Shown here piece after piece: positions 1-64,000 of a stretch of DNA of 64,000 bases (positions within the stretch are counted from its first letter, which is position 1; the number at the start of each line of letters is the position of its first letter). The stretch comes from a virus (lineage: Duplodnaviria; Caudoviricetes), in the IMG/VR virus record IMGVR_UViG_2703719088_000001, positions 1 through 64,000 of that record. One strand, written 5' to 3'. A model generated the notes under the pieces. That model saw only the letters and a list, made by a program, of their open reading frames with translations, was not told the DNA's origin and made no database searches. The position numbers and the translations under genes were made by a program.

Positions 1-669
1 TGCATCGGCGGCTGTGGCATCCTTGTAGTTCTCTTGAGGAGTCCATGAGTCAATTCCAGCCTTCTCGTCGGCAACGGCTTGATTCCATGCGCTCCTTGGG
101 ACGGGATAGGAATACGAATAAGCCGTATTCACGCCACGACTGCCGCTTGCACCCCACAGAGCCTCGGCGAGTTCAAGGCCACCAGAGACATAAGTGCCTG
201 TGATGCCGTTCAGCCTCTGTGTCGTGCCACCGCCAAAGGTACTGATATTCGGCACTGATGTCGAGGTGGAGTTATCCCACTGACAGCTTGTGCTGGCATC
301 CGCCGTGGCCAGAATCGTGCAGAGGTTGCCGCGTCGGTTGATGAGTTGGCCGACAATCTTGTATTCACCGAGTTTGGATGAGTCGCAGTATTCCTGTCCG
401 AGGGAGGCCGTGTCCCACGTGTCCGAGGCGACATATTTCTTCAGCCAGCAGTAGCGCGTGCCGTCAAAGACGAGCCAGTCGCCTATCTGTCCTGCGTTGC
501 GCGGCACGATGGTGTTCTTGGCGTCGATGACCGTTCGGCCGATGGACTTGATGTACGACACTGCCGAGGCTGACACCTCCGTTGAGCCTGCCACGGCACT
601 ATATATCGCCCCACCTGAGGCTTTGGCGGCTTGGTATGCCGCAAGGGTAGCAAATTCAAATTTAGCCAT
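1..669 (-). CDS. Virion or tail-associated protein, partial (runs off the window edge)
   Basis: Hand translation: ATG at 669 overlaps the stop of the upstream gene. The frame MAKFEFATLAAYQAAKASGGAIYSAV...WLVFDGTRYCWLKKY... stays open to base 1. It lies at the distal end of the tail-fibre cluster. Confidence 0.7.
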   Translation of the reverse strand, partial: MAKFEFATLAAYQAAKASGGAIYSAVAGSTEVSASAVSYIKSIGRTVIDAKNTIVPRNAGQIGDWLVFDGTRYCWLKKYVASDTWDTASLGQEYCDSSKLGEYKIVGQLINRRGNLCTILATADASTSCQWDNSTSTSVPNISTFGGGTTQRLNGITGTYVSGGLELAEALWGASGSRGVNTAYSYSYPVPRSAWNQAVADEKAGIDSWTPQENYKDATAADA

Positions 670-1480
670 TGTTCTTGAGTTTAGCGAGTTGTTTCTTTAA
701 TGATGTTATTTCCTCCTTCAAGTCCTTGACCTCTTGGACAAGGGAGAGGCTCACGGCGGTGGCAAGCAGGGGGTAGTCGAGACCGAAGATGCCGTCCTTG
801 TTCTCATGCACAACCTCTGGGAGGACGCACACCACATCCTGTGCGTATGTGCCTATGTGCCTCGTATGGCTGTTATCTGCCTTGAACGAAAAAGCGGCGA
901 GGGGTATAGATGCCATGGCTTCCAGAGACAGCCTGAAATCCTCTATATGGTCTTTTAGCCTGACATCTGAGGTATTTATGAAGCTGGATGCGGTGACAGA
1001 TCCAGTGGTATCTATGTCTCCATACCCGTAGACAGTGCCGCTGGCCTCCAAGTAAATATCCCCGTTCGGGACGCTCAGAGACAGACCGCCGCCAGAATAA
1101 TTCACATACGCACCGTCATTGAAGTTCAGCCCGTATGTGGAGTAGAAGGTCAAGTCTGAATACCCTGCCCACGTGCCCATCTGCACATCAGCCCAGACAG
1201 GGATGCCATCGGCGGCTGTCAAGACCTTGCCACTTGTGCCTATCGGAAGTCTTGCGGGGTCGCCAGAGCCAGTGGCATATATCATATCGCCCCTGTTGAG
1301 CAGAAGGGATTTCGCTATCTTCGTGCTGTCACGGAATGGCAGCAGCGTACCAGCGGCGTTGAGCCATGCCTCGACATATGTCTGGGCAGGGACAATCGCT
1401 ATACTCCCGTCAGGGATGTTCTGCACCGTCGGGGCGTTGTTCTGTGAGTAGTAGAAACCTACATTATCGTTCGTAGTCAT
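662..1480 (-). CDS. Short tail fibre or spike protein with C-terminal intramolecular chaperone (peptidase S74-like)
   Basis: SDVRLKDHIEDF motif, IG..AQDV..VLPEVV, G..GLDY..L and a terminal coiled coil match the S74 chaperone pattern. The RGDMIYATGSG..RLPIG motif is a tail-fibre repeat. Confidence 0.8.
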   Translation of the reverse strand: MTTNDNVGFYYSQNNAPTVQNIPDGSIAIVPAQTYVEAWLNAAGTLLPFRDSTKIAKSLLLNRGDMIYATGSGDPARLPIGTSGKVLTAADGIPVWADVQMGTWAGYSDLTFYSTYGLNFNDGAYVNYSGGGLSLSVPNGDIYLEASGTVYGYGDIDTTGSVTASSFINTSDVRLKDHIEDFRLSLEAMASIPLAAFSFKADNSHTRHIGTYAQDVVCVLPEVVHENKDGIFGLDYPLLATAVSLSLVQEVKDLKEEITSLKKQLAKLKNNG

Positions 1481-1484
1481 AGCC

Positions 1485-4400
1485 TTAGATTATGTGCCAT
1501 TTGATGGCGTTGATACCAAGATATTTCTCTGACAGTTTCGTGTTGCCCTCATAGATGTCGCCACCGACATGAAGGTCGTCTTCGATTTCGACTTCTTCGT
1601 CTATATACAATCCCTCATGGTTGCTGGTCAGTATCTGGTAGGCAAGTGTGACGCTATGTTCGACATAGACGCTACTTACCTGCTGGAACTCACCTATTCT
1701 GACGGATGTGAACAGCGGAGAACTGGTGTTTGTCTCCGTGGCAAGCTGTGCGTACTTGTCAACAAGCGAGACCCCGTTCTCCTTCAATGTCACAGCATCC
1801 AAAATGCCATGTACGGCAGCTTTGTTCACGATGACACTGGAGACTGTCTCTGTCGTGAACTCGATGAACTGTCCGCTGGCTACGGTCTGTCCTGTGCCTG
1901 TGATGCCAGTGACACCCGTCATCGCTCCGCTGATGGCCGACGTGCCATTGAAGGATTGTCCCCAGATATTTCGCGGCGTGGCCAGTTTCGTAGCTGTAGC
2001 AGCGTTGCCGAGGATGTCTCCGTTGATGGCGTCGTAGACGTTCAGCGTGTTGAGCGTGAGGACATCCAGATAAGCGTTGGTCATCCATAGGTCGATGGCG
2101 TCGAGACGGGCTTCATGCTCTGCCACTGCGATGGGTATCGGCCCTGCTACGGTCAGATACTTGTCGGCAAGCGAGATGGCGTTGCCGCTGTTGTCGTAGC
2201 CCTCGTAGATGAAACCGCGGACGATGAGGTCGTAGTCGTCATCGCCAGACGGAGCGGTCGGGTCGCCTACGTATAGATGATTGTCAATAACAAGGCCCTG
2301 GTCCGTCGCTCCATCGTAATAGTGAGTGTTGCTTACAAGGTGCTGCACGGAAGCTGCCGTAGCGAAATGGCTGGCAGGATGGTTTTCAAGCAGTGCAGAG
2401 TTGGCCGCCGTATCGCTGATGCCGAGGTAGAGTTCTTCGAGATAGTAGGTCTCCCAGTTGCGGCCCTGTTCGTCGCTGCGACCCTCCTTAATCTTGCCAA
2501 ATACAATGAGTTCTCTTTCACCGTAGGTGTCGCTTCCGACCTGCATATTTGGGTACACCGTGAGCAGGCCTTCACCCATAGCGGTCGCATCGAAGCTCAT
2601 CAGATTGTTCAGGATATAGTCGCTTCTCGTCAGAAACTCGTCATGCAGCGTCTTGCCTGACCATACCTTCGGCGTAACGGTCTGGTCGTCCACGTCGTCG
2701 CCTGTGCCCTCCTCGTAGCTGCCCCCGAGAGACAGGAGGTCGTGAGCTGTTACGCCATACTTCATGTCGGCAAAGAACGGTGCGCTTGTCGGCTCGCTCA
2801 GCCCCGTCTGGTCGGGCAGCATCATCTGCGTTCCCAGCGGGTCGCTCTTTGCCAGCAGGCTCAGCGGCTCGTCGAGGATGTAGTGCCTGGGGGTTGCGAG
2901 CTCGATGATAATGGGAACACCTGTCATAGCGGCCTTGAATTCAGCGACAGTGCTGTACGAGGAATCCTTGATGAAGACAGTTTTTTCATATCCACTGTTA
3001 GAAGAGTCGGAGATTTCGCCTTCTGACACAGCGAATCCTTGATTAGCGACATAGTTGTATCGTGGGCACAGAAGTGCTGTGGATGCTGGTGTCGTTGTGG
3101 AATTTTTTACCGAAATTGTCGCATAGAAAGTTCCGCCAGATGTTATATTCCAGTTCATGTTGCCCATATCTACTGCAATGCACCGCTTATCTGCAGCTTT
3201 ATCAGTTAGGCTGTCATGAGCTGTGCCGACACTCATCATACCGTCAGGGAAGATGACTTCCGACTGCGGGCTGACGGAAGCGGTGTTCTTGCCCTTGATT
3301 GTCGGGATATTCAGCGCAATAACATCTTCCTGGTAGGGCTCGTAGGTTCCGTTGCGGTCCGGGTCGCTCAGGTTGATGCAAACTGAGCCGATATTTGCAG
3401 GAGAAATGTTGATACGGATATACACGGCATTAGATGGTGTCGTGAAGACGGCGCCGCCAGTAACATTTCCCACGCCAGCTCTGATGAATTCCTTAGATAT
3501 GTCGTAAAAAAATACGGCATATTGATTCGCAATACCCTTATTCAAGTAATAGTCCATTGCTGGAATGACACGAATATAGTCAGAATGCTTTACAGCGGAA
3601 GCCGTGTTAATTGTTATGCCGTCCGATTGTATTAATCCGTCGTAAATGATCCCATCCCACTGGTTGAAGCCAGTCTTGATGCCCGTTGCCGTCAAATTTT
3701 TTATTGCGCCTTCGTTGTAGCCGTGGAAGCCGGGGTACAGGGCCACAAAGTCGGCAACGGTCGTGATTTCATCCGCTATTTCAGCCTTCGTTAAGTCAAC
3801 AATGTTGATATAGCCTTCGTAATCAATGACTGCCCCCTGCTGTACATTAAGTGACATGTTCCCGTCAAAGGTTGAGCTCAGGCTAAATACAGAGCCCGTG
3901 CGAGCGTTTGCATCATAGAATTCGCCGAAAGACATACCTACCGGAAGGTCATTTGATAGGATTCTAATGATCTTGTGCCCTGACAGTGAAGACAGACCGG
4001 TTAATAATGATGTAAAGTTAGTCGTCAAGGCTGTTCCTTGTATTCGCATGTAGCCATTCGCGCCATTCGTAATTGTTAGCCCGTTCCACGAACCACCCAA
4101 GGACACTGTGTCAACAATCTGATTCCACACGATGCTGTTGCCCTTGATTTCCTTGATGGTCACAACATCGCCAGCCGTCCTCGCGGATTCTGGCACAGCT
4201 CGGTAGGTAAACGTCGCGTCGTCCTCTTCGATTACCTTCAGGTTGGATGCAGTAGCGACATTGCTTGCAGCGACATCGGCCATGATGTCAGCCAGATGCT
4301 TGCTGTCCAAAAGGTCGGCGTTCATGTTGGCCACGAGATTTGTGTTCGCCATCGTGCCTCCCGCAAGAGCGAGATACTTCTGAGACAGCTCGGTCCCGTT

Positions 4401-5573
4401 CTCGTAGATATGTTGCGAATATACATTGGTAAACTGCAATCCGCTGCTGCCGAGAGTGGCATCGGTGCTCTCGTCCGGCGGCAGAATCTCCGTGGTGCGG
4501 ATTTCGTCGATATATCCAGCGTTAAACCAGTGGTCGCCTGCGCCGAGGTTGACGATCGAACCGGCTGCAGGAACAATGTCAGCGTTAGCAAGAAAAACGC
4601 TCTTGCTGCTGCCGTCTATCGTCTCGGTCTGCTTTCTCAAAAGGTTAGATAGCGGCAGGTTGAATTCGTCCCATATCTTGTAGTTTGTATTGTCTTTTCT
4701 ATGCAGCAGCGAGCCATATCCATATATCCGCGTTTCATATCCGTCAACGCCAAGATAGGCATCTCCGTTAGAATAATTTAGGATTGGAAGATTGCTATTC
4801 CCAACCTTCACGGATATTTTCGCTCCGTCAAGAACGATGTCGCCCGTCATGCTTCCTCCGGCCAGAGGTAGGTAGTCGGCAAACTTGCTGTTCAACGTCT
4901 GGCCAGACCACACCTTGGCATCGCCAGATGTGCCGCCAGAGGCTGCGATGTCGCCGGATGAGCCAGTGGAGTAGGCCACCCAAGGTACATTCACATACAG
5001 TGTGTTCTCTGCGGCATTCAACGCTACGGCGTAGTATCTTCCCTGCGCGGTCGTGCTCTGTATGTCGCCAGAATAGTCGGACGCAGCTGCCATAGACTTC
5101 AGCAACAGAGAGGTCTCGTCTATATCACCCTGTATGACAACGAAGGCTGGAGATGTGCTGTCGATACAGATAATCAGATCACCTGTCCTCAGCGTATGGT
5201 TTGTGGCCGATGAAGCACCGGGGTCTTTGAACGAGTACACACCTGAACTGTCAGTGGGTGCAGCCCTGTAAGCATAGCCAACCTGAAACTCGTTGCCACC
5301 GATGAGGGTGTTCCACTGAGCAACGGTGATGTTCGACTGGAACTTGAGCATCGAGGCCATGTCAGCCCTGAGGGATGCGATGGCGTTCCACATCGCGCTG
5401 TCTGATATCTGGCGATGTGTCGACGAGCCATCCTTGACATGAGCGTCGTAATACTGGATTACACCGTTGACGATGTACGGTATCAATAACAATGCACCCT
5501 GCGGTATGGTACTCCAGTCTATGCTACCAGACGACTCCTTGATATACAGCGAAAAATCTTTGTTGCTATCCAT
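1485..5573 (-). CDS. Tail fibre / receptor-binding protein (1362 aa)
   Basis: Gly/Thr/Ser-rich and mosaic; YLPLAGGSMTG and RNIWGQSFNG fibre motifs; located downstream of the tail tip gene. Confidence 0.8.
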   Translation of the reverse strand: MDSNKDFSLYIKESSGSIDWSTIPQGALLLIPYIVNGVIQYYDAHVKDGSSTHRQISDSAMWNAIASLRADMASMLKFQSNITVAQWNTLIGGNEFQVGYAYRAAPTDSSGVYSFKDPGASSATNHTLRTGDLIICIDSTSPAFVVIQGDIDETSLLLKSMAAASDYSGDIQSTTAQGRYYAVALNAAENTLYVNVPWVAYSTGSSGDIAASGGTSGDAKVWSGQTLNSKFADYLPLAGGSMTGDIVLDGAKISVKVGNSNLPILNYSNGDAYLGVDGYETRIYGYGSLLHRKDNTNYKIWDEFNLPLSNLLRKQTETIDGSSKSVFLANADIVPAAGSIVNLGAGDHWFNAGYIDEIRTTEILPPDESTDATLGSSGLQFTNVYSQHIYENGTELSQKYLALAGGTMANTNLVANMNADLLDSKHLADIMADVAASNVATASNLKVIEEDDATFTYRAVPESARTAGDVVTIKEIKGNSIVWNQIVDTVSLGGSWNGLTITNGANGYMRIQGTALTTNFTSLLTGLSSLSGHKIIRILSNDLPVGMSFGEFYDANARTGSVFSLSSTFDGNMSLNVQQGAVIDYEGYINIVDLTKAEIADEITTVADFVALYPGFHGYNEGAIKNLTATGIKTGFNQWDGIIYDGLIQSDGITINTASAVKHSDYIRVIPAMDYYLNKGIANQYAVFFYDISKEFIRAGVGNVTGGAVFTTPSNAVYIRINISPANIGSVCINLSDPDRNGTYEPYQEDVIALNIPTIKGKNTASVSPQSEVIFPDGMMSVGTAHDSLTDKAADKRCIAVDMGNMNWNITSGGTFYATISVKNSTTTPASTALLCPRYNYVANQGFAVSEGEISDSSNSGYEKTVFIKDSSYSTVAEFKAAMTGVPIIIELATPRHYILDEPLSLLAKSDPLGTQMMLPDQTGLSEPTSAPFFADMKYGVTAHDLLSLGGSYEEGTGDDVDDQTVTPKVWSGKTLHDEFLTRSDYILNNLMSFDATAMGEGLLTVYPNMQVGSDTYGERELIVFGKIKEGRSDEQGRNWETYYLEELYLGISDTAANSALLENHPASHFATAASVQHLVSNTHYYDGATDQGLVIDNHLYVGDPTAPSGDDDYDLIVRGFIYEGYDNSGNAISLADKYLTVAGPIPIAVAEHEARLDAIDLWMTNAYLDVLTLNTLNVYDAINGDILGNAATATKLATPRNIWGQSFNGTSAISGAMTGVTGITGTGQTVASGQFIEFTTETVSSVIVNKAAVHGILDAVTLKENGVSLVDKYAQLATETNTSSPLFTSVRIGEFQQVSSVYVEHSVTLAYQILTSNHEGLYIDEEVEIEDDLHVGGDIYEGNTKLSEKYLGINAIKWHII

Positions 5574-5579
5574 ATCTCT

Positions 5580-8500
5580 TTACATTATAACGTTCCACTT
5601 TATTGAGTTGTTTACTCTCTTCCAGTTTGTTGCCACAGACCACGTGTTGGCGGTGTACTCATCCATGCTGTACTGGTACGTGAGTGTCTGCCCTGCCTCG
5701 TATGGCTGTGTGTTGTTTATCGTCATCGAGGATGGCCCCGTGCGGACAATTGACACAGGCGCATCGACATTCTCTATTGTCACGGTGAACGAAGCACCAG
5801 AGACATAGCTGCACAGCATGCGCCATTCTGAGTGCTCACCGATGCTCTGTAGGTTCATTGCGTCGGCAAGGCGTGTGGCGATGCTCGACAGCGACTCGCC
5901 CGCACTTGCCAGCACGAAGAAATTGTCCTGAAACCCGTCAGGGGCGTACACATCGACACCTATCTCGCCCTCTTCCACCGTTAGGTCGTTCGACGTGACG
6001 GTGATGACGAAGGCCGTTGTCTGCGTGGGTCGGTAGTTGACCATGAAGGCTGGCATACGCATATATGTAGGCACATCATCTATGGCCTCTGCCAGCGTCC
6101 TCTTCTCGCTGAGCCATGTGCCGACACCCTCTGCTGCGTCAAGGGCTTTCTCCGCTTTCTCCAGTGCTTCATCGGCGGTGTCCGAGGAAACGACATGCAG
6201 CACGCCGCCATCCTTGCTCAGTGTCTCGTCAACGGGTATTGCGTCAATGATTTCCTCAGAGGTGTCCTCTGTTACGGAATAGGCTGTTATGCCTCCTGCA
6301 CTGGTGACTCTCGAAGCTTTCATCGGCAGAGCGTAGCTTCCCTCTTTCGGGTGGTAGAGGTCACCCACATCATGACCGCCGATTTCAAGTGTTGCGACGG
6401 ACACATCCTTCAAAACGGCATCGCCGTCAGACTCTATCTTCTTCCCACCACTGCCAAGCAGTATATTGCCTGTCATCGTGCCTCCAGCTTTCTGTAGGTA
6501 TACATCCTCTATACCATCAATATAGTCGATGTCAATGCTGTGCTGGCCGTCGTAAGTGGACAGTATCTCCCACATGGCATCCTCGTCAAAGTCACTACCT
6601 GAAGAAGGTGTTGCCTTCAGCACCCCGTTATCCCATACGATGGTATCGTTGTCGATAGGTATGGCATCAACCCAACTATCAGGTTGCACATTTGATGCGT
6701 ATGCTGTAATACCACCTGTCACGACAAGGTTGGCCAATCCGTCAGAAAGGCTCTCCAATACCCAGGCATGGAGATAGTCATCATACCGCTTCTTTAAATC
6801 CCCAAGGATGAAGTCACCAGTGATGTCCTTATCCCCGGAGAACTGCTGACCCCAGATTTTCCTTCCAACCCTCGACATCCCGGACAACTTGGCCGTCACC
6901 TTATTTACATTGGCCGTGACCTTTTGAAGCGTCGTCTGCTGTATGTCGTCACTGAGCGTTATATCAACCTTGGGGGTGATATTGTCACCCATGTCTATCG
7001 TGACCTGTTTGATCGTGACACACATGTCGCCACCTTGATCGACAGAAGAATTGGGTATATCTTTGAACTTTAGCAGCATCCCAGCATACAACCTCCAGAA
7101 GATACTCTTCTCCGGAGTGCTGGCAGCGGCCATGCGGTCTATGTTACGCTGAAGGTATATATCGTCTATCTTGGGCTGATAGGTAAACCTCGTCTCGCAG
7201 TTTAGAGCAAGATAATCTGATGCAGCGAGCAGTAGGCGCACCTCTGCAGCAGAAACGTAAGCATCCGGCATCTCGATATTCAATAGCACGAACTTGTCTC
7301 CAGCAGACAAAAAATTCGGTCGGCTGGGGTAGTAGGTGTTAAGGCTGCTGTCCGTCGCACGCTTTAGCGTCAGTTGGTAGCCTTTCCTGCCGTTGTATGT
7401 CACCTTCTTGATGTCAGAACCTATCTCGAATTCGCGACCGACACACATGCCTTCCTTCATCGAGACAACAGGAGTTTCGCTGCCGAATACAGCAGACGGG
7501 TCGAACCCCATATCCTTGATGATAATATGGAATGTGCCATTCGTTGCCGTGCTACGCGATAAATCAATCCAAGTGTACTGTGGAACAATCAAGACATCGC
7601 TTGACCATATGTTGTACAATAGACTCAATGTGCTGCCAGTGTTGTCCTGCATCGTAGGAGCAATGGTGACGGTTACATCCGAATCCTCATCGACATTAAT
7701 GGCAGGAATTTGCGCATTCTGCAGGTTCTTGACATCCGGCAACTCAGGTAACTCTATGGACTTTGCCGCCTCACCTGTAGATGTCTGAATAAAATCGGAA
7801 AAGTAGGTTAGCGTCCTAACAGAGTTATCTGATAGTTTCTTAATCTTTATATTGATACGAAAGCCAACCTTGGCGGACGCATATGTCCTTTCAAGCCAGA
7901 AATTGTACAATGCCGACATAGCAGATGTCGGAGCGATGGCATAGCTGCCGCTCTTGACCCCTTCAATGGTGAAAAGTTTTATCTCCCTGCCGACAAGATG
8001 ATCATCTTCTGTAGTGAAGTCGCCGAGATGCGATACCACCGTTCCGACGGAGATATTGTATGGACTGCCCATGGCAAAGTTACCACTCTCTGGCATGATA
8101 CCATCACCCTCGTTTGCGTCGTTGACAAGAACGCCGTTTCTGAGGTAGCCTACGGCAAGTATCTCGTTTATACGCTCGTCATCCTCGTATTCAAGGAAAG
8201 AGTGTTTGCCGTGGCTATCAGTATGTTCTTGGCTCTCTTCTGTGTATCCATCTTGGTCTTCGACACCGGCGGCGCGAAGTTCTTCGTACTTGACATCCTC
8301 GATGGTAGGATAAATTTCCGGCTTGTCGCTATCTGTGCCATCCCAACAACCGACATCTTCTCTGACACCCTCGTCACATGTGGCTGCGTTATCGCCTTTG
8401 TCAATATATGCGTCATTGACCGTGCCAAGGACATGGCGGACTTTCGGCAGACCCGTCTCCTCGTCGTAACCATACTGGGCATCTCGTCTTGCGTTGGCGG

Positions 8501-9461
8501 CATTCTTGTCTGCCTGCGACGCGAAGGTGTCCGGCAACTGCAGGGTGGTGGGGAAGAACGATGACGGGAGATTGTATTTCTTGTTGTAATATCTATACGG
8601 CAGGTTCTTCGTCGATCCGACAACACGCAGGCGGGTGACGATAAGCTGCTTGCTGTCAGCGACCTTGGTGATTTCAAACAGACCTTTCCCTTGGTTCTCA
8701 GGGGAAGGGTATCCGGAGCCATAGCCGAAAGCGAACATCTCTTCCTCATCATCTGAAGTGACGTCTTCCAACGTGTACCCGATATACACCTTACGACCCT
8801 TGATGCAGTAGTTCAAGTTGAAATCATTCTTTACCCTTGCTATGGCTTGTGCTACGGTCTCCTTGTTGAAAGACAGCATCTTGTCATCTGTATGTGTGAC
8901 AAGCCTTGTCTCGCCGGTACTGCTTATGTACTCCGTTGTGGTGTCTACAAGGATTTCCCATACCCCCTGACCATATGCGCGGTCGAGGTTGGCCTGTATC
9001 TTTGCCGCAAGAGTACATACGGGTGTAAGAGTAACAGTCTCTCCTTCAACTTCAATGGTTGTCTCGCCACAGTAGAGGTCGAACTTGCTGCTTCCCGTAT
9101 AATCCGTTCCAAAGTGTGGGTCGTAGTCACCTGCAGGTGTGATGTCAAGCATCGTGCATCGTGTAGTCTCATCCTGGTAGGAATCGAAGCGGATATTCTC
9201 ATAGGTATATGCATCCTGAATGCTGCCTGTCGCAGCCCTCTGCTTAACGGACGGCTTGTAGTTGAGAGTGAACACCTCGCCCCTGAACACGCAATAGTCG
9301 CCAACGGAGAAGTTTATCGGTGTCTCAGACTTAATAGTGAGGGTAATGTATTGTTCCCCCATCATCGTATCCTGAAACTTCCACTTCTCCGACTTGGCTC
9401 GCACCTGGCTGTCAGATACAAGGCTACCTTTCGGCTTTATTATGATTTCTATCCTTTCCAT
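5580..9461 (-). CDS. Tail tip / baseplate hub protein with fibre-like C-terminal extension (1293 aa)
   Basis: N-terminal MGEQYITLTIKSETPINFSVGDYCVFRGE region resembles Bacteroidota siphophage tail-tip proteins; synteny after TMP and the Dit-like gene. Confidence 0.75.
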   Translation of the reverse strand: MERIEIIIKPKGSLVSDSQVRAKSEKWKFQDTMMGEQYITLTIKSETPINFSVGDYCVFRGEVFTLNYKPSVKQRAATGSIQDAYTYENIRFDSYQDETTRCTMLDITPAGDYDPHFGTDYTGSSKFDLYCGETTIEVEGETVTLTPVCTLAAKIQANLDRAYGQGVWEILVDTTTEYISSTGETRLVTHTDDKMLSFNKETVAQAIARVKNDFNLNYCIKGRKVYIGYTLEDVTSDDEEEMFAFGYGSGYPSPENQGKGLFEITKVADSKQLIVTRLRVVGSTKNLPYRYYNKKYNLPSSFFPTTLQLPDTFASQADKNAANARRDAQYGYDEETGLPKVRHVLGTVNDAYIDKGDNAATCDEGVREDVGCWDGTDSDKPEIYPTIEDVKYEELRAAGVEDQDGYTEESQEHTDSHGKHSFLEYEDDERINEILAVGYLRNGVLVNDANEGDGIMPESGNFAMGSPYNISVGTVVSHLGDFTTEDDHLVGREIKLFTIEGVKSGSYAIAPTSAMSALYNFWLERTYASAKVGFRINIKIKKLSDNSVRTLTYFSDFIQTSTGEAAKSIELPELPDVKNLQNAQIPAINVDEDSDVTVTIAPTMQDNTGSTLSLLYNIWSSDVLIVPQYTWIDLSRSTATNGTFHIIIKDMGFDPSAVFGSETPVVSMKEGMCVGREFEIGSDIKKVTYNGRKGYQLTLKRATDSSLNTYYPSRPNFLSAGDKFVLLNIEMPDAYVSAAEVRLLLAASDYLALNCETRFTYQPKIDDIYLQRNIDRMAAASTPEKSIFWRLYAGMLLKFKDIPNSSVDQGGDMCVTIKQVTIDMGDNITPKVDITLSDDIQQTTLQKVTANVNKVTAKLSGMSRVGRKIWGQQFSGDKDITGDFILGDLKKRYDDYLHAWVLESLSDGLANLVVTGGITAYASNVQPDSWVDAIPIDNDTIVWDNGVLKATPSSGSDFDEDAMWEILSTYDGQHSIDIDYIDGIEDVYLQKAGGTMTGNILLGSGGKKIESDGDAVLKDVSVATLEIGGHDVGDLYHPKEGSYALPMKASRVTSAGGITAYSVTEDTSEEIIDAIPVDETLSKDGGVLHVVSSDTADEALEKAEKALDAAEGVGTWLSEKRTLAEAIDDVPTYMRMPAFMVNYRPTQTTAFVITVTSNDLTVEEGEIGVDVYAPDGFQDNFFVLASAGESLSSIATRLADAMNLQSIGEHSEWRMLCSYVSGASFTVTIENVDAPVSIVRTGPSSMTINNTQPYEAGQTLTYQYSMDEYTANTWSVATNWKRVNNSIKWNVIM

Positions 9462-9467
9462 CTATTC

Positions 9468-10007
9468 CTAAAAAGAAAGATCTGTCACTACATCTCCTGT
9501 TTTTACCGGAGTCACATCAGTTACAGGGTCATTCACAGTAAACTTAACCTTGAAACGTGCAATGGCAACAGGATCACATTCGCTTATGTCGAACAAATCG
9601 TCATCAACTGCAGAGACTGTGACATCCTTACGCCCCATTCCAACATATTCGTCATATATAGCAAGACGACCGCATTGTACTGTATCAGTGTTTTCCCCTT
9701 TTATCCTGCCGTAGATAAAATCAATGAAAGACGATAAGTCATTTCTTATGCTTGACTCGTCGCCTTCGTAAAGGAATGTGACATCAATGTCATACTCCTT
9801 CATCGGAATAACATCTGGCACATACACATCAACGCCATGAGCACCGGCCCAATCGCGCTTTGGTAGGTCTTTCGGGGCAGGATTCTTCTTGAAGGGAAAT
9901 TTCTCACACGCGATGTTAAACTTGGACAAAATGTCTACAACAGACCCTTTTGTGTACTCTGTGCCGTCGAAATGAATCTGCTGTATGTATGCTTTGTAAG
10001 GAGTCAT
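9468..10007 (-). CDS. Distal tail (Dit-like) protein
   Basis: Size and synteny between TMP and tail tip. ATG at 10007 is preferred because the GTG at 10028 overlaps a -7 promoter box. Confidence 0.6.
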   Translation of the reverse strand: MTPYKAYIQQIHFDGTEYTKGSVVDILSKFNIACEKFPFKKNPAPKDLPKRDWAGAHGVDVYVPDVIPMKEYDIDVTFLYEGDESSIRNDLSSFIDFIYGRIKGENTDTVQCGRLAIYDEYVGMGRKDVTVSAVDDDLFDISECDPVAIARFKVKFTVNDPVTDVTPVKTGDVVTDLSF

Positions 10008-10025
10008 GTCTATTTGAATTTTCCA

Positions 10026-10033
10026 CAAATTTA
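10026..10033 (-). promoter_or_regulatory. Bacteroidota -7 promoter box TAAATTTG driving the distal tail genes
   Basis: CAAATTTA on the + strand is an exact TAnnTTTG on the - strand, about 20 nt upstream of the Dit-like ATG. Confidence 0.55.
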
Positions 10034-10120
10034 GGTAATAATAGTGCTTGTAAACAGAAAAACAAGCAAGATGAGATATAAGATTTCCAATCAGACATCG
10101 AAAACGCTTTCTTTAAAGCC

Positions 10121-10128
10121 TATCTTTG
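10121..10128 (+). promoter_or_regulatory. Bacteroidota -7 promoter box TATCTTTG
   Basis: Exact TAnnTTTG, 15 nt upstream of ATG 10143. Confidence 0.6.
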
Positions 10129-10142
10129 CAAAAAAGAATTGC

Positions 10143-10640
10143 ATGAACCCTCTGAACAGAGAACTGAAAGAACAGGCCGTCAATCTCGGATTGTGTGACG
10201 ACTGGACTGAGATGTGGAACAAGGACTGGGACAACGACAAGCTTGCCGAGCGTATGTACAAAGGTCTCGACTTCTGTCTTAAGCACCATTGGCCGTCCAA
10301 TAAGTTCATCAAAGAACACTTCGACAAAGATTTCCTGCATAGGGTAGGGATTATCGTTGATGAAAAGCACAGCCTGATGAATATACAGAAGGCTCTCATC
10401 TTAGGTTCGTCAGAGGTGACGATGCGTGTAAACGCATGGAATCACAGCGACATCTACGTCAGGGATGAATCAAAGGTTTTCCTTACAGCAAAGAACGGAA
10501 GCTTTGTTATCGTCCATCTGTTCGACAATGCAAGTGTCAATGTTTCATGCATTGACAAGGCGCACGTGACGTTAATCAAACACTCAGATGAGGTGTCATG
10601 CTCATATAGTGGAGAAGTAAAGGTAAAAAGCGCAACATAG
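10143..10640 (+). CDS. Hypothetical protein with C-terminal beta-repeat region, opposite in orientation to the tail operon
   Basis: ORF track 10044..10640. MNPLNRELK start at 10143 follows a -7 box, and a terminator lies downstream. Confidence 0.7.
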   Translation: MNPLNRELKEQAVNLGLCDDWTEMWNKDWDNDKLAERMYKGLDFCLKHHWPSNKFIKEHFDKDFLHRVGIIVDEKHSLMNIQKALILGSSEVTMRVNAWNHSDIYVRDESKVFLTAKNGSFVIVHLFDNASVNVSCIDKAHVTLIKHSDEVSCSYSGEVKVKSAT

Positions 10641-10683
10641 AAACGATGTGTGTTTTAGTTTTTCATGGTATTATGTATTAGGT

Positions 10684-10718
10684 GAGGGCTATCCGGGAGG
10701 ATCGCCCTCATCGTTTTT
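10684..10718 (+). terminator. Intrinsic terminator, possibly bidirectional
   Basis: GAGGGCTATCC-GGGA-GGATCGCCCTC stem followed by ATCGTTTTT. Confidence 0.65.
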
Positions 10719-10723
10719 ATGAT

Positions 10724-12002
10724 TTGCGAGCGGGAAAACCCACTAATTCAATAGTGGGATGAAAGCGAGTTAAACAAGATTTGGATTTCTCAAAAAGTTT
10801 TCATATACTTGCATTGGAAAATCAGTACTAATGCTGAGATCTATCAAATATGAACTAAATCCTACCAAGACCCAGAAGGAGCAGATAAAGCGGACTTGTG
10901 GGTGTTGCAGGCTGGTGTATAACACTATGCTTTGACAGGAAGATTAGTGCATATAAGAAAGATAAGACATCGCTTTCAGCCGTTGAGTTGATCAACCAAC
11001 TTCCGCAACTGAAATCCGAACTCAACTTTTTGAAGGATGCGCCAAGCCAATCCCTGCAACAGGCAATCAGGAATCTTGATAGTGCCTATACCAATTTCTT
11101 CCGCAAGGGTGGCAGTGGATTTCCTAAGTTCAAAAAGAAAGGAGTGAGGGATAGTTTCAGAATACCTATTGCTTGTGTCTTTGATTATGACAATTGGACG
11201 GTAAAGGTGGCAAAGTTGGGAACTATTAGGATTTTCAAGGGGCATAATAAGCCCATAAGTGGAAAAATCAAGTCCTACACCATAAGCCATACTTCTACTG
11301 ATAGGTATTTCATATCGGTTCTGTATGAGACTGCGGGTACGGCAAAATTGGATAATGGAAAGTCTATCGGTATTGACATCGGCATAAAGTACTTTGCAAT
11401 ATTGAGTGACGGAAAGGTGTTTGAAAACCAAAAATACCTCAAGCGCAATCTCGGGAAACTGAGGGTATTACAAAGAACTGTCAGCAGAAGATACCAACGA
11501 GGCAAGAAAAGAGAAGAGCAGTCAAACAATTGGAAGAAAGCTGTAAAGCAGGTTGCAAAACTACAAGAGCATATTGCCTTCCAAAGATATGATTACTTGC
11601 ACAAAGTCAGTACATGGATAGCAGACAACTATTCCACAGTCTGCGTTGAGACTTTGAATGTAAAAGGTATGCAAAAAAACCATCACCTTGCACAATCAAT
11701 TTCTGACTGTGGATGGAGTATGTTTATCAGTATGCTCGAATACAAGTGCGATAACCTTGTTAAGATAGACAAGTGGTTTGCGAGTAGCCAAACCTGTTTT
11801 GAGTGCGGGCATAAGGAAGAGAAAGTCAAAAACCTTGCTGTAAGGGAATGGACTTGCCCTGCCTGCGGAGCACAACACAACAGGGATTTGAATGCTGCGA
11901 GAAATATAGAGAGGGAGGGACTATCCCTTTGTGGACTTAAGGTAGCAGATTGCTGCAAGCCTGTCCCAAGAACCCCACAGTTTTAACTGTGGGAGTAGTC
12001 AG
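10724..12002 (+). mobile_element. tnpB-only IS200/IS605-family element (IS1341-like), about 1.28 kb
   Basis: Left-end hairpin CCCACTA-ATTCAA-TAGTGGG at about 10738-10757 after the putative target motif ATGAT. Right-end hairpin CCCACAGT-TTTA-ACTGTGGG followed by AGTAGTCAG. tnpB inside; no tnpA. Confidence 0.85.
10831..11986 (+). pseudogene. tnpB: TnpB RNA-guided endonuclease with a +1 frameshift near the N-terminus
   Basis: RuvC-I IGIDIGIK, RuvC-II VCVETLNVKGM, zinc finger CFECG...CPACG and RuvC-III RDLNAARNI are present. The N-terminal MLRSIKYELNPTKTQ...CRLVYNTML (10831) is in a different frame from DRKISAYK because of one extra T at 10931-10933. Confidence 0.85.
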
Positions 12003-12022
12003 CGAACCGTCACAGCATCAAT
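11800..12022 (+). ncRNA. Predicted omega RNA (right end plus flanking guide)
   Basis: Inferred from established TnpB biology: the omega RNA derives from the element right end, with the guide taken from the adjacent flank. The 5' boundary cannot be determined by eye. Confidence 0.4.
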
Positions 12023-15000
12023 ACCTAATGCGAAGTTGTCGACACGTGTACGTATGGATGACAGTTGCTCATACATAGCACCTTCTCCTTTCTGTATCAT
12101 CTGTGCAATCAATGCCACATTGGAATCTAATCTCTCAATGACAGTCACCTGATGGGCAAACGACTCAATATACTCAGGCCACGACTCTGCAATGAAATGC
12201 TCAATGTGCAGACGCTCTATGGCGACATCCTGCCGCAGGGTGTTCAGATACCCGGCAAGAAGGTCTGATGTCTCCTCGCTCGTGCCTTGAATGGTGTTGC
12301 TAAGGGTGTTAGTATCGTTGCTGCCAAGACCATTAGCCCAGCCATGCTGTTTCAGGAAGTCATCAATTCCTACATACACCTCTTGAGCAGCGGTGACCAT
12401 GTTGCTCATCGATCCTCCAGGCTTCATATATTCTCCCATGTAGTTCACAATCTTCATAGCAGCACCATTTGGATCATTTTTCAAATCTTCATAGCTTATG
12501 ATACCACCATGACGATTCCCATCACTACCTACCTTGCCAAACAAGTTGTATTGGAGTTCCCTCATCATCGGTTCGACGATACCAATCTTGATAATCTCGC
12601 TCACAACACTCTGCATGATGCTCTTCACCGTGTCATTGAATGCTTTCATCGCGTCTTCACCGTTTTCTAAGGCTGTCATGAGTGCATCATTAATCTGATC
12701 AGCCCAACCCTTGATGTCGATACCCCACAAGTCTCTGGCGATGTCTTCTGTGAAGTTCGCAATCTGGTCATCGAGTTCGGCAATCTTTTCCGTGTACTCA
12801 TCCAAGGCGTCCTGAGAAGAATTCTTCTTATCTGCCTCTTCGTCGTACATGGCGATATACTCTTTACGCTGCTCGATAAGGTTTTTGTACTGCTGCGAGT
12901 AGCCGTTGCCACCAGAGTTGTTCTTGTAGTACTCCTGCATGGCTTTCATGGCGGCACTTTTGCTCGTTTCGTTGTACATCACAGCCATGGCGCGACGTGT
13001 GTCACCCATATCATAGCCGAGCGTGCGCTCACGAGCACGGAGTATGGCATCAGTATTCATCTGCAGCGCATTCACATTATCTTGTAATGTGTCTATCAGA
13101 CGCTGGTTGTGCTCGTCGTGAAGCTTTGCTGCTGCGGTGATACCTCCGATGACAGCACCTGCAGCCATACCCCAGGGACCAAATGCGCTCAACGACTGAG
13201 CACCGCCGGTGATACCGCTAAGAAGCGAACCGGCATCGTGGAGACCGTTAGCCTCGCCTTCCATGCCAAGTGCTTCAAACATATCACCAAGAAGATTGGC
13301 GGCGGAGGCTATGTCATTGAAAGCCTTGGAAACGTTGTCTGCGGCATTCTGTAGATTTTCTAATTTTTCTGCCGCTTTGTCTGCCTCTTTAGCCTCGTCT
13401 ATCTTACCTTCTCCCCTAAGAGCCGCAGCACGTTCTCTGTAATACGAAACAAGCCCCTGCGAACCACCTGTAAGGAACGCTCCAACACCGCCACCAACAC
13501 CAAGGAACGAGTTCTTGTTAAACTCGCTCAGGATGTTGTTCAGCTTATCCATGCCATCCGAGAACTCTTTCAGTCCTATCTGTCTGGAATATAACTTATT
13601 CAGGAGATTTTCGCTTTCCCTGTCATACAACCTCTCAATCTCGGCAGCGGCAAGACCCTGTGCGTTATTGTACAGATTGTAATAGCCGGATGATGCCTCC
13701 CAGTTCTTCGACTGCAGCACTCTCCCAGCGGCGACACGTCTGTCAAAAGCCTGTTCTGGTGTTATATTCCCTGAGGAAAGAAGTCGGCTGGTCTCTTCCA
13801 TGGCTTTGTTGTACTCGTTCTCATTCTTCGTCATGACAGTTGCTATGTCAGACAGAGAACCGAGCCATTTGGCATAGTTCTGAATGTCACTCTTGATAAT
13901 GTCATCCTGCGCCTTCTTCCACGATTTCAGACCTTTCTGTATACCCTCGATCTTCGTTTCTGCCACGCCAAGGGTCTCGACATATTCATCTATCTCCTTG
14001 TCGCTCATACCGGCAACACTTTTGAAGTCGATAGCACGGCCTTCAGCCATCTCGCTAACAGCGGCACGACGGAGATCTGCCACCGTAGCACCATACTCGA
14101 TACCGGACAGGCGACGGGCAAGACCTTCGTCACCGGTATTCTCACGAACGGAGTTATAGATGTCAAACGCTCTGTCAAGATCTGACAGTACACGTTCTAT
14201 GTCGGAGGCAAACTTCTCCGATGCCTTGGTGAAGTTGTCGAACTTATACTCACTCAGTACGGCGACAGCCTGCCTATAGACACGAAGGGCTTCCTGTCCG
14301 TAATTATCCTTATCGCTGTTTCTCTGTTTCTTATACAAAGCCTCTGCCTGGTCTCGTATCTGCTCGATATATGTGATGTAACTCTTCACATCCTTGGCAT
14401 CGAAAGCAAACGGCATATCCTTGTCGTTGCGCCATTCCTCGAAGATGTCATGGTACTTGGCACTAACCTCGTCGATAGCCCTTCCGTCACCAACCTTCTT
14501 CTCCCACTTGTCATACCAGTCGTATGCTTCTTTCATGATACGGATGCGCTCATCCCAGCGGTCTGTCTTAGAGCGACTCCCCCTACCGTTATTGCCAGAG
14601 CCTTTCGGGTCATAGGAATAGCCATATTTCAAAGCCGTTTCTTGAAGGATGATAGATTGTTCAAGGGACTTCAAGACGGAGTTCAATGTCTCGCGTTTAT
14701 ATTCATCTGTCGTTTCAGACAATTCGGACAAGATAGCGTCGCGGAGGGATTTCTCCTGTGTGAGATTAGATGTCTGGATGCGGAAATCAGGCTCTATCTC
14801 TATTCCCCATTCCTTACGGAGGTTCGGGAAAGAATCTTCGACAATCTTGGCCAGTTCGTCATGCTTCTTTTTCATGTCTTCACCGAAGAACTGCGACAAA
14901 CTTTCACCTTCCCTGATTTCCTTGGTAAACTTGTTATAGAAAGCCTCTTCATCCCGTAGGCGTTGCTGCCAGAGGCTTCCGAAGTCAGTCATATTGAGGG

Positions 15001-18000
15001 CGGCTTTCTTTACATCTTCTATGGTCTTCTCTGATACAAGATAGAAATCCTTATTTGCATCCAACCATTTCTGATAGATTTCCTCTATTATCTCATCAGA
15101 AGCAGAGGCAATCTCTTCACGATTGGCAGTTTTTAGATTTCTGTCATTGAAAGCTTTTGTGAATTCATCTTTGAATTGTGCATTTGCAAGGTACGTGTTC
15201 GCCATATCTTCCCCGATAACTATTCCAAGAAAATCCTTCTGAAGTAATTCTGAATCCTTCAAATTCTTGGTCTCTTCCTTCATTTTGTTATAGAAAGTAT
15301 CAACAAGTTTTATGGCTGCATCCATATCATCTTGATCTATAAGGTTCTTGACGTAAGGTCTCAAGCCTTCTGCCGTTCGTTTGAAATTATCCTTCAACGA
15401 ATCAAGGTGTGATATAATACTCTTAGAGAAAGGTCTGCTTCCAAGATTGCCATATTCATCAGGTGTTACGTTCATAATGTTGTTAAACAATGTCTTGATC
15501 TCTTTTGACCACGAATCATACACAGCCTTCCTGGTCTCGTCATCCATAAACAGAACACGGACGAACACTTGCCTTAGAGCCTCTGTCTTATCGTATGCAA
15601 CATTTTTTTCCACCATGCTTGAAAGTTCACCTCCAAGTTGCTCATCAATAGAATTCATCTGCTCCTCAGACAACTTGTTGATTCCTTTGCTGATTCTCTC
15701 TGTTGCCCTTGCGAAGTCTTTCATATTCTCCTGCAAAGATTCATAACCACCCCAAAATGAACCACCTGCGGATTTGTCGAAGTCACCAGCTATAGCACCT
15801 GATATATCGGCAGCACGGCGATAACTCTCAAGTTTCTTCATGATTTCCTTAAATTGTTCCACTTGAGAATCGGCCTTCATAATATCAATAACATCACCAT
15901 CGTAAAGAGGAGACATAGCCTGCAACTTGATTTTTAAATCCTCAATATCTTGGATCAGCTTCTCTCCTGAAAGATACTCGGTGTTGAAGTCCAGGATATT
16001 CATCTTCACCTCTTGTCCGTTTATATAGGTGCTTTGCGCAGTCCTTACCACACCACGGCTTTCGTACTTATCAATAAGACTTGAAATCTCCTTCTCGTCA
16101 TTCTTAGCAGCATCAGCCATCTCGTCAAGGGCGCGTTTAGTCTCCTTGGCCATATCACGAAAATGGCTCACCAGAGCGGTGATTCCTGTGAAAGCAGCCA
16201 TTATAGCCACCATAGGAATCGAAGATACAATGGCAGCACCGAAAGCACGCAGGCCGGCGCCGGCTGTTGACAGTCGAAGTTTCATAAGCTGGAGCTGCCT
16301 ATTCAATCCCTGTGCACCTGCGGCAGCTTCAACCTCTGCGCCTTTCAATCCTGATGCTGCAGCAGCCACTGCGCGAAGTCTATAAGGAAGGTCTTTGCTG
16401 AGAGACATCATGCGAACCTGTGCGGTTGTCAGACTGCCATCATTGAGACCTTTTGACAGGACATTATTGAATTGAAGGGATGTTGCCCTGTCAACAAACG
16501 AACCCTGTGACTTCCATCCTCCGGTGAATGAATTGATGAAGCTTCTGATGCCACCACGGAACGAGACAGCATTGAATGCTTCCATAGCCTTTGCGCTCTT
16601 ACCAAAGGCCATGACATTCTTTGACATCTGTGTAGCCTGTGCTCCCAGAGCGCCATTCAAGGCAAGGGTGGCAAGACGATACCCTGCAAGAGGAATAAGT
16701 ACTGACTTGATAACACTTGCATACCTGCTCCAATTTTCCATCAGGTTGTTCAACATATTGACAGAACCCATGAGCACACCCTTCGTATCCTCACCCATCT
16801 CTGACATCATGATGTTGTAGTTGTTTCGGAGGTTACGCAACTTACCGCCAAGTGTCTCAAACTGCCGTTCCTGCATATTGTAGAAACGTCCACCTGGCTT
16901 GTCCAAATCCATGATGACGGCATTGACATCCTCAAAGGAAATGTCACGGGTACGCATCATTTTGAAAATATCTTTCCTTGTGACATGCTCTGCGGCACGA
17001 CCTGCACGCTCTTCTGCGTCGGCCAGCTTGTTGTAACGGTCTGTCAGAGCACCAATCATGTCAATACCGGCGGTCTCAAACTGACGGTTCTGGATACCGG
17101 ACAGGTAGCCGTATGAGCGGGTGTGACCATAGGCAAGAATAAGCCGCTGCACATCGACCGACAGACCAGCACCGATGTCAGACAGGGATTTCATCGTCGC
17201 ATACAGGTCTTTTGTCTGGATGCCAAAGGCTGCAAGCTGACGCTCGGACTTCAACAGGTCTTGGAAGGTGTAAGGCGACTGCTGTGACAGGTCGCGGATA
17301 TCACTGAATAACTGCCCAGCCATTTGTGCGTTGCCGATGATGATTTCAATGCTCTTTTGCTGCAGTTCCAGTTCACCGGTAATCTGCGTCATGTTCTTCA
17401 CAAAGCTGGCTGCACCCCATACACCAAGATACTGCATTGCCATCGATTTAAGGTCTTGCAGCATCTGGTTCTGCAGCCATCCGCTTTGTGTGGTCTTCTT
17501 CATCTCTTGTGATAGATGCTTCTCCTGTTGCGTGAGATGCATCGTCGCGTTTGCGTTCTGCTCCTTCTTCTGAGCTATCTCTGCATTAAGACGTGCTTGC
17601 TCGGTGACAGGGTTTGTTCTGGCATCCAAATATCCAGTATCACGAAGAAAAACACCGATTCCTTTTCCGCTGTTGTTTACGATAGCCTCAAGCTGTGAGC
17701 GGTATCTTTCAAGAAGGTTGATTTGTGTGCGTAGGGTAGAGGTGTCTATGCCAAGTGCATTGGCTCTCTTCTCAGTCTTTGTGAGGGATGAAATCTGCCG
17801 GACAATGCTCGCAAACTCCTTGTATGCCTTGGAAACAGACTGGTCGGGCTTCAGAGCCTCATTGATGTCGCTCTTGATTTGTTTTGTCGCTGTCTGAACA
17901 TTTCTCTTCGCGGCAAGGAACGGCTCTTCGAGCATCATAGCCTTGGCACTTCCGGAATTTGTCTGCGCCACGTTCCGAAACTCCTGCTCAAGCTGCTTGA

Positions 18001-19300
18001 GTTGGTTTATCACCGCGTCAATCTGTGTCGTGTCGATACCGAGAGCCTTCCCTTTTCCTGACAACGACTCAAGGTTGGATATGGTGACATAAAGCTTGTT
18101 GGCTTCCGCATCGGCTCGCCTCATATTAGCCTCAGCATCACGTAGTTCCTTCGATAAGTCACCAGTATATGCCTTACCCCATATCATCTCCTTCTGCGTG
18201 CCGATATTACGCAGTGCCTCGCCAGCAAACAACCCCTGCGGGACAAGAGCGTTGGCAGGGGTATAGCCATGATTTGTCTGTATCTCTATCATCAACTGCT
18301 TGATTCTCTCAAGGTGGTTAATGAAGTTGCGTGCCTTCTCGACATCCTGACCAGCTATCTCGCCGGTGGATACTTTTTGCTGTACGTTACGCTGTGCGAC
18401 ACTCAGCCTCTCGTATGCGACGGCGGCTGTGTTGACGCTGATAGCAAGCTTTCTGGCTTCTGATTCCGCCTCTTTCTCTGCACGCCTCTGGTCTCTCTCA
18501 AGTTGCCTCTGCTCCTGTCGTTGTCTTGTATTAAGTTTATTCTGATCAACAATCAGACCCTGTAGTTCCTTATATTCGCTCTGGAATCTTGAATAGATTT
18601 GGTCAAATTGGGTCTTCATGTTCAACGACAGTGCATCATTAGTACTCAGCGAACCCATCTTCTCCTTGAATTCGGAAAGCAATCCCAAGAAGTTTCTGTA
18701 TCGCTCAAGCTTAGAATCATCCACACCGACGCTCAAAGCCCTGTTCATGCGGTTCTCTAAATCTGTATAATACCGCTGTATGTCGTTTACTGCCTTTGCT
18801 CTCTTCAGTTCCGCGTCAGACATCTGCTTGGCTGTCTTCTCAGAAGCCTTTCCGACATCCTCGATACCCTTAACATATGCATCCGTCTGCTGTGGTGTCA
18901 TACCCATCTTGATGCCCTGTGCGGCATTCATCGTTGTCTGAATACTCTGGATGGTAGCCCCCAGACCCGATATGAGGCTCTTTATCTCGCTGCTGGCTGT
19001 GTTGTTCAAATTCTTGAATGCATTGTCAAGACCTTCGACAGCTTCCCTGCACTTGTTGATATTTTCTGAGAACTTGGAGAAGTCATCATCCTTCAACGTC
19101 TTGAACGCTTGATTCAGAGATGTTTTCATCGCATTGACAGCCTTTGCAAAGGTCTCAATCTCTGACATATTGAACCCTTCAAGGTTAAGCTTGATTGTGG
19201 TCGTGTCTTTGATCTTGTCGAAAGCCTTCTGTATCTGCTGAAGCTTATCAAGTGCGTCCCCCTTGATGGAGACCTCATATTTTAACGGATTGAGTGACAT
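11999..19300 (-). CDS. Tail tape measure protein (2433 aa)
   Basis: Very long, helical and Ala/Lys/Glu-rich. Contains a tape-measure domain segment (LFSDIRDLSQQSPYTFQDLL..QLAAFG) and follows the chaperone genes. Confidence 0.9.
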   Translation of the reverse strand: MSLNPLKYEVSIKGDALDKLQQIQKAFDKIKDTTTIKLNLEGFNMSEIETFAKAVNAMKTSLNQAFKTLKDDDFSKFSENINKCREAVEGLDNAFKNLNNTASSEIKSLISGLGATIQSIQTTMNAAQGIKMGMTPQQTDAYVKGIEDVGKASEKTAKQMSDAELKRAKAVNDIQRYYTDLENRMNRALSVGVDDSKLERYRNFLGLLSEFKEKMGSLSTNDALSLNMKTQFDQIYSRFQSEYKELQGLIVDQNKLNTRQRQEQRQLERDQRRAEKEAESEARKLAISVNTAAVAYERLSVAQRNVQQKVSTGEIAGQDVEKARNFINHLERIKQLMIEIQTNHGYTPANALVPQGLFAGEALRNIGTQKEMIWGKAYTGDLSKELRDAEANMRRADAEANKLYVTISNLESLSGKGKALGIDTTQIDAVINQLKQLEQEFRNVAQTNSGSAKAMMLEEPFLAAKRNVQTATKQIKSDINEALKPDQSVSKAYKEFASIVRQISSLTKTEKRANALGIDTSTLRTQINLLERYRSQLEAIVNNSGKGIGVFLRDTGYLDARTNPVTEQARLNAEIAQKKEQNANATMHLTQQEKHLSQEMKKTTQSGWLQNQMLQDLKSMAMQYLGVWGAASFVKNMTQITGELELQQKSIEIIIGNAQMAGQLFSDIRDLSQQSPYTFQDLLKSERQLAAFGIQTKDLYATMKSLSDIGAGLSVDVQRLILAYGHTRSYGYLSGIQNRQFETAGIDMIGALTDRYNKLADAEERAGRAAEHVTRKDIFKMMRTRDISFEDVNAVIMDLDKPGGRFYNMQERQFETLGGKLRNLRNNYNIMMSEMGEDTKGVLMGSVNMLNNLMENWSRYASVIKSVLIPLAGYRLATLALNGALGAQATQMSKNVMAFGKSAKAMEAFNAVSFRGGIRSFINSFTGGWKSQGSFVDRATSLQFNNVLSKGLNDGSLTTAQVRMMSLSKDLPYRLRAVAAAASGLKGAEVEAAAGAQGLNRQLQLMKLRLSTAGAGLRAFGAAIVSSIPMVAIMAAFTGITALVSHFRDMAKETKRALDEMADAAKNDEKEISSLIDKYESRGVVRTAQSTYINGQEVKMNILDFNTEYLSGEKLIQDIEDLKIKLQAMSPLYDGDVIDIMKADSQVEQFKEIMKKLESYRRAADISGAIAGDFDKSAGGSFWGGYESLQENMKDFARATERISKGINKLSEEQMNSIDEQLGGELSSMVEKNVAYDKTEALRQVFVRVLFMDDETRKAVYDSWSKEIKTLFNNIMNVTPDEYGNLGSRPFSKSIISHLDSLKDNFKRTAEGLRPYVKNLIDQDDMDAAIKLVDTFYNKMKEETKNLKDSELLQKDFLGIVIGEDMANTYLANAQFKDEFTKAFNDRNLKTANREEIASASDEIIEEIYQKWLDANKDFYLVSEKTIEDVKKAALNMTDFGSLWQQRLRDEEAFYNKFTKEIREGESLSQFFGEDMKKKHDELAKIVEDSFPNLRKEWGIEIEPDFRIQTSNLTQEKSLRDAILSELSETTDEYKRETLNSVLKSLEQSIILQETALKYGYSYDPKGSGNNGRGSRSKTDRWDERIRIMKEAYDWYDKWEKKVGDGRAIDEVSAKYHDIFEEWRNDKDMPFAFDAKDVKSYITYIEQIRDQAEALYKKQRNSDKDNYGQEALRVYRQAVAVLSEYKFDNFTKASEKFASDIERVLSDLDRAFDIYNSVRENTGDEGLARRLSGIEYGATVADLRRAAVSEMAEGRAIDFKSVAGMSDKEIDEYVETLGVAETKIEGIQKGLKSWKKAQDDIIKSDIQNYAKWLGSLSDIATVMTKNENEYNKAMEETSRLLSSGNITPEQAFDRRVAAGRVLQSKNWEASSGYYNLYNNAQGLAAAEIERLYDRESENLLNKLYSRQIGLKEFSDGMDKLNNILSEFNKNSFLGVGGGVGAFLTGGSQGLVSYYRERAAALRGEGKIDEAKEADKAAEKLENLQNAADNVSKAFNDIASAANLLGDMFEALGMEGEANGLHDAGSLLSGITGGAQSLSAFGPWGMAAGAVIGGITAAAKLHDEHNQRLIDTLQDNVNALQMNTDAILRARERTLGYDMGDTRRAMAVMYNETSKSAAMKAMQEYYKNNSGGNGYSQQYKNLIEQRKEYIAMYDEEADKKNSSQDALDEYTEKIAELDDQIANFTEDIARDLWGIDIKGWADQINDALMTALENGEDAMKAFNDTVKSIMQSVVSEIIKIGIVEPMMRELQYNLFGKVGSDGNRHGGIISYEDLKNDPNGAAMKIVNYMGEYMKPGGSMSNMVTAAQEVYVGIDDFLKQHGWANGLGSNDTNTLSNTIQGTSEETSDLLAGYLNTLRQDVAIERLHIEHFIAESWPEYIESFAHQVTVIERLDSNVALIAQMIQKGEGAMYEQLSSIRTRVDNFALGIDAVTVR

Positions 19301-19307
19301 AGCGGTA

Positions 19308-19598
19308 TTATTTAGGTTGTTTGGGTACTTTCTTTCCTGTTGAGAGGAAGGTGCCGAGGTCTATCTTGATACCTTGCTCCTTTTCTCTCTTCTGTCGTTC
19401 AAGCCATTTCTCGTAGTCCTTGCGGGCTTCGTCTGCCGTCTTTGAGAATCCGGGCTGGCCAGGCTTCGGCTTCTCCGTCGTCCTCTTATAGACCGTAATA
19501 GGCTGGTCTATGTCTATTAGTTCAATCTGTGCTATGGTGTGACCCCAGTACCATTCGTACATCGGTACACGCCACAGGCCGAAGAAGTACCTCGGCAT
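19308..19598 (-). CDS. Tail assembly chaperone, T-like part (probably also made as a -1 frameshift fusion)
   Basis: Lies directly upstream of TMP. Its frame is open back to the A9 slippery run at 19751-19759. Confidence 0.7.
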   Translation of the reverse strand: MPRYFFGLWRVPMYEWYWGHTIAQIELIDIDQPITVYKRTTEKPKPGQPGFSKTADEARKDYEKWLERQKREKEQGIKIDLGTFLSTGKKVPKQPK

Positions 19599-20143
19599 TA
19601 CGAGCCACTGACGCTGCTTGCGGTCTGAGAAGGCTGATCCGTATTTAGTCCTTGAAGGGTAGCTTCTACTTCCTTCACTCTCATCCTCATCAGCGAATCC
19701 TTTGCCTCTGTCAGTGACATGATAGTCTTGTAGAACTGCATTTGCGGTACTTTTTTTTTACCGGTTTCCAAAACCGGATCGAGTTGTATGTTGTCATACT
19801 GCTTGACATAGTAGAACCAACGCCACAGAATCCAGTAACGAAGCTTAATCTTCCAATATCCGTCAAGGATGATAATGGCAGCAGCCTTGCATGCCAACTT
19901 GGAGTCCTCAAGGATGGCATCAAGGACATCATCACCAGTGGTCTTCCCGTTGTCTACCTCCTTCTTGTGAAGCAGCAGGCGGCTCAGTTTCTCCAACTGG
20001 CCGTTCTTCAGCCACCGGATTTTGTATTTCTTCTTCGTGCGTAGAATTGTGACCTCATCTGCATCATTGTTCACCATAGACATATAGAGGTGCTGCACAT
20101 CAATAGGCGGCTGCTCTACGACCGGTTCTTTCTTCTTTGCCAT
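19598..20143 (-). CDS. Tail assembly chaperone, G-like
   Basis: Synteny; contains GGT AAA AAA AAA GTA. Confidence 0.7.
   Translation of the reverse strand: MAKKKEPVVEQPPIDVQHLYMSMVNNDADEVTILRTKKKYKIRWLKNGQLEKLSRLLLHKKEVDNGKTTGDDVLDAILEDSKLACKAAAIIILDGYWKIKLRYWILWRWFYYVKQYDNIQLDPVLETGKKKVPQMQFYKTIMSLTEAKDSLMRMRVKEVEATLQGLNTDQPSQTASSVSGS
19751..19759 (-). promoter_or_regulatory. Programmed -1 frameshift slippery site (A AAA AAA)
   Basis: A9 run in X XXY YYZ register. The -1 frame is open from here into ORF 19308..19598 and is closed by a TGA about 40 nt upstream. Confidence 0.7.
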
Positions 20144-20150
20144 ATATTAC

Positions 20151-21014
20151 TTATTTAAGTTTCTTTTCCAACAAGCGGACAATAGCAGAGGCATAGTCTG
20201 AATATGAGCCTTCTATCTCATCGTCGTTGATGCACAATATCCCAGTGTCACCTTCAAACAACGCAGAAAGAGTCTCGATAGGCATCTGTATTGACGTGAA
20301 TGTCCGCTTGGGTACTTTTTCTACATATTCCCCCGACAGATGTTGCCAGAAAGAATAGATATATTGGTTGAAATTGATGTCTTCGCGACCGTTCGGTGTA
20401 ATAGATGCACTTATCTTATCACCAAACTGCGACCATACCTTTTCACAAGTTGATTTCTTGATAGGAGAAAGGCTGTGCCCACCAAATAGACAGGTGGAGA
20501 CATACTGTTTTCCAAATGCGCTGGCAATCATATTGAGTTCCTGTTTGCACATGTACTCGAATTGAGTCAGCAGGGGAGGGAGTTTGATTTCCTTGTGCCG
20601 TTGGCAGGGGTGTCCGTCAACGAAGAAATCTTCTTCATTGAGCGGCGATAGCGGAAACATATCGTCATTGCCGTAGATGAACTGCTCTGCCAAGTCTGGT
20701 ATACGGTGAAGGAACATCTCTATTGTCCTTGAACTGAAGGTCGGAAGGTATTCCTGCGGAATGAAATCCCGATGAAACACGATACGGACTTTATCATAGT
20801 ACTTCATCCAAGGACGTATCTGGCTTTCCTTGGCAAGAATGATATATATCGTCCTGACAAAAGGCATGTTCTTCGTGACAGACTCAACATGTATGCGCTC
20901 TGTCCCCCATGATCTCCAGCGGGATGTGACAAGAGTTCTCCCCGTGGCACGGTGGAAATCGTCCAGCCACGACGCATCGTCGTCAAAAACCATCGGAACA
21001 ACGTAGTCGGTCAT
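20151..21014 (-). CDS. Stealth-family hexose-1-phosphate transferase (capsule polymerase-like)
   Basis: CR1-like DYVVPMV, CR2 LPTFSSRTIEMFLHRIPDLAEQFIYGNDDMF and CR4-like LCINDD. Confidence 0.85.
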   Translation of the reverse strand: MTDYVVPMVFDDDASWLDDFHRATGRTLVTSRWRSWGTERIHVESVTKNMPFVRTIYIILAKESQIRPWMKYYDKVRIVFHRDFIPQEYLPTFSSRTIEMFLHRIPDLAEQFIYGNDDMFPLSPLNEEDFFVDGHPCQRHKEIKLPPLLTQFEYMCKQELNMIASAFGKQYVSTCLFGGHSLSPIKKSTCEKVWSQFGDKISASITPNGREDINFNQYIYSFWQHLSGEYVEKVPKRTFTSIQMPIETLSALFEGDTGILCINDDEIEGSYSDYASAIVRLLEKKLK

Positions 21015-21095
21015 ACATCCTTTTACTATGCAGAAGCGGCGCAGCGTCAGCTGTCACCCTGCACCGCGCCGCCCTGCTGTAGAAGCATCGTTTCC

Positions 21096-21710
21096 TTATG
21101 CTGCAACACCCGTTTCGCCATCGAAGATACCCATAGCGTCCTCGGCGGTGCTGGCGGCAGACGAGCCGACCAACGTGATGCCGATAGGCTTGGCGGTATC
21201 TGCGCTATCGAACAGGATGCTGGCAAGCAGCTTGACCTTCTTGATAGCGAACATCTTGTTGCCTTCATCGTTAATGGCGGCAAGGCCGACGGAGAAGGCT
21301 TTCTGCGTCTCGGCAAAGGCGAAGCCACCAGTGGAGGTGAATTTAACATTGTCATCGGTATCCTGAACGACACCGGGGGTGACATTGTTCTTTACCGTGA
21401 AGCCGCAGGCTTCCAAGACTTCCTTGTTCACCACGGGGATGAACAGGTTGATTTCCGTGTCGCCAGGGGTCATACGGCTCGTCCAGTCACCGACAAGACC
21501 GTGAATCTTGTAGTGCTGGATGGTCGGAGTGCCACCATTGTAGGTGAAGCCACCATCCTGAGCGACGGGAACTTCGTTAACGACCTTGGCAGGGGTAGAA
21601 CCGCTCGTGCCAGAACCGACGGCGAAATCATCATAGAATCCGCCCTGAATGAAGAACAGGTGCGAAATGCCAACGAAAGCATCGCCCTGATAAGATTTAA
21701 TCGTACCCAT
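21096..21710 (-). CDS. Major tail tube protein
   Basis: 204 aa, beta-rich, Gly/Thr-rich; located after the neck genes and before the chaperones. Confidence 0.7.
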   Translation of the reverse strand: MGTIKSYQGDAFVGISHLFFIQGGFYDDFAVGSGTSGSTPAKVVNEVPVAQDGGFTYNGGTPTIQHYKIHGLVGDWTSRMTPGDTEINLFIPVVNKEVLEACGFTVKNNVTPGVVQDTDDNVKFTSTGGFAFAETQKAFSVGLAAINDEGNKMFAIKKVKLLASILFDSADTAKPIGITLVGSSAASTAEDAMGIFDGETGVAA

Positions 21711-21730
21711 AACTTTCTGTATTTAAGTTG

Positions 21731-22132
21731 TTAAAGTTTCTTTGTGTGTATATGAAATGCTATCTCCGTATAGTTGAACCCTTGACCATCATCTCCTTTC
21801 ATGAAAGGTGTCGGCCTTGCGGCAGCACAATACTGTCCATTGATTGGGAACAGATCGATAACGCAGTCAACAAGGTCGGACATGGCGTTGACATTGAGCG
21901 TTCCGTTACTCTTGCTCTTGACGAACAGCGTGATAAGCCCTGTGGTGTTGAGCATCAGCTTATTCTTCCCGTATGCTACATCCGTGATGGTTGCCGGAAT
22001 CTCGATGGTGGCGAACTTCGTCATCTCCGAACTTATTGTATCCGGCCTGCCAAGGAAGATAAGCTTCTTGTCCAGCACGGTGTTCATCGCGCTTACAAGG
22101 TCTCCGTATATTTTCGCTGCAGTGCTTGCCAT
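21731..22132 (-). CDS. Tail terminator-like protein
   Basis: Synteny and size only. Confidence 0.5.
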   Translation of the reverse strand: MASTAAKIYGDLVSAMNTVLDKKLIFLGRPDTISSEMTKFATIEIPATITDVAYGKNKLMLNTTGLITLFVKSKSNGTLNVNAMSDLVDCVIDLFPINGQYCAAARPTPFMKGDDGQGFNYTEIAFHIHTKKL

Positions 22133-22142
22133 GATTCACTTG

Positions 22143-22688
22143 TTACATTGTCCTCTGCAATCCCAGCCATGTCGTGCCGACTTTCTCTGTGTGGTCATAT
22201 GCAGCAAGAATACCTGTCGTTCCTCGGTGCTCTTGCACCCACTCACCGTACTCGACGGGATAGGCAACAACGATGTCAAACAAACATTTACCCATCGGCC
22301 TGTACGACTGGAAGAATTCTCTCGCGTCATCCTCACCAAAACCTTCGTTGGTCTGGACTTCTGGCCTATACTTGCTCTTCGCCCCGTCATAATCGGGGTT
22401 GAAGCCGTATGTCCTCGGATAGGTCATCTTCACATGTATGGCTTTGGCGACCCTTTCAGCGGCATAAGCCGCGTAAACAGGCATCTTTTCCCTGTACAAG
22501 CATACGACAATTGAATTGAGCAAGTTCCCCGTGAAATTATGTTTCAAAGGAGCACTCTGTCTGAACTCTATCGCGCTCTCGCACAGGTGGTCGCAGAACT
22601 TGATGCACCGGCTCTCGATTTCGTCAAGGATAGATTTCCTATACTCTTCGAGTGTCTTCTGTGCCTGCGCTGCGTTAGTTCCTGCCAT
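22143..22688 (-). CDS. Tail completion / neck protein (HK97 gp10-like)
   Basis: FTGNLLNSI and VAYPVEYGEWV motifs resemble the HK97 gp10-like family; synteny. Confidence 0.55.
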   Translation of the reverse strand: MAGTNAAQAQKTLEEYRKSILDEIESRCIKFCDHLCESAIEFRQSAPLKHNFTGNLLNSIVVCLYREKMPVYAAYAAERVAKAIHVKMTYPRTYGFNPDYDGAKSKYRPEVQTNEGFGEDDAREFFQSYRPMGKCLFDIVVAYPVEYGEWVQEHRGTTGILAAYDHTEKVGTTWLGLQRTM

Positions 22689-23091
22689 ATCGCCATATCA
22701 GATGCGTCCCACCGAAGTTGGACGGGTTCTTGTCGATGACCCTGCCGTATTCCTCATATCCGCCCCTGTCGACAACAATCATGTCACCTTCCTGTGGCGC
22801 TATGCCAAGCTTTTCCCAATCATCCCGTGTGAGAGGCAAGGCCAGACCTCTATATGATGTGATGACGTCTCCCTTGTCTGATGTGGTGTTCTTGTCATAA
22901 GCCCTGCAGCAACCCTCATATACTACCGTGTCCTCGGATGTCTCTTCAGCGGTCTCTTCACCGACCACCTCTTCGGCATCTTCGTCGGCCATGGGGTCGT
23001 TATCCATATCCTCATCCACCATAGCTGTGGTCTCAGCCTTACGGATGATGCGGCATGTGTGCGGATATCTTGGGTTGTTGGGTGCGCTCAT
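22675..23091 (-). CDS. Head closure protein
   Basis: Synteny; includes an acidic low-complexity insert. Confidence 0.5.
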   Translation of the reverse strand: MSAPNNPRYPHTCRIIRKAETTAMVDEDMDNDPMADEDAEEVVGEETAEETSEDTVVYEGCCRAYDKNTTSDKGDVITSYRGLALPLTRDDWEKLGIAPQEGDMIVVDRGGYEEYGRVIDKNPSNFGGTHLIWRYGRN

Positions 23092-23092
23092 G

Positions 23093-23527
23093 TTATCGTG
23101 TTCTGCGGATGTAACGGAAACCAGTTCCCTTGAACCCCCATCTGGGGGCGAGTGAGTCGACGCGCTGGTCTGTGATACCCCATTTCTTCAGCAAATCGCG
23201 TGCAAGCAGCAGAAACTGCTGCATCTGCAGGGGCGACCACTGCTCACTTCCTTCCGAGTGTTCCCAGTCAGCATCCCTGTCCGTCACACGCTGTGACTGG
23301 ATAGGGTTCATCGCGAGACGGATATAGAAGTAAGCCTGGGACAAGTCCTTCTGCTTCTCAGTGAGACTGTCGAACGATGTCCCTGCCTGGATGCCCGCGT
23401 CAGCGAGAACACCTTTAACGGTCTCCTCACTGACGCTGGCATTGGATGACAAACCACGGATATAATCCTCGACGGTATAGACGGGGGTTTCCTCTGCGGC
23501 ATTGACTGGTGTCACGTTGTCGGCCAT
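23093..23527 (-). CDS. Head-tail adaptor
   Basis: First gene after the MCP; helical, 144 aa. Confidence 0.55.
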   Translation of the reverse strand: MADNVTPVNAAEETPVYTVEDYIRGLSSNASVSEETVKGVLADAGIQAGTSFDSLTEKQKDLSQAYFYIRLAMNPIQSQRVTDRDADWEHSEGSEQWSPLQMQQFLLLARDLLKKWGITDQRVDSLAPRWGFKGTGFRYIRRTR

Positions 23528-23545
23528 GGTTCACTATTTCAAAGA

Positions 23546-24676
23546 TTACTCTTCACTCCATACGGTAGCAATACCGTAGTCGTTCACGTTGTTGAAGACG
23601 GGGCCGGCGAACAGTTCGCAGTCGATGATGTTCGTCATCGGACGATCCTGCCATACGTTCTGTACGGCGATGCGGTCTTCGACGAAGGTCGTGCGAACGC
23701 TGTCGTTGTGAGCACCCATCTTGTTGCGATCCTTCAGGATGGAGTTCATGCACTTCATCTCGAAAGGACGGTAGGCGCTGCTGGCGGCTACCATGTTGTG
23801 CTCGTCGAAAGCGGGAGCATCATTGACAGGCTTGCCGTCTTCCTCATGACGGGACTTGAAGTCGATGATATCGAACATCCAGATACCCATATCTTCGTGC
23901 ATCCAACTCAAGACGTCGCTGCGAGCAACCTTGGCGGTGTAAGGATCGAAGTAGTTCTTCGAAGCCTTATATGCGTCGGTGACATTCGGATGAGACAGAA
24001 TCTTGTCGAACAGAGACTTGGACATCTTCCAGTGGTCTACGCCAAGAGACAGACCATCGGTCAGATACTTCTGGAAGGTCTGGAAGTCCTCGATGACGTC
24101 AGCAGTGGTGTCGGGAGTTCCGTCTGGCAAGAACCAGTCGGTCTCTGGAATCATGAAGTTCTCGTCGGGAATCTGGAACTTGAAGTCGTATCTGTAACCA
24201 TCGATGGCAATATCATGGATTTCGCCGGTGGACATGGCCTGCATCAGCATGTAGGTCAATTCATTGTGTACACCGCCGAGCATATTGCTCGAATTCTGGA
24301 TGAAGCAGTCAACCAGAGATTCACCGAAGGTCATGTCGTTGATTTTCGAAACGCGGCGCAGTTCGATCATATCGTCCTGGGTGATGTTGAAGCCGTGGCC
24401 GATCTGCGGGAGCGTGCCCCCGTAGATTTCCCAGCCCTGGGTGCTACGCTGCGGCTTGTCGGACTGAGTACCGATGATGCTGGCACGTACCAGGATGGGG
24501 GTCTTCTTGATACCCTGTTTCCACTCACGTTCGTTTGTCGGCTTGCCCCAAGTGGCATACTTGCGCCACAGAGCACCGTTGTACTTCGCGTTCACATTGT
24601 CAAGGATCAGGCCGAAGTTTTCAGCGTCCAGATAACTGTGCAGGCCGCTGATTCCATAAAGATTAAGATCTCTCAT
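23546..24676 (-). CDS. Major capsid protein (HK97 fold, lambda gpE-like)
   Basis: 376 aa with strongly biased codons; follows the scaffold and decoration genes. Confidence 0.8.
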   Translation of the reverse strand: MRDLNLYGISGLHSYLDAENFGLILDNVNAKYNGALWRKYATWGKPTNEREWKQGIKKTPILVRASIIGTQSDKPQRSTQGWEIYGGTLPQIGHGFNITQDDMIELRRVSKINDMTFGESLVDCFIQNSSNMLGGVHNELTYMLMQAMSTGEIHDIAIDGYRYDFKFQIPDENFMIPETDWFLPDGTPDTTADVIEDFQTFQKYLTDGLSLGVDHWKMSKSLFDKILSHPNVTDAYKASKNYFDPYTAKVARSDVLSWMHEDMGIWMFDIIDFKSRHEEDGKPVNDAPAFDEHNMVAASSAYRPFEMKCMNSILKDRNKMGAHNDSVRTTFVEDRIAVQNVWQDRPMTNIIDCELFAGPVFNNVNDYGIATVWSEE

Positions 24677-24697
24677 AGTAAAGTCCTCCTTTCTTTG

Positions 24698-25384
24698 TTA
24701 CTTGCGGTTAGAGAATCTGAAGAAGCAGCCGTTTTCCAGCAGGGCTTTCTTGAGGCTGTTTACCAAGGGAGGCATACGGCGTTCAAGAACAGCCTTGTCG
24801 GTGCAGTTCCAAACAACATCGATGTCCATTGCATAGGCATCGGGGTCAAGAACGTTGTCGCAGTAGGTCAGAGCGTTGGGCACAATCTTCGGGACAATAT
24901 TGTCGTTGTCGTCTTCGATGACCTCGACGATAACATCGCCGGCGGCGATGACGGGATCGGAGTCGGGGACAAGACCGCTGACGGTCAAGATGTCGTAACC
25001 TTCATTCGAGGCATCGACAGCGGTGACCTCAACGGCGTCGCCACATGTGAAGGGGAGGGCATCCCCGTACTCAAACGGGTTAAGCGTGGCCAGAACCATG
25101 CCTACCTTGGCGACACTACCGGTCTCAAACTTTTCAACTTTGACGGCACTGTTGACAGTATCCACCTCAAGCACCTTGAAGGTATAGAGGGGAACAACGG
25201 TGCGAGCCTGATCGTCAGCATAAACCGGAGTACCGGCAGGCAGTGCGTTGGGGCGTGCGGGCATATCTTCAAGATCGATGCTGTAACCACCGACAGAAAT
25301 GACAGGCTTGCCTTCGTAGCACTTGCGGACGCCACCGAATTTATTGCTGAACTGAACATAATTGTTTAATGTTCCTGTTTTCAT
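24698..25384 (-). CDS. Head decoration / cement protein
   Basis: LPAGTPV motif; lies between scaffold and MCP as lambda gpD does. Confidence 0.6.
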   Translation of the reverse strand: MKTGTLNNYVQFSNKFGGVRKCYEGKPVISVGGYSIDLEDMPARPNALPAGTPVYADDQARTVVPLYTFKVLEVDTVNSAVKVEKFETGSVAKVGMVLATLNPFEYGDALPFTCGDAVEVTAVDASNEGYDILTVSGLVPDSDPVIAAGDVIVEVIEDDNDNIVPKIVPNALTYCDNVLDPDAYAMDIDVVWNCTDKAVLERRMPPLVNSLKKALLENGCFFRFSNRK

Positions 25385-25459
25385 TTCTTTTGATTTTTGT
25401 GTTACACATGTTTATGCGTCACACGTCTTGCGACGCACGCCTTCGCATTGAGCATAGCC

Positions 25460-26254
25460 CTATACGAGGGACTTGTTGAATTCCTGTGAATAGTTGGCGT
25501 TAGCCTTTGCCTCTTCTTCGAGTTGTTTGAGACGCTGTTTGACATACGTGTCATCCTCTCCGCCTCCGCCACCGGCGCCGCCTCCGAACGGCTTCCCGCC
25601 GTCAGGGTAGTAGCGTTTGTAGCGTTTCTCGTAGGCATCGATAGCCTTCTGTTTCAGGGATTCGAACGTCGGTGTTTCACCATAGTCGATATCATCAAGG
25701 GCATCGTCGATACAGGCGGGCACGTTGGCCTTCAGGTCGATGAGATGCTGTTTCAACTCGGTCTTCACCTTGTTCAGGACTGCGGTTTTCTCTCGCTCGT
25801 TTTGCGACTTGACAAAATCGTTGAACTGCTTCGTGAACTTCCCCAAAGCACCATCCTCGGAGTTGAGGGATTCAAGGACGGATTTGACGATATCCTCGGC
25901 CTTCAGACCGTTTCCACCGCTACCGCCGCCGTTTTCAGGATGCTCCTTCTTGTAGTCTTCCAATGCCTTCTGGGTCGCTGTCTTGATACGCTCTTCAACA
26001 TCTTTCTCATGCTGGGATGCATACTCTTTCTTGAACTCCTCGGCGAACGTCTTCTCATCGAAGCGTTTCTGACCGGCAAACTGGATGAGAGTGGCAACAG
26101 GGAGCTTCCATGTGTCCTCGGTGATATTCTCATCGTTTTCAAACTGCGCGAGCACGCTTTCTGCGATGCCCTCGAATGTCTTGTCGCTGATGACCTTGCA
26201 ATTGTCTTCTCCAACGCGGGTCTTCAAATTCTCAATAAGCTTTGTTTTCTCCAT
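25460..26254 (-). CDS. Capsid scaffolding protein
   Basis: Highly charged coiled coil with Gly-rich linkers. ATG 26254 (MEKTKL) is preferred because it lies downstream of the -7 box. Confidence 0.65.
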   Translation of the reverse strand: MEKTKLIENLKTRVGEDNCKVISDKTFEGIAESVLAQFENDENITEDTWKLPVATLIQFAGQKRFDEKTFAEEFKKEYASQHEKDVEERIKTATQKALEDYKKEHPENGGGSGGNGLKAEDIVKSVLESLNSEDGALGKFTKQFNDFVKSQNEREKTAVLNKVKTELKQHLIDLKANVPACIDDALDDIDYGETPTFESLKQKAIDAYEKRYKRYYPDGGKPFGGGAGGGGGEDDTYVKQRLKQLEEEAKANANYSQEFNKSLV

Positions 26255-26272
26255 GCTAAAATGATTTTTCAG

Positions 26273-26280
26273 CAAAGTTA
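26273..26280 (-). promoter_or_regulatory. -7 box TAACTTTG for the head-tail operon
   Basis: Exact TAnnTTTG in the divergent intergenic region. Confidence 0.55.
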
Positions 26281-26366
26281 TTACTTATTTAACACTTGAT
26301 TACACAAACATTGGAAATCTTAATTCATAATTGTGTAAATTTCAAGCAAATCATCACAATATTATT

Positions 26367-26374
26367 TAATTTTG
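26367..26374 (+). promoter_or_regulatory. -7 box TAATTTTG for the terminase-portal operon
   Basis: Exact TAnnTTTG, 26 nt before the TerL ATG. Confidence 0.55.
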
Positions 26375-26399
26375 TCACTTGAAACTTTAAATATTCTAT

Positions 26400-29141
26400 A
26401 TGGAGAAGCCCAATAGCAATAGAAGCCTGACGTCAACTGATGGAAAGGCTGTCTACAATAGGGATTACATCAACGAACTACGTAACAATGACGACGATGG
26501 TAGCCAGTCGCGCTTCATCGCACAGGAAGGAGCGCAGGAATCAGGGTTGTCCTGTTGCGCCGACATCACCGTGTTCGGCGGAAACAGAGGTGGTGGAAAA
26601 GCCAACACCTATTCGACACCAATTGCCACACCATCAGGATACAGGAAGATGGGAGACCTTGAGGTCGGAGACATGATATGCACGCCATACGAAGGCGTGC
26701 AGAGAGTGGATGCCATATATGAGCAGGGAGACCACACGACATTCACCTTCCATTTCGATGACGGAACGACCGTCACATGCATGGATACGCATCGGTTCTT
26801 CGCCAGACTTGCTCCGACGGAGAAGTTCCGGGAGATGACGGCAAGGGAAATCATTAACAACTACGCCATCGACCGCCGCTATCCTGTGTCGCTGAGAAGC
26901 GGAAAGATTTACTTCGCTGAAGTGCCGTTGTGCGGTGAAGTTGAACTGAATGAGAAAATGACCATCGCAGATCTGCCTATCCATCCTTTTGTACTGGGTG
27001 TCATCAGTGGTACGGGCTTCTGGAAGTTTGGTATGTGGGGAATAAAACTGTCAAAGGACTCCTTCCATGCAAGAACCATATATCGTTACGGTTACCATGT
27101 AAACAAGAACCGCAAGGATGGATTCTACTACATAAGGGGTCTGTCGGACGAAAACAGGCGTCAGATAACATTCTGCCGCAGGGAAGAGCCTGCCAGTATA
27201 CCACATGAGTACAAAACAGCATCGATAGCCGCCAGATGGGAGTACCTGAAAGGTGTGATGTATATCAACGGACGCTCGGAGAAGAAGCACCCGTGCCTCG
27301 CGCTGCCTAACAAGAAACTCATCGAGGATGTGGCAGACCTGGCACGCTCGCTCGGCCTATGGGCGAGAGTCAGCAAAGTGGAGGACACACCTGAGAAGAT
27401 AGGGTATTGGAAGGTGTCCTTCGTCGCCCCCAACGATGCGGATTTGTTCATAAAAAAATGCTATAAGGACAGGTCTCATATCAATGCAGAAAAAGCCACC
27501 AGCCCGACATCGGACAATATTCTGTCGAAGAAGATATTGTATGTGGTAAAGAACAAGATAAAGAGGCCGTGCCGGTGTATCACCGTATCTGGCAATGACC
27601 ACCTCTACATGACGGACGGATACACTATCAACCACAATACGGTGACGATGCTCATGGAGCCGTTGTATGACATCGGCAACAAGTATTTCAACGGCATCAT
27701 CTTCCGAAAGAACAAGGACGACTTCGACAATATCATCAACGAGAGCAAGCGGTGGTTCACCGGCCTCGGACGATACAACAGGTCTAAAGATGATATGACA
27801 TGGTACTTCAACACCGGTGCGATACTCGGCCTATCCATATACGACATGCCGATGCCGGAGTTCGACACAAAGTACAGGGGTCAGCAGTATGCCTATATAG
27901 GTGTGGATGAGCTGCCGCAGATGCCGTTCGAGATGTTCAAGTTCCTTATGACATGTAACCGTAACACCGTAGGTATACACTCTCGGCTGTTAGGCACATG
28001 TAACCCAGACCCGATGTCATGGCTAAGGAAGTTTATCGACTGGTGGATAGGCAAGGAAGACACCATCTATTCTGACGGGAAGATGCACCCTGAGCGCAAG
28101 GGCTTCGCCATCCCGGAAAGGGTGGGGAAGATACGTTACTGCTATATGCCGGATGATTCCGTGGACAACATCGTCTGGGGCGACACGCCCGATGAGGTGT
28201 ACGAGCAATGCAAGGAACTCATCGACGATGCATGGAATCCCGAATGGGAGCAGTACGGATATACCAAGACATCGTTCTTCGTCAAGTCCGTGACATTCAT
28301 CAAGGCAAATCTTAACGACAACAAGGCTCTTATCAAGAGCGACCCGTCATATATCGCCAACCTGCTGAACCAGCCTCCTGAGATCAGAGCGAGGGAATTC
28401 GATGGCAACTGGGATATTGTCAAGACAGGTAATGACATGATACAGCCTCACCACCTTGAACGTGTGTTTGCCAACGCGCATATTGTTGGAGACAAGGTAC
28501 GCAGGGCGACATGTGACGTAGCCGGCACCGGCGGCGACAACTGCGTGACATGGCTGTGGATAGGATGGCATGTGGCCGACGTATATGTCTGTCGCAGAGA
28601 TCCGTACACGACAGCGGCAGACCTAAAGGCCAAGCTGCACGAGTGGGGTGTGCTGGAAGAGAATTTCGCCTATGACCTCAACGGCATGGGTCAGGTGCTG
28701 AAGGGTGCGTTTCCAAGAGCCGTTCCGTTCAATAACCAAGAAGCCGTCGCCTTGAGGGATAAGAACCTGTATGACAACATCAAGTCGCAATGCGCCTACC
28801 TGTTTGCCACACGGACGCAGCAGGCCGGGTGGAGTATTGAGTCGACGCTGCTGACACGTAAATATTCCATTGGCAAGGAAGTGCATACGCTGCAGGCCAT
28901 CCTGCAGAAGGAGCGCAAGTGTGTCAAGCAGGACATGTCGAAGGCAGACCGTGGATGGTGTCTCATCCATAAGGAGCAGATGAAGAACAAGTCCATTGTC
29001 GGCCATTCGCCGGACTTCTTCGAAGCCTTGTTCATGCGGGAAATATTCGATGTGAAGCATACACAGCCCGTCGTGCCATCATGGATATCACGTAGCGGGC
29101 AAAAATACACTGTCAGAAGAATAGGAGTAAAACAACATTAA
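26400..29141 (+). CDS. terL: Terminase large subunit, intein-containing
   Basis: Walker A GGNRGGGK|T split by the intein; Walker B YIGVDEL; TCNPDP motif; RNase H-like TCDVAGTGGD; C-terminal HSPDFFEAL. Confidence 0.92.
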   Translation: MEKPNSNRSLTSTDGKAVYNRDYINELRNNDDDGSQSRFIAQEGAQESGLSCCADITVFGGNRGGGKANTYSTPIATPSGYRKMGDLEVGDMICTPYEGVQRVDAIYEQGDHTTFTFHFDDGTTVTCMDTHRFFARLAPTEKFREMTAREIINNYAIDRRYPVSLRSGKIYFAEVPLCGEVELNEKMTIADLPIHPFVLGVISGTGFWKFGMWGIKLSKDSFHARTIYRYGYHVNKNRKDGFYYIRGLSDENRRQITFCRREEPASIPHEYKTASIAARWEYLKGVMYINGRSEKKHPCLALPNKKLIEDVADLARSLGLWARVSKVEDTPEKIGYWKVSFVAPNDADLFIKKCYKDRSHINAEKATSPTSDNILSKKILYVVKNKIKRPCRCITVSGNDHLYMTDGYTINHNTVTMLMEPLYDIGNKYFNGIIFRKNKDDFDNIINESKRWFTGLGRYNRSKDDMTWYFNTGAILGLSIYDMPMPEFDTKYRGQQYAYIGVDELPQMPFEMFKFLMTCNRNTVGIHSRLLGTCNPDPMSWLRKFIDWWIGKEDTIYSDGKMHPERKGFAIPERVGKIRYCYMPDDSVDNIVWGDTPDEVYEQCKELIDDAWNPEWEQYGYTKTSFFVKSVTFIKANLNDNKALIKSDPSYIANLLNQPPEIRAREFDGNWDIVKTGNDMIQPHHLERVFANAHIVGDKVRRATCDVAGTGGDNCVTWLWIGWHVADVYVCRRDPYTTAADLKAKLHEWGVLEENFAYDLNGMGQVLKGAFPRAVPFNNQEAVALRDKNLYDNIKSQCAYLFATRTQQAGWSIESTLLTRKYSIGKEVHTLQAILQKERKCVKQDMSKADRGWCLIHKEQMKNKSIVGHSPDFFEALFMREIFDVKHTQPVVPSWISRSGQKYTVRRIGVKQH
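26601..27638 (+). mobile_element. Intein (346 aa) with degenerate LAGLIDADG domain
   Basis: Starts ANTYSTPIATPSG (block A) and ends CRCITV...HLYMTDGYTINHN with Thr at +1. Removing it restores GGGKT. Confidence 0.9.
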
Positions 29142-29153
29142 AACATTTGAGAT

Positions 29154-30938
29154 ATGGCCGAAGATACTGTTAAAAACACGGCGATTGACCCTCGTCGGCT
29201 GTTGACAAAAAAGCCGTTCACGAGAGTTCTCCCCGGTGGAGGGTATGATCATGGTTATATGAGTGACAGCAACACTGAGATACCGGTGACGTTTGATTCC
29301 CTGAGAAGGAAAATTGTCACGCAGGAGGACTTCCTTCGCGAACTTGATCCCGCAGGACACCTCATCAACGACAAGGAGATATACCCGGACATCTGGCAGA
29401 AGAACGAGGAGGACGGACGATGGTACGTCCAGGAGATACCCCGTTATGCATTCTCCTTCCAGCAGATTATCCTCATCAAGCACCTGACGCACCTCTGCGG
29501 CAACGACATACAGTTCGAGCTGTCGGACAACGAGGTGTCCGATGACAGCACCAACACCTTCATCGCCTTCCGTAACGGCTGGGCGAAGAAGAACATGGAG
29601 ATAGCATGGTATAAGCTGGTGAAATCTGTCAAGGCGACGGGAGACGGTGCTCTTGTCGGGTATATGGACAACGGCTCGTTCGGATGGAAAGTCCTGTCGT
29701 TCCTCGACAACGACAGGCTGTACCCGCACTACAACCTCCGCACTGGAAAGATGGAGGTCTTCGCACGTACATATAGCAGCTACGGCGAGAAAGGAGATGT
29801 GCTGAAACGATATGTCGATGTGTGGGACGACAAGAACTACTACCGCTATGTCGCCGACGGAGACCCCAAAAACGCATTGGAGAAAGCCAAGCAGATTATT
29901 CTCAAGGTGTTCTCCATTGATGGGTATAAGCTTGAGGAGCAAGTCCCACATGGTTTCGACTCCATCCCAGTATCGTATAAGCGTGACGACTACGGCCCCT
30001 GTTGGACGTTCTCGCAGGAGTCAATCGAGAACTACGAGACGGGGTTTTCCAACCTGGCACACTCGAACCACAACTTCGGCCTGCCTATTATGTATGTCAA
30101 GGGCGAGGGGTCAGAAGAGGTTACCTCGCAGGATATGACCTATGCCGCAAAGATTATGATCCTGCCGTCAGACGGGGAGATAGGATTCCTGCAGAGACAG
30201 GATGCATCCAACGCATACAAATCCGAACTCGACAAGGTGGAGGAGATGATATACCGCCAATCGTTTGCTGTAAAGACTCCAGAACTCAAGAGCGGTGACA
30301 CACCTGGTGTTGCGCTGAAAATCATGTATTCTGATGCCTATGAAAAGGCCATGTCTGATTCCAACGAGTATGACGAGTGCATTGACAAGATTGTTGAAAT
30401 CTTCTCTTGGGGATACGGCATCGAGAGCGAGAAACGCCTATCATTCCTGAACACTGACATACGGCATTTCATCGAACCATATATCCATGTCAACAACAGC
30501 GAACTTGTCACGAACCTCAACACATCCGTCATCGGCAAGTTCCTCTCGCGCCAGACGGCCAGCGAGAAGAACCCGTATGCTACGCCCAACGAATGGCATC
30601 GCATCTGTCAGGAGGAGCACGACGCGCAGATGAACCAGTTGCTGCTTGAGGAGCAGAAGCTGGAGATACAGGCAGATATCAATGTCGAGCAGCAGGAGGA
30701 GTTGTCAGAAATACAGACGCAGCAGCAGATTGAGGTCGCCCAAGCGGAGCAGGGTGGTGAGGTCGCTGCGAATGGCGGTGGTAAAACCAAGAGCAAGCAT
30801 TCCGTCGCCACCGGCCACGGGCGCAAGCGGGGTAGGCCGGACATGTTGAGCAAGACCTTCGACGAGAACGGCAACGAGATAGATCCGTTGACAGGCTTGG
30901 CCAAATCCAAGTGGGACAAATACAACCGCACGCACTAA
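29154..30938 (+). CDS. Portal protein (SPP1 gp6-like)
   Basis: 594 aa directly after terL, with a coiled-coil C-terminus. Confidence 0.8.
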   Translation: MAEDTVKNTAIDPRRLLTKKPFTRVLPGGGYDHGYMSDSNTEIPVTFDSLRRKIVTQEDFLRELDPAGHLINDKEIYPDIWQKNEEDGRWYVQEIPRYAFSFQQIILIKHLTHLCGNDIQFELSDNEVSDDSTNTFIAFRNGWAKKNMEIAWYKLVKSVKATGDGALVGYMDNGSFGWKVLSFLDNDRLYPHYNLRTGKMEVFARTYSSYGEKGDVLKRYVDVWDDKNYYRYVADGDPKNALEKAKQIILKVFSIDGYKLEEQVPHGFDSIPVSYKRDDYGPCWTFSQESIENYETGFSNLAHSNHNFGLPIMYVKGEGSEEVTSQDMTYAAKIMILPSDGEIGFLQRQDASNAYKSELDKVEEMIYRQSFAVKTPELKSGDTPGVALKIMYSDAYEKAMSDSNEYDECIDKIVEIFSWGYGIESEKRLSFLNTDIRHFIEPYIHVNNSELVTNLNTSVIGKFLSRQTASEKNPYATPNEWHRICQEEHDAQMNQLLLEEQKLEIQADINVEQQEELSEIQTQQQIEVAQAEQGGEVAANGGGKTKSKHSVATGHGRKRGRPDMLSKTFDENGNEIDPLTGLAKSKWDKYNRTH

Positions 30939-30941
30939 TAC

Positions 30942-31811
30942 ATGGCAGACAGCATCAAGATAACGCTCGACACAAGGAAATATAAAGCCCCAACGGAAGA
31001 TGACATCCGTCAGGCCAAGCAGTATATCCTTGACCGCGAGGATTGCGCAATCGCCCTTGGCGAACGTATCGACGAAATCCTTTCCGATGCCGCCGTGCGT
31101 GTTGTCACCATCTGCTACAAGTACGGTGTCGATCCGAAAGACCTTATCTTCTCCTACGCCTTTAACAAGGATATGATGGATGAGATAGAGGCTGTCATGG
31201 ATGAGATAGAGGAGGAAATTTACGACCTCATCCTTGAATACGCCACACGCTCGACACGCGATAGGTCTATACTGCCACTCCTTGTGGCATGGATAATATC
31301 CCTTGGAAGGGGTAACAAGAACCTTCACGAAACCCTTGAAGGTTATCTATACAAAACGATGATGGATTGGGAGACGGCCATTGCCGCTATGATGTACATG
31401 GGTGTGCCGCTCTCAGATGCCGTTGTCAAAATCAGGATGTATCTCCATGACATCTATAGCATGCCGGAGGTGCTGACGGCCATGCGCCGCCGTCAGGATT
31501 TCTCGGCGACATACATCCGTATGGGCGGCGTACAGCAGGGTGCTGTTGGCATCTCAAACAACGGGTCGACGAATGTTGTCAACATGGGCAAGATAACCGT
31601 ACAGATGGCATGGATGAAGGCATATATGCAGGAGATGGACGACGATGACGAGATAGCGGGGTGGTATATCCTTCGTGGTAGCGACTACCAGTGCCGTTCG
31701 TGTGACGCGGTAGTGGGTTTCCACACCTTTGACGAAGGCATCACACTCATTCCCAGGCATCCGCATTGCAAATGCTATTGCGTGCCTATTTTAAAGAACC
31801 AAGTAGAATAA
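30942..31811 (+). CDS. MuF / SPP1 gp7-like head morphogenesis protein
   Basis: C-terminal CRSC...PRHPHCKC motif (HPNCRC type); follows the portal gene. Confidence 0.7.
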   Translation: MADSIKITLDTRKYKAPTEDDIRQAKQYILDREDCAIALGERIDEILSDAAVRVVTICYKYGVDPKDLIFSYAFNKDMMDEIEAVMDEIEEEIYDLILEYATRSTRDRSILPLLVAWIISLGRGNKNLHETLEGYLYKTMMDWETAIAAMMYMGVPLSDAVVKIRMYLHDIYSMPEVLTAMRRRQDFSATYIRMGGVQQGAVGISNNGSTNVVNMGKITVQMAWMKAYMQEMDDDDEIAGWYILRGSDYQCRSCDAVVGFHTFDEGITLIPRHPHCKCYCVPILKNQVE

Positions 31812-31815
31812 TAAT

Positions 31816-32349
31816 ATGGAACTGTCACAATCGAAGATGAACGAAGCCAAGCGGCTCGGTGCGCCGGTCAACTACCTTGTCATGGCCGACCTCATGGTAT
31901 TAGGTTATACGGAAAACGATGCGTATATCATCGCCTACCCGGAGAATGTTGTCCTTGACGCCCCTCGTAACAAGAGTATCAGGGAGAAGATCCTGTCATC
32001 GGCCAAGTTCAAGCAGGTCATGGACAAGCGTATGAAGAAGAGCGAGGACAGCGAGATAGCGAACTTCCTGTCCTCCACGGAAGAACTCATCGACAAGAAG
32101 GATACGGCGAAGCTTATCCTCACTGCCGCCCTCAAGCAGCCCAAGGACAGCAAGGAACGCATCGAGGGTCTGATGAAGTACTCGGATCTCATGGGATACA
32201 AGAAGGAGGATACGGCTGGTGACGGCACGGAGGCTATTGAGTTTTTCCTGCCGTTGAAGTGCAACCGATGCCGTCTGCTCAAGGAGTACAATGAGAATGC
32301 GGCAAAGCCGGTGCGTCCTGTCGAGGCGGAGAAACTACTTGTGGATTAG
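31816..32349 (+). CDS. Hypothetical protein, possibly terminase small subunit
   Basis: 177 aa, helical, in the packaging operon. The TerS call is inference only. Confidence 0.35.
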   Translation: MELSQSKMNEAKRLGAPVNYLVMADLMVLGYTENDAYIIAYPENVVLDAPRNKSIREKILSSAKFKQVMDKRMKKSEDSEIANFLSSTEELIDKKDTAKLILTAALKQPKDSKERIEGLMKYSDLMGYKKEDTAGDGTEAIEFFLPLKCNRCRLLKEYNENAAKPVRPVEAEKLLVD

Positions 32350-32428
32350 TTAATAATCTGTAATTTTACACCAATGGTAGCGTGTGGTTTTGTCTGTTTA
32401 ATATTTTTGCATGACAAAAACATATGCT

Positions 32429-33223
32429 ATGAAACGGAAAAACATTATCTTGCTTTTATTGCTCCTTGTCTCATGCGACAAAGATATTGTGGTGACACAC
32501 GAGTATGAAAACCTGATGTTGTATGCCGGCACGGAGGAGGCTCTTGTCGGCAAGAACATCGACAAGACAGTGTGGACGAGCACCAACTACTGGACGGCGC
32601 ATATCGAAGGCAGCACCTTGTATGCCGATCTTGTCGGATACACCGCCTTGTCATCGCCGGACTGTGAGAATAGTATCTACGTCGATGTCAAGCCCAACCG
32701 TAGGCTGGACTCGTACAGCATGTGCTTCGGATATTCAAAGAGCGATGTGTGGAATTCTTTCTCCGAGGTGCGGACGTGCTCATCCGACAAGACGACTGTC
32801 ACCGTATATGAGGGTTCGAAGTCAAATCCTAAGTTTATAACCACATATTTCTTTGAGGACGACAGGTGTGAGGCGATGGGCGTGTATTATGTCAATAGGT
32901 ACTACAAATACACGGATATCCTTGCCGCCGTGATGGAGCGTTATTATTACCTGTACAGCGAGCATAACAGCGACAGTAACCTTGTCGGGTATTTTGCCAA
33001 GCTGTCGGGTGACGGGATGCTACATGACGATATGAAATATTCGGCTTTCGAAGACCGGTACGCTTGGGTCGAGATGGTCGTTACGATCGGGGAACACGAC
33101 ACTGGCACAGCCGTGACATTTTATAATATCCAGAGCGACAAGCTGTTCAAGGATGCCAAGGCGAGGTCTCTGCCAGATGCCATCAGGTGTCTTCCACAGG
33201 TGGGATATCCAAGCAGGGAATAG
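32429..33223 (+). CDS. Lipoprotein with N-terminal Ig-like segment (moron)
   Basis: MKRKNIILLLLLLVSC signal peptide II and lipobox; own AT-rich upstream region; lower GC content. Confidence 0.75.
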   Translation: MKRKNIILLLLLLVSCDKDIVVTHEYENLMLYAGTEEALVGKNIDKTVWTSTNYWTAHIEGSTLYADLVGYTALSSPDCENSIYVDVKPNRRLDSYSMCFGYSKSDVWNSFSEVRTCSSDKTTVTVYEGSKSNPKFITTYFFEDDRCEAMGVYYVNRYYKYTDILAAVMERYYYLYSEHNSDSNLVGYFAKLSGDGMLHDDMKYSAFEDRYAWVEMVVTIGEHDTGTAVTFYNIQSDKLFKDAKARSLPDAIRCLPQVGYPSRE

Positions 33224-33237
33224 TGATAAAGCAACAA

Positions 33238-33257
33238 AGGCCGGGGTTTCCCGGCCT
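33238..33257. terminator. Terminator hairpin between convergent genes
   Basis: AGGCCGGG-GTTT-CCCGGCCT; the A-rich left flank gives a U-tract on the minus strand. Confidence 0.65.
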
Positions 33258-33276
33258 CTGTCATTGGTAGGTGGTA

Positions 33277-33768
33277 CTATTCTTTTTCCATTATCTGTAG
33301 TGCCCTTTCGGTGCGCTCAGTGTCTTTGTCGTTGGTGAAGTCCTTCTGCAGCTTATCATATTCCTTATGCCAGGCTATGAGGGCTTTGACAACCTTGTTG
33401 ACATCCTTCATAAACGCCCTGTGGCCGCGTCCGCCAATACGTAGCAGCGACGGGTCGGCATAGGCGGTGTTGACCATCATCACCAGTTGCTGGTAGTATC
33501 CGTTTGGGATGGTGCTGACGCACGACATATTGGTGAAGAACGTCATAAACATACTGCTGTCGCCGTCCTCGGCGTACTTGGCGTACATATCGGTCAGTAT
33601 GGTGAACATATCCGACCACTGCGGTATGCGCACCTGCCAGCTGCCGTCGGTGTTGGCCACAACAATCTGCTCGATACGCTCGCCGTCGATAGTGGTGGTC
33701 ATCCTACGAAGGGAGAAGTTGCCAACCATAGTCTTTCCCATGAACGGGATGGTCTTGTCCTTTTCCAT
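33277..33768 (-). CDS. Hypothetical protein
   Basis: 163-aa ORF, tightly packed in its operon. Confidence 0.65.
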   Translation of the reverse strand: MEKDKTIPFMGKTMVGNFSLRRMTTTIDGERIEQIVVANTDGSWQVRIPQWSDMFTILTDMYAKYAEDGDSSMFMTFFTNMSCVSTIPNGYYQQLVMMVNTAYADPSLLRIGGRGHRAFMKDVNKVVKALIAWHKEYDKLQKDFTNDKDTERTERALQIMEKE

Positions 33769-33770
33769 GA

Positions 33771-34292
33771 CTACTTACTGGTGTTCCTTGTTCGAGGTTT
33801 GCGTGGGGTCTTTTTCTCGACCTTGGCAGGGGCTTTATCTCCGGCAGGTTCTTCAGCACCGGCGGCGGCTTCGTTCTCCTGAGAGTCGTTCTCATCATCT
33901 TCGTCATTGTCATCTTCGTCATTGTCACCGCCGTCTTCGTCCTGAGGTTCGCCCTGATGTTCGCCCTGATGTTCACCCTGACCGACATTCTCTTCGTTGT
34001 TTTCCTGGCCTTCGTTGTCTACAGTCGTATTTTCGGGTTCTGCCGCGCTGTTCTCCTCGGCGGCGGCTTCGTTCTCCTTCTCAACATCCTTCTCGGCCTC
34101 ATTCTCTGCTTCCTGCAGTTTCTTTTTGCGATCCTCCTGCTCCTTGATGACACGCTCCCTGTTCTTGGCGAAGCGTTCACGCATTTCAGACAGGCGTTCT
34201 ACGCCCGGTTTAGCGTTTTTCTTCTTGGCGACGGTCTTCATGCCGGTGTCGCTCCATGCCTTTTTCTGGCTTCCTACTTTGATCTGTCCCAT
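33771..34292 (-). CDS. Low-complexity protein with basic termini and a D/E/N-rich centre
   Basis: 173-aa ORF with GEHQ-GEHQ-GEPQ tandem repeats at about 33945-33985. Confidence 0.65.
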   Translation of the reverse strand: MGQIKVGSQKKAWSDTGMKTVAKKKNAKPGVERLSEMRERFAKNRERVIKEQEDRKKKLQEAENEAEKDVEKENEAAAEENSAAEPENTTVDNEGQENNEENVGQGEHQGEHQGEPQDEDGGDNDEDDNDEDDENDSQENEAAAGAEEPAGDKAPAKVEKKTPRKPRTRNTSK

Positions 34293-34318
34293 AGCTTTTT
34301 GTTTAGTTGTTAAATAGG

Positions 34319-34555
34319 TTAGTTGATGTCATTGTGGCGGTCTTCCTCGTTGCGGATGAAGACATTGACTTCTTCGAAGCCGGTGTTGTTCACGACCCAT
34401 TCGACGCCTGTGACGTTCCATAGGGGCGATGTGCCGTGGCCGTCGGTGTAGATTTCATCCATGTCTGTGACGGTGATGAAGTCACCGATGCGCGGGACGA
34501 ACGGCAGTTCGACGGTCGTTTCCTTGAGTTGTCTGGTGATTAAATTTACCTTCAT
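34319..34555 (-). CDS. Hypothetical protein
   Basis: 78-aa ORF (LPFVPRIGDFI motif) with an A-rich leader. Confidence 0.65.
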   Translation of the reverse strand: MKVNLITRQLKETTVELPFVPRIGDFITVTDMDEIYTDGHGTSPLWNVTGVEWVVNNTGFEEVNVFIRNEEDRHNDIN

Positions 34556-34573
34556 ATCGTTTGTTTTTAAGGG

Positions 34574-34750
34574 TTAGAAATTGATGAACGCCTCGACATC
34601 GAGATAGTCGATGCCGAAGGCTTCGGCGCAGCGTCTGTCGCTGTCTCCGAAGTCGCCGCCCTTGCCGCTGGCGTCGCCTATCATAAGCATATTGGCCTTG
34701 TCCCTGAGGTCGCTGTCGGCAAAGAGCAGTAGTTTGTTGTTTATATTCAT
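34574..34750 (-). pseudogene. C-terminal fragment of a HAD-IIIA / polynucleotide 3'-phosphatase
   Basis: MIGDASGKGGDFGDSDRRCAEAFGIDY matches the HAD motif IV tail of PNKP-type phosphatases. The N-terminal DxD motif is absent (58 aa). Confidence 0.55.
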
Positions 34751-36195
34751 AATGTCAAAGCGTTTGTGACGTTCTTGTCTGTGAAGATGCCGTAAATGTA
34801 CCCGATGCTGGAGCGTTTGCGGTTGCCGCCGTTCCAGTGCCACCCCAGGCGTGACATCTCGCTGCCGAAGCGTCGCTGTGACACCGGCTCCTGGAGTTCC
34901 TTCTCGCAGAAGGACACGTACTCCTCGTACAGGGCTTGCGCCTGCACCCACTGCGGCTTGTCCTCCCAGTGGCCGCTACGCCTGTCGCAGCGGTAGCCCC
35001 TGCGTGAGAGGAACACCTGCACGCTCTGGCCGTTCTCAAGCATATAGTCCTCCATCTCCTCAGTGTCGTTCGTCAGGTCGAAGCGGTAGCCGTCGCTGAC
35101 CAGCCTACGGTAGCCTTCGATCATCCAGTTGCGTATGCCCGGCAACTCGGACATCAACTCCGACGACAGCTCGCGGTTCATATCTGATGCCGTGACGGAC
35201 GTGCGGAAGGGAACAAACAGCAGCCTTCTCACCAAAGCCCTATCCATGTTCCTGTCCGACGGGCGGCGGTTCATGTTGAACACCAGAAATGGTATGTCAG
35301 TGGCTGTCTCCGGATTGCACCCCAGACGACGTACTGTCTGAGGCTCACCTGAACACAGGCTCTTGAACGTGTCGCTGAAACGTGATATATCGTCGCTCTG
35401 TATCTCCGAGCAGTAGTTGAACACCTTGCCTACGATGCTGCCGATGAATCGCGCCCGAACGTCGGATGAACCGCATAGCAACGAATCCAATGCCACGTAG
35501 GAGATGTTGTCATGGCCGTATACGGCTCGCACGACATCAAATATCGTGCTCTTGCCATTCGCTCCGCCGCCTATCAACCACAACGTCTCCTCTATCTTAT
35601 GACTCATCGTGCGACGGTCTACACATCCAAGACCAAAGAACTTCTGCAACTTCATGATATCACCTTTCGGCAACACACTCTGCAAGAACGACTGCCATCT
35701 CGGACACACCGCATGTTCGTCATACTCGTATGGCAACAGACTCGTTACAGGCATCCTATCGGAAAACGTGTGGTACACCGGATGGTCTATGTCACTGAAA
35801 TCCCACACACCATTGCTGAAACCAACAATATTCGCAGATAACTTCAACGGTGACATCGTAGCACCACCCTTCGCACTGTACAGTATCTTCGCCCTGCCGT
35901 TCACCATGTCACCAGGCGGCACTCCACACTTCACCATAGCCTTGTTTACAGCACTCTCCAACACAATGTCCTCAACAGGACACCATACACGTCCATCGTG
36001 CCTATACACCTGACCACCGTACCACCGGAACGCCTCCGCACATGCACGCATGACCACATCTTGATAACCGTACAAACGCTCACCAAAACGAGCCTGCTGA
36101 TATGCAGTTCGTACATCACGTTTATTGAGACTCCTAACTATCTCATTACTAAGCGTCTCTATAACTTCCATGCACGTTTTTCCCGGTTTTACCAT
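34747..36195 (-). CDS. D5/P4-type primase-associated SF3 helicase
   Basis: D5-N-like VGFSNGVWD; Walker A GGGANGKST; motif B/C region CSEI...LVFNMN; C-terminal winged-helix-like LYEEYVSFC. Confidence 0.88.
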   Translation of the reverse strand: MVKPGKTCMEVIETLSNEIVRSLNKRDVRTAYQQARFGERLYGYQDVVMRACAEAFRWYGGQVYRHDGRVWCPVEDIVLESAVNKAMVKCGVPPGDMVNGRAKILYSAKGGATMSPLKLSANIVGFSNGVWDFSDIDHPVYHTFSDRMPVTSLLPYEYDEHAVCPRWQSFLQSVLPKGDIMKLQKFFGLGCVDRRTMSHKIEETLWLIGGGANGKSTIFDVVRAVYGHDNISYVALDSLLCGSSDVRARFIGSIVGKVFNYCSEIQSDDISRFSDTFKSLCSGEPQTVRRLGCNPETATDIPFLVFNMNRRPSDRNMDRALVRRLLFVPFRTSVTASDMNRELSSELMSELPGIRNWMIEGYRRLVSDGYRFDLTNDTEEMEDYMLENGQSVQVFLSRRGYRCDRRSGHWEDKPQWVQAQALYEEYVSFCEKELQEPVSQRRFGSEMSRLGWHWNGGNRKRSSIGYIYGIFTDKNVTNALTL

Positions 36196-36199
36196 AGTT

Positions 36200-37200
36200 C
36201 TAAATAAGAATAATATAAACCCAAGTTCCCTACGTCAAGAATTTTGTTCATTTACTACACAAGGTACACTAACCGCAAAGTTATGGACTATATATCAGCA
36301 TAATACACCTATCACTGGAAATCTGACCCTTGATACACTAACACCACCTTTATGCACCATTTTCAGAATTTTAACCCCAAAATCCTCCATTTTCTACTCT
36401 TTGTTTATGATTTTTTAACATTGCACCAAATAGCACCAAAACGCCCACCAACAACAGCCTGTGTACGATTTTTACCCAAAACCAAAAATCACGACTTTCT
36501 CTCTTCTTTTTTTTATTTTTCTTCTACTCTTCCCAAAAACCATTCCTATAACCCCTTTTTCATACACCTACGCATAACGTTCATTCAATTCAAACCATTC
36601 GATGTTTCCTATCTAACACCTTTGAAAAGCCCGTTGGAATATCATCATATCGACTCCAATAAGATGATTATCCCTCTATCATGAATGTCGTTGAAAAATC
36701 ATCTTTCATCATACATCTGATGTAATATCAGTCATACAGTGGAGTAGAAAGTCTCTTCACACGTCTGAAAACGTAAAATTCAAAAATTAAAAAATGAAAA
36801 ATCTCGACGTAAGGTCATGGTATGGAACCGGTACATATAAAAAGGGGGTGCACCCCCTGTTAAAATCTGTTAAAATGATACATTATATTAATAATCAATC
36901 AGTTACATAGAAATGTTTAAAGTACTTGCTTTATCAAATAGCCACAAAGTCACTGAAATACAACTGTTAAAATGTAAACATCTATTAACAATTCAAATCC
37001 GCCAAAATGACAAATATTTGCACCCCTATTTGTCAGATTACCTCTATAAACTAAATAATCATTAACACTTCAAGCCCTGATTTAACTACATTGATAGCCG
37101 AATCCGGTTAAAAAACCCTAACAATTTAACACTAATAAAGTATCCCCGCTTTAGTAATACAATATAAAGTATTATCTTAGCTATTGAAATATGATAGTAT
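36200..37200. other. AT-rich non-coding region; putative genome terminus, packaging site or origin
   Basis: About 1 kb with no credible ORF, between divergent units; contains a palindrome and TGTTAAAAT repeats. Confidence 0.5.
36843..36876. repeat. Perfect 16-bp palindrome AGGGGGTGCACCCCCT followed by tandem TGTTAAAAT repeats
   Basis: Read directly: palindrome 36843-36858; TGTTAAAAT at 36858, 36868 and again at 36965. Confidence 0.85.
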
Positions 37201-37228
37201 ATTTCACAATTTAAATTTATTAACAATT

Positions 37229-37996
37229 ATGACAGACAAGAAACAAAAAGCCGCCGCCGCCGTCAATGCGGCTGCTTTGGCTGCTTCTGTTGAAATTGCA
37301 GAAGTACAGAAAGAAATGACAACCAGACCCGAAACGGGCAAAGGAAACGACAAAGGCGAAAAAGAAACCGCTAACAAGGGCCGGACGAAATCCGAAATTT
37401 TCGGAGATGTAGAAAAAATGTTTTGTTCCGCTTTCAATCCTGCAGACCTCAAAAAATTGCAAGCCCTGAAAGACAGCGGATTAATAGACGAAACAACTTT
37501 TTCCGCTATCCTTGAAACAAAAGGTATTGTAAACCTTGAAGAGGAAATCAACAAAGGAACAAAAGAAATGACTTTTGCCGCTTTTGTTGAAACCTTAAAA
37601 GGAAATGAAGTCTTATACAATGAAGTTTTGTCTTCTTTAGGTATAGAAGAAACGGACTTTATCGAAGACAGATTTAAAACAAACGGCGTTTTCGGTTTTT
37701 ATTCTACCATGACCCCAGAAGACTACGAAAAAACCGAAGACAAAACAGGGATTCAGAATATCGGTAATAACTATTTTCGTCTCGTTACATGCGAAAGTAA
37801 CGCAATAGGTATTCTAAAAAGTATCAGATATTCCACTACATTATTAGACGCAAAGCAAGCCGAAGCAAAACGTAAAATAAAAGCGAAGCGAAGCGAAGCC
37901 GATAAAATTGGCGAAATGATTGCAAATCTTTTATTTGAAAAAAACAGCCGCGAAGAGTGGAAACAAGTACTAACTAATTTTGCCGCTGGTTTCTAA
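37229..37996 (+). CDS. First early gene, hypothetical
   Basis: MTDKKQKAAAAV start after an A-rich leader; own terminator. Confidence 0.75.
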   Translation: MTDKKQKAAAAVNAAALAASVEIAEVQKEMTTRPETGKGNDKGEKETANKGRTKSEIFGDVEKMFCSAFNPADLKKLQALKDSGLIDETTFSAILETKGIVNLEEEINKGTKEMTFAAFVETLKGNEVLYNEVLSSLGIEETDFIEDRFKTNGVFGFYSTMTPEDYEKTEDKTGIQNIGNNYFRLVTCESNAIGILKSIRYSTTLLDAKQAEAKRKIKAKRSEADKIGEMIANLLFEKNSREEWKQVLTNFAAGF

Positions 37997-38012
37997 ACTA
38001 AACCAGACCCAC

Positions 38013-38041
38013 AAAAGGCCGCCAATTTGACGGCCTTTTTT
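38013..38041 (+). terminator. Intrinsic terminator
   Basis: AAAAGGCCG-CCAATTTGA-CGGCCTTTTTT. Confidence 0.8.
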
Positions 38042-38043
38042 AA

Positions 38044-38096
38044 TGCCCTTTTGGAAACGGACTTGATCCGGCTGGGTTCAACTCCCAGGGGGCAAC
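38044..38096 (+). ncRNA. tRNA-like mini-element (acceptor-like stem plus T-arm, no D-arm)
   Basis: CTGGG-TTCAACT-CCCAG T-arm; TGCCCT/GGGGCA closing stem; internal CGGA-CTTGA-TCCG hairpin. Confidence 0.35.
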
Positions 38097-38504
38097 AAAA
38101 ATGATCTTTGAAATAATTAGACCACACGACAAGAACAGACAGCCATGAAGATCCTGCGATGATATTTCCATTGAATTATCGGGGGAATGTAGCGGGAAAA
38201 TTATTTGCGGTTTCGGCTGCGATAATTTCTGACAGAGTGAATAACTGCTGCGAGGAAACATTTGCGAGAACTATTCCAAGCGGCAAGGCTGATAATTCTG
38301 TTTCTTTCGTCCCATGTTCAGAAAGACGTGGGTTAATATCCAAGGGATATTTTAGATGTGAGTGGTGAGAAAAAGTCCATAATTGAATTTAGGGTTTTTA
38401 TTGGGTTGGGCAGTACTTGTACGGCCTGGCCTATCATGGACGGGGAACTTGAAAAATAGTTTCCCGTTCTCAAAACATTTGTTTCACCATTAAATTTTAC
38501 GATT

Positions 38505-38618
38505 ATGAGCAAAGAACGATTTGAAGAACTTGTGAATTCCTGCGGTATTGAGGTAGGAATTGAGATGTATTGCAGTGAAGAATCATTTGAAGAACTTGAT
38601 TACGATGATTTCTGCTGA
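38505..38618 (+). CDS. 37-aa acidic peptide (below the ORF-track cutoff)
   Basis: MSKERFEELVNSCGIEVGIEMYCSEESFEELDYDDFC, following a hairpin and a TTTCACC...ATTATG leader. Confidence 0.55.
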   Translation: MSKERFEELVNSCGIEVGIEMYCSEESFEELDYDDFC

Positions 38619-39045
38619 ACAATACAAACAGATTGAGATCGAGGCCATGGCGGAAAATATTCCCGTATGGGGGTTGAAAGATTTTGTCCGCCATCGCCTT
38701 GAACTCTCTGAGAAACCTGCGGCTGAAAAACCGAAGGTTTACACAAATCCTGCGCAGAATAAAATGACAGCCTACGGGCAGAAAATTGCGTGGGAGAAAA
38801 TAATGGCCGTCCCTGTAAAGGAACGGGTGGTAAAAGTCTGCCGCTGCACATTCATAGAATTGCAGGGCAGGGCAAAGAGAGGTTTTCAAAACCCTGAGCA
38901 GCGGCAGGATTTTCTCCTTGATAGGGAGCGGTTTTTCCTGCGGCTGAAAGAGCGGATGAAAACGCTGAAAATCTCCAAAGAGGACATGATCTCCTGCGGC
39001 CTTTCGTGGGATGATGTCAAGTCCTTCGCCTACCGGGAATTCTGA
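38605..39045 (+). CDS. Hypothetical early protein
   Basis: MISAEQYKQ start overlaps the end of the upstream peptide. Confidence 0.65.
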   Translation: MISAEQYKQIEIEAMAENIPVWGLKDFVRHRLELSEKPAAEKPKVYTNPAQNKMTAYGQKIAWEKIMAVPVKERVVKVCRCTFIELQGRAKRGFQNPEQRQDFLLDRERFFLRLKERMKTLKISKEDMISCGLSWDDVKSFAYREF

Positions 39046-39086
39046 TATTCCCGGCAGGACATTATTAACCCCTAAAAATTACGATT

Positions 39087-39317
39087 ATGACACAAAAAAT
39101 CAGAGGAATTAGGTTTCATAGCCCTGCTCCTACGAAATTGGAATTTGTATGCGTATTGGTTTATATTCTCAGCCGGAAGAAAATTCTCCTGCGCCCTGCA
39201 AGGGAATATGCATTCCGAAGACGCGAAAAATGGCTTGGCCATTGTTGTCTGATTCAGAAGGAACTCGACATATCTCATAAGACAAAATTCTATTGGGATA
39301 TTCCAAATGTTTACTGA
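39087..39317 (+). CDS. Hypothetical early protein
   Basis: Cassette leader plus 76-aa ORF. Confidence 0.65.
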   Translation: MTQKIRGIRFHSPAPTKLEFVCVLVYILSRKKILLRPAREYAFRRREKWLGHCCLIQKELDISHKTKFYWDIPNVY

Positions 39318-39321
39318 TATC

Positions 39322-39466
39322 AGTACGATAATTCTCAAAGTACGAAAAATCAAGCAAGTACGATAAATCATTAAAGTACTACTTTAATAGAAGTACGATA
39401 AATAATTATCTTGCAGGATTTTAGTACGATTATTCCCGTCAGAGCGATTTCTGTCGGGAGTACGAT
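39322..39466 (+). repeat. Tandem array of AGTACGA(T) motifs
   Basis: Copies at 39322, 39339, 39357, 39375 (variant), 39392, 39423 and 39459; the first five are 17-18 bp apart. Confidence 0.85.
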
Positions 39467-39490
39467 TATTAACCCCTAAAATTTATTCTT

Positions 39491-39817
39491 ATGGAAATCT
39501 ACAAGACTACAATCAAAGGATGTGAGGTGAACATGATTTTCACCGGAAAGAATTATTTCTTCCACAATTCCTTTTATGGCTGGCTGGCTATCGCAGAACG
39601 GCAGGAAGGCCACTACGATAAACCGCAGAAATTTGTTCTGTACATCGGAAACCGCCATACACTTGATGGAACGATGACAAATTCTGTTGTTGCTGCAGCA
39701 GTACGGAAATTCATCAGAAAATGTGAGAACAAGTTCGTTGAAACATCATGCGAATTTGTAGAAGAGGAAAAAGATTTGGCAGACGCTTATGTCAAGGTCA
39801 GCTACAAACTACTCTGA
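39491..39817 (+). CDS. Hypothetical early protein
   Basis: Cassette leader plus 108-aa ORF. Confidence 0.7.
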   Translation: MEIYKTTIKGCEVNMIFTGKNYFFHNSFYGWLAIAERQEGHYDKPQKFVLYIGNRHTLDGTMTNSVVAAAVRKFIRKCENKFVETSCEFVEEEKDLADAYVKVSYKLL

Positions 39818-39877
39818 AAGCTAAGGGAGTTTGCAAGAACTCCCGTAGTACGATTATTCACCCTAAAAGAAACGATT

Positions 39878-40165
39878 ATGAGAAAAATTGATGTCCTTAT
39901 TTGGGGAATGAAGCACATTGCGAAAAACCATTCCCTTGAAGCCTCCACGAATTTGTCCGAAGGCGGTGTCTGTATCTTTGGCGGAAATTCCGTGCCGCTG
40001 ACTGCCGATGTCGGATTTCTCTGCGAAGACCTGGGAATTCCGAGGATGTTTGTTGAAGGTTGCTCTTTCGGCATTGACGTGTTCCTGCCGGAGAATTTTG
40101 ACCGCAACGCAGAATTCCGTGGGGATATGATGTGGAAACGGGCGGATGTCGCGCTCGGTATCTGA
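39878..40165 (+). CDS. Hypothetical early protein
   Basis: Cassette leader plus 95-aa ORF. Confidence 0.7.
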   Translation: MRKIDVLIWGMKHIAKNHSLEASTNLSEGGVCIFGGNSVPLTADVGFLCEDLGIPRMFVEGCSFGIDVFLPENFDRNAEFRGDMMWKRADVALGI

Positions 40166-40222
40166 GAAATTCCTGCGGAAATGAATTCCGCAGGAGTACG
40201 ATAAATCCCAAAACAAACAATT

Positions 40223-40513
40223 ATGATAACAAGAAGAAAGGCATTGAGCATCTTCTCAGACGTGACGATGTTCAAGAAGGTTTCGGAGAAAATCCTCTAC
40301 CGGAACAAAAAGGTTTACGTCTTCAAGATGATCCCCTTCAAGGAAAAAGGCTTCAACTACAATTTTCGTGTGAAGGAAACGGAATACGGGGATTATGCGA
40401 CGGTGGATTTTGGTCGCTGGACTCCTTTTTCCTCTCAGATGTGCTGCTCGGATATCTGCGAGGATCATCTGCTGGAAATGATTATCTCCCTCTGCAAACG
40501 GGGAATGCTCTGA
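40223..40513 (+). CDS. Hypothetical early protein
   Basis: Cassette leader plus 96-aa ORF. Confidence 0.7.
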   Translation: MITRRKALSIFSDVTMFKKVSEKILYRNKKVYVFKMIPFKEKGFNYNFRVKETEYGDYATVDFGRWTPFSSQMCCSDICEDHLLEMIISLCKRGML

Positions 40514-40571
40514 GATTTCGGGGGAAATGATTTTCCCCGAAGTACGATTACTAACTCTAAATAAAACAATT

Positions 40572-41246
40572 ATGAAACAAGTGAATGTAAAACTCTACCG
40601 CTTCTCGGAACTCTCCGAAGAGGCGCAGCAGAAAGTCATTGACAGAGAACGTCAGTACGTAGGAGATTTCCTGACATCTTTTTATGCCAAAGAAAGGGAA
40701 GAAACGTTGGAAAAATTCTGCGACATCTTTGGAATTGTCAAGGTGAAAAAATGGGAAGTTCGTGAAGGTTGGCATCGGTACAACCTGGAATTCACCAGCT
40801 GGCCTTTCACAACGTATCACAATGTCGGAATCGATCCCGATGAGGTCTGCGGAAAATACCTCATGCGTTATATGAGGGATTTGATGAAAGACTTCTATGA
40901 ATGGAAATTCTTCTCAACGCATTTTCATACGGATGAGAACGGGAAATTAACCTACAAGAAAAGACATTCAAAAATCACTCTTGTTGAAGACTGCTGCCTT
41001 ACCGGAGTGTGCTACGATTGTGACATCCTTTCTCCGATTTGGGATTGGTACAGAAAGCCTGACTACAAAATCAGCCTCTACGATTTGGTTGATAGTTGTC
41101 TGTATAGTTTTTTCAGAGCATGGGAGCAGGATATTGAGTACTCTTATTCCGATGAAGGTGTGCGTGAAGACCTGCTGGCCAACGAATGCGATGAAGAATA
41201 TTGTGAGGATGGAAGCGTTTTTCGTGGAATTGTCAATGTGGCTTGA
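40572..41246 (+). CDS. Conserved phage early protein (YRFSELSEEAQQKVI family)
   Basis: MKQVNVKLYRFSELSEEAQ start after the cassette leader; CCLTGVCYD motif. Confidence 0.7.
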   Translation: MKQVNVKLYRFSELSEEAQQKVIDRERQYVGDFLTSFYAKEREETLEKFCDIFGIVKVKKWEVREGWHRYNLEFTSWPFTTYHNVGIDPDEVCGKYLMRYMRDLMKDFYEWKFFSTHFHTDENGKLTYKKRHSKITLVEDCCLTGVCYDCDILSPIWDWYRKPDYKISLYDLVDSCLYSFFRAWEQDIEYSYSDEGVREDLLANECDEEYCEDGSVFRGIVNVA

Positions 41247-41305
41247 TAGCTTTCGGGGATGCGAAATCCCCGGGAGTACGATTATTCACCATTAAATTCA
41301 GAATT

Positions 41306-41542
41306 ATGGAGACTATTAAAATTGCTCCGTCCTTGAACGAAATTATTGTAACGAAAAACGGGTTCAAGACCGATTTTGCCGGCGGCATAACCTACGATGC
41401 AGATTTTTCCAAAATCATCAAGAAATATGATGAAACATGGCTGAAGCAACAATTCAGCGCAGCTGTCGCCTTTAGTTCAAAAAGATGGCATCTTGAAAAT
41501 CTTCTCAACGACTTTTTCAAGGTTGAAGGAAAAATCCTTTGA
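41306..41542 (+). CDS. Hypothetical early protein
   Basis: METIKIAPS start after the cassette leader. Confidence 0.65.
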   Translation: METIKIAPSLNEIIVTKNGFKTDFAGGITYDADFSKIIKKYDETWLKQQFSAAVAFSSKRWHLENLLNDFFKVEGKIL

Positions 41543-41599
41543 CATCAAGCAGGGAGCAAAATCCCTGCCTGGCGCTATCAACCCCAAAATAATTTGATT

Positions 41600-41869
41600 A
41601 TGAGAACAACGAGAACGCTCAGACACTGGGCGAACACGACAAGCTACATGGCTTGTCAGAACACCAACGGGAAATATGCAGAAGAAGAGTATAAAAAACT
41701 GAAATCCGAACAATTTTCCGATTACGTTGAACTTCCATGGTGGAAAACCTTTCGGGATGAGCCGAAATCTTTCAATCGTCCGAAGCTTATCATCAAGGCA
41801 TGGTATTGGAGAGGTGCCTGGTGTGATCCGACAAAGGAAATCTATAGACGGCTGTATCTCCCCGCTTAA
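41600..41869 (+). CDS. Hypothetical early protein
   Basis: Cassette leader plus ORF. Confidence 0.65.
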   Translation: MRTTRTLRHWANTTSYMACQNTNGKYAEEEYKKLKSEQFSDYVELPWWKTFRDEPKSFNRPKLIIKAWYWRGAWCDPTKEIYRRLYLPA

Positions 41870-42012
41870 AATCTCTTCTGAAACGATTTGGAATTTTCTG
41901 TGTGGATTTTCTTGTCTGAAACATCAAAATCGCAGGAAAAGCCATTTCTGAAAGTTGTAGGGGTATTCTACAATTCCCTGCAACACCACACTAACTCAAA
42001 AATTCAACAACT

Positions 42013-42441
42013 ATGGAAAAAGAATTCATGAACAGAGCTCGGATGGAAGAAAAAATCCGAACTATCCTAAAAGGCTGCATTGAAAATCCGGAAGAGTACG
42101 AAGATTTAATAGAAGACGAGGCTTTTCGCCTGTCTAATAACTTCTGCCGAGATATGAGAACGTACTGCCAAATGATTGACACGCATATTGCTGGAAACTT
42201 CTGCGATATTCGTAATGATTGGAATCATTGTCCTGAGTTTATACCCAGCGATGTTAAGCCATGGGGTAGATTTGATGATGTTGTTTCAAGCATTGTCAAT
42301 GGCACGATTTCCGACGAAGACTTGGCCAAGTTCCAGCAGTGGGCGGAAGATTGGTTCTTCACCGCATTTGGCACGTATGGGATAGCCTACAACTTTCAGA
42401 ATCTTGTCGCAGCAGTGGAATACGAAGACGATATCGAATGA
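42013..42441 (+). CDS. Acidic hypothetical early protein
   Basis: Cassette leader plus 142-aa D/E-rich ORF. Confidence 0.7.
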   Translation: MEKEFMNRARMEEKIRTILKGCIENPEEYEDLIEDEAFRLSNNFCRDMRTYCQMIDTHIAGNFCDIRNDWNHCPEFIPSDVKPWGRFDDVVSSIVNGTISDEDLAKFQQWAEDWFFTAFGTYGIAYNFQNLVAAVEYEDDIE

Positions 42442-42502
42442 GGCATTTCCGCAGGATATTGCAATTCTGCGGAAAGCACTACTAACCATAAATATTTCAG
42501 TT

Positions 42503-42778
42503 ATGAGAACAACAACTTTTGACGCCTGGAAATACGGGTGTTTTGATTTTCAGATGACAGAGCATGATGCACATTTGTGTTATCACCAAGGTCAGTGTGA
42601 CGATGACGTGGAAAGAGTAATGCAACTTGACTACATCAAAAAACAACTTGCTGAAATCTCCACTGATGCGATGGTTGAGGCCATTAGTGAATATGGCCCC
42701 GATCTTGCTTCGGCTGATAGGCACGAAATTGAAATGTTCATAGTGTGGATTGCAGCCGGAAATATCGTTGATGAATGA
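42503..42778 (+). CDS. Acidic hypothetical early protein
   Basis: MRTTTFDAW start after the cassette leader. Confidence 0.7.
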   Translation: MRTTTFDAWKYGCFDFQMTEHDAHLCYHQGQCDDDVERVMQLDYIKKQLAEISTDAMVEAISEYGPDLASADRHEIEMFIVWIAAGNIVDE

Positions 42779-42853
42779 TAGCCTATGATTTTCTCCCACA
42801 GAATTCAACTATTCTGTGGGGAGACAAACTACTAACCAATAAATTCAAAGACT

Positions 42854-43036
42854 ATGACAATCGTACACGTAAGGCCGGACTATATAGACCGGCATGAACT
42901 AAGCGAGTGGGAGAGAATGACTCTCTGGGGTATTTCGCAGGAAGAAGGAGTGGAGTTTTACACTCCGCTGGCTTTCCAGGACGCTTTCAATGACGATATG
43001 ATAAGCGATCTGGGATATATCTTCTTCTTTGACTGA
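42854..43036 (+). CDS. Small acidic early protein
   Basis: Cassette leader plus 60-aa ORF. Confidence 0.65.
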   Translation: MTIVHVRPDYIDRHELSEWERMTLWGISQEEGVEFYTPLAFQDAFNDDMISDLGYIFFFD

Positions 43037-43114
43037 ATGTTTCTTGTTTCTCATAATTGTTTCGGGCGCAGCGGAAGTGATTCGGCTGCGCCTACGATGT
43101 TTAACCTTTCAATT

Positions 43115-43349
43115 ATGAATTAACGAACTTTCTTCTTTCTATACTCAGGCATTGGTTTGGGTTGGAGATGCAATCCGTGGAAATAAAAGCCAGCATTTTT
43201 GGTGCGATGGTGCGTATTGTTGGTACACTGACGAAACGCAGACACATATACAAAGTGTTTGGGTGACGAGAAAAGGTGTTCTAATGTTTAAAGATATTAC
43301 CAATTCCCAAGAAACCAGGAGATTGTATCGTGTTGAATTCAATCGCTGA
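43115..43349 (+). pseudogene. Cassette ORF apparently frameshifted directly after its ATG
   Basis: The leader points to ATG 43115, which reads ATG AAT TAA. A one-base shift opens NELSSFYTQALVWVGDA...FNR. Confidence 0.45.
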
Positions 43350-43410
43350 AAAGCTATGGGAGAACGATTTCTCCCATAGCTACCATTGTCTAACACTAAA
43401 ATTCACTATT

Positions 43411-43923
43411 ATGGAAGAAGAAATTTTATTAGAAGAACTTACCAAGAACTGCAACGAAAAGAAAGAGAAAGTTCTGGAGTTGTTAAAGGCTTTTGACTTG
43501 GCAGAACTTGGAAGTGAAATTCAGCGTCAACAATTCAAGGACATCGAAAACAAAGTCCTGAAAGAAAATGTTTTCCTCTGCGGACGTCCAGAAGTAAAAG
43601 TAAGATGTGACGACCAACCGATTTTCGGTGAGCGTATCACAGACGAAAAATGGAGTTTTCTTTTGTCTGACGATGATTTTGACAGATTGCAGTCACTTAT
43701 GCTTCCTCTTTACGTTGAAGCTAACCTGACGGACGAAAAAGGCTATTACGTCACGAATTGGGACATGATAGCCTGCGACGCGAGACGTGAACTTGTGGAA
43801 TACATCATCATCGAGGTTATTCCATCTGCATTTCGTAAACTTTTCTGGGAGAATCGTGACAGAATCGTTTTTCAGGAAAAACTTATCAAAATCACGAAAG
43901 GAGCGTTTGGAGTTGCTGCCTGA
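43411..43923 (+). CDS. Hypothetical early protein
   Basis: MEEEILLEEL start after a hairpin and leader. Confidence 0.7.
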   Translation: MEEEILLEELTKNCNEKKEKVLELLKAFDLAELGSEIQRQQFKDIENKVLKENVFLCGRPEVKVRCDDQPIFGERITDEKWSFLLSDDDFDRLQSLMLPLYVEANLTDEKGYYVTNWDMIACDARRELVEYIIIEVIPSAFRKLFWENRDRIVFQEKLIKITKGAFGVAA

Positions 43924-43985
43924 AAGATTCGGGGAAGTTAATTCTTCCCTGAGTCGCTTATGTTTCACTTAAATAAAACACAATT

Positions 43986-44243
43986 ATGCTAACAAGAGAT
44001 TATTTATTAAAGATTGGTTTCAAGCACGATACTTGTAGCCCGACAACCGTAGATGATTATTTCAAGAAAGAAAATCCTAATGGTGGTTATATTTCTGTAA
44101 GATTTAAGCCTAACAAGGAAACTGCTGTAGGTCTTTATGCTTATTCAGAGAAAGAACATATCAATATCAGAAAAGTTGTTCTTTCAGATACAAACGTAAC
44201 TATCCGTGATTTCGAGATAGCAAAGGAAATTTGCAATCTCTAA
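43986..44243 (+). CDS. Hypothetical early protein
   Basis: Cassette leader plus 85-aa ORF. Confidence 0.7.
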   Translation: MLTRDYLLKIGFKHDTCSPTTVDDYFKKENPNGGYISVRFKPNKETAVGLYAYSEKEHINIRKVVLSDTNVTIRDFEIAKEICNL

Positions 44244-44288
44244 CCGCTTTGCAGGGAGAGCACCCCTGCGGAGTACGATACAAATTCA

Positions 44289-44558
44289 ATGAATATGAAA
44301 GTAAATATGAACAATGCTATTGAAGTAGCAAGACTAAAAAGTCAAATCACAGGATTTCTGACAGGTTCTTTAATCAATGAACATCAACCAATCCCATACC
44401 GTATGGATGATTTGACTGAGAAGGGAGCAAACTACACTGTTTTAGTTCCTAAAAAGTGGAAAGAGTTCTTTTCTGAAAGGAATCTCAGGCAAGAACTGAG
44501 AAACGAAGTTGATGCAGACAAAATCACTATTGAATATGTTGATTTTGTTAAAGAGTGA
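44289..44558 (+). CDS. Hypothetical early protein
   Basis: Hairpin-AGTACGAT plus 89-aa ORF. Confidence 0.65.
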   Translation: MNMKVNMNNAIEVARLKSQITGFLTGSLINEHQPIPYRMDDLTEKGANYTVLVPKKWKEFFSERNLRQELRNEVDADKITIEYVDFVKE

Positions 44559-44623
44559 CTTTGCGGGAATCAGCTTTCCCGCGAAGTAAGAATTTTATGT
44601 CTAACCCTTAAACTCAATAGATT

Positions 44624-44773
44624 ATGACAGACGGAGAAAAAGCAACTGCATTGCTAAACTATCTTGAAACAGAATGTGATAGCAAAACTGCAGTAAGAGT
44701 TCTTGAAGATTTGATTGAAGACGAGCCTCTTGCTCGTAGGTATGACGAACTTGTAGAAGAAGGAATACTCTGA
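44624..44773 (+). CDS. 49-aa acidic peptide (below the ORF-track cutoff)
   Basis: MTDGEKATALLNYLETECDSKTAVRVLEDLIEDEPLARRYDELVEEGIL, lying between two hairpins. Confidence 0.65.
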   Translation: MTDGEKATALLNYLETECDSKTAVRVLEDLIEDEPLARRYDELVEEGIL

Positions 44774-44835
44774 TACCTCTACCCGGACACGACAATCCGG
44801 GTGGAAACCATGTTTAACCCTTAAACTCAAAGATT

Positions 44836-45102
44836 ATGCTATCAGAAGAACAAATCAAAATCAGAATTAATGATGCAGAAGAAGCAATTGAGAAATGCGG
44901 TCAGTACATAAACTATCGTGCGGAAGACATTCTTTCATTTTCTGACATAGAAAGAATCTGCGAACATTTCAGAGGCCGTTGCCACGCAAAGATTAATTAT
45001 TTTATTGACAGAAGAAAACCATATCAATGCTTTATAATTCAGAAATATCGCTTTGATATGAGCAAAGTCGGAAGAATGATTACGTCTGAAATCCTTTTTT
45101 AG
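44836..45102 (+). CDS. Hypothetical early protein
   Basis: Cassette leader plus 88-aa ORF. Confidence 0.65.
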   Translation: MLSEEQIKIRINDAEEAIEKCGQYINYRAEDILSFSDIERICEHFRGRCHAKINYFIDRRKPYQCFIIQKYRFDMSKVGRMITSEILF

Positions 45103-45184
45103 CACTCTTGTGACGATGAAGAATGACGTATTCTCAGGCTGATAGCGATATCAGCCTGAGATCAAATGTTTAACCCTTAAACTC

Positions 45185-45379
45185 ATGATTATGACTAAGA
45201 CTACTTATGTGACTATCCGTATTGACTATGAGTACAACGGAGAAGTCAACTACGGAGATGAAAACGAAATTTGCGCCATGGCCGCTGATTTGGTTGTGGA
45301 ACGTGCTTTGGCACACAGCCACACCATTGAAAACGGAATCATCATTGACAATATTGAAAACTGCGGTGTTAATATGTAA
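45185..45379 (+). CDS. Small acidic early protein
   Basis: Cassette leader plus 64-aa ORF. Confidence 0.65.
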   Translation: MIMTKTTYVTIRIDYEYNGEVNYGDENEICAMAADLVVERALAHSHTIENGIIIDNIENCGVNM

Positions 45380-45383
45380 ATCT

Positions 45384-45566
45384 ATGTGGACAATTCAATG
45401 TATGGGAATGACATTTGCATCGTGTCATTTCAAGGAATTTGCAGAATTGGGATTGAAATCCTTTCCTAATGGAATGGGAGCAAAGGTTGTGCGGTGTAGA
45501 TTCTCCCAGCCGACATTTACGATTTCTCATGAAAGAAATCTTCTTAATCTTCTGAGGGTGCAATAA
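45384..45566 (+). CDS. Hypothetical 60-aa protein
   Basis: MWTIQCMG ATG lies 4 nt after the previous stop; the ORF ends inside the next hairpin. Confidence 0.5.
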   Translation: MWTIQCMGMTFASCHFKEFAELGLKSFPNGMGAKVVRCRFSQPTFTISHERNLLNLLRVQ

Positions 45567-45609
45567 CCCTCGGAAGAGCCATTGTTTAACCCTAAAAAAA
45601 ATAACCATT

Positions 45610-45948
45610 ATGCCACTTACAGCAGATTACAAGCATCAGATTGGAGAGATTACGCTCTCACAGATGATTAATGGAAAGAAAGTACAATTCAAATTCGGGA
45701 TATTCCAAAGCAATGCATTTGCTGCCATCGTTTACAGAGGAAAAGAGAAGAGTACTCTGTACAACTTTGTTGGTGGCAAGGAACACGCTGACAATATGAT
45801 TAAGAACAAAGTACATTTCTTTGGAGATGCTGAGGTACACGAAATCAAACTGAACTCCGCTTACAAAGAAAGCAGTGTCCTCATAAATTTCTTCACCCGT
45901 CTCGGCTACGAGGTGAAAAGCTACTACGACAAACCAAGAAATAAGTAG
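45610..45948 (+). CDS. Hypothetical early protein
   Basis: Cassette leader plus 112-aa ORF. Confidence 0.7.
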   Translation: MPLTADYKHQIGEITLSQMINGKKVQFKFGIFQSNAFAAIVYRGKEKSTLYNFVGGKEHADNMIKNKVHFFGDAEVHEIKLNSAYKESSVLINFFTRLGYEVKSYYDKPRNK

Positions 45949-46017
45949 TGATACAAATCCCTGCATGAAACAATACTCATGCAGGGTGCTTCATGTTTAA
46001 CCCTAAGAATAACGATT

Positions 46018-46476
46018 ATGAAAGTAGCAACTATTATCACAGAAATCGATCACGAAGACTTGGTTAATTTGTTTTCCACAGCAATCTATGGAAGCAACTT
46101 TTTTGATATCGGATATGATGAAAAAGATTACTATGGTACAGAGTTGGAATCCCGAAACGATTGCATAGAAGACAAGTGTGCAAAACTGCTGCTCGCAGGA
46201 AAAGCAATCTTTGTCTTTGATGCCTACGCAGAGGATGAAGATGAATTTTATGGGAAATTCAATCATGAATGGATAAATGGTGACGATGGAATTGGAATGA
46301 AATACACCATCAATCTTGAAAACATCAAGGACGGCATTCAAAAATGTCTTGAAGGAGAAAACAATTGGCTCAGAGATTGTGCAAAGCATCTGATGTATGA
46401 ACCTTATGCTCTTGACCTGCCTGAGGCAGAGGCCATCTTGCAGAAGATTGTTTTCGGTGAACTCATCTACGGATGA
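46018..46476 (+). CDS. Acidic hypothetical early protein
   Basis: MKVATIITE start after the cassette leader. Confidence 0.7.
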   Translation: MKVATIITEIDHEDLVNLFSTAIYGSNFFDIGYDEKDYYGTELESRNDCIEDKCAKLLLAGKAIFVFDAYAEDEDEFYGKFNHEWINGDDGIGMKYTINLENIKDGIQKCLEGENNWLRDCAKHLMYEPYALDLPEAEAILQKIVFGELIYG

Positions 46477-46580
46477 CAATATCGCTTCGGTGGAATAATA
46501 TCCACCAAGGCAGCTGTGGTGGCCACTCTGATTCGCGTCAGGGTGGCCTTCTTTTATGTTTCACTTAAAACTTTAAAATT

Positions 46581-46811
46581 ATGACAGACAAAATCATTCA
46601 CATCGACGCATTAGAGGTAGCCAGAAGGTTCGGTTATCTTATTGCAGGGAAGGGCAAATTCTCAGGATTGGAGTTTGCCAAGAGAATTATTCGCAGTGAC
46701 AAAGATTGCAAGTCACATCGTGAAACTTGTGCATCTTCTGTTGCATCCTCTGTTTATGAAATACAGATTTGTGGCATAACTGGTTGTTGCATGGTAACAG
46801 AGATTCTTTGA
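46581..46811 (+). CDS. Hypothetical early protein
   Basis: Double hairpin plus leader plus 76-aa ORF. Confidence 0.6.
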   Translation: MTDKIIHIDALEVARRFGYLIAGKGKFSGLEFAKRIIRSDKDCKSHRETCASSVASSVYEIQICGITGCCMVTEIL

Positions 46812-46816
46812 TAGTT

Positions 46817-47113
46817 ATGAGTTGGAAACCATGTAGAGGAAGCGGAATCATGTTTGACAATGCTTTCAATAGGGAAATGAAGTATCGTAGTCTTTTGATA
46901 GATTACAAATACAAGCCAGTCGGATTTATGCAACATTCCAAGACATATTATCATTGGCTGGTTGCAGAAAGGGATTTGCAAAAGATCAACTTCCCAAGTT
47001 CAGCAATGTCACTTGAACAACTCTATGGGCAGATAATACCACCATCAACCCTCCAGAGTCTTGAGCAGCATAAGCATCTTTGCTACAAACCACTGCAAAG
47101 ACTTATGCCTTAG
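46817..47113 (+). CDS. Hypothetical protein
   Basis: ATG 5 nt after the previous stop; start uncertain. Confidence 0.4.
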   Translation: MSWKPCRGSGIMFDNAFNREMKYRSLLIDYKYKPVGFMQHSKTYYHWLVAERDLQKINFPSSAMSLEQLYGQIIPPSTLQSLEQHKHLCYKPLQRLMP

Positions 47114-47171
47114 TTACAAAGAGTTGGGCTTAACAATCCAACTCTTTACTATTCACCAAAACATTAAAATT

Positions 47172-47405
47172 ATGGAACTATCATGGATTGCAAAAGAAAT
47201 TTTAAAAAATGCCATCTGCCAACTGGAAGATGCCGATTACGAAAACAATGCACGACTTTTTATTGGCGAGACAATGATTCTTATTGACAAAGATGATTTT
47301 GAGGAACTGAAAAAAGACATTCTTAACTTTGACCAAGAATGTGATGACGACATTAAAGAAAAACGTTTTGAAGACATTGTTTCTATACAGACTGAGGTTG
47401 TGTAA
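47172..47405 (+). CDS. Small acidic early protein
   Basis: ATTCACC-A-rich leader; MELSWIAKE start. Confidence 0.65.
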   Translation: MELSWIAKEILKNAICQLEDADYENNARLFIGETMILIDKDDFEELKKDILNFDQECDDDIKEKRFEDIVSIQTEVV

Positions 47406-47444
47406 TAACGACCTCAATCGCTATTCACCAAAAATTCAACAATT

Positions 47445-47666
47445 ATGCTACCACTTTACAAGTTCCAAACCAACTACAAGGGATGTTTGTATGAAAAGAA
47501 ACTCTTCGGAAACAACCGTAGAGAAATGACTGAGCATTTTAAAGGATGGATTGACTGGCTTGACAGAACTGTCAGTGAGTACAACATCTATGTAAGAAGT
47601 GCTTATACTAAAGTTATCTTTTCCATCAACGGAAAGAAATATAGAGCGGAGTGGATAACCTATTAG
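47445..47666 (+). CDS. Hypothetical early protein
   Basis: ATTCACC leader plus 73-aa ORF. Confidence 0.65.
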   Translation: MLPLYKFQTNYKGCLYEKKLFGNNRREMTEHFKGWIDWLDRTVSEYNIYVRSAYTKVIFSINGKKYRAEWITY

Positions 47667-47728
47667 CTCTTAGCCATGCTTAAAGCATAATTTAAGCATG
47701 GTACAAATTCACCAAAAATTCAATAATT

Positions 47729-48268
47729 ATGGAAAAGTATTTAATCAGACTATGCAAGGCGATTCTTGAAGACAGATTCAACGATGAGAATTACAGAAGA
47801 AGAAATTCGTGGTATGGTCGTGAAATCGAGACACAGCCATTGTTCTGTTCCTATGGAACAATCGGATTCACCGTTTCTGTCTATGACTTGAACGGAAGTC
47901 ATTTCTGTGATGTAGAATGGGATGGAGATTTAGGTAAGCTCACCATTGATGAAGAACCGTGGAGAGACTACATCAACGAACTTTGCCTTGAAGATTTTGA
48001 CATTACATCTAATGGTGACGGAGAACTTGAGTGTTATACCGATGCAGGCGAAGACATGATAATCTCACTTGACAAAGTTCGGAAAGAGAATTTGCAAAGG
48101 TACATTGACGATTTCGACATTAACGAGGAGGTTCTTATATGGTGGCAAAACGGAATTGAGTATGCCAAAAAGAAAAAAGTGCCTTTCGACAATGTGAAAG
48201 AGCATTACGAGGACTACGAAGCATATCTTAAAAAGTTACAAAAAGCCTGTAATAAAATGCCGTTCTAA
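47729..48268 (+). CDS. Acidic hypothetical early protein
   Basis: Hairpin-GGTAC leader plus 179-aa ORF. Confidence 0.7.
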   Translation: MEKYLIRLCKAILEDRFNDENYRRRNSWYGREIETQPLFCSYGTIGFTVSVYDLNGSHFCDVEWDGDLGKLTIDEEPWRDYINELCLEDFDITSNGDGELECYTDAGEDMIISLDKVRKENLQRYIDDFDINEEVLIWWQNGIEYAKKKKVPFDNVKEHYEDYEAYLKKLQKACNKMPF

Positions 48269-48338
48269 CATCTATTCAACTCCCTACGTATCAGAAAACG
48301 TAGAGAGTACCATATTCACCAATAAAACTCAAATGATT

Positions 48339-48580
48339 ATGGAAATTATTAAGTACAAATGCTTTAAAATCGAGACCGTCCCTGCTGGCTATTCTGCATG
48401 GGGCAAAAGTCCGTTACTAAATAAACTATGCTTGGTATGACGGAAATAAAGAGCAAGAAAAAACTGAACGAAGAATATCTCAAGCAGGATTTTTTCGAAC
48501 ATGAATTAAGTAATGGAAGGGTTATCATGGTTAGTATGGATCATAGATATTTCTATCGTCCTGAGTACTTTGATGATTGA
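48339..48580 (+). pseudogene. Cassette ORF split into a 33-aa and a 50-aa frame
   Basis: MEIIKYKC...LCLV* overlaps MLGMTEIK...EYFDD*; either one frameshifted gene or two minigenes. Confidence 0.4.
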
Positions 48581-48655
48581 TTGGCCTCACCCTTTGCTGG
48601 CTCTACAACCAGCGAAGGTGCTATGTATTAATCCTAACTATTAATTTCAACAACT

Positions 48656-49015
48656 ATGGAAAAATCAGAACTCAAACCTCGTTATATCGAGGGTAAGGGA
48701 ATCTTTATTCCCGTTATCAACAAAGTGCTGGCGATGAAAGATTCCTACAACGGCAAGTGTGTCACTTGGGAAGAGGCTGTCAAGGCTGGTGCTTTCAGTA
48801 AAGAGGATGCTTATATAATCATGTATTTCAAGGATGAGATTAACCGCCTTTTGAAAAAGAATGGCGGCGAACCCCTTGATGACGATTGGTACTGGACGAG
48901 TACGCAGTACAGTGCTGCCTACGCATGGTACTTGCTTACGTTCAATGGCAACATGACCACCACCTCTAAGCCGAACTACAACCGTGTGCGTGCCGTCTCC
49001 GCCTTAGAAATTTAA
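48656..49015 (+). CDS. C-type-lectin-fold (DUF1566-like) protein ending in a DGR-type variable repeat
   Basis: YWTSTQYSAAYAWYLLTFNGNMTTTSKPNYNRVRAVSAL C-terminus; NNC codon run; GC-rich IMH-like end and a downstream hairpin. Confidence 0.75.
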   Translation: MEKSELKPRYIEGKGIFIPVINKVLAMKDSYNGKCVTWEEAVKAGAFSKEDAYIIMYFKDEINRLLKKNGGEPLDDDWYWTSTQYSAAYAWYLLTFNGNMTTTSKPNYNRVRAVSALEI

Positions 49016-49123
49016 ACTTCTAACTTCTGCCTTGCCGTGTCAATGGCACGGCTGGATTTCAGGCCATTTTCGTTCTGTAACGAAGATGGTCTCTTTTGTT
49101 TAACCAATTAAATTCAATAAGTT

Positions 49124-49585
49124 ATGGAAATCAAAGACTTAATATTGATAGAAAGAAAAGCAGAGGAAATGCTTGAGAACGCACTAATGGAATATGTCTC
49201 TGAACACGGCTCTGTCTGCACCGACAATGAAGTGGAAGCGTTTGGTTTGGAAGAAGAAGGGTATGTAACTAAGGTGTTGAACTTCTACGACAATGGTGGT
49301 TGCTATTTCTTTGAGCCGGACAAACCCAATATGGACGGTTTGGACGATATGGACGAGGGAAACTACTATGACAAACTTTATGAAAACGTTGTTTATACCG
49401 CTTATCAATGTCTTTACATAGTAGTTGATGAGAATGGCATTGAACATCTGAAATATTATCGTTTCACAAATGGTGGCGTGACATTTGACGATGATCAGTC
49501 AGAGCCAGACCATGACGAAATAAAACAACTAAGCCTAATAGATATGCACTATCTGATTCATGCTATAATCCAAACCAAGTGGTAG
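49124..49585 (+). CDS. Highly acidic hypothetical protein
   Basis: Cassette leader plus 153-aa D/E-rich ORF. Confidence 0.7.
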   Translation: MEIKDLILIERKAEEMLENALMEYVSEHGSVCTDNEVEAFGLEEEGYVTKVLNFYDNGGCYFFEPDKPNMDGLDDMDEGNYYDKLYENVVYTAYQCLYIVVDENGIEHLKYYRFTNGGVTFDDDQSEPDHDEIKQLSLIDMHYLIHAIIQTKW

Positions 49586-49649
49586 CATATCTCAGCAAGC
49601 CGCCCAATAACAGCTTGCTGAACAAACTCTAACTCTAAACTTAATCATT

Positions 49650-49874
49650 ATGAAAAGAACCGCTTTTAAAATTGCATGTGATGCTATCAAAGAAAATGAA
49701 CCTATCGATCGTCATTGGTTGAGATTTATTCTTCATCGAAGTAAAAACGAGAAAGAATTGAGAGATTGGGCAAGAGGTTGCCTTGATATTACACTTGACG
49801 GAACTGAATCAAAGTCTCTTATAGGGAGGGCAACAACTGAATTTATCAGACAAGTAGTGAAACAATTAGTTTGA
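49650..49874 (+). CDS. Hypothetical early protein
   Basis: Cassette leader plus 74-aa ORF. Confidence 0.65.
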   Translation: MKRTAFKIACDAIKENEPIDRHWLRFILHRSKNEKELRDWARGCLDITLDGTESKSLIGRATTEFIRQVVKQLV

Positions 49875-49939
49875 ATCAAGTACAGCATGGCCTTGAAACC
49901 ATGCTGTACGCTTAATTTATAACCCATAAACTTTTTACT

Positions 49940-50122
49940 ATGACAGTGTATATAGCAACTGATTGGTTTGGAACAATGGTATTTGACACCAAACCTAAAT
50001 GGATTGACAATGAATGGTATGGACATAGAGCCAGATTTGTGGAAGAGATTCTTCCTGAAGGTTTTAAACAGAAGGAAGGAGAAATGGTTGAAGCAGAAAT
50101 AGTACTAACAATTAGAAAATAG
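49940..50122 (+). CDS. Hypothetical early protein
   Basis: Cassette leader plus 60-aa ORF. Confidence 0.65.
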   Translation: MTVYIATDWFGTMVFDTKPKWIDNEWYGHRARFVEEILPEGFKQKEGEMVEAEIVLTIRK

Positions 50123-50127
50123 ATGTT

Positions 50128-50340
50128 ATGATGACAGCTTTAAAACAGAACAAACTAAACGAAAAAGTCTCGATCACCTGCTACAGACAAGTAGAAGTTA
50201 TGACCAGAAGAGAAGCACTCGAAAAGTACTACGAAGGAATGTGCTGCTCGGAAGGAAGCGAACATGAGCGGTACGAGACAATTTTCTTCCAACTCATGCA
50301 AGGTCGCATGGAATGTTCAGACCAGGTTGATTTCAGATAA
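50128..50340 (+). CDS. Hypothetical protein (REALEKYYEGMCCSEGSE family)
   Basis: 70-aa ORF. Confidence 0.65.
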   Translation: MMTALKQNKLNEKVSITCYRQVEVMTRREALEKYYEGMCCSEGSEHERYETIFFQLMQGRMECSDQVDFR

Positions 50341-50378
50341 TAGAATGGCTTCCGGTATTTGCGTATCGGAGGCCAGCC

Positions 50379-50762
50379 ATGTCTAACTATAAATATCATA
50401 CTATGGGTAAGAAATGGAATGAAGATGTGCCTGTGGAGGCTGTTCTGAAGCAGGTGCTGATAGAAAACGGAAAGTTGAAAGCCGAGATTTGCGAACTGAA
50501 GGATACTCTTGCACGTAGAGATGCGGCAATCAAGGCTTTCAAGGAATGGCAGTCTAATATCTGTGAGCGCAGCTACAAATATTGGCTCAAAGAAGGACTT
50601 GATATGGTTCATAACCATCCAAACGCACAAGTCGTGGAATCTCTCCGTGGGCTCCTGGGAAACAACCGAGCATTAGACAAACGTATAAAGGAGATCGAAA
50701 GGCTCTATGGAAACCTTCTGAAGTGCGGAGACCGACTGATTAAATCACAGGAAACCGAATGA
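50379..50762 (+). CDS. Coiled-coil hypothetical protein
   Basis: 127-aa ORF after a hairpin. Confidence 0.65.
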   Translation: MSNYKYHTMGKKWNEDVPVEAVLKQVLIENGKLKAEICELKDTLARRDAAIKAFKEWQSNICERSYKYWLKEGLDMVHNHPNAQVVESLRGLLGNNRALDKRIKEIERLYGNLLKCGDRLIKSQETE

Positions 50763-50830
50763 TGTCTCCTTCATGTGTGGCATTGAAACCACACATGGTA
50801 CAATTGCTTAACCATTTAAATTAATTATTT

Positions 50831-50990
50831 ATGAAGCCACCTACCAGAGAATTGACGGATCTGCTACGCTATATGGTATCTCTCAGATGGGAGAGATGTC
50901 TGTCATATTAAGCAAGTAGCCTATTGCAAGGGTGCGAAGAAATTCGCATCTTTGCACACAATCGCTGTGAAGCGAGTTCTTTACTCATAA
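50831..50990 (+). pseudogene. Last cassette before the terminator, apparently frameshifted at a CT repeat
   Basis: MKPPTRELTDLLRYMVS continues in another frame as SDGRDVCHIKQ...VLYS*. Confidence 0.35.
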
Positions 50991-51001
50991 TTGTTAATAA
51001 G

Positions 51002-51037
51002 ACCCCTGTCCTTTTGCGAGGATGGGGGTTACTTTTT
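51002..51037 (+). terminator. Intrinsic terminator
   Basis: ACCCCTGTCCT-TTTGCG-AGGATGGGGGT followed by TACTTTTT. Confidence 0.75.
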
Positions 51038-51133
51038 GTATGTTATTTGCACTGATATAGTATTTTTATATTGTATAATATATTATCTATGTATAACTTT
51101 ACAGCCCTAACGCATCACGGATAAGCGTATAAT

Positions 51134-51802
51134 ATGTCAAAAAGAACATTATTCGTTCTGGCCAACTCGGTTTGGCGTGCGGACGATTTCCTGCACAGCG
51201 GGAACACCAATCCTCTTCGCACAGACCACTATCTCTTCGCTACCCGCGAGGAGGCGGAAAAGAAGGCGCAGCAGATGGAAGTGGATGATGACATCTACAA
51301 CGATGGTACTATCTTTGAAGGCGAGATCGAGGAAAGCGAAATCCTCGAACTGACAGGTTATGAGAAGATTGAGGATTTTGACGAGGCTATGGCCGAACCT
51401 TACTCCACTAAGCCGTATTATAAATGCTATGGAGAGGAAGAAAAGGGAAGTGTAGCCGATGCAATCATCGAAAATCATATTCATGAATATGATGCCAACT
51501 GCCCGAATTATGACTTCAACAAGTCTCTGGACGGAGCAGTCCTTATCTTCTGGTCATGGGAACGCTATGTTGGATATGCCCGTAAATGCATTGAGATACG
51601 TTATGCATACAGCAACGAAAAGGAAGATATCCTCACAAAGAGGGATCAGACGTTTGTCGCCCAATGTGATGTGCTGCTGACATCTGAAGAGGTTGCAGCC
51701 TCTGATAATATCAAGGAATCCATCCGCGAGGCTCTTGACAGCCGTGCTCATTGGAAATGGACAAATCCTAATTTTGTCGAATTCTTAATTGACAAGTTCT
51801 GA
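51134..51802 (+). CDS. Acidic hypothetical protein
   Basis: 222-aa ORF after an AT-rich promoter-like region. Confidence 0.7.
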   Translation: MSKRTLFVLANSVWRADDFLHSGNTNPLRTDHYLFATREEAEKKAQQMEVDDDIYNDGTIFEGEIEESEILELTGYEKIEDFDEAMAEPYSTKPYYKCYGEEEKGSVADAIIENHIHEYDANCPNYDFNKSLDGAVLIFWSWERYVGYARKCIEIRYAYSNEKEDILTKRDQTFVAQCDVLLTSEEVAASDNIKESIREALDSRAHWKWTNPNFVEFLIDKF

Positions 51803-52032
51803 TGAGTAGATTCATCCTGCAACCCAGTAAAAAGCCTGGCTGGTGGGTGTGCACCGACACAGTGAACAATATCGTCTGCCGTTTTGAAGAACACAACTTC
51901 AACGGCACGAAGGATATTACGCTGCTCAACGGCGATACTTTCAAGACGACGGAAGAAGCCTTGAGATACCCGACATACCTGCGCGAGATGGCTGACTGGC
52001 TCATAGAAAACCACTGCAAAAAAATTATCTGA
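51802..52032 (+). CDS. Hypothetical protein
   Basis: 76 aa, translationally coupled (TGATG). Confidence 0.7.
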   Translation: MSRFILQPSKKPGWWVCTDTVNNIVCRFEEHNFNGTKDITLLNGDTFKTTEEALRYPTYLREMADWLIENHCKKII

Positions 52033-52244
52033 TGTACACTATTATCAAAGACGTAAAACGTGAGTGTTGGAAAAGAAACCTAACACTCACCGATGTCGCA
52101 AACAAAATGGGCATGATCAGGAACAACTTCTACCTGTGTATCAAGAATCCAAGTATCAGGTTGTCAACCGTTCATGCTATTGCCGATGCTATCGGCTGCA
52201 ATATTGCAGACCTTTTTCAATCATACTACGATGACGAAGAGTGA
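52032..52244 (+). CDS. XRE-family HTH regulator
   Basis: LTLTDVANKMGM...NPSIRLSTVHAIADAIGCNIADLF is a classic XRE pattern. Confidence 0.85.
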   Translation: MYTIIKDVKRECWKRNLTLTDVANKMGMIRNNFYLCIKNPSIRLSTVHAIADAIGCNIADLFQSYYDDEE

Positions 52245-52476
52245 AGCCGCACAGATACCTATGATGGGCATCCATCCTGACGACTTGATAGAAGACTGCT
52301 TCTACCTCAAAATGGCAGAGGAGGGACGTATATCGAAAGAGCAGGGTAGAAAGGCTCTTGAAAGACTCAAGGGCAGGGAGAACGAGCCTCATTACGAAGG
52401 CGCAATGCTCGTTGCTGGCTATATGATTGAGAACCTTGATAAATACGGAGCACCTTGCATTGATTGGTGCGAATAA
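52231..52476 (+). CDS. Hypothetical protein
   Basis: MTKSEAAQ start overlaps the end of the HTH gene. Confidence 0.6.
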   Translation: MTKSEAAQIPMMGIHPDDLIEDCFYLKMAEEGRISKEQGRKALERLKGRENEPHYEGAMLVAGYMIENLDKYGAPCIDWCE

Positions 52477-52556
52477 CATTTAGCCTCCGATGTCATAACA
52501 AACAATGGAGGCGCAATCTAACCAGTATCCGGCAACGGATACACAAATAAGAAGAA

Positions 52557-52739
52557 ATGGAAAACGAGATTAAATGGCACAAAGCGAAAAAAGCTATCAG
52601 TTCAAAGAGTCCGCTGAAGGATATATTGGTGCTCCATGAGTACCCTACGCGCAAAAGAGTCACTCTGGAATATGATGTTGAACCTGGAAAGTATTATATC
52701 ACACTCGATGAGTTGATGCAACTCTCAAAGGAGAAATAG
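52557..52739 (+). CDS. Hypothetical protein
   Basis: 60-aa ORF after a GTATCCG-GCAA-CGGATAC hairpin. Confidence 0.6.
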   Translation: MENEIKWHKAKKAISSKSPLKDILVLHEYPTRKRVTLEYDVEPGKYYITLDELMQLSKEK

Positions 52740-52805
52740 AACATCAACTCCATCTATCGTTGCAAATAGTGGGGGTACGATTGTCTAACCCGTAATAAAA
52801 GTAAC

Positions 52806-53069
52806 ATGAAGACTTATCCACTACTCGCGTATGAAGAGAACACCTTGTTCGTATGGGGTTCTTTCAATGAAAAGACATTCAAAGGAATGCCTGATGTCAC
52901 AGAAGACATGACTATTGTCGTCCAGAATGCCTCGAATCCGTTTGTCATCATCTATAACACGTCCGGCCTTACAAAGCAGGAAAAAGATGATGTTGTCAAG
53001 CAACACTGCAGCATGATGGCCAACGGATGCAATTTCCGTCCGGAGCGACAACTCCGGCTTTTTTATTAG
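52806..53069 (+). CDS. Hypothetical protein
   Basis: Hairpin-GGTACGAT-GTCTAACCC leader plus 87-aa ORF. Confidence 0.65.
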   Translation: MKTYPLLAYEENTLFVWGSFNEKTFKGMPDVTEDMTIVVQNASNPFVIIYNTSGLTKQEKDDVVKQHCSMMANGCNFRPERQLRLFY

Positions 53070-53177
53070 TTTATGAGTCGAATCCCGGCAGGCTGTGAAG
53101 CCGCCCCCTTCTTTTTGTGCAGAAGGCTGCATGAGTAGTTAAATAATACTAACGGCAAGATTTTTTCTGCCGAAAGA

Positions 53178-53211
53178 TTTGGAGTAAATATAGCAAATAC
53201 ATTATATTTAC
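53178..53211 (+). promoter_or_regulatory. Promoter (TTTG-N21-TATATTTA) overlapped by a 9-bp inverted-repeat operator
   Basis: GTAAATATA (53184-53192), a 10-nt spacer, then TATATTTAC (53203-53211): a perfect inverted repeat. Confidence 0.65.
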
Positions 53212-53271
53212 ATTGTAAACAAAAACAACAACCAAGACACCGGCGGCAACGGGTAACAGCGGCAGAAGATT

Positions 53272-53805
53272 ATGACAACAAAGGACACCACCATCAAGTA
53301 CACCTCCAAGTCAGGTAAAGATGTTATTGTGACAGTACATCGCAAGTATGGTGCATACATTGAGCATCATCACGACTCAGAAAACGGCATCGACTACGAC
53401 ACCAACGAGTTTGCCAATGACCAGAGCATAACGGTTGAGGTTCCCGGCGTTTGCAGATTTGAGACCAAGTACCTGCCGGATATGAAGCACCCCAAAATCA
53501 ACATGTACTATCTGAACAATGGCAGTGTATGTGTAGCCGTGCCTGACGAGATAGCCGAGCAGATCTTTGAGGCTGAGCGCGAGAGATTGACCGAGGAACT
53601 GTCACCTTCCGTCGTTGCAAGCATCCAGGAAGCAAAGACCGCCATCCGCAATGGTCGTGTAATGCCAAAGGCTGAGCTGAGTAATAAGCGCAAGGAATAC
53701 AACGACATTTGCAATGAAGGCGCAGAGGGCTACAACCCCTTCGATGGCTACCTGACAACTGAGTATGTTGAGCGTTTGAAAGCGGAATATCCCGAAAAAT
53801 TTTAA
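53272..53805 (+). CDS. Hypothetical protein, anti-CRISPR or anti-defence candidate
   Basis: First gene of a two-gene operon whose second gene carries an HTH. The candidacy rests on guilt by association. Confidence 0.6.
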   Translation: MTTKDTTIKYTSKSGKDVIVTVHRKYGAYIEHHHDSENGIDYDTNEFANDQSITVEVPGVCRFETKYLPDMKHPKINMYYLNNGSVCVAVPDEIAEQIFEAERERLTEELSPSVVASIQEAKTAIRNGRVMPKAELSNKRKEYNDICNEGAEGYNPFDGYLTTEYVERLKAEYPEKF

Positions 53806-53817
53806 AAACTATAAACT

Positions 53818-54303
53818 ATGCCACTTGACAGAAATTGCAACGCGATACCATATATCGCAGGGCGGATGATCGCCATCACCGAGCACTATGCCCAAAAAAA
53901 ATTCGGCCCGAACACCCTCTCGACAATGTTCCAGCACCCGGCCGGCACAATAGGTGTGTTCCGCCGCTACATAGATAAGGATGACGAGTATTACCGGGAG
54001 GTGGGAGAGGTCGAATTGCCTATCACGACAGCAAACGAGGTGGCCAAAAGCCAGATGTGGGTAGGCTACTATCATCAGACGGCCGCTTATGACGAGAGCA
54101 GTGACGCTCGTTTGCGTATCGGCAAGCGGATAGCCGACCTACGCAAGTCGGCCGGAATGACACAGGAGCAGCTTGCGACCAAGGCGGGCATCCATCAGGT
54201 CAACCTATCACGCATAGAGGCCGGGAGGTACGCTGTAGGGCTGGATATCCTTGACCACATCGCCCAGGCTTTGGGCGGAAGAGTTGATATCATCACCGAT
54301 TAG
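53818..54303 (+). CDS. Cas11c-like (Cas8c/Csd1 C-terminal) domain fused to an XRE HTH
   Basis: MPLD...PYIAGRMIAITE and LPIT...MWVGYYHQ align with the type I-C Cas11 motifs MSLD...PYLLGRLFAVLE and FP..M...F.IGYYHQ. C-terminal IADLRKSAGMTQEQLATKAGIHQVNLSRIEAGR is an XRE HTH. Confidence 0.8.
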   Translation: MPLDRNCNAIPYIAGRMIAITEHYAQKKFGPNTLSTMFQHPAGTIGVFRRYIDKDDEYYREVGEVELPITTANEVAKSQMWVGYYHQTAAYDESSDARLRIGKRIADLRKSAGMTQEQLATKAGIHQVNLSRIEAGRYAVGLDILDHIAQALGGRVDIITD

Positions 54304-54420
54304 GTGTTGCTTTTATCAAGTAAAGTACGAAGTTGTCAAAAATGTAGGCAACGTGTACTTTCTCAATTGACCGACTGGGTGGAGATTGGCCTCTCCATCC
54401 ACTCCTTATCTCTAAATAAT

Positions 54421-55794
54421 ATGCCTATGGAAGATAACAAGAAAAGAATCAAAGAGATACTTTCTTCCTTCAATGTAAGGATAGAGAGTATCGAAGAGAA
54501 GGTGGGGCATTCGATTACATTGTACGAAGTCAAACCTTCACTGGGTGTGCGCATCTCCAAGATACGCAACCTGAAAGACGAGATAGCCATCGGTTTATCC
54601 GTCCCTGCTGTAAGAATTGTTGCTCCTCTGCCCAGCGGTCTCGTTGGTATTGAAGTGCCAAACAAGACCAGGCAGGTGATACCTATTTCGGATATCATCG
54701 AGTCTGAGGAATACATCGACTCGAAGGCAGAGTTGCCATGTGCTATCGGCAGGACAATCGCCAACGAGGTCTTTGTGCCGGATTTGGCCGACATGCCGCA
54801 TATGCTAATCGCCGGTGCCACAGGCCAAGGTAAATCAGTGTGCCTGAACACTATCCTTCTGTCTTTACTCGAAAGCAATTCACCAGAAGAGATGAAACTT
54901 GTCTTGGTCGATCCAAAGCAGGTTGAGATGTCTGCCTACGCATCGCTTCGTGACACGTATCTCGCTGCACCCGTTCTCACCGAAGCAGACAAGGCATATG
55001 CTATCCTATGTGATGTGGTGACGGAGATGGAGAGAAGGTATTCTATTTTGAACGAAAACGGGGTAAGGAATCTTGGTGAGTACAACATCCGCTATCCTGA
55101 CAGCCAGATGCCGTACATTGTTGTTGTCATAGATGAGTATGGAGACCTTGTCATGTCTGCCGGAAGAGAGTTCGAGAAGATTATCTGCCGCATAGCACAG
55201 AAAGCGAGAGCTGTCGGCATACATATGATTATCTCAACGCAGCGTCCGTCTGCGACAATCGTTACAGGTGACATCAAGGCCAACTTCCCGACACGTATGG
55301 CTTTCCGTACTGTCACAGGTGTTGACTCAAGGGTTATCCTTGACCAGACTGGCGCAGAAAAGCTGACAGGTAAGGGCGACTTCATCTACTACAGCGGTGC
55401 TGAACTGCTTAGAGGCCAGTGTGCCTTGACAACGATAGATGACATCAAAGACCTTGTTGCCCATATACATGAGCAGTATGCCGATTATGTGAATACCCCT
55501 ACATTGCAATGGGAGATAAGGGAAGAGTATCGAAGAACGCATCCGTCGTTGTTGCTGCAGATTGCTCAATACATTGCTGACTTTGATTATATCACGATGG
55601 ATATGATCGAAAAGAAGTTTGGGTTACGTAGTTCGTTTTCCTTGGAAAATACCTTGGAATTATCACGTGTCATCGCGTGTAAACGATATGACTACGATAA
55701 TTGGAAGACCGAAGATGGACATGTTGTCCTTGTTCACGACAAGAGCCTACTCCCTGAAATGGTAGCCCCATATGAGAATTTTTTGGTTGGGTGA
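54421..55794 (+). CDS. ftsK: FtsK/SpoIIIE DNA translocase (soluble motor plus diverged gamma-like tail)
   Basis: PHMLIAGATGQGKSVC Walker A, LVLVDPKQVE, YIVVVIDEY Walker B, IAQKARAVGIHMIISTQRPS and GAEKLTGKGD; no N-terminal transmembrane segment. Confidence 0.9.
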   Translation: MPMEDNKKRIKEILSSFNVRIESIEEKVGHSITLYEVKPSLGVRISKIRNLKDEIAIGLSVPAVRIVAPLPSGLVGIEVPNKTRQVIPISDIIESEEYIDSKAELPCAIGRTIANEVFVPDLADMPHMLIAGATGQGKSVCLNTILLSLLESNSPEEMKLVLVDPKQVEMSAYASLRDTYLAAPVLTEADKAYAILCDVVTEMERRYSILNENGVRNLGEYNIRYPDSQMPYIVVVIDEYGDLVMSAGREFEKIICRIAQKARAVGIHMIISTQRPSATIVTGDIKANFPTRMAFRTVTGVDSRVILDQTGAEKLTGKGDFIYYSGAELLRGQCALTTIDDIKDLVAHIHEQYADYVNTPTLQWEIREEYRRTHPSLLLQIAQYIADFDYITMDMIEKKFGLRSSFSLENTLELSRVIACKRYDYDNWKTEDGHVVLVHDKSLLPEMVAPYENFLVG

Positions 55795-55852
55795 TACCAT
55801 GCCGGGCAGAATCAGCCTTCTGCCCGGCAACCACTTATCTAATTTTAAAGCT

Positions 55853-56701
55853 ATGATTGGTTCTTTTGAAAAAGAGTTTGCCATGAAAAATCCTGGCAGA
55901 ACTCAGATTTTGCGCTTCATGCGTGAAGCACTGGACGTTGATGAGGTGAAGTGGGAGAGTCTTACCCATCTGAACCTCGTGTCTGTCGCCGAGCATATAC
56001 GTTCATGTGTTTCTCCGAACAGCGCGGTGACGTACCTGGCTATTGTGAAGGCTTTCCTTGCACAATACAAGGACGAAGGTGTCGTGCCATGCTCAAATCC
56101 AGCGAAGGCACTAAAGGCAAAGAAAGTGCCGCAGCAGAATGTGGCACTCACCCTTGACGAACTCAACAAGATTGAGAGGTACTACGACAGGCTTCTTGCA
56201 AAAGGAGGCCATCAAGCCGAGAAGGATGCTTTGACGCTCTTCCTGCTTGAATGCTTCTGTGGTGCACGTGGATGTGATGTTGAGAACATGACATTGGAAA
56301 ACATAAAGGATGGCAAGCTGACATATGTCTCTCAGAAAACACAGATATTGGCCACCATCCCCGTTCACAGACGGCTGGAAGACCTGCTATCCAGAAAACC
56401 GAAGAAGCAGTACACAGCATGTACGAAGAATAGGATTATCAAGCGTGTCGCTGAGAGATGTGGCATCTCCGATCCTGTGACCATATTCTATCACGGTAGC
56501 ATGCAGACAAAGCCAAAATACGAGTATCTTGGCACGCATACAGCCAGACGGACGTTCTCTTCCATCCTCGCCGCCAATGGCACACCAATCCCTGAGATAT
56601 CGCAGTTCATGGGGCATTCGGAAATCTCAATGACAGAGAGATATATTAAAGTGGACATGAACACCGTCTCACAGGCTGCGATGGCATTCTTCAATGCTTG
56701 A
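55853..56701 (+). CDS. Tyrosine recombinase / integrase
   Basis: Catalytic set CGARGCD (R), HTARRTF (HxxR) and MGHS...TERY (H, Y). ATG 55853 follows a hairpin at 55801-55828. Confidence 0.9.
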   Translation: MIGSFEKEFAMKNPGRTQILRFMREALDVDEVKWESLTHLNLVSVAEHIRSCVSPNSAVTYLAIVKAFLAQYKDEGVVPCSNPAKALKAKKVPQQNVALTLDELNKIERYYDRLLAKGGHQAEKDALTLFLLECFCGARGCDVENMTLENIKDGKLTYVSQKTQILATIPVHRRLEDLLSRKPKKQYTACTKNRIIKRVAERCGISDPVTIFYHGSMQTKPKYEYLGTHTARRTFSSILAANGTPIPEISQFMGHSEISMTERYIKVDMNTVSQAAMAFFNA

Positions 56702-56721
56702 CAGGCTTTTTCTCACCACCA

Positions 56722-57633
56722 TTAGAAATCTATTTTCGGAAGCGTCTGCTTCCATTCCCAGTTTGCTTTTGCGCTTCCCTTGCTGTACCACAAGTTGTAC
56801 CTTGATGACAGCAAGGCACACTCCCTTGGGTGCAAGGACTGCAGCTTCTTGTATGCGTAATAGGCGTAGAAGAAGTCGCTGTCCTTGTCAAGGGTGAAAT
56901 AATGTATAGCCTCATCTGGAAGGGAGGTGTTGTAGTCTGGGAACCATACCTTGATAAAACCCATTATATTGCCGTTTAACGGGCATCTATCCTCGAATAG
57001 GCTATCATCCCACAGGTCGTTGCCGATGCCTCCACAGGACGCCAGACAAAGCGACAGTAGCCTTGTGTCGTATTGAGATATAAGAAGACCAAACGAATTC
57101 CTGCGCATCATCTCAAACCAGTCTTCTTTATAGTATGGTTCAAGACAATCATACGATGGGAATCTTACACCCCGGATATGATCGTCTGCACTCATGCTTT
57201 CATACAGAAATGCCATCAGACCGGCTATCATCCAGTATTTGCAGTATGGATTTCCCTTCAGACTTTCTTTCTGTGTTCCTCCGAGACTGATACTGATATA
57301 CTCCCTGTTTATAAGCCACTCCCAAGGATGGTCTGTAATAATACGCCTCATGTCATCAACCTGTTCTATTACATGGCTGCTATTGAATGACATCAACAGA
57401 GTGGAGAAGAGGGCTATTTCCTTGTCGTGTTTGTCTGTATAATAGTCGGCTATATACGTCGGAAGCAGTGGCATATCCCCGGATTCCTTGTATCGAGCCA
57501 CAAGTTCCTTGAGCCAATCACGGAATCTGGCGGAGAAGAAGGTGAAGAAGTCATAATTGTTCTTCTTCCTCACCTGCCTCATCTCCTGCCTGCGCTGCAC
57601 CATCTTCTTTACAATCTCCTTTTGCTTTCTCAT
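56722..57633 (-). CDS. DUF2400/TIGR02757-like protein (possible HhH-type DNA-binding or repair fold), diverged
   Basis: YYTDKHDKEIALFSTLLMSF resembles the family N-terminal motif; recognised by eye only. Confidence 0.4.
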   Translation of the reverse strand: MRKQKEIVKKMVQRRQEMRQVRKKNNYDFFTFFSARFRDWLKELVARYKESGDMPLLPTYIADYYTDKHDKEIALFSTLLMSFNSSHVIEQVDDMRRIITDHPWEWLINREYISISLGGTQKESLKGNPYCKYWMIAGLMAFLYESMSADDHIRGVRFPSYDCLEPYYKEDWFEMMRRNSFGLLISQYDTRLLSLCLASCGGIGNDLWDDSLFEDRCPLNGNIMGFIKVWFPDYNTSLPDEAIHYFTLDKDSDFFYAYYAYKKLQSLHPRECALLSSRYNLWYSKGSAKANWEWKQTLPKIDF

Positions 57634-57643
57634 ACCATGTCTA

Positions 57644-57955
57644 TCATTCGAAATTTGTCACATCAATATTATATACCTTTGTGTATGTGAGCGTTCCTTC
57701 GTACCCCCGCCTTTTTAGTTCAAGGATCAAGTCTCTGGCATCGAAATCAACAATCTTGATATTCTTGGCATCTTCAAGTTTTCTTCTCAGACGCTCGTTC
57801 TCGATTCTGATTTCCTTTGTTTCTTTTCTCTTCTCAGACATCTTATTCTGGTGGCACTCCTTGCAGACATTTCTATACCCGCCACCTCTGCCAGCTTTGC
57901 TGAAGTCTGATACAGGAAGTGTCCTGCCACATTTCTTACAAACCTTTGTTTCCAT
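57644..57955 (-). CDS. Zinc-finger protein
   Basis: CKKCG...NVCKECH followed by a coiled coil. Confidence 0.7.
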   Translation of the reverse strand: METKVCKKCGRTLPVSDFSKAGRGGGYRNVCKECHQNKMSEKRKETKEIRIENERLRRKLEDAKNIKIVDFDARDLILELKRRGYEGTLTYTKVYNIDVTNFE

Positions 57956-58182
57956 TATTCTTTCTTTTTGTTGTTCAACTCTTTGTCTATTCGTTCAAGC
58001 CTCTTTACACAATATGGATAATAAACCGGCCAGGCAATAACACAAATAAGCCAAGTCATTATCAATGAAATAAATGTTGCCCTCAGGTGTCTATCCATTA
58101 TATTTTTCAGAATGACAACCCCAAGAAACTCGCCAAAAGGCAGGTAGGCTATCAAAGCATCTTCTAAATCAAAATATCTCAT
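57955..58182 (-). CDS. Small membrane protein
   Basis: Two hydrophobic segments; coupled start and stop. Confidence 0.6.
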   Translation of the reverse strand: MRYFDLEDALIAYLPFGEFLGVVILKNIMDRHLRATFISLIMTWLICVIAWPVYYPYCVKRLERIDKELNNKKKE

Positions 58183-58460
58183 GGTTCATCGCATTTGTAT
58201 GGAGTAACATTGTTCTTCGTATACCAAATCTTTGCCACCCTCACAGATGGTGCTGCAGCACGGCCTGCAGAATACGAATTACGGAACAGCGGCCTCCATC
58301 CGACACACTCGTATCGGAAATCATCTGGCAGAAACTCTTCTTCCTCTGTACCATAATCATCGCAATGATAGTACCCAGTACATTCGTTATCGAAGCCATG
58401 CTCCTTCAGATAAAGAGCCTCTTCGTAGCTGACAATTTCCTTTCCAAGAATATCTTTCAT
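58179..58460 (-). CDS. Hypothetical protein
   Basis: 93 aa, ATGA coupling. Confidence 0.65.
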   Translation of the reverse strand: MKDILGKEIVSYEEALYLKEHGFDNECTGYYHCDDYGTEEEEFLPDDFRYECVGWRPLFRNSYSAGRAAAPSVRVAKIWYTKNNVTPYKCDEP

Positions 58461-59404
58461 CGTTTTTCTTTTATCATGTCACTGATCTGATAATAAACAT
58501 TTATTATGTTATGATATATATCATCGCGATTCATCTTCTTGTTACCTATGGACTTACATATTTCATAAAGCTTGTCACATACATCGTGCAATGTGCTCTT
58601 TTTAATGTTTACAGTCCGTACAGCATCAAGTTTTGCGCCTATCTTATTTCTCAATTTGTTTTCAATATACTTCTCTGCGTCCAATACCTCTTGATACGAG
58701 CCATAGATATATTGTGGTTTATCATCATTTCCAAACTGGTCTTTTTTCGTGAGGAAAAATTCAGAACCACAAAACTCCAACCATTTGTAGTCGCTAATCC
58801 CATGCAGAATATAGTATTCCTTGGCACCGGCGTCCTGCGCTTCCTTATCTGAATTGAAACAGGGAACACCATACTCTTCCATAATACATTTAACAATGTC
58901 GTTGGTGAACTCCCATTTATTGAATTCAAACACAAAGTGATCAGGATATTTGTCAGAGTCATGCTTCTTGATTACTCCCGCACATTTGGTATACTTGTCC
59001 GGATTATAGAACGCCTCTTCAAACACAACAGGAACAACCTCGTATTCAAAATATGTGCGATTTACAGCAATATACATCTGTTCCATTTTGCGGGACATAT
59101 ACTCGCTTTCCAAATCCTTATAACCACCGCCATCCTTTCTGAATGATTTGAGCCTATCGTTGTATTCAATGACAGACATTATTTCCTCTGTTTCTCTATT
59201 CATGTAATAGGCGATAGTAGTATGCTTGATTGCTCTCTGAACCTCAACATCATGTCCTTGAACAATGAGATCATTGTCTTTCCATGATGTTCCTGAAATT
59301 TGTACGACCTGCCCGTTGACGAGCAAATGATCTTCGTTATATGTCTGCTTGATTTTCAGGTGGCAGACATCTTTATCCTTGAAATAAATTGCTGAGATAA
59401 TCAT
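58457..59404 (-). CDS. Hypothetical protein
   Basis: 315-aa ORF. Confidence 0.7.
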   Translation of the reverse strand: MIISAIYFKDKDVCHLKIKQTYNEDHLLVNGQVVQISGTSWKDNDLIVQGHDVEVQRAIKHTTIAYYMNRETEEIMSVIEYNDRLKSFRKDGGGYKDLESEYMSRKMEQMYIAVNRTYFEYEVVPVVFEEAFYNPDKYTKCAGVIKKHDSDKYPDHFVFEFNKWEFTNDIVKCIMEEYGVPCFNSDKEAQDAGAKEYYILHGISDYKWLEFCGSEFFLTKKDQFGNDDKPQYIYGSYQEVLDAEKYIENKLRNKIGAKLDAVRTVNIKKSTLHDVCDKLYEICKSIGNKKMNRDDIYHNIINVYYQISDMIKEKR

Positions 59405-59406
59405 AA

Positions 59407-60441
59407 TTATTTTTTTGCTATAACCACATTCAAAACTTCTTTTAAAAATTTTGCTATCTTGACGAGTTCCGGAATATCCTTATACTCATCTTCTCTACCA
59501 CAACACAAATCTTGTGTCATATTAAAGGTGTTGTACTGATAGTGTCCTGGATCTTCGTAGAATTTGCACAGCTCGACCAGTTCCTTGAACCATCGATCCT
59601 TGATTCCGCTCGGTATATCCTTATAGACACCCTCCTTCGCTTTAATTGCATCGTCGCAACCAGAATTGCTTATCAACGTCCATATCAGATGTGCGGCTAC
59701 CTTCTCGCTCAATTTATCAATACGCTTTGCCAGCAAAGCATCGTACTCCTCTTTGGTGATGTCGTGCCATTTGCCATCGTCGCCCTCAGTGCTATACATA
59801 TTCAAGTCAACTCGATCTCCTTCTGGAGTAATGACGTAAAATATACCTCTCGTGTCGAAGTCTCCGTGCTTCTTGTCCGTGAGGAAAGTCTGTGCAAAAA
59901 TCTTATACTTGCCTTTTTGGGGCATGTACGGCATTGTGATTGGGAACATTTCGTCGATGAAGCCTGTCCACGAACCATAGGTGTCAGACGGATTTTCCAC
60001 ATTGATGTAATACGCTCTATCTACATCGTGATAACTAACCTTGCCATCAAGCGTTTCCTCGCGGAACAGGCTCGACATTCTCGGACATTGTAGGCTCGAT
60101 TTCAAACCACGTTCTATCAGGCTCTCTTCTGGCTCTAACGAATGTACCTCAGTACCATTGGCTCTAACAAAGAAATCTTCATCATTAATAGGGGTAAGAG
60201 GTTGCCCTTCCATCAACCTAATCAGAATGTTCTTCGTCATACTGAAGCTAAAACCACTATGGCCATCCTCGCACAACGACTTGTAGGCTTTCAATGCTGA
60301 CTTGTAGCAGCTACACCCATAATCAAAATCCTCGCTATCAAAGTCGATGTTCGGATTCTCTCTCTTGCAGGCTATTCGGCATTCCTGCTCTGCCCAATTT
60401 GACATGCTCATATCTTTTCCTCTTTTTTGTATATAATTCAT
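59407..60441 (-). CDS. Conserved phage protein (DGHSGFSF...LTPI family)
   Basis: 344-aa ORF; the true start may be MSMSNWAEQE. Confidence 0.7.
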   Translation of the reverse strand: MNYIQKRGKDMSMSNWAEQECRIACKRENPNIDFDSEDFDYGCSCYKSALKAYKSLCEDGHSGFSFSMTKNILIRLMEGQPLTPINDEDFFVRANGTEVHSLEPEESLIERGLKSSLQCPRMSSLFREETLDGKVSYHDVDRAYYINVENPSDTYGSWTGFIDEMFPITMPYMPQKGKYKIFAQTFLTDKKHGDFDTRGIFYVITPEGDRVDLNMYSTEGDDGKWHDITKEEYDALLAKRIDKLSEKVAAHLIWTLISNSGCDDAIKAKEGVYKDIPSGIKDRWFKELVELCKFYEDPGHYQYNTFNMTQDLCCGREDEYKDIPELVKIAKFLKEVLNVVIAKK

Positions 60442-60443
60442 CT

Positions 60444-61196
60444 TCAGTCCTCCATTTCTTCCACTTTGGCAAGTTCCGTGCGAAGCCCCTGTATGGTACT
60501 CACGAAAGCATCATAACTCTTACGCTTGTCCTCAAGAGCCTTGGCTTCTTGGTCGTAAACCAAATTGTTCTTATATGCATCGCGAGCCTCTTTTGTGGTG
60601 AAACCATACCAAGCCTCATCACACGGATAATCTCCGTCATAATTCATCTTGTTAAGGACAAGATGGTCTGGGTAATTCTCATCAAGTTTCAACCCGCGCT
60701 CCGTCTCAAAGGTGCGCAATCCATGCTTGTCGAAGATTTTGAGACGGATTCTATCACTCCCTTCTAAGTTGTCCTTCTTTCTCAGGACATAGATTTCATC
60801 ATCGAAGTCAATGTTTTCCCAATGTTGCTCCGGAACATCATAGCGTTTCATCGTATCAACCTTCTCTTCCATTAACGTTACCTCTTTGGCCAACGCCTCA
60901 ACCTTTTCCACATATTCCATGATACGAGTAGAGTAGATGTTGGTGTAGGCCAATTTGCGTGACGTATAATAGTATGAATCCATTGATTTTAGGTGCTCAT
61001 GAATGTACTTATGTTGCTTTGCCGCATCGTTTATTGCTACGTCAAACTCATAATGATCGCCAACGGCCTTGACTCTGATACGACAATTGGTATGATCTTT
61101 ACATGTTGTGTCCTCATAGATGTTTCCATCAATCTGACGATAACGGGCAATACCTCTTAATGCCCTATACTTGAATAGTTCTTTTGGGTAATCCAT
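60444..61196 (-). CDS. Hypothetical protein
   Basis: 250-aa ORF. Confidence 0.7.
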   Translation of the reverse strand: MDYPKELFKYRALRGIARYRQIDGNIYEDTTCKDHTNCRIRVKAVGDHYEFDVAINDAAKQHKYIHEHLKSMDSYYYTSRKLAYTNIYSTRIMEYVEKVEALAKEVTLMEEKVDTMKRYDVPEQHWENIDFDDEIYVLRKKDNLEGSDRIRLKIFDKHGLRTFETERGLKLDENYPDHLVLNKMNYDGDYPCDEAWYGFTTKEARDAYKNNLVYDQEAKALEDKRKSYDAFVSTIQGLRTELAKVEEMED

Positions 61197-61201
61197 AATG
61201 T

Positions 61202-61327
61202 TTATACTTCTAATTCAATATTTTTTATTTCAAGCCATTCATCGAAAGTGACAATATTCGAACTTCCATATTGTTCAAACAATGCTACCTCCATATAATA
61301 TTGCTCCAATGCTTCTGTTCGTGTCAT
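61202..61327 (-). CDS. 41-aa peptide (below the ORF-track cutoff)
   Basis: MTRTEALEQYYMEVALFEQYGSSNIVTFDEWLEIKNIELEV fills the gap and overlaps the upstream stop. Confidence 0.55.
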   Translation of the reverse strand: MTRTEALEQYYMEVALFEQYGSSNIVTFDEWLEIKNIELEV

Positions 61328-61560
61328 AGTATATCTTCCTCCTTCTCAATGCGTTTGATCTTGAGTTCTTTTACAAGATGACAGTCCAGAACAATCTCAA
61401 ATCTCTGATGCTCCATCACCTCATAGTGCCACCATTGTTTGTGAAGTCCGAAATACTTCAGGACATATATCAGTTCGTCACCATCAACAACTACAGCGAC
61501 TACATGATACTTTCGTTCTTGATACCAGAATGTTGTTCCAACAGTCAGTTTTACATCCAT
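61324..61560 (-). CDS. Hypothetical protein
   Basis: 78-aa ORF. Confidence 0.6.
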   Translation of the reverse strand: MDVKLTVGTTFWYQERKYHVVAVVVDGDELIYVLKYFGLHKQWWHYEVMEHQRFEIVLDCHLVKELKIKRIEKEEDIL

Positions 61561-61562
61561 GG

Positions 61563-62285
61563 TCAGTCCTCCTTATATTTGTCAATAATCGGCTTGCATA
61601 TCCGCAACACCCGCTCCACCTTTTCGATGTCGAACCAGTCGTCAGTACGCACACCGCTCTCCATGTCAATCCAGAACGGCCCCGATGTATGCTTCCGCAT
61701 CAGGAAGTCTAACTTGTCGCCCACGTTGTCGGGATTGAAACCGCCAGCATATCCGACCTTGCACGTCAAAGGCATTACCTTCAACGGTGTATCAATGCCA
61801 CGGCCACCGCTTGCATCGAGCAGCATGGAACACTCGCCGAGGTGTGGTTTCCACGTCTCGCGTGTGGCGGCAAAGAGGTCGAGGTTTTCGGAGTCTCGCT
61901 GTTGCACGATGACCTCATGTCCCCAGTCCGTTGCACTCACCACATGCGGATTGTCCTTACGTTCTGCCACGTTCAGCTGTAGTCGAGGAATCCTGCAATA
62001 GCAGCCATACGTCAAGTGGAAGATGTCGTAGTAGTTGCCCCTCGCAGCGTCGGCAGCAGCCGAGCCGCAGATGTGAAGCGCAAGGTGTAATCCGTTGCCC
62101 ATAACCTCATGGCGAAGAATACGCGGGTCGAGATAGCGGTTGCCGTTCTCGTACCAATGATAGCTTGTCAGTACACCGAACTCTACAATCGGATATTCGC
62201 GCTGAATCTCCTTGAGGTCTCTGATGTTGGTCTTGGCATCAATGCCAGTGAATGTAATGTGTTGTAGTCTCATAATGTCGTTCAT
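61563..62285 (-). CDS. Phosphoribosylanthranilate isomerase-like TIM-barrel protein
   Basis: LLDASGGRGI, GYAGGFNPDNV and WIDMESGVRTDDWFD mirror the TrpF C-terminal motifs (LLD...GGTG, LAGGL.PENV, .DV.SGVE). Confidence 0.65.
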   Translation of the reverse strand: MNDIMRLQHITFTGIDAKTNIRDLKEIQREYPIVEFGVLTSYHWYENGNRYLDPRILRHEVMGNGLHLALHICGSAAADAARGNYYDIFHLTYGCYCRIPRLQLNVAERKDNPHVVSATDWGHEVIVQQRDSENLDLFAATRETWKPHLGECSMLLDASGGRGIDTPLKVMPLTCKVGYAGGFNPDNVGDKLDFLMRKHTSGPFWIDMESGVRTDDWFDIEKVERVLRICKPIIDKYKED

Positions 62286-62914
62286 AGCGTGATTTCCTCC
62301 TTGATGATTATTACTTTTACACGTGTGCCTTCTTCTGTTTCGTCGAAATTTGGCTTGTCAAGAATAATCGACACAAATCCAAGTCTACCATCAATCGCAT
62401 TCTCCATCATCTGCTTCTCTTTTGCCTCTGCCCCAGCATCAAATCCCTCTTGCCACAGTTTAGTTTTGAGTTCGCTAAACTTAAGTCTGTCTTTCTGATA
62501 CTGCCATTCCGCAAAGTGGCGGGCAATAGCATCAAGTGTTTCTTCAAAAAGATACTCGGTTTCGTTTTGGAAAGAAACCTTGTATCTGATCACCTCTCGT
62601 TCCAAGTCTTCAGTAGCTGGCTCTTCCATCATCTGCTGTTTCTGCCATTCACAGAAATGTCGCGCAGTCATCATAATAACCTGCATCGTTTCTTCGCTGC
62701 CATGCTCCTTCAACCACTTCCATACCTCGACATCATACGCCAAGCCATAGTCCTCGATGGCAGGCTCGGTGGGTGATCTCATCTCTTTCTTGAGATAGCG
62801 CACCTTGTCTTGAACGGGAAGAGCGAGATTGTTGTATGTGCCATCAGTGCTCAAGTAGCAGTAATCAATGGCATCAATCAGTAGTGATAGTAATTTCTTC
62901 TCTTTGTCTGTCAT
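62282..62914 (-). CDS. Hypothetical protein with an internal repeat (ARHFxEWQ twice)
   Basis: 210-aa ORF. Confidence 0.65.
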   Translation of the reverse strand: MTDKEKKLLSLLIDAIDYCYLSTDGTYNNLALPVQDKVRYLKKEMRSPTEPAIEDYGLAYDVEVWKWLKEHGSEETMQVIMMTARHFCEWQKQQMMEEPATEDLEREVIRYKVSFQNETEYLFEETLDAIARHFAEWQYQKDRLKFSELKTKLWQEGFDAGAEAKEKQMMENAIDGRLGFVSIILDKPNFDETEEGTRVKVIIIKEEITL

Positions 62915-62921
62915 AGCCCAT

Positions 62922-63221
62922 CTATTCTTTATTTTCTAACTCTCTTAAAATATTTTCTGCACAACTATGGAATCCATCCCAGAATATGGTATACGACGAT
63001 TCATCATCGTATTTTAGGCTTTGTTCCATACATCGGTGTCCCATCTCAAGATACTTCTTGACCATAGCAATAACATCTTTCTCTGCTTGTTCATAACCTT
63101 CTTGATACTTTTTTCTCGCAGTAGCATTTACATCAGCGAGATAGCCATATTGGTTTCCAACCCATTCTTCTTTGACTGGATATGCCTTCATTGCGGCTTC
63201 TTCTGCTTTACTCATAGTCAT
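62922..63221 (-). CDS. Hypothetical protein
   Basis: 99-aa ORF. Confidence 0.65.
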   Translation of the reverse strand: MTMSKAEEAAMKAYPVKEEWVGNQYGYLADVNATARKKYQEGYEQAEKDVIAMVKKYLEMGHRCMEQSLKYDDESSYTIFWDGFHSCAENILRELENKE

Positions 63222-63457
63222 TTCATTATCGCATCATACATCTGTTTTGCCTCTCTTGTGGTAATGGTTACTCCATTCATAGCACACTCCAATCGGTTGG
63301 CTATGTCTTGAATATTACCAATAATAAACCCAGAGCCGTTACACTTTGTGCATTCCCTTGTAGGCTTAATACCTTTTTCGTAAGCCTCCCAACAAGGAAT
63401 ATTGTAATATCGTGGGTTATATACATAACCCTTACCTTTACATTTAGGGCATTCCAT
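63218..63457 (-). CDS. DnaJ-type CxxCxGxG zinc-finger protein
   Basis: CPKCKGKG...CTKCNGSG. Confidence 0.7.
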   Translation of the reverse strand: MECPKCKGKGYVYNPRYYNIPCWEAYEKGIKPTRECTKCNGSGFIIGNIQDIANRLECAMNGVTITTREAKQMYDAIMK

Positions 63458-63495
63458 CTTTCAAAGTGTTAGTGTATCAAATATACTCAAACTTA

Positions 63496-63786
63496 TCATC
63501 TACATTTTTGTTCTACAAACCGTATGGCTTCAATAATCACATAGTCTAAGGCGGTCGCATCTCCGCCACAACAAATACGATGATTGCCTAATTCATCACG
63601 CATATCCTTAAACTCATAGTTTTCATCATTTATTCCAAAGAATCTTGCCTCAAGCCACATATCACGTTCCAATAGCCAATCAAGGATCTCTGCGTATGTT
63701 GGTGTTCCATTAAAAATACCACTTGGCATTTCTATCTCAATCGCAACTGGAACTGGTCTTGTATATTTTAAATAAGTTCTTTTCAT
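63496..63786 (-). CDS. Hypothetical protein
   Basis: 96-aa ORF. Confidence 0.6.
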   Translation of the reverse strand: MKRTYLKYTRPVPVAIEIEMPSGIFNGTPTYAEILDWLLERDMWLEARFFGINDENYEFKDMRDELGNHRICCGGDATALDYVIIEAIRFVEQKCR

Positions 63787-63818
63787 ATCTCTATTTGTTA
63801 GTGCATCAGTAGATATAA

Positions 63819-63929
63819 TTACTCGTTTCTCGGAATATCAACACCATAAGTATCCTCAAGAATATCACAAAATTCATCATAACTCTGATTTTTCCAATCG
63901 ATTTCATTATTCCAACCTAAATTTGCCAT
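63819..63929 (-). CDS. 36-aa acidic peptide
   Basis: MANLGWNNEIDWKNQSYDEFCDILEDTYGVDIPRNE, by hand translation. Confidence 0.4.
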   Translation of the reverse strand: MANLGWNNEIDWKNQSYDEFCDILEDTYGVDIPRNE

Positions 63930-64000
63930 ATCAGTTATACTAATTAAATAACACCTTTCTTTTGCAGATATTCCACACATTTGAGTTGAGAGGCAATAGA

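Follow-up and report, generated by a model that had tools for sequence, protein, structure and literature searches.

An acr-aca-like accessory operon in a Bacteroidota-type provirus: a viral Cas11c-HTH gene and an orphan gene as anti-defence candidates

Acr-Aca fusions (AcrIIA1, AcrIIA13-15) carry an inhibitor domain and an autorepressor HTH in one polypeptide. Very few anti-CRISPRs are known from gut and rumen Bacteroidota phages. Aca proteins, of both the HTH and the RHH type, bind inverted repeats over promoters, and Aca12 is a domain of AcrIIA36 (PMC13551039). AcrIB4 of Listeria is a homologue of the Cas8b C-terminus (Cas11b) and has been proposed to replace Cas11 in Cascade, poisoning the type I-B complex (10.1101/2023.06.24.545427; 10.1101/2025.06.06.658234).

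Here we analyse a two-gene operon in a window of 64,000 nucleotides, which is part of an 85,010-bp IMG/VR provirus record. We read positions 53178-54303 as a promoter-led, acr-aca-like and probably self-repressed accessory operon, which encodes the orphan protein p177 and a viral Cas11c-HTH protein and is a candidate for anti-defence; we give this reading a probability of roughly 0.55.

Promoter, palindrome and setting of the operon

The region belongs to an accessory part of the provirus, the host being of Bacteroidota type. The following features were annotated:

53040..53066 (+): terminator-like hairpin and T-run, stem CCGGAGCGACAACTCCGG then CTTTTTTATT, closing the upstream gene (52806-53069)
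53178..53181 (+): -33 box TTTG of a Bacteroidota-type promoter, in an ATTTGG block invariant in the alignment of homologous loci
53184..53192 (+): left arm of the palindrome, GTAAATATA, within the promoter spacer
53203..53211 (+): right arm of the palindrome, TATATTTAC, coinciding with the -7 box TATATTTA (53203-53210)
53207..53219 (+): a further, compact palindrome, TTTACA-T-TGTAAA, which overlaps the right arm as well as the predicted start of transcription
53240..53263 (+): GC-rich leader CCGGCGGCAACGGGTAACAGCGGC, 24 nt, present once in the window, with 8 nt between its end and the ATG
53272..53805 (+): first gene of the operon, encoding p177, an acidic (pI 5.1) orphan protein of 177 aa; candidate anti-defence cargo
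53818-54303 (+): second gene of the operon, encoding a 161-aa Cas11c-like + HTH_3 protein
53818..54102 (+): Cas11c-like domain, residues 1-95, with profile, Foldseek and hhalign matches
54130..54288 (+): Xre-type HTH_3 domain (Pfam HTH_3), residues 105-157, recognition helix IHQVNLSRIE; proposed autorepressor

The arms GTAAATATA and TATATTTAC are 100% complementary and form a perfect 9-bp inverted repeat with a 10-nt spacer at the promoter (53184-53211), exactly as the initial annotation had it. The same annotation had placed this repeat between and across the -33/-7-like boxes, which holds for the spacer and the -7 box, while the -33 TTTG (53178-53181) lies outside the arms. TTTG (53178) and TATATTTA (53203) are separated by 21 nt, and TATATTTA fits TAnnTTTG at 7/8 positions. 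Both boxes align column by column with the TTTG / TAnnTTTG boxes of 4-5 homologous loci and fall, in the alignment of the upstream regions, on the invariant ATTTGG and on TTAnCTTTGCA, i.e. on the canonical Bacteroidota -33/-7 pair. We therefore base the promoter call on homology, and the alignment with the TAnnTTTG box of the homologues identifies the right arm as the -7 box itself.

The combination GTAAATATA-N10-TATATTTAC is found once in the window and once in the whole 85,010-bp record, even at three mismatches, and single half-sites with one mismatch occur at chance level (15 found vs 11.5 expected). Shuffling of the 202-bp intergenic region gave any perfect 9-bp inverted repeat with a spacer of 0-20 nt in 66 of 5000 shuffles (1.3%), so that an origin of the palindrome by chance is unlikely, yet possible. 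About 20 distinct perfect 9-bp repeats are present in the window. The window palindrome covers the spacer and the -7 box, whereas most palindromes of related loci cover the -33 box; this usual -33 palindrome is absent from the window promoter. Conservation of the repeat in homologous loci had been set beforehand as a check, and the exact repeat was found in none of them. The 20 exact matches in viral contigs all lie in unrelated AT-rich sequences without related genes. A metagenome scan for promoter plus repeat found nothing. The compact palindrome TTTACA-T-TGTAAA adds a third GTAAA half-site and is a candidate for an alternative operator geometry. Also, a perfect 8-bp inverted repeat, TTCTGCCG / CGGCAGAA (53165-53172 and 53260-53267, 87 nt apart), encloses the promoter and the leader's end; only in read-through transcripts would it be of consequence.

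Upstream, the hairpin at 53040..53066, terminator-like by its sequence, would insulate the operon from transcription arriving from that side. The preceding operon (51134-52476, +), which follows an AT-rich promoter region at ~51040-51100, encodes a 70-aa HTH_26 protein (52032-52244); this second small regulator could be an alternative binder of the palindrome. Directly 3' of the Cas11c-HTH gene lie an FtsK-like gene and a short tyrosine recombinase gene (54432-56701, +). The former encodes an FtsK/SpoIIIE-type ATPase without obvious membrane part, and the recombinase overlaps it. Between the HTH gene and the FtsK-like gene neither a clear terminator nor a clear promoter was seen, and with no evident terminator beyond 54303 the operon may extend into the FtsK-like and recombinase genes. 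About 5 kb downstream and on the opposite strand, a 344-aa protein (59407-60441, -) contains a Tad3 (type I Thoeris inhibitor) domain (Pfam, E 1e-22), a homologue of a known anti-defence family. No Cas match was obtained among the genes scanned at 50-63 kb; the Cas11c-like gene sits in an accessory operon of the provirus and not in a cas operon.

The two genes and their linkage

The HTH_3 domain of the 161-aa protein was matched in Pfam with an E-value of 9e-13 and 48.5 bits against a gathering cut-off of 23, and the best Foldseek matches of the HTH are the controller proteins C.BclI and C.AhdI. For the N-terminal part, the 161-aa protein alone gave weak but consistent matches to the Cas8c/Csd1 C-terminus, below family cut-offs. 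The profile of the Cas11c-like family, searched against the PDB, matches the Cas11c chains 7kha_K and 9jhb_B of type I-C Cascades (E ~1e-5), and Foldseek returned 8g9t_K and 9jhc_A (Cas8c C-terminus and Cas11). In an hhalign comparison with a 609-aa cellular Cas8c the probability was 95.8% (E 8e-9), and the alignment starts exactly at the internal MALD... methionine of this Cas8c, which we take to be the internal Cas11c start. Moreover, the family profile scores above the family cut-offs, and a standalone 123-aa homologue of the domain passes the Pfam cut-off for Cas_Csd1. Judged by these matches, residues 1-95 are a Cas11c homologue, equivalent to the Cas8c C-terminal region from the internal start, and shorter than Cas11c (95 vs 124 aa).

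The database version of the protein is a 145-aa product that begins at the internal Met 17 (53866 vs 53818). The conserved N-terminus matches the start of the Cas11c-equivalent part of Cas8c, which supports the ATG at 53818 (161 aa) and the view that the database gene call begins too late. A search for relatives of the Cas11c-like domain as long as Cas8c found none, and no close relative emerged among cellular Cas8c proteins. The closest metagenome relative of the 161-aa protein is 58% identical over the Cas11c-like domain only, and GenBank phages gave matches to the HTH domain only.

As initially described, the 177-aa ORF at 53272-53805 is followed by the 161-aa Cas11-HTH gene. P177 has no match in Pfam, PHROGs, NCBIfam or PADLOC and none in GenBank phages. 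It has 28 close relatives at 64-85% identity, and in an exhaustive profile search this orphan viral family comprises 52 cluster representatives, mostly of ~175 aa. Its structure is predicted with confidence (pLDDT 90); a fold search with PDB Foldseek, BFVD, VIA wide, ESM Atlas and a language-model atlas gave no convincing match, the helical C-terminal half being barely probed by it. The best fold match reaches a Z of 5.5, to PH-like folds over residues 1-109. An EHHHD motif was considered as a catalytic or metal site and rejected, as it is confined to the close subfamily and not conserved in the wider family; p177 is thus unlikely to be an enzyme. The initial annotation had put p177 forward as a prime new candidate for an anti-CRISPR or anti-defence protein. 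We found no similarity to a known Acr, inhibitor or anti-defence family, and in our analysis the Cas11c-like domain appears as the best anti-CRISPR candidate in the operon; p177 stays a reasonable anti-defence candidate, weaker than this domain.

The two cargo families travel together in many loci (loci and proteins of our collection are given as L and P numbers). Among nine p177 locus types in which p177 is not fused to an HTH, a Cas11c-like gene follows, adjacent or one to two genes downstream, in eight (the window, L007, L012, L015, L045, L044, L002 and L011), and L003 is a p177 locus without it. The p177 proteins of L044 and L045 are just 30-33% identical to that of the window. Cas11c-like genes without p177 occur in at least seven locus types (L004, L018, L021, L022, L046, L047 and L050), often downstream of p143, a third orphan family. 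P177 itself occurs alone or fused to HTH_3 (P0095, P0096); the p177-HTH fusions (L054, L055) are preceded by p143 and lack a Cas11c-like gene. The Cas11c-like domain comes in three forms: alone (98-138 aa), with HTH_3 (161-174 aa) and with an RHH/MazE-like tail (144-146 aa), the RHH assignment of the last form being weak only (RHH_7 E 0.09, MazE-type E 0.005) and not adopted. The cargo domains thus stay the same, whereas the DNA-binding domain may be present or absent and can be attached to either cargo, which is the pattern of self-regulating inhibitor genes.

P143 is zinc-ribbon-like, with an N-terminal MAKYTI..CGH and the motif LTGSEKQVAW, and lies upstream of viral Cas11c-HTH or of p177-HTH depending on the locus. 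Its genes are:

L046: 2544-2975
L004: 2259-2678
L055: 1750-2151
L054: 267-674

A different promoter type is marked by repeated CTTGATAAATGTT(A/T)GC and TTCAAGTGTTAA motifs (L003: 2800-2930; L018: 2690-2800; L102). It is common to a p177 locus and a locus with an RHH-tailed Cas11c-like gene, and these motifs may serve the RHH-like variants as operators.

Related loci and the pairing of palindrome and recognition helix

The 24-nt leader in the 5' UTR hardly varies between homologous loci. When viral contigs were scanned with a degenerate 22-nt leader core, 46 loci were obtained (L057-L102), and in ~40 of the 46 matching contigs an AT-rich phage locus carries the leader before diverse, unrelated first genes. 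In these ~40 viral contigs the leader ends 8-15 nt before the ATG of the first gene, usually ~40 nt downstream of the TAnnTTTG box, so that promoter and leader are common to them. It stays constant while operators and HTH types change. The leader has no match in Rfam, and its interpretation as a structured RNA was rejected: alifold gave four invariant pairs with no covariation and no supported hairpin. It may act as a translation signal, or as an RNA or DNA site for a common factor.

The related operons contain one to four small genes, almost all without a Pfam family. One of these cargo genes under the same promoter-leader shell (L078: 3981-4505) encodes a PcrA/UvrD Tudor domain (E 3e-10), a domain which binds RNA polymerase. 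In most loci with enough downstream sequence, an HTH gene of one alignable family follows on the same strand 0.5-5 kb downstream. These HTHs align over their whole length with the window HTH, those that stand alone have 67-75 aa, and at least 25 viral loci combine a member of this one family with differing sets of upstream cargo. Several relatives place the HTH 4-5 kb downstream, where it closes a long early operon (SNF2, PAPS reductase/DUF3440, ParB); the family may thus be a general early-gene regulator and not a dedicated Aca.

Every related promoter bears a palindrome, and the sequence of the palindrome tracks the recognition helix of the HTH:

Palindrome GTACCAAATA...TATTTGGTAC, helix QR(N/A)HI(S/A): nine loci (L015, L063, L069, L090, L079, L060, L074, L097, L099)
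Palindrome with outer bases TTACC, helix SSTH: L096
Palindrome with outer bases ATACC, helix HQGH: L078
Palindrome with outer bases TGACC, helix QATH: L101
Palindrome TATTTG-N7-CAAATA, helix Q(A/Q)AHIA: L007, L091, L092, L093
Palindrome ATGTTnTAnAACAT, helix xSN: L068, L085

The nine GTACCAAATA...TATTTGGTAC loci span at least eight different cargo sets. Promoter and HTH hence stay coupled while the intervening genes are swapped, just as an operator-autorepressor pair predicts. The covariation of palindrome and helix could in part reflect common descent of promoter and HTH instead of binding.

At the window, both the palindrome and the helix HQVNLS are singletons. The helix IHQVNLSRIE (HQVNLS) occurs in no other protein that we retrieved, and the viral, genome and metagenome collections searched hold no close relative of the window HTH, which leaves the pairing at the window resting on a single locus. 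A new helix together with a new palindrome fits the family rule as a single case, and it is plausible, on the strength of this one locus, that the window palindrome is the operator of the HTH. Comparative evidence on architecture supports the acr-aca-like reading made in the initial annotation, with a shared promoter and leader, variable cargo, an HTH of one family and a palindrome that tracks the helix.

Competing readings and comparison with known systems

In our preferred reading, the -33 TTTG / -7 TAnnTTTG promoter with its conserved 24-nt leader would drive the p177 and Cas11c-HTH genes and fire upon infection or induction. As the HTH product accumulates it would dimerise and bind the palindrome over the spacer and the -7 box, its site perhaps including the adjacent TTTACA-T-TGTAAA, and so repress its own operon. 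The Cas11c-like domain would most likely act on a type I-C Cascade of the host as a faulty subunit or decoy, in the way suggested for AcrIB4 and type I-B, and p177 would be co-travelling cargo that either is an inhibitor as well or assists the viral Cas11c. We infer DNA binding, repression and anti-CRISPR activity here from the observed sequence features, domain identities and comparative pattern. Several points weaken this explanation, among them these: the palindrome and helix of the window are singletons; the palindrome covers the -7 box where that of most relatives covers the -33 box; part of the palindrome is a promoter box, and AT-rich promoters form palindromes easily; and no host type I-C system is known for the provirus.

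The palindrome may be a by-product of an AT-rich promoter and no operator at all, the operon then being constitutive or under another factor or site. One arm is the -7 box, a repeat of this kind arises in 1.3% of shuffles and about 20 distinct perfect 9-bp repeats exist in the window, and the repeat is not conserved in homologous loci, its exact copies elsewhere being unrelated AT-rich sequences. Still, we consider this explanation very unlikely, as the family-wide pairing of palindrome and helix makes an operator at the window promoter expected, and a replacement site is likewise expected where the ancestral -33 palindrome is missing. Unlikely, too, is an ordinary early or lysogeny circuit, in which the HTH would be a Cro/CI-like regulator, the Cas11-like fold its dimerisation or sensor domain and p177 unrelated to defence. 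It would agree with the long early operons that are headed by the same cassette and carry the HTH at their far end, and with the recombination genes adjoining the window operon. Against it, the Cas11c-like domain is also free-standing or joined to other tails, which speaks for a role of its own; the family includes standalone HTHs of 67-75 aa that do without any additional domain; and the genes between promoter and HTH are swapped with a freedom unusual in core regulatory circuits.

A closer partnership of the two genes is possible but tentative. P177 and the viral Cas11c would then form a two-part module, in which p177 binds viral or host Cas11c, the pair blocks or hijacks the I-C Cascade and the HTH sets the dose. 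This is what the succession of p177 and a Cas11c-like gene in 8/9 non-fused p177 locus types would suggest, the more so as it holds in L044 and L045 despite the low identity of their p177, but Cas11c-like genes also do without p177 in at least seven locus types, and the p177-HTH fusions adjoin p143 with no Cas11c-like gene nearby. Extended to a whole uncultured group of Bacteroidota phages, the idea becomes improbable: promoter, exchangeable operator, leader and HTH would make up a portable shell for interchangeable anti-defence cargo, p177 and the viral Cas11c would be a two-protein inhibitor of the I-C Cascade, and the HTH could be fused to either.

Should the self-repressed anti-defence operon of our preferred reading be real, it would reveal an Aca-like regulator family whose switching of operator specificity can be read from sequence, and the first type I-C counterpart of the Cas11 mimic AcrIB4. 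The orphan cargo families (p177, p143 and others) would become anti-defence candidates in gut and rumen Bacteroidota phages, and the shell of promoter, leader and HTH could be used to search Bacteroidota phages for new anti-defence genes.

Compared with the known acr-aca operons (Aca1-Aca14; e.g. acrIF8-aca2 of phage ZF40 and the RHH-type Aca14), the operon shares the promoter, the variable small orphan genes and the 3' HTH gene, as well as an inverted repeat overlapping the promoter and a regulator family that is kept while cargo is swapped. This likeness is one of architecture. The operon differs in its Bacteroidota -33/-7 promoter and in a 24-nt leader that is constant across HTH types, in an HTH that lies kilobases downstream in some relatives, and in cargo genes that are candidates only, without known Acr activity. 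With C.AhdI and C.BclI, the controllers of restriction-modification systems, the HTH would share the plan of a small Xre-type dimer acting on a palindromic operator at its own promoter; here there are no restriction-modification genes, and operator sequence and context differ.

Like AcrIB4, the window protein contains a small phage-encoded homologue of Cas11, the small subunit whose coding sequence lies inside cas8. In contrast to AcrIB4, this homologue is type I-C-like and not I-B, has diverged strongly from cellular Cas8c and is joined to a DNA-binding domain. The Acr-Aca fusions (AcrIIA1, AcrIIA13-15, AcrIIA36/Aca12) likewise combine inhibitor and HTH in one chain, here as a candidate; their domain order and families differ from those of the window protein, and here the same HTH appears in fusions with at least two families of cargo (viral Cas11c, p177) and with other N-terminal domains (P0051, P0063-P0066). 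New with respect to all these systems are the families p177 and p143, the I-C-type viral Cas11, the HTH family, the setting of a Bacteroidota promoter and the invariant leader.

Follow-up and report, generated by a model that had tools for sequence, protein, structure and literature searches.

A two-gene cassette with a Cas11c-like/HTH fusion

The window under study comprises 64,000 nt of an 85-kb IMG/VR provirus record in which terminase, portal, major head and primase genes are present. On its plus strand, positions 53818-54303 encode a 161-aa protein that joins a Cas11c-like domain to an XRE-type HTH. Profile and fold matches placed the Cas11c-like domain at residues 1-95 (53818-54102), and Pfam together with structural comparison assigned 54103-54303 to a linker, the HTH and the stop codon. 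The open reading frame and its complete XRE HTH, both described in the first-pass annotation of this DNA, were present as claimed: residues 105-157 matched Pfam HTH_3 with an E-value of 9e-13, and the HTH superimposed on C.AhdI (1y7y_B) with a Z-score of 13.3 and an rmsd of 0.8 Å over 63 aa. The AF2 model of the protein had a pLDDT of 88.7; at linker residues 91-100 the value was 65, and the linker looks flexible in the model. In the database, this protein is called as P0001, a product of 145 aa starting at Met17 (53866). Since all homologues open with M-A-L-D-R and retain residues 1-16, we placed the true start at 53818. The start at Met17 removes the first of two sequence blocks shared with Cas11c, and automated annotation would consequently miss the N-terminal motif.

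The gene is the last in a short cassette that appears to form its own transcription unit, as a terminator-like hairpin followed by a T-run (53040-53066, plus strand; a stem of 6 pairs, 5 of them G-C) closes the preceding gene at 52806-53069. Downstream of this hairpin lies a candidate operator (53184-53218) containing a perfect inverted repeat, GTAAATATA-N10-TATATTTAC, whose 9-nt arms span 53184-53211. A second short palindrome, TTTACA-T-TGTAAA, overlaps this repeat, and the candidate operator itself overlaps with a -7-like box of the Bacteroidota type, TATATTTA. In related loci, the corresponding place in the promoter is taken by a longer palindrome adjoining a TAnCTTTGCA box, which is the -7 promoter motif of Bacteroidota. 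The HTH of the fusion protein probably binds the candidate operator.

Between the candidate operator and the first gene is a conserved, GC-rich 24-nt leader, CCGGCGGCAACGGGTAACAGCGGC (53240-53263, plus strand), which ends 8 nt before the ATG. It occurs once in the window and in none of 100 shuffled versions. The exact 24-mer, CCGGCGGCAACGGGKAACAGCGGC, was also found in 19 further IMG/VR contigs. In 17 of these, a gap of 7-9 nt separates it from the first plausible ORF with an ATG start, at the head of an operon of small genes; the other two contigs end too early. Upstream of the leader, most of these contigs contain an A-rich stretch, the TAnCTTTGCA box and a long palindrome, the exceptions being two contigs lacking both box and palindrome and several with other inverted repeats. 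The first genes behind the 24-mer are mutually unrelated and encode proteins of 55-224 aa. An Rfam search with the leader and operon region returned no match. In Bacteroidota phages, the leader may act in translation or regulation, and it serves as a useful flag for accessory-gene cassettes.

The first gene of the cassette (53272-53805, plus strand; 177 aa) occupies what appears to be a variable cargo position. Its product had no family match, and a protein-atlas look-up gave only leads below 0.9. The fusion gene starts 12 nt past its stop codon. The two genes form a tight operon whose second product consists of an N-terminal domain and a C-terminal HTH or, in relatives, a ribbon-helix-helix-like domain. 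This arrangement resembles a reversed MqsRA/HigBA-type module, with the 177-aa protein as toxin and the fusion as antitoxin; NCBIfam searches indeed gave weak matches of the 161-aa protein to antitoxin HTH families. These matches, however, cover the generic HTH region alone. Moreover, when related loci were compared, the genes immediately ahead of the Cas11c-like gene fell into at least five unrelated families, and in some loci the Cas11c-like gene stands alone or behind different genes. Because the partner gene is not conserved, we rejected a toxin-antitoxin module as very unlikely.

Close relatives of the HTH (E-values from 1e-23 to 1e-38) were detected in many operons with the same leader, where they occur alone (69-94 aa), fused to a Cas11c-like domain, or fused to other, unrelated small domains. 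Given that the HTH appears alone or on unrelated N-terminal domains behind the same promoter and leader, the HTH regulator and the Cas11c-like part are separable modules, as they are in the Acr-Aca fusions already described. A comparable arrangement lies nearby in the window, where a 76-aa ORF (51802-52032) directly precedes a 70-aa HTH_26 gene, forming a mini-cassette at 51802-52244. The product of this ORF is 50% identical to that of the gene upstream of a Cas11c-like gene with a ribbon-helix-helix-like tail in another locus (L022). A 208-aa HTH fusion in L005 contains an internal domain homologous to it (E 4e-8), such fusions occurring in L005-L007. Free in the window and HTH-fused elsewhere, the domain of this 76-aa product provides a second example of a small domain found in both states. 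Immediately downstream of the cassette, 54304-56701 encodes an FtsK/SpoIIIE-like translocase and a tyrosine recombinase. The translocase is listed as an ORF at 54304-55794, although translation may in fact begin at an ATG near 54421, and the recombinase gene lies in the middle of the provirus record and not at an end.

Residues 1-95 are a homologue of type I-C Cas11c

The first-pass annotation had proposed that the N-terminal part of the fusion is a Cas11c-like domain, and our comparisons bore this out: the segment from residue 1 to 95 is truly homologous to type I-C Cas11c, that is, to the Cas8c C-terminal domain. Cas11c is the type I-C small subunit and arises by internal translation of cas8c (bioRxiv 10.1101/2020.04.18.045682, McBride et al.; PMC7684278, O'Brien et al.). 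When the 161-aa protein was searched alone, the relationship remained below threshold. Residues 1-26 aligned to positions 444-469 of 559 in PF09709 (E 0.15; 11.1 bits against a curated Pfam cut-off of 27 bits), residues 62-91 aligned to positions 546-580 of 588 in TIGR01863 (E 0.05), and the two weak matches were co-linear. PF09709 was matched by 19 of the 21 homologues of the protein, the best of them at an E-value of 3.7e-7.

We then built a profile, termed A3, from the N-terminal domain alone, using 10 sequences from family loci. Searched against the PDB, A3 retrieved 10 sequences at E≤10, each of them a type I-C Cas11c or Cas8c chain. In the best match (7kha_K, E 4.3e-5), the alignment begins at Cas11c residue 2, indicating that Met1 of the phage protein corresponds to the internal-start methionine of Cas11c. 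Met1 also pairs with the internal M-A-L-D-K at residue 59 of P0085, a metagenomic Cas8c fragment that hhalign aligned to the phage domain with a probability of 96%.

Structural comparison led to the same assignment. Residues 1-95 of the AF2 model superimposed on the Cas8c C-terminal domain (8dfs_I, residues 490-608) with a Z-score of 11.6 and an rmsd of 2.5 Å over 93 aa, and on Cas11c (8dex_J, residues 1-119) with a Z-score of 11.3; overall, the Cas11c and Cas8c fold matches of the protein ranged from Z 11.3 to 11.6, with rmsd values of 2.4-2.5 Å over 90-93 aa. Furthermore, a structure search with a second family member, performed without Foldseek against 48,161 representative chains, yielded only three matches at Z≥8, all of them I-C Cas8c (Z 8.3-8.6, rmsd 3.3-3.5 Å, 94 aa), the next-best chain scoring 4.1. 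Other Cas11 types, namely CasB and I-A Cas11, scored approximately 4 against this member. The profile and structure comparisons that the first-pass annotation had put forward as checks of its assignment thus both agreed with it, through the PF09709 matches of the homologues, the restriction of A3 matches to I-C Cas11c and Cas8c, and the superposition on the Cas8c C-terminal domain.

The resemblance to Cas11c (7kha, 8dex, 8g9s) extends from an N-terminal M-x-LD...Y..GR..A..E block and a GYYHQ close to the end to a shared helical-bundle fold and the alignment of the phage start codon with the internal start. In contrast to Cas11c, which is made inside cas8c within a cas operon, the phage copy is encoded alone on a phage, is approximately 25 aa shorter, lacks an aromatic-Lys-Lys motif and is joined to a DNA-binding domain. 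The first-pass annotation had described both Cas8c C-terminal signature blocks as present in correct spacing. Their presence and order were confirmed, whereas the spacing differs from that of Cas11c because of the shorter phage domain. In the A3 alignment, phage positions 26-62 correspond to Cas11c positions 26-87, which locates the shortening in the middle of the domain.

The second difference lies at the C-terminal end of the domain. P0085, a real Bacteroidales Cas11c, reads GYYHQ-x4-Y-KK, and this motif corresponds to the F117/K118 contacts of Dvu Cas11c, which, together with F605/K607/K608 of Cas8c, touch the non-target strand (bioRxiv 10.1101/2022.06.15.496202). At the equivalent place, the 161-aa protein reads GYYHQ-TAA-Y-DESS and lacks the aromatic-Lys-Lys motif, the register beyond the HMM alignment having been set by eye. 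In the core phage family, too, the residues after GYYHQ-xxx-Y are acidic or polar. Both core blocks of Cas11c are nearly invariant across the phage family. Net charge of the N-terminal domain was discarded as a discriminator: the phage domains are mostly acidic, with a pI of approximately 5.5, yet the real Cas11c fragment has a pI of 5.9. A word search found no long protein that shares words with the phage N-terminal domain. Judging from these sequences, the phage Cas11c-like family appears to be old and diverged.

The retained fold and core motifs would also suit a functional, phage-supplied Cas11c that complements or redirects host Cascade, or a decoy for Cas3. The latter idea has a precedent in AcrIF3, which is said to mimic the Cascade surface and thereby trap Cas2/3. 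We nevertheless consider both roles highly improbable. A donated Cas11c is difficult to reconcile with the loss of the DNA-contacting Lys pair and with a window that contains no CRISPR array or repeat. A Cas3 decoy is unlikely because type I-C Cas3 is recruited through the wedge region of Cas8 and not through Cas11, whose subunits only twist in place (bioRxiv 10.1101/2023.08.05.552134).

Orphan status, family forms and probable host

Consistent with the first-pass annotation, which had reported no other cas gene or array, we found no Cas7, Cas5d or Cas1 in the 85-kb virus record and no CRISPR-like repeats in the window; the sole PF09709 signal came from the gene of the 161-aa protein. When 1.84 billion cluster representatives were searched exhaustively with the family HMM, 45 clusters matched at E≤1e-3. 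All were 50-254 aa in length, and there was no full-length Cas8c among them.

Family members take several forms. The Cas11c-like domain occurs as a solo protein of approximately 100 aa (L027, L029 and L045), joined to an XRE HTH, joined to a short ribbon-helix-helix-like tail, or joined to other tails, and in some members an N-terminal extension of 80-110 aa precedes it, giving three-module proteins (L003, 5572-6369; L020, 308-1006). The ribbon-helix-helix label reflects a motif pattern and a predicted extended stretch followed by two helices, and should be taken as a probable assignment; in a PDB profile search with these members, no ribbon-helix-helix match was obtained by sequence. In one locus (L031), two Cas11c-like genes, encoding a 127-aa solo protein (7001-7384) and a 172-aa HTH fusion (10357-10875), flank SNF2-like, PAPS-reductase/DUF3440 and ParB_N genes.

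All family contexts examined were those of a phage or mobile element, with no cas genes close by. The neighbours were terminase, lysin and portal genes in some loci, ParB, methylase and HNH genes elsewhere, the Bacteroidota conjugative-transposon genes TraM, DUF4138 and TraG in another locus, and Mob_Pre and integrase genes in further loci. For one cluster among the weakest matches (that of P0073), the traced member is P0085, which sits in a genuine I-C operon of Bacteroidales type (L034) composed of cas3, cas5c, a split cas8c, cas7c, cas4 and cas1. There, cas8c is divided between two ORFs of 410 aa and 192 aa (6749-8579), the second of which holds the Cas11c part; a frameshift or an error in assembly could account for the split. 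A Porphyromonas levii protein shares 72% identity with the Cas7c of this operon.

Searches for close relatives of the phage itself were unproductive. An 18-kb stretch had no megablast match among 50,697 phage records, tblastn of the 161-aa protein against phage records matched mainly the HTH part and in no case covered at least 80% of the query, and searches of genome contigs with the family profile and with the portal protein gave pattern matches but no confirmed relative. The closest HTH relative in the tblastn search was encoded by a Bacteroides fragilis phage. Together with the promoter motif, the L034 operon and the neighbours in related loci, which include conjugative-transposon, BACON and HU-HIG genes pointing to Bacteroidota, this relative leads us to infer a Bacteroidota host that carries type I-C. 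A host within the Bacteroidales would fit, since the nearest real Cas8c fragment, P0085, lies in an I-C operon with a Porphyromonas levii-like Cas7c.

A candidate Cas11c-mimic anti-CRISPR joined to its own repressor

We consider it about an even chance (roughly 0.5) that the fusion is a Cas11c-mimic anti-CRISPR joined to its own Aca-like repressor. The cassette is best read as acr-aca in type: its promoter and operator are conserved, its small cargo genes vary, and an HTH is retained at the end. Likewise, the HTH_3 match, the terminal position of the gene and the variability of the upstream gene across loci are Aca-like features. Because each module is also found without the other and the DNA-binding fold can be exchanged, the Cas11c-like domain is most simply explained as an effector fused to the autorepressor of its cassette. 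That this effector would replace Cas11c is suggested by its derivation from a multi-copy subunit, its divergence and mobile context, the preservation of the core blocks and the loss of the DNA-contact motif.

In the proposed mechanism, the XRE HTH would bind the palindrome at the cassette promoter and limit transcription. The N-terminal domain, keeping the helical-bundle fold of Cas11c and its two core sequence blocks, would compete with host Cas11c on the Cas7 backbone or beside the Cas8c C-terminal domain, as suggested by the combination of a retained fold and blocks with a domain that is approximately 25 aa shorter and devoid of aromatic-Lys-Lys. The target would presumably be a Bacteroidales I-C Cascade. 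In type I-C, the Cas11 subunits form a dedicated groove for the non-target strand (bioRxiv 10.1101/2023.08.05.552134; 10.1101/2022.06.15.496202), and a Cascade holding the phage domain might be unable to stabilise the R-loop.

Several observations count against a mimic. The 161-aa protein falls below the Pfam cut-off and no long protein shares words with its N-terminal domain; such divergence would be unexpected in a domain captured recently and adapted to the Cascade of one host, and the deletion of approximately 25 aa could equally well abolish contacts with Cascade. No known acr or anti-defence gene was found next to the fusion gene, whose neighbours lacked family matches, and the promoter-leader unit could simply serve these phages as an early or moron promoter of a general kind. 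That the fusion is instead an ordinary transcription factor of the phage, in which a Cas11c-derived bundle has been exapted for oligomerisation or partner binding and no longer has a link to CRISPR, is a possibility that we take seriously, although we think it rather less than probable. Such an origin would agree with the deep divergence from real Cas8c, with the combined 25-aa deletion and disappearance of the Lys-Lys DNA-contact motif, and with the position of the gene beside integrase and FtsK-like genes, where lysogeny regulators also sit; moreover, the presence of this HTH family on several unrelated small domains means that its partners may be generic. An oligomerisation role sits less comfortably with core blocks that have remained nearly invariant, with the occurrence of the domain by itself, free of a DNA-binding part, in those mobile-element contexts that were examined, and with related HTH proteins that work without a Cas11c-like domain. 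The N-terminal domain has, in addition, been kept while the DNA-binding domain was exchanged between HTH and ribbon-helix-helix-like folds.

The same exchange bears on a different idea, in which docking on host Cascade would switch the repressor off, allowing the cassette to be expressed where Cascade is present, or the fusion would tether Cascade to operator DNA. In favour of such a coupled regulator, a homologue of a Cascade subunit is covalently joined to DNA-binding domains of two different folds. The existence of solo and HTH-only forms, however, indicates that each module works alone, and the linker, predicted with low confidence (pLDDT 65, residues 91-100), looks flexible; we judge this reading unlikely. 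By extension, fusions of small subunits to DNA-binding domains might constitute a class of Cascade-coupled transcription factors in which the Cas11c-like domain signals to the phage repressor that host Cascade is present, or anchors Cascade at phage operator DNA, and which turn on anti-defence genes only in CRISPR-armed hosts, an idea that we regard as equally doubtful. If such a class were real, the swap between HTH and ribbon-helix-helix-like tails would reflect selection for the linkage itself.

As for the interpretation offered in the first-pass annotation, its anatomical basis has held up: a Cas11c-like domain and an XRE HTH form one orphan, phage-borne protein in an acr-aca-like setting. 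Its suggestion of an Acr and an Aca in one chain gains from the finding of the HTH alone or on other domains and of the Cas11c-like domain alone, whereas its variant of a fusion tethering Cascade to DNA found no specific support.

A Cas11c-mimic anti-CRISPR would have precedents. AcrIB3 and AcrIB4, from mobile elements of Listeria seeligeri, are homologues of Cas subunits that are reported to build a defective type I-B Cascade (bioRxiv 10.1101/2023.06.24.545427, Katz et al.). Like the phage Cas11c copy, they are mobile-element homologues of Cascade components; unlike it, they target type I-B in Firmicutes and have experimentally demonstrated activity. In the text of Katz et al. that we consulted, they are not described as small-subunit homologues. 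Table S3 of the same study lists 24 orphan viral cas8c genes in IMG/VR as candidate Acrs, mostly from Lachnospiraceae phages (bioRxiv 10.1101/2023.06.24.545427). These share with the present family the status of orphan cas8c-like genes on viral contigs. Three related IMG/VR contigs that we looked up in that table were not listed, and the main text of Katz et al. makes no mention of I-C, Cas8c or Cas11, nor is the Cas11c-HTH fusion described there; a BLAST-level survey such as theirs would likely miss the diverged phage family.

For the fusion itself, several Acrs are known to carry HTH domains, for example AcrIIC9 (Katz et al., bioRxiv 10.1101/2023.06.24.545427), and Acr-Aca fusions such as AcrIF24 (PMC9001735) similarly combine an inhibitor module and an HTH that represses the acr promoter in one chain. 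They differ in that their inhibitor modules are not Cas homologues, while for the phage Cas11c-HTH protein both activities are inferred. The first-pass annotation knew of no described Cas11c-HTH fusion, and we likewise found no description of one in the literature searched; its claim to novelty must nevertheless be softened, as orphan viral cas8c genes and Acr-HTH fusions were already known.

If the Cas11c-mimic reading is correct, no earlier inhibitor of type I-C, a widespread system, would have acted by subunit mimicry, and none of any type would have been built on the small subunit; the principle that viral cas genes become anti-CRISPRs would extend from type I-B in Listeria to phages of gut Bacteroidota. 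The family would then offer a compact, separable off-switch module of approximately 95 aa for I-C Cascade-Cas3 editors, and the promoter-leader-HTH cassette would mark dozens of uncharacterised small phage genes as anti-defence candidates. If, alternatively, the link to Cascade has been lost, the family would still show clearly that mobile elements have exapted a domain of a Cas protein.
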